1,123 bases of DNA. Origin: Escherichia coli. GTDB lineage: Bacteria > Pseudomonadota > Gammaproteobacteria > Enterobacterales > Enterobacteriaceae. Below are positions 1 to 1,123 of the stretch, one piece after another. The DNA is taken from assembly GCF_003334355.1 (NCBI RefSeq), contig NZ_QOWP01000097.1, one strand, 5' to 3'. The notes beneath the pieces are model-generated. The model made no database searches. It saw nothing but the letters and a program-made list of their open reading frames with translations, and had not been told where the DNA came from. The position numbers and the translations under genes were made by a program. Positions within the stretch are counted from its first letter, which is position 1. Each line of letters begins with the position of its first letter.

Positions 1-1100
1 TAGTTTCTGTCCATGGCTGCTTTTCGCATCTTACGTCTTAACCCTGCCTTGAATACCTTATCATTCGTCAAAATATTAATAGCAATGTGCCGTATCCCTG
101 AAAATAATTCTGCTGCATTTCCTCTTCTTATTTTGCAGTCGTCTTCATTCATTACCACGTCCAGACGCCAGTGCAGCTTATTCTCCACGTGCCAGTGATT
201 TCGGATCGCTGTGGCGAATTTCTCAGCGGTTAAATCAGCAGAACTGATATAATATCTGACCGTTATTTCTGGCTCTTTCTTTTGTTCTGCTATTATGGAC
301 CGAAAGGAGACTGCCACGCATAATTTCTTCAGCCCTTTCCATTCAAACGTGAAATCAATAAGTTCATCAGGGACATCGCAAACAATATGAAGACGGATTT
401 CTTCTCTGCCGTGACTCTTTTCACTCATTGCGTAACTGTCATGCTCTGGATTATTTAATTCTTTCAGCGGAAATTTTTCCTCAAAGGCTTTATTTAGCCG
501 CCCCTGGTTTCCTTTTACCGCGAATAAATAATCACCTCCCTGTTTTTGTATCTTCTCTGCAATATCTTTCTGGCAACCCATCGCATCAGTTGTGATGATT
601 TTTCCTTTAATATCCAGCATGTTAAGAAGTTCTGGGATAGCTGTAATCTCATTAGATTTCTCATCCGTCTTGATCTGTCCGATGACCAGACTGTGCATTG
701 TTGAGAACGCACTAATGACATGAATCGCTCCCCTGCGGCGACTCTTGTCATAAGAGTGCCGGAGCGTTTTTCCATCAATTGCAATGACGTCTTTATCATC
801 TGAAGAATGGCAGTCACGCATCCAGTTAATAAAGCACTCGTGAAATTTTGCAGGACTGATACAGGATACAACTCTGGCAATGGTATCGTGAACAGGAATA
901 CCATTTTCAAAATCACCATATTGCTTCAAAAAATCGAGATGTGTTTCCCCAAAATCCTCTATATCTTCCCAACCTTCTGCACCAGAAATAACGGCACAAA
1001 TAGTCAACAGTAGAATATCCGATAATTTATGTTCCACTTTCCAGGGTTGTCTGTAATCGGGGATAATAGAAATATGTTCCATCAATTTTTTAAGTTCCAT
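1..1100 (-). CDS. ISAs1-family DDE transposase (H-repeat-associated protein, H-rpt; YhhI/YdcC-like), 3' end truncated by window edge
   Basis: Hand translation of the reverse complement from the ATG at 1100..1098 gives an uninterrupted 366-codon frame: [366 protein letters not shown], followed by a partial codon TA at positions 2..1. From memory this closely resembles the E. coli H-repeat proteins (ISAs1 family), including the [15 protein letters not shown] and NHWHVEN motifs. I cannot tell which paralog it is, so no gene symbol is given. No stop codon is in the window; the C-terminus lies beyond position 1. Confidence 0.9.
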
Positions 1101-1106
1101 TTTGTT

Positions 1107-1112
1107 CTCCTT
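1107..1112 (-). promoter_or_regulatory. Shine-Dalgarno ribosome-binding site for the transposase gene
   Basis: On the minus strand the sequence reads AAGGAG (plus-strand ctcctt at 1107..1112), followed by a 6-nt spacer (AACAAA) and the ATG at 1100..1098. This is canonical SD spacing. Confidence 0.65.
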
Positions 1113-1123
1113 AATTATGTAAG

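Follow-up and report, generated by a model that had tools for sequence, protein, structure and literature searches.

The stretch of DNA analysed here, hereafter the window (1123 bp), is very probably (probability about 0.9) an internal segment of a 1291-bp H-rpt/ISEc1 element of the ISAs1 family, of the old-resident type, from Escherichia coli or a species very near to it. Its closest relative is yhhI, and its coding part accounts for the first 366 residues of a DDE transposase of 378 aa. The ISAs1 family was founded on ISAs1 of Aeromonas salmonicida, and H-rpt/ISEc1 has been described in the Rhs elements of Escherichia coli since the early 1990s (1993). The element is already known, and automatic annotation marks it in nearly all E. 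coli genomes.

Reading frame and family assignment

Read on the minus strand, the window opens with CTTACATAATTAAGGAGAACAAAATGG and contains a Shine-Dalgarno sequence followed by an ATG (Table 1). From this start, 366 stop-free codons run down to base 3 and off the left edge of the window. The two remaining bases (positions 1-2, TA on the minus strand) are the start of a Tyr codon that is present in full-length relatives. The transposase frame contains no stops, compared with 12-36 in each of the other five frames, and 366 open codons would be expected by chance with a probability of about 3e-12 given the base composition of the window. In the relatives, the transposase continues for 12 codons past the window edge (YLASVLAGSGLS) and then reaches its stop codon. 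Both this C-terminal part and the stop codon fall beyond base 1, and the description of the ORF as intact therefore holds for 366 of 378 codons only.

An earlier note, made from the letters of this DNA, had described an uninterrupted 366-codon frame with a Shine-Dalgarno sequence and an ATG and had expected a full length of about 378 aa. Both statements agree with the sequence (AAGGAG, 6-nt spacer, ATG, no stops) and with the nearest relatives, which are 378 aa long. It gave coordinates of 1-1100; on the minus strand, the coding sequence proper occupies 3-1100. Two other sources of coding capacity were considered and rejected: the plus-strand frames contain 12-28 stops each, and a 134-aa ORF in another minus-strand frame has no PHROGs match. 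Searches of both strands for non-coding RNAs (Rfam at E<=1) and for tRNAs (ARAGORN) returned none.

Table 1. Positions of the transposase gene, its domains and other features in the window
Feature	Position	Strand	Remarks
Shine-Dalgarno AAGGAG	1112-1107	minus	6-nt spacer before ATG; read directly from the sequence
ATG start	1100-1098	minus	RefSeq start codon, identical in every relative examined
ISEc1/H-rpt (ISAs1-family) transposase gene, codons 1-366	3..1100	minus	translation, NF033564, identity to yhhI
DDE_Tnp_1_assoc, N-terminal, aa 8-94	819..1079	minus	Pfam PF13808, E 1.2e-33; helical in the model
DDE_Tnp_1, catalytic, aa 102-343	72..797	minus	Pfam PF01609, E 8e-31; Tn5-transposase-like predicted fold
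D109	776-774	minus	invariant in the 12-member family alignment
D172	587-585	minus	invariant in the 12-member family alignment
E306	185-183	minus	invariant in the 12-member family alignment
Codon 19, CCC (Pro)	1044..1046	minus	closest yhhI alleles GCC (Ala) or ACC (Thr)
Codon 279, ATA (Ile), rare allele	264..266	minus	relatives ATG (Met)
Partial stem-loop	1107..1123	minus	7-bp perfect stem, CTCCTTA and TAAGGAG around CATAAT; 3' arm is the Shine-Dalgarno sequence, just before ATG

The encoded protein scores 418.2 bits with the NCBIfam model NF033564 (transpos_ISAs1; cut-off 70), and the match spans profile positions 1-314 of 314. The two Pfam domains of the family, DDE_Tnp_1_assoc and then DDE_Tnp_1, are present in the expected order within a single ORF. 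This makes the protein a DDE transposase of the ISAs1 family, and every family trait open to testing within the window is present. The assignment to H-rpt/ISAs1 proposed in the earlier note is therefore borne out by the NCBIfam score, by the Pfam domains and by 99.8% DNA identity to yhhI/ISEc1 genes, and its view that this is a member of a known element family and no novel system stands. Membership in a defence system was also considered and was rejected, as PADLOC gave no match.

Other ISAs1-family elements, annotated as ISKpn31, ISAs12, ISKpn9, ISPa60, ISAzs11 and ISRm21, resemble the window element in having a single ORF of about 370-390 aa, both Pfam domains, the invariant DDE triad and, where they could be located, CAGGG termini. 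However, their proteins are only 28-51% identical to that of the window, and several of these elements reside on conjugative plasmids. They also differ in their insertion sites, with duplications of about 10 bp at 3 of 10 loci, whereas the H-rpt copies of E. coli lie on the chromosome without such duplications.

Conserved residues and predicted fold

The window protein was aligned with yhhI and with ten ISAs1-family transposases from plasmids, which span nine genera and five phyla at 28-51% identity. The resulting 12-member alignment has 22 invariant columns, and the window protein retains all 22, including D109 (IAIDGK), D172 (TTDAMG) and E306 (HWHVEN). The two substitutions that distinguish the window, at codons 19 and 279, lie in variable columns. 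Thus, the comparison of catalytic residues suggested beforehand revealed no substitution at a conserved or catalytic position. Together, the open frame and the retention of all invariant residues make the coding capacity look intact.

An AlphaFold model built on the same alignment has a mean pLDDT of 84.5 and places helices at residues 2-97. Among solved structures, its best Foldseek matches are to the Tn5 transposase (E 8e-10, TM 0.54-0.58), followed by piggyBac. A sequence search found no relative among solved structures, and the link to Tn5 thus comes through the predicted fold alone. The model and the Tn5 (IS50, IS4 family) transposase (PDB 1MUH/4DM0) are alike in their DDE RNase-H-type fold (E 8e-10 to 2e-09), but they share only 7-9% identity in the structural alignment and differ in length (378 aa vs 477 aa for Tn5) and in the N-terminal domain. 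With 18.7 bits, against an NCBIfam IS4 cut-off of 115, the window protein falls outside the IS4 family. The Tn5-like fold suggests cut-and-paste chemistry, which in Tn5 involves a hairpin intermediate. Conservation and the modelled fold also point to a catalytic role for the DDE triad, and the DDE_Tnp_1_assoc domain presumably binds the element ends.

According to the mechanism proposed here, the single ORF would yield a 378-aa transposase whose N-terminal domain is helical and whose catalytic domain (D109, D172, E306) has a Tn5-like RNase-H fold. The enzyme would bind the terminal inverted repeats, which match imperfectly (CAGGGAAAGATCATCAAA / CAGGGCAAGATTACGAAA), excise the element and paste it into a new site. 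Insertion would duplicate about 10 bp of the target, as in distant family members. For the window transposase, we infer both the catalytic chemistry and the DNA binding.

Region upstream of the start codon

The Shine-Dalgarno sequence forms the 3' arm of a putative stem-loop; the window edge cuts through the 5' arm, leaving 4 of its 7 nt. The complete hairpin is found at the yhhI locus (L001 5998-6017), and a terminator/hairpin scan followed by folding of L001 5984-6032 gave -8.0 kcal/mol with z = -2.9. In the E. coli element, the shuffle control for pairing of the Shine-Dalgarno sequence was marginal (23/300). A stem of this kind could damp translation.

A family-wide hairpin sequestering the Shine-Dalgarno sequence was considered and rejected. 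The minimum free energy folds of six distant members place GGAG in a 3' stem arm; shuffling only the upstream bases produced similar pairing in most, and only L013 (0/300) stood out. Conservation of the hairpin across the ISAs1 family is not claimed. A promoter upstream of the ORF was likewise rejected. The lone candidate, TATACA-17-CATAAT, has its -10 element inside the hairpin loop, and the number of promoter candidates in the upstream region is at chance level (4 found vs 4.2 expected).

Closest copies and allelic variation

By megablast, the window has matches in 5343 (98%) of the 5426 complete E. coli genomes searched, at 1-14 places per genome (median 5). The best match is yhhI of strains S30 and G4/9, with 99.8% identity (1121 of 1123 bases, 2 mismatches). 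In E. coli K-12 and relatives, yhhI (H-rptB/ISEc1) has the start codon, Shine-Dalgarno sequence and frame in common with the window. It is annotated in RefSeq as 'ISAs1-like element ISEc1 family transposase' and is located downstream of rhsB, in the order nikR-rhsB-yhhH-(H-rpt)-yhhJ. Genes of the yhhI type encode 378 aa with the C-terminus MDRNYLASVLAGSGLS. The ydcC, ybfL and cusS-nfrB copies are 96.4-98.4% identical to the window at the DNA level, and the comparison with ISEc1/H-rpt paralogues that had been suggested thus places the window nearest to yhhI. The window lies wholly inside the element, without flanking DNA, and Ec387 carries a near-copy, with 5 differences in 1098 coding bases, at another rhs locus, close to xerC; the likeness to yhhI is therefore one of sequence and does not fix the locus of the window. 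No copy identical to the window was found in the 5426 complete E. coli genomes. The exact protein, brought to a guessed full length by appending the C-terminus of its relatives, is not on record.

Both differences between the window and yhhI are nonsynonymous (A19P and M279I). The first base of codon 19 is tri-allelic among near-identical yhhI-type copies (Pro CCC, Ala GCC, Thr ACC). An exact 60-mer carrying the Pro-19 allele occurs in 401 records, and both loci inspected are the cusS-nfrB paralogue. Judged from these sequences, the distribution of codon 19 alleles and the presence of Pro in the paralogue suggest short-tract gene conversion or a mutable site. The Ile-279 allele is much rarer: among about 5050 matching records, only that of strain PSS-12 contains its exact 60-mer, at yhhI. 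The C-to-T change at base 264 that causes M279I completes a 13-nt inverted repeat (CCGTTATTTCTGG/CCAGAAATAACGG) that would otherwise match at 12 of 13 positions; its arms, at 260-272 and 982-994, are 709 nt apart. Random substitutions created a repeat of at least 13 nt in 3 of 3000 trials. The change at base 264 could be a templated mutation or an after-the-fact coincidence.

Two alleles at the yhhI locus, L019 and L022, carry N198T in the family-invariant KGNQ motif; the equivalent positions in the window (507-509) retain Asn. Because N198 is invariant, some open yhhI genes may be functionally impaired. L019 additionally has four changes clustered within 30 nt, a pattern that looks like a gene-conversion tract.

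Selection and decay

Copies from different loci show dN/dS values of 0.05-0.27 at dS of 0.05-0.17 (Nei-Gojobori, 366 codons), which indicates that the protein was under constraint while the paralogues diverged. Among yhhI-type alleles there are 12 variable sites, 7 of which are nonsynonymous. These few data are compatible with relaxed constraint on the resident copies.

Many H-rpt copies are pseudogenes, as the earlier note had stated: K-12 ybfL contains a stop, ybfD and ybfQ are fragments, and yhhI of ES4 is annotated as frameshifted. The rhsC region of K-12 (L007 9303-11861) holds three H-rpt pieces arranged head to tail, namely ybfQ (element positions 1-381), ybfL (a full copy with a stop) and ybfD (element positions 25-913). 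The pseudogene yncI, near rhsE and directly upstream of ydcC, has no H-rpt match at E 1e-10.

These lesions bear on a second reading, in which the window would derive from a slowly decaying, immobile relic whose protein is idle and whose ORF has stayed open either for want of time to decay or through repair by gene conversion from other copies. The frequency of pseudogenes, the N198T alleles and the clustered changes in L019 favour such decay. However, the dN/dS values, at 5-15% synonymous divergence, argue for selection through most of the divergence of the paralogues, and the window copy retains every invariant residue, N198 included. On balance, a relic of this kind is rather unlikely, and an old-resident H-rpt/ISEc1 segment with an open transposase gene is the preferred reading.

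Element ends and insertion contexts

Copies at different loci share sequence that starts and stops sharply, which delimits the element as a 1291-bp unit ending in CAGGG...CCCTG (L001 5880-7170). Relative to this unit, the window lacks 121 bases on the left and 47 on the right. In the nearest relatives, the element runs from CAGGGAAAGATCATCAAA to TTTCGTAATCTTGCCCTG; on the other strand the right end reads CAGGGCAAGATTACGAAA, and 14 of 18 positions match. In ISfinder descriptions, the terminal inverted repeats of the ISAs1 family are about 14-22 bp long and begin with CAGGG. A target-site duplication of 8-10 bp is expected on insertion of a family member. Distant members also start with CAGGG where their ends could be located. 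The GC content of the element (40% vs 54% in the flanks) is consistent with a foreign origin.

Two types of left end occur, which diverge after the first 13 bases. The yhhI type reads CAGGGAAAGATCA-TCAAAAGTTCAC (L001 5892-5904), and the ydcC(Bone4)/ybfL type reads CAGGGAAAGATCA-CGTAACGCTGCT (L006 4013-4025, L007 9695-9707). The left end matches the right end at 16 of 21 positions in the latter but at only 14 of 21 in the former, and this poorer fit in the yhhI type lends some weight to an immobile relic.

Seven E. coli contexts (loci L001, L003, L006, L007, L008, L021 and L023) were compared: yhhI, cusS-nfrB, ydcC in K-12, ydcC in STO_Bone4, the Ec387 rhs fragment, the galF/O-antigen cluster in A30, and ybfL nested among H-rpt fragments. 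All seven have the CAGGG...CCCTG termini, except for a degenerate right end in A30. The A30 copy (L023 1380-2667), between galF and the O-antigen genes, has an ORF that is open over the 366 codons compared, and its right end reads CCTTA, not CCCTG. No target-site duplication or flanking direct repeat was found in any of the seven contexts, which again speaks for a relic. Among ten distant family members, three (L010, L014 and L017) have target duplications of about 10 bp beside CAGGG-type ends. According to PMC3032704, which cites Zhao et al. (1993), no transposition of H-rpt has been observed, a further point in favour of immobility. Matches occur in 25 of 72,556 plasmid records. These were rejected as evidence of mobility, as the two inspected are chromosomal fragments labelled as plasmids (nfrB/nfrA and ansP/nhoA).

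STO_Bone4 and K-12 share the ydcC copy, but their right flanks diverge exactly at the element terminus (L006 5291-5292 vs L008 9963-10224). In STO_Bone4, 260 bp that comprise part of pptA are missing there, and rhsE is absent as well. From the aligned flanks, this junction looks like an adjacent deletion or an exchange of flanks. It may be one hint of past activity at the element ends, and recombination between copies could also produce it.

Most of the sampled copies lie directly downstream of rhs genes or fragments (rhsB, the vgrG/rhs locus at cusS-nfrB, rhsE, rhsC and the Ec387 rhs fragment). This arrangement raises a third reading, in which the transposase has been domesticated: the host would keep it for a role at Rhs loci, such as the shuffling of orphan rhs toxin/immunity cassettes, and it would no longer be an autonomous mobile element. 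The occurrence of the element in nearly all E. coli genomes, the purifying selection on its paralogues, the lack of target duplications and the lack of genuine plasmid copies among those checked would all fit such a role. Nevertheless, the copies at ansP-yddH in STO_Bone4 and in the A30 cluster have no annotated rhs gene nearby, and the terminal repeats, which a domesticated gene would not need, have been kept intact. Additionally, many copies are pseudogenes, none of the defence-system models matches, and a literature search turned up no published experiment on a host function. Domestication is thus very improbable.

The segment is best regarded as part of an H-rpt/ISEc1 element of the old-resident type. 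Since the sampled E. coli copies lack signs of recent transposition, an intact ORF is not evidence of mobility. The earlier suggestion that this copy may encode a functional transposase is upheld with respect to coding capacity but not mobility. As far as the sequence can tell, its coding capacity looks intact, and its mobility is unproven.

Implications

The useful outcome of this analysis is a negative one, in that the window contains no new system; what it does contain is a copy of a familiar element that is free of lesions in its visible part. The E. coli copies that were sampled have the appearance of old residents reshuffled by recombination.

Follow-up and report, generated by a model that had tools for sequence, protein, structure and literature searches.

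The ISAs1 family of insertion sequences, whose prototype is ISAs1 of Aeromonas salmonicida and which also includes IS1358 of Vibrio cholerae and IS1548 of Streptococcus agalactiae, typically has ends in CAGGG, and its definition is not known to require a target-site duplication. Some members of the family have been captured by trap plasmids (PMC3281130), whereas transposition of the Escherichia coli element ISEc1, or H-rpt, is reported not to have been observed (PMC3032704). O-antigen clusters have been described that contain H-repeats at recombination junctions (PMC3715488, PMC9705854), and one Rhs locus has been located between nikR and yhhJ (PMC2935791). The rhsB locus (b3481-b3485) is present in strains K-12, B and Crooks and missing from W, and in W an Rhs element lies within the b0215-b0221 interval, where yafF lies in K-12 (PMC3032704).

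We analysed a 1123-base stretch of E. coli DNA, referred to below, at its full length, as the window, and found that all of it (positions 1 to 1123, no strand assigned) is the interior of a single copy of ISEc1, as judged by the limits of homology between the K-12 copies yhhI and ydcC. The feature is thus a textbook element, ISEc1/H-rptB (yhhI), and already known. Very probably it represents 1123 internal base pairs of the 1291-bp ISEc1 that in K-12 is the yhhI (H-rptB) copy, at the edge of an Rhs island.

The element and its transposase gene

Genes annotated 'yhhI: ISAs1-like element ISEc1 family transposase' share 99.8% identity with the window across all 1123 bases, and the K-12 reference copies yhhI and ydcC share 99.6% and 98.4%, which bears out the claim of the preliminary description that an IS element is present. 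Homology between K-12 yhhI and ydcC extends over exactly 1291 bp (L002, 11954-13244, with window base 1 at L002 12001), a length that we take to be the size of H-rpt/ISEc1. In window coordinates the element therefore spans -46 to 1244, with 47 bp beyond the low-coordinate end and 121 bp beyond the high-coordinate end, such that the terminal repeats and any target duplication fall outside the window. The GC content of the window is 40.4%, and that of the core genes flanking the K-12 copy is ~57%. Of 5,426 complete E. coli genomes, 5,343 contain similar sequences, at a median of 5 places per genome and up to 14, so that short-read assemblies break at this element; none of the 5,426 genomes matches the window exactly, the best having 2 mismatches. 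The window has no match to an Rfam family at E values up to 1.

The preliminary description had pointed to terminal inverted repeats as a check, and orthologous and paralogous copies do carry them, as imperfect 11-bp repeats matching at 10/11 positions (CAGGGAAAGAT / CAGGGCAAGAT). A search for this motif inside the window, allowing up to 2 mismatches, gave no match, and the 47 bp of the element past window base 1 would end in ...ATCTTGCCCTG. A separate, imperfect inverted repeat (17/21) pairs window 36-56, close to where the transposase gene ends, with L002 11949-11969, the latter comprising the IS end and 5 flanking bases; since the match relies on flank bases particular to that locus, it is probably due to chance.

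A single long open reading frame occupies the minus strand, starting with an ATG at 1100 and remaining open to base 3 for 366 codons free of stops. This transposase coding sequence (3..1100, minus strand) comprises codons 1-366 of 378, its last 12 codons and stop being cut off by the start of the window; the orthologous coding sequences of strains S30 and K-12 encode 378 aa and end in ...DRNYLASVLAGSGLS. A Shine-Dalgarno sequence, AAGGAG, lies 6 nt 5' of the ATG (1107..1112, minus strand), within the first 23 nt (1101..1123, minus strand) of a 144-nt leader that reaches from the left inverted repeat to the ATG. The promoter region and the left inverted repeat are outside the window. No sigma-70 consensus was found on the transposase strand within the leader of the K-12 copy, and a promoter and terminator scan of that copy gave promoter counts not above those of shuffled sequences. 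The remaining two minus-strand frames contain many stops, and the plus-strand reading frames of 31-68 aa are all antisense to the transposase gene.

The encoded protein matches the NCBIfam model NF033564, 'ISAs1 family transposase', over positions 1-314/314 (E 1.9e-125), scoring 418.2 bits where the cut-off is 70. Two Pfam domains are also found: DDE_Tnp_1_assoc (PF13808) in the N-terminal part, at residues 8-94 (819..1079, minus strand; E 1.2e-33), and the catalytic domain DDE_Tnp_1 (PF01609) at residues 102-343 (72..797, minus strand; E 8.1e-31). Three acidic residues are invariant in an alignment with 10 homologues that reaches down to 67% identity, namely D109 in AIDGKT (774..776), D172 in TTDAMGCQ (585..587) and E306 in HWxxE (183..185), all encoded on the minus strand; on the strength of the DDE motif they are candidates for the catalytic residues. 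There is no visible damage across the 366 codons, and a dN/dS of 0.11-0.16 between yhhI and ydcC indicates past purifying selection on the transposase. A sequence search for relatives of solved structure returned only a chance match to CheY (E 1.1).

By analogy with other DDE enzymes, the transposase would bind the imperfect terminal repeats (CAGGG...) just beyond the window, and the D109/D172/E306 triad would cut and rejoin the DNA. The enzyme may still be active; against this stand the report that H-rpt has not been observed to transpose (PMC3032704) and the lack of a target duplication at any of seven copies. In practice, the copy acts as an island edge that is inherited vertically and as a repeat usable for homologous recombination.

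Allele class and locus of the closest copies

Comparing the window with the K-12 paralogues, we found that it differs from yhhI by 0.4%, from ydcC by 1.6% and from ybfL and ybfD by ~4%, and that it carries the yhhI allele at 15/15 of the sites that separate yhhI from ydcC. Ranked by identity to the window, ISEc1 copies fall into two groups: in 60 rows sampled evenly from 5,358 ranked records, 17 were at least 99.4% identical and all of these were named yhhI, and the others were at most 98.9% identical. The window belongs to the class at or above 99.4%, which is present in ~1,500 of the 5,426 complete genomes. This allele class is strong evidence of the locus, short of proof because paralogous IS copies can exchange sequence.

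Within the class, the window has a combination of alleles of its own. The S30 copy differs from it at bases 264 and 1046, and the copy in strain G4/9 at bases 264 and 445, such that the window shares 445T with S30 and 1046G with G4/9. Base 1046 is the first base of codon 19 (minus strand) and has three alleles: the window and G4/9 encode Pro, S30 encodes Ala and K-12 encodes Thr. The T at base 264 (minus strand), which changes Met279 to Ile, is absent from every copy that we aligned directly, and Ile stands at the corresponding position in Salmonella and E. fergusonii homologues. A 60-base pattern with 264T had no match in the genome or metagenome contig collections, nor did one with 1046G in the genome contig collection, and the 378-aa protein rebuilt from the window and the S30 C-terminus is not on record. 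All substitutions found among four orthologous copies (4/4) are non-synonymous, a number too small to interpret.

The setting of the closest copies was read from genomes that carry the same allele class and that serve here as proxies for the window's own flanks. In all four inspected genomes of the class (S30, K-12, G4/9 and EM03-18-08), ISEc1 begins 154 bp past the yhhJ stop codon and has an rhs toxin gene within ~1 kb on its opposite side, in the order yhhJ, ISEc1, rhs, nikR. The yhiI-rbbA-yhhJ operon flanks the element on one side, and rhs followed by nikR-nikABCDE on the other. Every inspected genome with the window's allele class therefore has the element in or at the edge of an Rhs locus, a location also seen for other ISEc1 copies, and in 9/9 genomic contexts inspected ISEc1 lies downstream of an rhs gene and points in the same direction. 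The yhhJ side is conserved core DNA: a query containing yhhJ matched all 5,426 genomes, and the yhhJ 3' end was present in 23/24 sampled rows. The Rhs side differs from strain to strain: next to the element, S30 has a yibA fragment, yhhH and rhsB, and G4/9 has a partial H-rpt and ybfC together with an rhs gene whose tip is different. By its alleles, the window's own genome would share the yhhJ/Rhs context.

The preliminary description had named two settings for the element, Rhs loci and O-antigen clusters. Both are borne out for H-rpt in general, in that the K-12 copies lie at Rhs sites and O-antigen junctions are documented (PMC3715488, PMC9705854). For the closest copies the first holds, with an rhs gene beside each of the four class copies, and the second does not, as no O-antigen genes occur within 12 kb of the closest copies at the S30 and K-12 loci; a galF-gnd cluster setting was rejected on the same grounds. 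A setting that would have spoken against both, namely core flanks free of Rhs and O-antigen genes at a site common to all relatives, was not what the proxy loci presented, one flank only being core.

One alternative is that the window comes from an ISEc1 copy elsewhere, whether on a plasmid, within an O-antigen cluster or at a different Rhs locus, which acquired yhhI alleles through gene conversion or recent transposition from the yhhI copy. Genomes have up to 14 matching places, H-repeat remnants do occur in O-antigen clusters (PMC3715488, PMC9705854), and the pairing of 445T from S30 with 1046G from G4/9, plus an allele seen nowhere else, is what a recombinant might carry; yet every inspected copy at or above 99.4% identity sits at the yhhJ site, and copies at other loci do not exceed 98.9%. 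Moreover, copies at least 99% identical occur in ~1,510 genomes, a number below that of genomes whose yhhJ junction carries a fuller IS (1,836), and the best plasmid and phage matches reach 99.3% and 97.9%. We consider this alternative unlikely, and favour the yhhI copy at the yhhJ site. A plasmid or phage origin was rejected on the basis of those two best matches, several of the 'plasmid' records carrying chromosomal Rhs-site genes. As to the records themselves, several of the PLSDB entries with ISEc1 (H35, H36, H38, H42; L013, L014) look chromosomal: two have lengths of 4.8-4.9 Mb, nfrA/nfrB or narI-nhoA-ansP are present in others, and those examined were typed as non-mobilizable.

The island edge and its variable contents

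To count the boundaries of the island, we used the sequence junctions at its two ends. The junction between yhhJ and the IS end occurs in 2,113 of 5,426 complete genomes and that between nikR and rhs in 2,112, the two being compared as totals and not genome by genome. This near-equality makes the IS end look like a fixed island edge, and strongly suggests that it is a boundary of the Rhs island rather than a solo insertion. At least 90 nt of the IS is present at the yhhJ junction in 1,836 of the junction-bearing genomes, and the K-12-type junction between the IS and truncated yibA in 1,806 of them. The near-equal totals are the one mildly interesting quantitative result of this analysis, and by them H-rpt acts like a permanent component of the island and not like an independent mobile insertion.

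The sequence on the Rhs side bears on how the edge arose. The gene yibA lies downstream of RhsA, and in the K-12-type arrangement the IS adjoins a fragment that matches its first 347 nt at 97% identity; the K-12 Rhs-side flank as a whole (L002, 13245-13643) matches the end of rhsA and the start of yibA (L008, 6286-6684), also at 97%. The rest of yibA is absent at the K-12 yhhI locus, and the flank on the yhhJ side is unrelated to yibA. The IS thus sits exactly where the paralogy between RhsA and RhsB ends. A simple insertion, of which no footprint survives, fits this flank less well than an IS-associated deletion or junction does. Target-site duplication, which the preliminary description had put forward as showing whether the element inserted alone or in a composite structure, was found at none of 7 copies at 6 different sites, these being related copies and not the window's own flanks. 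Membership in the ISAs1 family still stands, because the family definition is not known to require such a duplication.

Whether the element had inserted alone or as part of a composite structure had also been raised. A composite transposon was rejected, as the 25-kb K-12 and S30 loci each hold one full IS copy and the G4/9 locus adds only an adjacent tandem fragment; the junction totals, for their part, suggest that the element did not insert alone and that it is an island edge. We propose that the copy would form the distal edge of an Rhs polymorphic-toxin island in the nikR-yhhJ interval, downstream of rhs and in the same orientation, and that it would have been inherited together with the island rather than as a free-standing recent insertion.

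The interval that holds the island is itself variable, in support of the earlier proposal that the IS marks an accessory region whose cargo lies outside the window, as far as the closest copies report on it. An Rhs island occupies the yhhJ-nikR interval in ~39% of genomes, and the others have a PTS/aldolase operon and/or hicAB. For example, the interval holds an Rhs island with ISEc1 in K-12, an operon of GntR, PTS, FGGY-kinase, HPr and class II aldolase genes in SF-173, hicAB together with the GntR/PTS/aldolase operon in O157:H7 FRIK2533, and hicAB alone in d1-58; the non-Rhs contents span L005 12556-18156, L006 12519-18809 and L007 12550-13136.

Where an Rhs island is present, its contents change behind a constant junction, which is kept across three different Rhs-side arrangements. 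In G4/9 the yhhJ junction is unchanged and the IS is 99.2% identical to K-12 yhhI, and the segment from the IS to the rhs core (L011, 7954-11778) is 98.3% identical to the region downstream of K-12 RhsC (ybfO-ybfC-ybfQ-ybfL), not to that of RhsB. This similarity suggests a cassette exchange between Rhs loci, which may have been bounded by the core and the H-rpt. In strain 190693 the yhhJ junction retains only the last 47 bp of the IS, fused to an N-terminal part of the transposase gene (L010, 12601-13178), an internal deletion of the IS, and beyond it follow an IS630 fragment, a sel1 gene, several orphan tip/immunity genes and a full-length yibA. Outside this interval, O157:H7 carries a copy of another ISEc1 class in the order VgrG, Rhs, orphan toxin, ISAs1, nfrB, and STEC1575 has two tandem Rhs units at the RhsE site with H-rpt copies after each. 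In K-12, each of the six matching places falls within an Rhs locus or at a site already known for Rhs.

Such arrangements raise the alternative that H-rpt is a working part of Rhs islands, serving with the rhs core as a second homology arm for swaps of tip/immunity cassettes, or acting as a domesticated recombinase. The RhsC-type cassette (98.3%) between a yhhI-type IS and the rhs core in G4/9, the purifying selection on the transposase and the constant position of the IS, downstream, co-oriented and at the island edge, would all suit such a role; this evidence is correlative, however, and homologous recombination between any repeats gives the same pattern. Furthermore, experiments linking H-rpt to tip exchange are lacking, the main study of rhs evolution is silent on H-rpt (PMC2935791), and many Rhs loci have no H-rpt, as exemplified by RhsA in K-12. 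We therefore regard a working role as doubtful. It is similarly improbable, in our estimate, that H-rpt is a conserved distal bookend which lets toxin-tip/immunity cassettes move between Rhs loci, with the transposase perhaps assisting; the G4/9 arrangement hints at this, being compatible with the idea rather than a demonstration of it.

That ISEc1 is instead an independent and recently active IS, which lies near rhs by chance and marks nothing in particular, is hardly credible: the ORF is intact, the DDE residues are conserved and relatives have been captured by trap plasmids (PMC3281130), but the totals of the two junctions are nearly equal (2,113 and 2,112), the yhhJ junction survives three Rhs-side arrangements, no target duplication accompanies any of the 7 copies, and ISEc1 follows rhs in the same orientation in 9/9 contexts. 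As a marker of an Rhs polymorphic-toxin island within a chromosomal interval of variable content, the element can help in comparing strains, and it has little significance beyond annotation.

Comparison with known systems

The nearest described counterpart is ISEc1/H-rptB of K-12 (yhhI, b3484) in RhsB, to which the window aligns over 1123 bases with no gaps, sharing the ORF, its start, the ribosome-binding site and the allele class. Four bases set the two apart, corresponding to T19P, M279I, another substitution at base 445 and a leader change at 1118. The yhhI-locus copies of S30 and G4/9 are the best matches, with 2 mismatches each, and differ from one another in their Rhs-side neighbours.

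The paralogous K-12 copies, ydcC in RhsE, ybfL/ybfD/ybfQ in RhsC and the yafF remnant, are of the same 1291-bp element type and have the same ends, with identities to the window of 98.4% for ydcC, ~96% for ybfL/ybfD and 96.7% over window 1-244 for yafF. They differ in lying at other loci, several being truncated or pseudogenes, and 15 fixed differences separate ydcC from the yhhI class. The yafF remnant is a 244-bp 3' piece of H-rpt near aspV (L009, 14099-14342). Directly upstream of ydcC in K-12 RhsE lies yncI (L004, 8594-9592), a distant ISAs1-family pseudogene with ~67% nucleotide identity to the window.

With the ISAs1 family at large, the window's element shares a transposase of the DDE type encoded by a single ORF and, as read from its orthologous and paralogous copies, a small size and short terminal inverted repeats starting with CAGGG. 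The assignment was made through the family model, which the protein matches end to end. Some members of the family are reported to transpose (PMC3281130), unlike H-rpt (PMC3032704). The H-repeat remnants in O-antigen clusters of Salmonella groups D2 and D3 and of some E. coli are of the same element type, yhhI having been the reference in the Salmonella study (PMC3715488). Those remnants lie at recombination junctions within the clusters, whereas the closest copies of the window have no O-antigen genes within 12 kb and stand beside an rhs gene at the yhhJ junction.

Follow-up and report, generated by a model that had tools for sequence, protein, structure and literature searches.

Candidate DDE catalytic residues in the ISEc1 (H-repeat) transposase YhhI of Escherichia coli

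The 1,123-nucleotide stretch of Escherichia coli DNA analysed here (the window) is occupied for most of its length by a single open reading frame with transposase-like motifs, and the question raised by this locus is whether D109, D172 and E306 of the deduced protein form the catalytic triad of a DDE transposase, as a preliminary description of the sequence had proposed, and to which family such an enzyme would belong. Translation of positions 1-1100 revealed a minus-strand reading frame that begins with ATG at 1100..1098, encodes the N-terminus MELKKLMEH, continues without interruption for 366 codons and exits the window at base 1; the final 12 codons and the stop codon are located beyond base 1, with 366 of the 378 codons lying inside the window. 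The remaining open reading frames are short and occupy other frames or the other strand, the longest of them (134 amino acids) being out of frame over the main one. The features of the gene and its start are as follows:

1..1100, minus strand: yhhI / ISEc1 (H-repeat) transposase open reading frame (translation; DNA and protein identity to annotated yhhI)
1107..1112, minus strand: Shine-Dalgarno-like AAGGAG, 6 nt upstream of the ATG (read from the sequence)
1044-1046, 444-446 and 264-266, minus strand: codons 19, 219 and 279, carrying T19P, A219E and M279I, respectively (comparison with K-12-type YhhI)

Over its full length, the DNA is 99.6-99.8% identical to E. coli chromosomes, where the region is annotated as yhhI, "ISAs1-like element ISEc1 family transposase". 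Of the 5426 complete E. coli genomes compared, 5343 contain a match, the median number of matching places being 5 per genome; 25 of these places are on plasmids. The window protein is identical to the 378-amino-acid YhhI of a K-12-type genome record (L001) at 363 of 366 positions. Besides the missing last 12 residues, the two proteins differ only by T19P, A219E and M279I, none of which overlaps with the conserved positions of the family alignment described below, catalytic ones included. In the K-12-type record yhhI follows rhsB and yhhH and precedes yhhJ, and it is therefore the H-repeat of the RhsB element. The full-length form is very widespread, one cluster of 378-amino-acid proteins comprising 38,559 member sequences. 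What the window carries is a typical copy of yhhI, a familiar E. coli gene that has long been annotated as an insertion-sequence transposase; its family is already classified as DDE, and the assignment considered here is the one to be expected. No published assignment of the DDE residues of ISAs1 transposases was found in the literature searched; apparent matches to "ISEc1" in one article (PMC7482066) were rejected as prefix matches to other IS names.

Comparison with family models placed the protein in the ISAs1 family. It scored 418.2 bits (cut-off 70) against the NCBIfam equivalog model NF033564 (transpos_ISAs1), residues 29-344 covering the whole profile (positions 1-314 of 314), compared with 18.7 bits (cut-off 115) against the NCBIfam IS4 model and a score far under the cut-off against the IS1380 model. 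Pfam comparison delimited two domains:

819..1079, minus strand: N-terminal helical domain, PF13808 (DDE_Tnp_1_assoc), residues 8-94 (Pfam, E = 1.2e-33)
72..797, minus strand: catalytic DDE / RNase H-like domain, PF01609 (DDE_Tnp_1), residues 102-343 (Pfam)

The organisation is of the ISAs1 type, namely one long open reading frame without frameshift that encodes PF13808 followed by PF01609, the same architecture as in the ISEc1 / E. coli H-repeat proteins YhhI, YdcC and YbfD. Nothing substantial distinguishes the window from these ISAs1 relatives, apart from a reading frame cut off 12 codons short of its end and the absence of both element ends. The defining mark of the IS4 family is a Y-(2)-R-(3)-E-(6)-K (YREK) signature in the region of the catalytic Glu (PMC2266710), and ISAs1 goes without mention in "IS4 family goes genomic". 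This signature is absent from the 124-sequence family alignment, in which the positions -7, -4 and +7 relative to E306 correspond to I299, H302 and L313; position 299 is occupied by I, V, T, A or S, with Y never in the majority, while H302 is found in 124/124 and L313 in 121/124 sequences. The protein therefore belongs to ISAs1 and not to IS4 proper, in agreement with the separate family status of ISAs1. The layout had originally been described as IS4-like/ISAs1; the ISAs1 assignment is supported, while the low model score and the missing signature speak against IS4 proper.

The three residues proposed as catalytic were located as follows, and their numbering, motifs (D109 in IAIDGKT, D172 in TTDAMGCQ and E306 in HWHVEN) and codon coordinates had all been given correctly in the preliminary description, as verified by translation:

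774..776, minus strand: D109, putative first catalytic Asp, GAT codon, on strand beta1 (105-113) (conservation; fold position)
585..587, minus strand: D172, putative second catalytic Asp, GAT codon, first residue after strand beta4 (168-171) (conservation; fold position)
183..185, minus strand: E306, putative catalytic Glu, GAG codon, on the long helix 292-316 (conservation; Tn5 mapping)

A D..D..E triple is uninformative by itself, because the protein contains 28 Asp and 29 Glu residues. To assess conservation, 1.84 billion cluster representatives were searched, which gave 30,132 relatives at E ≤ 0.001, and the window protein was aligned with 123 full-length relatives of 35-53% identity (n = 124). 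Asp was found at positions 109 and 172 in 123/124 sequences each, with Glu in the remaining one in both cases, and Glu at position 306 in 124/124, so that a lack of conservation at one of the three positions, which had been named as grounds for abandoning the assignment, was checked for and not encountered. Only 10 of the 57 acidic positions (D15, D72, D109, E151, D172, E234, E306, D314, E319 and D320) are acidic in at least 90% of the 124 sequences, and since D109, D172 and E306 are among them, the triple is non-random. The existence of further conserved acids means that position in the fold must choose between the candidates; D109 is the sole conserved acid on beta1 and D172 the sole one at the exit of beta4.

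The AlphaFold2 model built on the 124-sequence alignment (mean pLDDT 95.4, pTM 0.92) predicted a helical N-terminal domain followed by beta1 (105-113), beta2 (126-133), beta3 (138-145), alpha1 (148-161), beta4 (168-171), a helix (178-186), beta5 (190-195), a beta-rich insertion (221-286), a long helix (292-316) and two further helices. The insertion consists of the strands 221-229, 232-242, 259-269 and 278-286 and maps to the window as follows:

243..440, minus strand: beta-rich insertion domain (residues 221-286), lying after beta5 and before the catalytic helix (AlphaFold2 strands)

The predicted topology is that of DDE/RNase H-like enzymes, with a conserved Asp on beta1, a second Asp at the end of beta4 and a Glu on the helix past beta5. 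The best structural matches were Tn5 and piggyBac/piggyBat, and all structural neighbours were transposases and integrases. Structure prediction, one of the checks named at the outset, thus puts the putative triad at the canonical positions of an RNase H-like fold, as judged from the AlphaFold2 secondary structure. Sequence searches of the PDB, in which both the protein and the 124-sequence profile served as queries, returned chance matches only (e.g. CheY and YenC2, E > 0.4), and therefore no sequence-level bridge to a solved transposase.

For residue-level comparison, the transposase of Tn5, whose catalytic triad is D97, D188 and E326, was modelled in the same way as the ISEc1 protein, from a 65-sequence family alignment, its sequence and numbering having been confirmed against PDB 3ecp/1muh. 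The corresponding positions in the two models are:

First Asp: Tn5 D97, within beta1 (92-103); ISEc1 D109, within beta1 (105-113)
Second Asp: Tn5 D188, first residue after beta4 (183-187); ISEc1 D172, first residue after beta4 (168-171)
Glu: Tn5 E326, on helix 309-335, 9 residues before its end; ISEc1 E306, on helix 292-316, 10 residues before its end

Dynamic-programming alignment combining profile scores with secondary structure, run under six parameter sets, paired D172 with D188 in five of the six settings and E306 with E326 likewise in five, and put D109 opposite D97 in three and opposite the adjacent E96 in the other three. When residues 295-345 were scanned without gaps along the Tn5 family profile, the top offset was +20, which sets E306 on E326 (z 4.9, next 3.1) as well as W303 on Tn5 W323 and E319 on Tn5 E339, each invariant in its own family; the end coordinates of the Pfam model fit this offset within one residue. 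The two Asp motifs could not be placed clearly by gapless scanning: the correct offsets came second (displaced by one residue) and fourth, at z of about 3. Secondary-structure-aided hhalign also paired E306 with E326, in a full-length alignment to which it assigned probability 0 and which serves for illustration, and shifted both Asp by one to a few residues; D109 stood opposite Tn5 E96 in sequence-driven alignments. When the ISAs1 alignment was compared by plain hhalign with the Tn5 sequence and with the 65-sequence Tn5-family alignment, probabilities stayed below 1% and the local matches were spurious; the profiles are too narrow (Neff ~4). As the plain profile-profile comparison of ISAs1 with Tn5 does not reach significance, the pairing depends on the predicted secondary structure together with a weak sequence signal.

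Mapping through the coordinates of PF01609 was rejected for the two Asp and was usable for the Glu end only, Tn5 being aligned to that model from residue 125 onwards; D97 is therefore missed, and the beta2 strand "HSVLLLEATT" is taken as the first motif. Given how PF01609 treats Tn5, catalytic residues should be taken from that Pfam alignment only with caution.

Overall, E306 maps firmly onto Tn5 E326. D109 and D172 appear to match D97 and D188 by topology plus conservation, with a sequence signal that is weak and off by at least one residue. Comparison with a Tn5-type enzyme, which had been suggested for locating the catalytic positions, accordingly bore out E306 (offset +20, z 4.9) and upheld the two Asp in part, through topology and conservation and with a one-residue ambiguity.

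The likeness to the Tn5 (IS50) transposase, a member of the IS4 family (PDB 1MUH/1MM8/4DM0), lies in the fold, whereas the sequences are about 9-10% identical and no significant profile-profile match was obtained. Where Tn5 has YREK, the ISAs1 protein has I/V299, H302, E306 and L313; the two Asp are separated by 63 residues in ISEc1 and 91 in Tn5, and the second Asp and the Glu by 134 and 138, respectively. The C-terminal region of Tn5, of approximately 100 residues and with the dimerisation domain PF02281, is absent from the 378-amino-acid ISEc1 protein: PF02281 was not matched in a Pfam search of the window protein, and the end of the protein at residue 378 comes soon after the post-Glu helices. 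A beta-rich insertion before the catalytic helix is present also in the Tn5 and piggyBac transposases. The piggyBac/piggyBat enzymes differ in being eukaryotic and much larger and in having other DNA-binding domains, and no sequence relation of the ISEc1 protein to them was detected.

The gene product is thus very probably the ISEc1 (H-repeat) transposase YhhI (residues 1-366 within the window), an ISAs1-family enzyme of the DDE type encoded by one open reading frame, with D109, D172 and E306 as its catalytic triad. The original assignment is supported insofar as the three residues are present, conserved and predicted at the canonical topological positions of a matching fold. It is well established that DDE transposases such as Tn5 work by two-metal chemistry. 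By analogy with these enzymes, from which we infer the metal binding and chemistry of the ISEc1 triad, the three carboxylates would hold two divalent metal ions (Mg2+), the bound metals would activate water for a nick at the element ends, and the freed 3'-OH would then be activated for strand transfer into target DNA.

Conserved residues of the catalytic helix and of alpha1 that enter into the readings below are:

159-197, minus strand: H302, W303, E306, H310 and D314 of the catalytic helix (residues 302-314; family alignment)
648-659, minus strand: KSNE motif, K148-S149-N150-E151, with E151 at 648-650, opening alpha1 directly after beta3

It is conceivable, though highly improbable, that fold and family are right and that one of the three residues is wrongly chosen, the metal being bound instead by E151 (N-terminus of helix alpha1), D314 (two turns past E306) or E319/D320 (in the loop that comes next). 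E151 and D314 are invariant (124/124), E319 and D320 are found in 121/124 and 123/124 sequences, and the Tn5 alignment is ambiguous by one residue at both Asp. In RNase H proper a catalytic Glu is on alpha1, and the alpha1 position of E151 can, by comparison, contribute to an active site in this fold. However, no other conserved acid is available on beta1 in place of D109 or at the beta4 exit in place of D172, and E306 came to lie opposite Tn5 E326 in the gapless scan, in five of the six dynamic-programming settings and in secondary-structure-aided hhalign alike. The rival residues pair with positions that are not catalytic in Tn5, E151 with K164 and D314 with T334/K333, and E319, which pairs with Tn5 E339 or the neighbouring A338, lies 13 residues past the catalytic Glu in both families and is therefore a conserved non-triad position. 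The triad D109, D172 and E306 is consequently preferred.

The motif of the catalytic helix, H302-W303-x-x-E306-x-x-x-H310 plus D314, is invariant, and H302, E306, H310 and D314 are spaced i, i+4, i+8 and i+12 on one helix. H302 and H310 replace basic residues of the IS4 YREK region (Tn5 R322 and K330), and L313/D314 are at the positions of Tn5 K333/T334; R322, K330 and K333 of Tn5 are implicated in end and hairpin handling. In the KSNE motif, N150 and E151 are conserved in 124/124 sequences and K148 and S149 in at least 90%. Secondary-structure-aided alignment placed D146-E147-K148-S149-N150-E151 opposite Tn5 D158-E159-K160-(E161)-S162-G163-K164; members of the Tn5 family do not vary at E161, S162, K164 and W165. 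ISAs1-family transposases might thus run a variant active site, with the H302-E306-H310-D314 stripe in place of the IS4 basic residues and with E151 in addition, a proposal that we consider speculative and improbable; if H302, H310, D314 and E151 do line the metal site, metal coordination or second-strand processing could differ from that of Tn5/Tn10. In the N-terminal domain, the motif F..l.DPR is conserved (D15 in 121/124 and R17 in 124/124), and secondary-structure-aided hhalign paired its D15-x-R17 part with the LGDPRR segment of the Tn5 DNA-binding domain; by analogy, this helical domain probably binds the transposon ends (terminal inverted repeats).

Both element ends lie outside the 1,123-base window, and the boundaries were examined in the related element of L001, where ISEc1 / H-repeat spans 2880-4170 (1291 bp; the expectation for ISAs1 is ~1.2-1.5 kb with terminal inverted repeats). 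Its imperfect terminal inverted repeats at 2880-2897 and 4153-4170, CAGGGAAAGATCATCAAA and CAGGGCAAGATTACGAAA, start with CAGGG and match at 14 of 18 positions, and the stop codon of the transposase is within the right terminal repeat. No flanking direct repeat was seen around the L001 element. The wording "consistent with catalytic competence", used in the preliminary description, is of the right strength, the triad and reading frame being intact and the related element keeping its terminal repeats; an intact triad is no proof of mobility. The triad could be correctly assigned and this chromosomal copy nonetheless be a fixed, perhaps domesticated or simply dormant, H-repeat gene next to rhsB rather than a working mobile element. 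Transposition of the H-repeat is stated in a genome paper as not observed (PMC3032704), and the fixed location of the gene in the K-12-type record, flanked by rhsB-yhhH and yhhJ, the extremely widespread full-length form (38,559-member cluster, median 5 copies per genome) and the lack of a visible flanking direct repeat in L001 point in the same direction. Past mobility is implied, on the other hand, by the several copies per genome, including the 25 plasmid places, and the L001 element retains recognisable imperfect terminal inverted repeats 1291 bp apart, the reading frame is intact across the window, and ISPmar4, another member of the ISAs1 family, was caught transposing into a trap plasmid (PMC3281130). 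On balance, such a fixed or dormant state is rather unlikely, albeit a reading to be taken seriously.

The assignment is of modest value: it gives ISAs1, a family that has received little study, a concrete set of residues that can be tested, namely D109, D172 and E306 together with the invariant H302/W303/H310/D314 and E151. The analysis shows a family that shares the fold of Tn5 and possesses neither the IS4 YREK signature nor the Tn5 C-terminal dimerisation domain. Finally, in some database proteins (P0076, P0093, P0098 and P0120) an ISAs1 transposase segment is fused to Rhs/YD-repeat or other domains (e.g. PF05593, PF05954 and PF20148); these probably arise from gene calls that read through at Rhs loci and are unlikely to be genuine fusions.

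Follow-up and report, generated by a model that had tools for sequence, protein, structure and literature searches.

The partial codon at the edge of an Escherichia coli gene assigned to the ISEc1 transposase

The window gene and its assignment

The window, meaning the whole 1,123-nt stretch of Escherichia coli DNA that was analysed, carries one long open reading frame on its minus strand. Translation of the reverse complement of positions 1-1100 gave an ATG at 1100..1098 (M1) followed by an uninterrupted run of 366 codons up to AAC at 5..3 (Asn366), after which only the first two bases of codon 367 (TA, positions 2..1 on the minus strand) lie before the edge and the third falls beyond it. An earlier note on this DNA had described exactly this frame, ending in an asparagine codon and a TA with one base unseen, and retranslation confirmed it. 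At the composition of the minus strand the probability of a stop is 0.070 per codon, and 366 open codons would arise by chance with P ~3e-12; chance is therefore excluded and the frame is a real gene. A ribosome-binding site, AAGGAG at 1112..1107, precedes the ATG with a spacer of 6 nt and was graded strong. The features of the window are as follows.

1..2, minus strand: first two bases (TA) of codon 367; the third base is T in 11 relatives, giving TAT (Tyr)
3..1100, minus strand: codons 1-366, stop-free, of the gene assigned to the ISEc1 (ISAs1-family) transposase; the full protein has 378 aa in relatives
72..797, minus strand: DDE transposase catalytic domain (PF01609), aa 102-343, placed from the Pfam match on the L001 orthologue
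264..264, minus strand: allele-specific base, A for the relatives' G; codon 279 is ATA (Ile) in place of ATG (Met)
819..1079, minus strand: N-terminal DDE_Tnp_1-associated domain (PF13808), aa 8-94, placed from the Pfam match on the L001 orthologue
1101..1123, minus strand: final 23 nt of the element's 144-nt untranslated left part, from comparison of copies
1107..1112, minus strand: ribosome-binding site AAGGAG, 6 nt 5' of the ATG

Sequence comparison identifies the gene as the transposase of ISEc1, an element of the ISAs1 family that corresponds to the Rhs-associated H-repeat and encodes the YhhI/YdcC/YbfD proteins. When 5426 complete E. coli genomes were searched with the whole window by megablast, 5343 proved to carry ISEc1 (median, 5 places each), and the near-identity to annotated copies by which ISEc1 is recognised extends over the full length of the window, the best matches being 99.8% identical across 1123/1123 nt. 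All 25 of the best rows listed were yhhI, annotated in RefSeq as 'yhhI: ISAs1-like element ISEc1 family transposase'. At the protein level, the NCBIfam model for ISAs1 transposases (NF033564) matched the 366-aa window protein with 418.2 bits (E = 1.9e-125; cut-off 70), the match taking in model positions 1-314 of 314 and aa 29-344 of the protein. For the domains, the 378-aa orthologue from L001 (2 residues different from the window protein) was searched against Pfam, which returned PF13808 (1.5e-33) followed by PF01609 (8.9e-31), the architecture of the ISAs1 family. The window protein thus shares the complete model and both domains with the family founded by ISAs1 of Aeromonas salmonicida, of which ISEc1 is the enterobacterial member. 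It also contains the motifs AIDGK, TTDAMG and HWHVENK, in which D109, D172 and E306 form a candidate DDE triad by analogy with IS4-type transposases generally. The element is the 'H-repeat' (H-rpt) that studies of the early 1990s described from the Rhs elements of E. coli K-12, and it appears in ISfinder under the name ISEc1, with a length of about 1.29 kb; the transposase is already known and the finding at the window edge carries no novelty.

The closest named relative is YhhI, the H-repeat-associated ISEc1 transposase encoded downstream of rhsB in E. coli K-12, to which the window DNA is 99.6-99.8% identical, the 23-nt leader included, and with which it has its start codon and ribosome-binding site in common. 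A record of the K-12 lineage (NZ_CP043205.1, O16:H48) was among the best full-window matches, and K-12 MG1655 (NZ_LR881938.1) matched a 177-nt query spanning the edge (the tail query) at 100%. The window differs from the K-12 gene in its combination of P19, E219 and a private I279 (ATA for ATG). It also stops short of the last 12 codons and of both ends of the element, and as an internal piece it may come from yhhI or from another locus. The other ISEc1/H-repeat copies of E. coli and Shigella (ydcC, ybfD-type and plasmid copies) share the 1291-bp element, the 378-aa reading frame, Tyr367, the tail and the terminal repeats. Their identity to the window is 97-99% rather than 99.8%, they are inserted at other sites, and a frameshift or truncation affects some of them.

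In all three yhhI loci that were fetched the gene sits between an Rhs element on its upstream side (rhsB-yhhH in two, an RHS core protein and ybfC in the third) and yhhJ/rbbA downstream. The third locus, from strain G4/9 (L002), has the RHS core protein and ybfC at the upstream Rhs tip in place of rhsB and yhhH and, directly before its intact yhhI-locus ISEc1, part of a second ISAs1 transposase gene (L002:2643-2879) that is annotated as a pseudogene. This arrangement suggests that H-repeat copies belonging to different Rhs elements have recombined.

Plasmids accounted for 25 of the 25,134 ISEc1 places in the E. coli genome search. The ISEc1 records in the plasmid collection include several chromosome-sized ones of 1.2-4.9 Mb, such as NZ_CP141089.1 (4.94 Mb) and NZ_OL790696.1 (4.80 Mb), which are probably chromosomes filed under the wrong label; ISEc1 seems seldom to be carried by genuine plasmids. 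A record labelled 'UNVERIFIED_ORG Escherichia phage' (L010; OR845860.1, 1547 nt) is essentially one ISEc1 copy with short flanks, and most likely represents host DNA in a phage preparation and no phage sequence.

Anatomy of the element and the extent of the window

The ends of the element were set by comparing copies at different insertion sites. In L001 the element occupies 2880-4170 (1291 bp), and on the element's own numbering, 1-1291, the window runs from 122 to 1244. The left end, CAGGGAAAGATCA, sits 144 nt 5' of the ATG, and the right end closes with ...TAATCTTGCCCTG; read as a reverse complement the right end is CAGGGCAAGATTA, which agrees with the left at 11 of the first 13 positions. 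An automatic inverted-repeat search of L001 did not report these terminal repeats, which are too short and imperfect for its 8-nt seed. The left end of L010 reads TTAGGGAAAG in place of CAGGGAAAG. No target-site duplication was evident in the five copies with both flanks read (L001, L002, L009, L010 and L011).

Both terminal inverted repeats therefore fall outside the window, as its coordinates within the element state: 121 nt are missing at the left, comprising the left repeat and most of the untranslated leader, and 47 nt at the right, comprising the third base of codon 367, 11 more codons, the stop and the right repeat. What the window does hold is 97% of the coding sequence, together with the ribosome-binding site and the promoter-proximal leader. 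Every profile match ends by aa 343-344, short of the missing 12 residues, so none of the recognisable catalytic core is cut off; by the same measure the C-terminal tail is outside the NF033564 model, and the family profile says nothing about it. As far as the sequence extends, this ISEc1 copy is apparently intact.

The end of the gene overlaps the end of the element. In L001 the right terminal inverted repeat, CGTAATCTTGCCCTG, lies at 4156-4170, 33-47 nt beyond the equivalent of window position 1, and contains the stop codon TAA, which stands 10 nt before the element end. Because the stop is inside the repeat, the last codons are packed against the predicted transposase binding site. ISEc1 is an insertion sequence with a single gene, and its DDE transposase would be expected, from established knowledge of such enzymes and by inference from the family assignment, to bind the terminal inverted repeats and to catalyse DNA cleavage and strand transfer.

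The base beyond the edge and the C-terminal tail

The dangling TA is a product of where the window was cut and is no property of the DNA itself. The earlier note had held that the window by itself cannot settle whether codon 367 is tyrosine or a stop, which is correct since the third base lies off the window, and it had expected tyrosine and a continuation on the strength of a family length of about 378 aa. That length agrees with the near-identical copies, which are annotated with a 1137-nt coding sequence, i.e. 378 aa and a stop. In the three yhhI-locus relatives the coding sequence runs 37 nt beyond the point matching window position 1, and the 3' end reads GAC AGA AAC TAT CTG GCG TCA GTC CTT GCG GGG AGC GGG CTT TCG TAA, which translates as ...DRN-YLASVLAGSGLS*.

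The 177-nt edge-spanning query was covered to 80% or more in 4955 records, and in 3203 of these the identity reached at least 99%. Eleven copies were fetched and read across the edge: the three from the yhhI locus and eight picked for diversity down the ranking of that query, among them chromosomal copies (ydcC-type and unnamed) and copies from a small plasmid of Shigella flexneri, an E. coli plasmid and the 1.5-kb 'unverified phage' contig. The 30 nt before the edge were identical to the window in ten of these copies and differed at 2 positions in the remaining one (L011). The base after TA was T in 11/11, making codon 367 TAT (Tyr367), as the note had anticipated, and in 11/11 the reading frame stopped at codon 379. 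In the usual tail Tyr367 is followed by LASVLAGSGLS and TAA; ten copies have this tail (YLASVLAGSGLS) and one has YLASVLAGNRLS (variant AGNRLS), so that a 378-aa transposase ending ...MDRNYLASVLAGSGLS was found in all 11 relatives, one with the variant tail. Downstream of the element the flanks part immediately after ...CCCTG, which gives at least 9 distinct downstream contexts for the 11 copies; since the flanks diverge right after ...TAATCTTGCCCTG, the copies represent separate contexts and no single locus was resampled.

On this evidence the next base in the window's own copy is almost certainly T. Nearest relatives differ from the window at 2-4 positions per 1123 nt, and at that divergence the chance that this particular T has become A or G is ~0.001-0.002. 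The exact allele is absent from the collections searched, and Tyr367 and the length of 378 aa are accordingly strong inferences from relatives rather than direct readings of this copy. The plus-strand sequence expected just before position 1, again taken from relatives, is CAGGGCAAGATTACGAAAGCCCGCTCCCCGCAAGGACTGACGCCAGA. The reading preferred here, which is very probable as a whole, is that the window is an internal piece of ISEc1 in which codon 367 would be TAT, followed by LASVLAGSGLS and TAA, for a total of 378 aa.

Three other readings of the edge were weighed. Were codon 367 TAA or TAG in this copy, the transposase would end at Asn366 and lack the 12-residue tail. Base composition alone would even lean that way, giving A or G a probability of 0.57 against 0.43 for T or C, and the window is known to carry at least one private substitution; but none of the 11 copies examined has a stop at codon 367, no 366-aa product is on record, the remainder of the frame is intact and the base change needed is as rare as the observed divergence makes it. 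A premature stop is thus exceedingly improbable, and the same grade applies to TAC, which would still encode tyrosine and leave the protein unchanged. A synonymous change of that kind would be tolerable, and the neighbouring Leu368 codon does vary between CTG and CTC, but all 11 copies have TAT.

The copy might instead be truncated, interrupted or rearranged just past the window, by a deletion, another insertion or the end of a contig where a short-read assembly broke inside the repeat, with its C-terminus altered or absent. This is very unlikely, though less so than a substituted base. Partial and frameshifted ISEc1 copies are known in E. coli, for example the L006 pseudogene and the partial copy upstream of the intact one in L002, and the median number of places per genome is 5 for the whole window but 4 for the tail query. 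Furthermore, both ends of the window lie inside the element and its exact allele is missing from the collections searched, as would be expected of a short contig in an assembly broken up by repeats. Against this, the closest relatives (99.6-99.8%) are all intact 378-aa genes at the yhhI locus, the 30 nt of the window next to the edge are the same as in intact copies, and the window shows no sign of a junction. The continuation through Tyr367 to a 378-aa protein is therefore retained. Biologically the partial codon is unimportant, being a cut through one of the commonest insertion sequences of E. coli, and the gene should be handled as a normal 378-aa ISEc1 transposase that is neither truncated nor unusual.

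The window allele

With P19, E219 and I279, the window protein is 2-3 residues away from the yhhI-locus copies, and the best match to the window DNA among the 5,426 complete E. coli genomes has 2 mismatches. The private change is nonsynonymous, Met279Ile (ATG -> ATA, window position 264), and falls within the DDE domain. It was absent from the 5,426 complete genomes and from the plasmid and phage collections, where a near-identity search returned just copies of 99.3% or less. Scanning for a 32-mer that contains the private base gave no exact hit among the fetched loci, in the species-representative genomes of GTDB or in metagenome contigs from JGI, and no exact gene product was on record for the allele either with the canonical tail (378 aa) or ending at N366 (366 aa). 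M279I may represent either a rare allele or an error introduced in sequencing or assembly. There is a small chance that the M279I copy has also lost the 12-residue tail, whether through a nonsense change at Tyr367 or through truncation past the window.

Codon 19, whose first base is window position 1046, encodes Pro in the window and in L002, Ala in L001 and Thr in L003, the three residues all arising from changes at the first codon position. For copies that are 99.6-99.8% identical this codon is unusually variable. The G+C content of the window is 40.4%, whereas that of the E. coli chromosome is typically roughly 51%, and the low value fits a foreign origin of the H-repeat.
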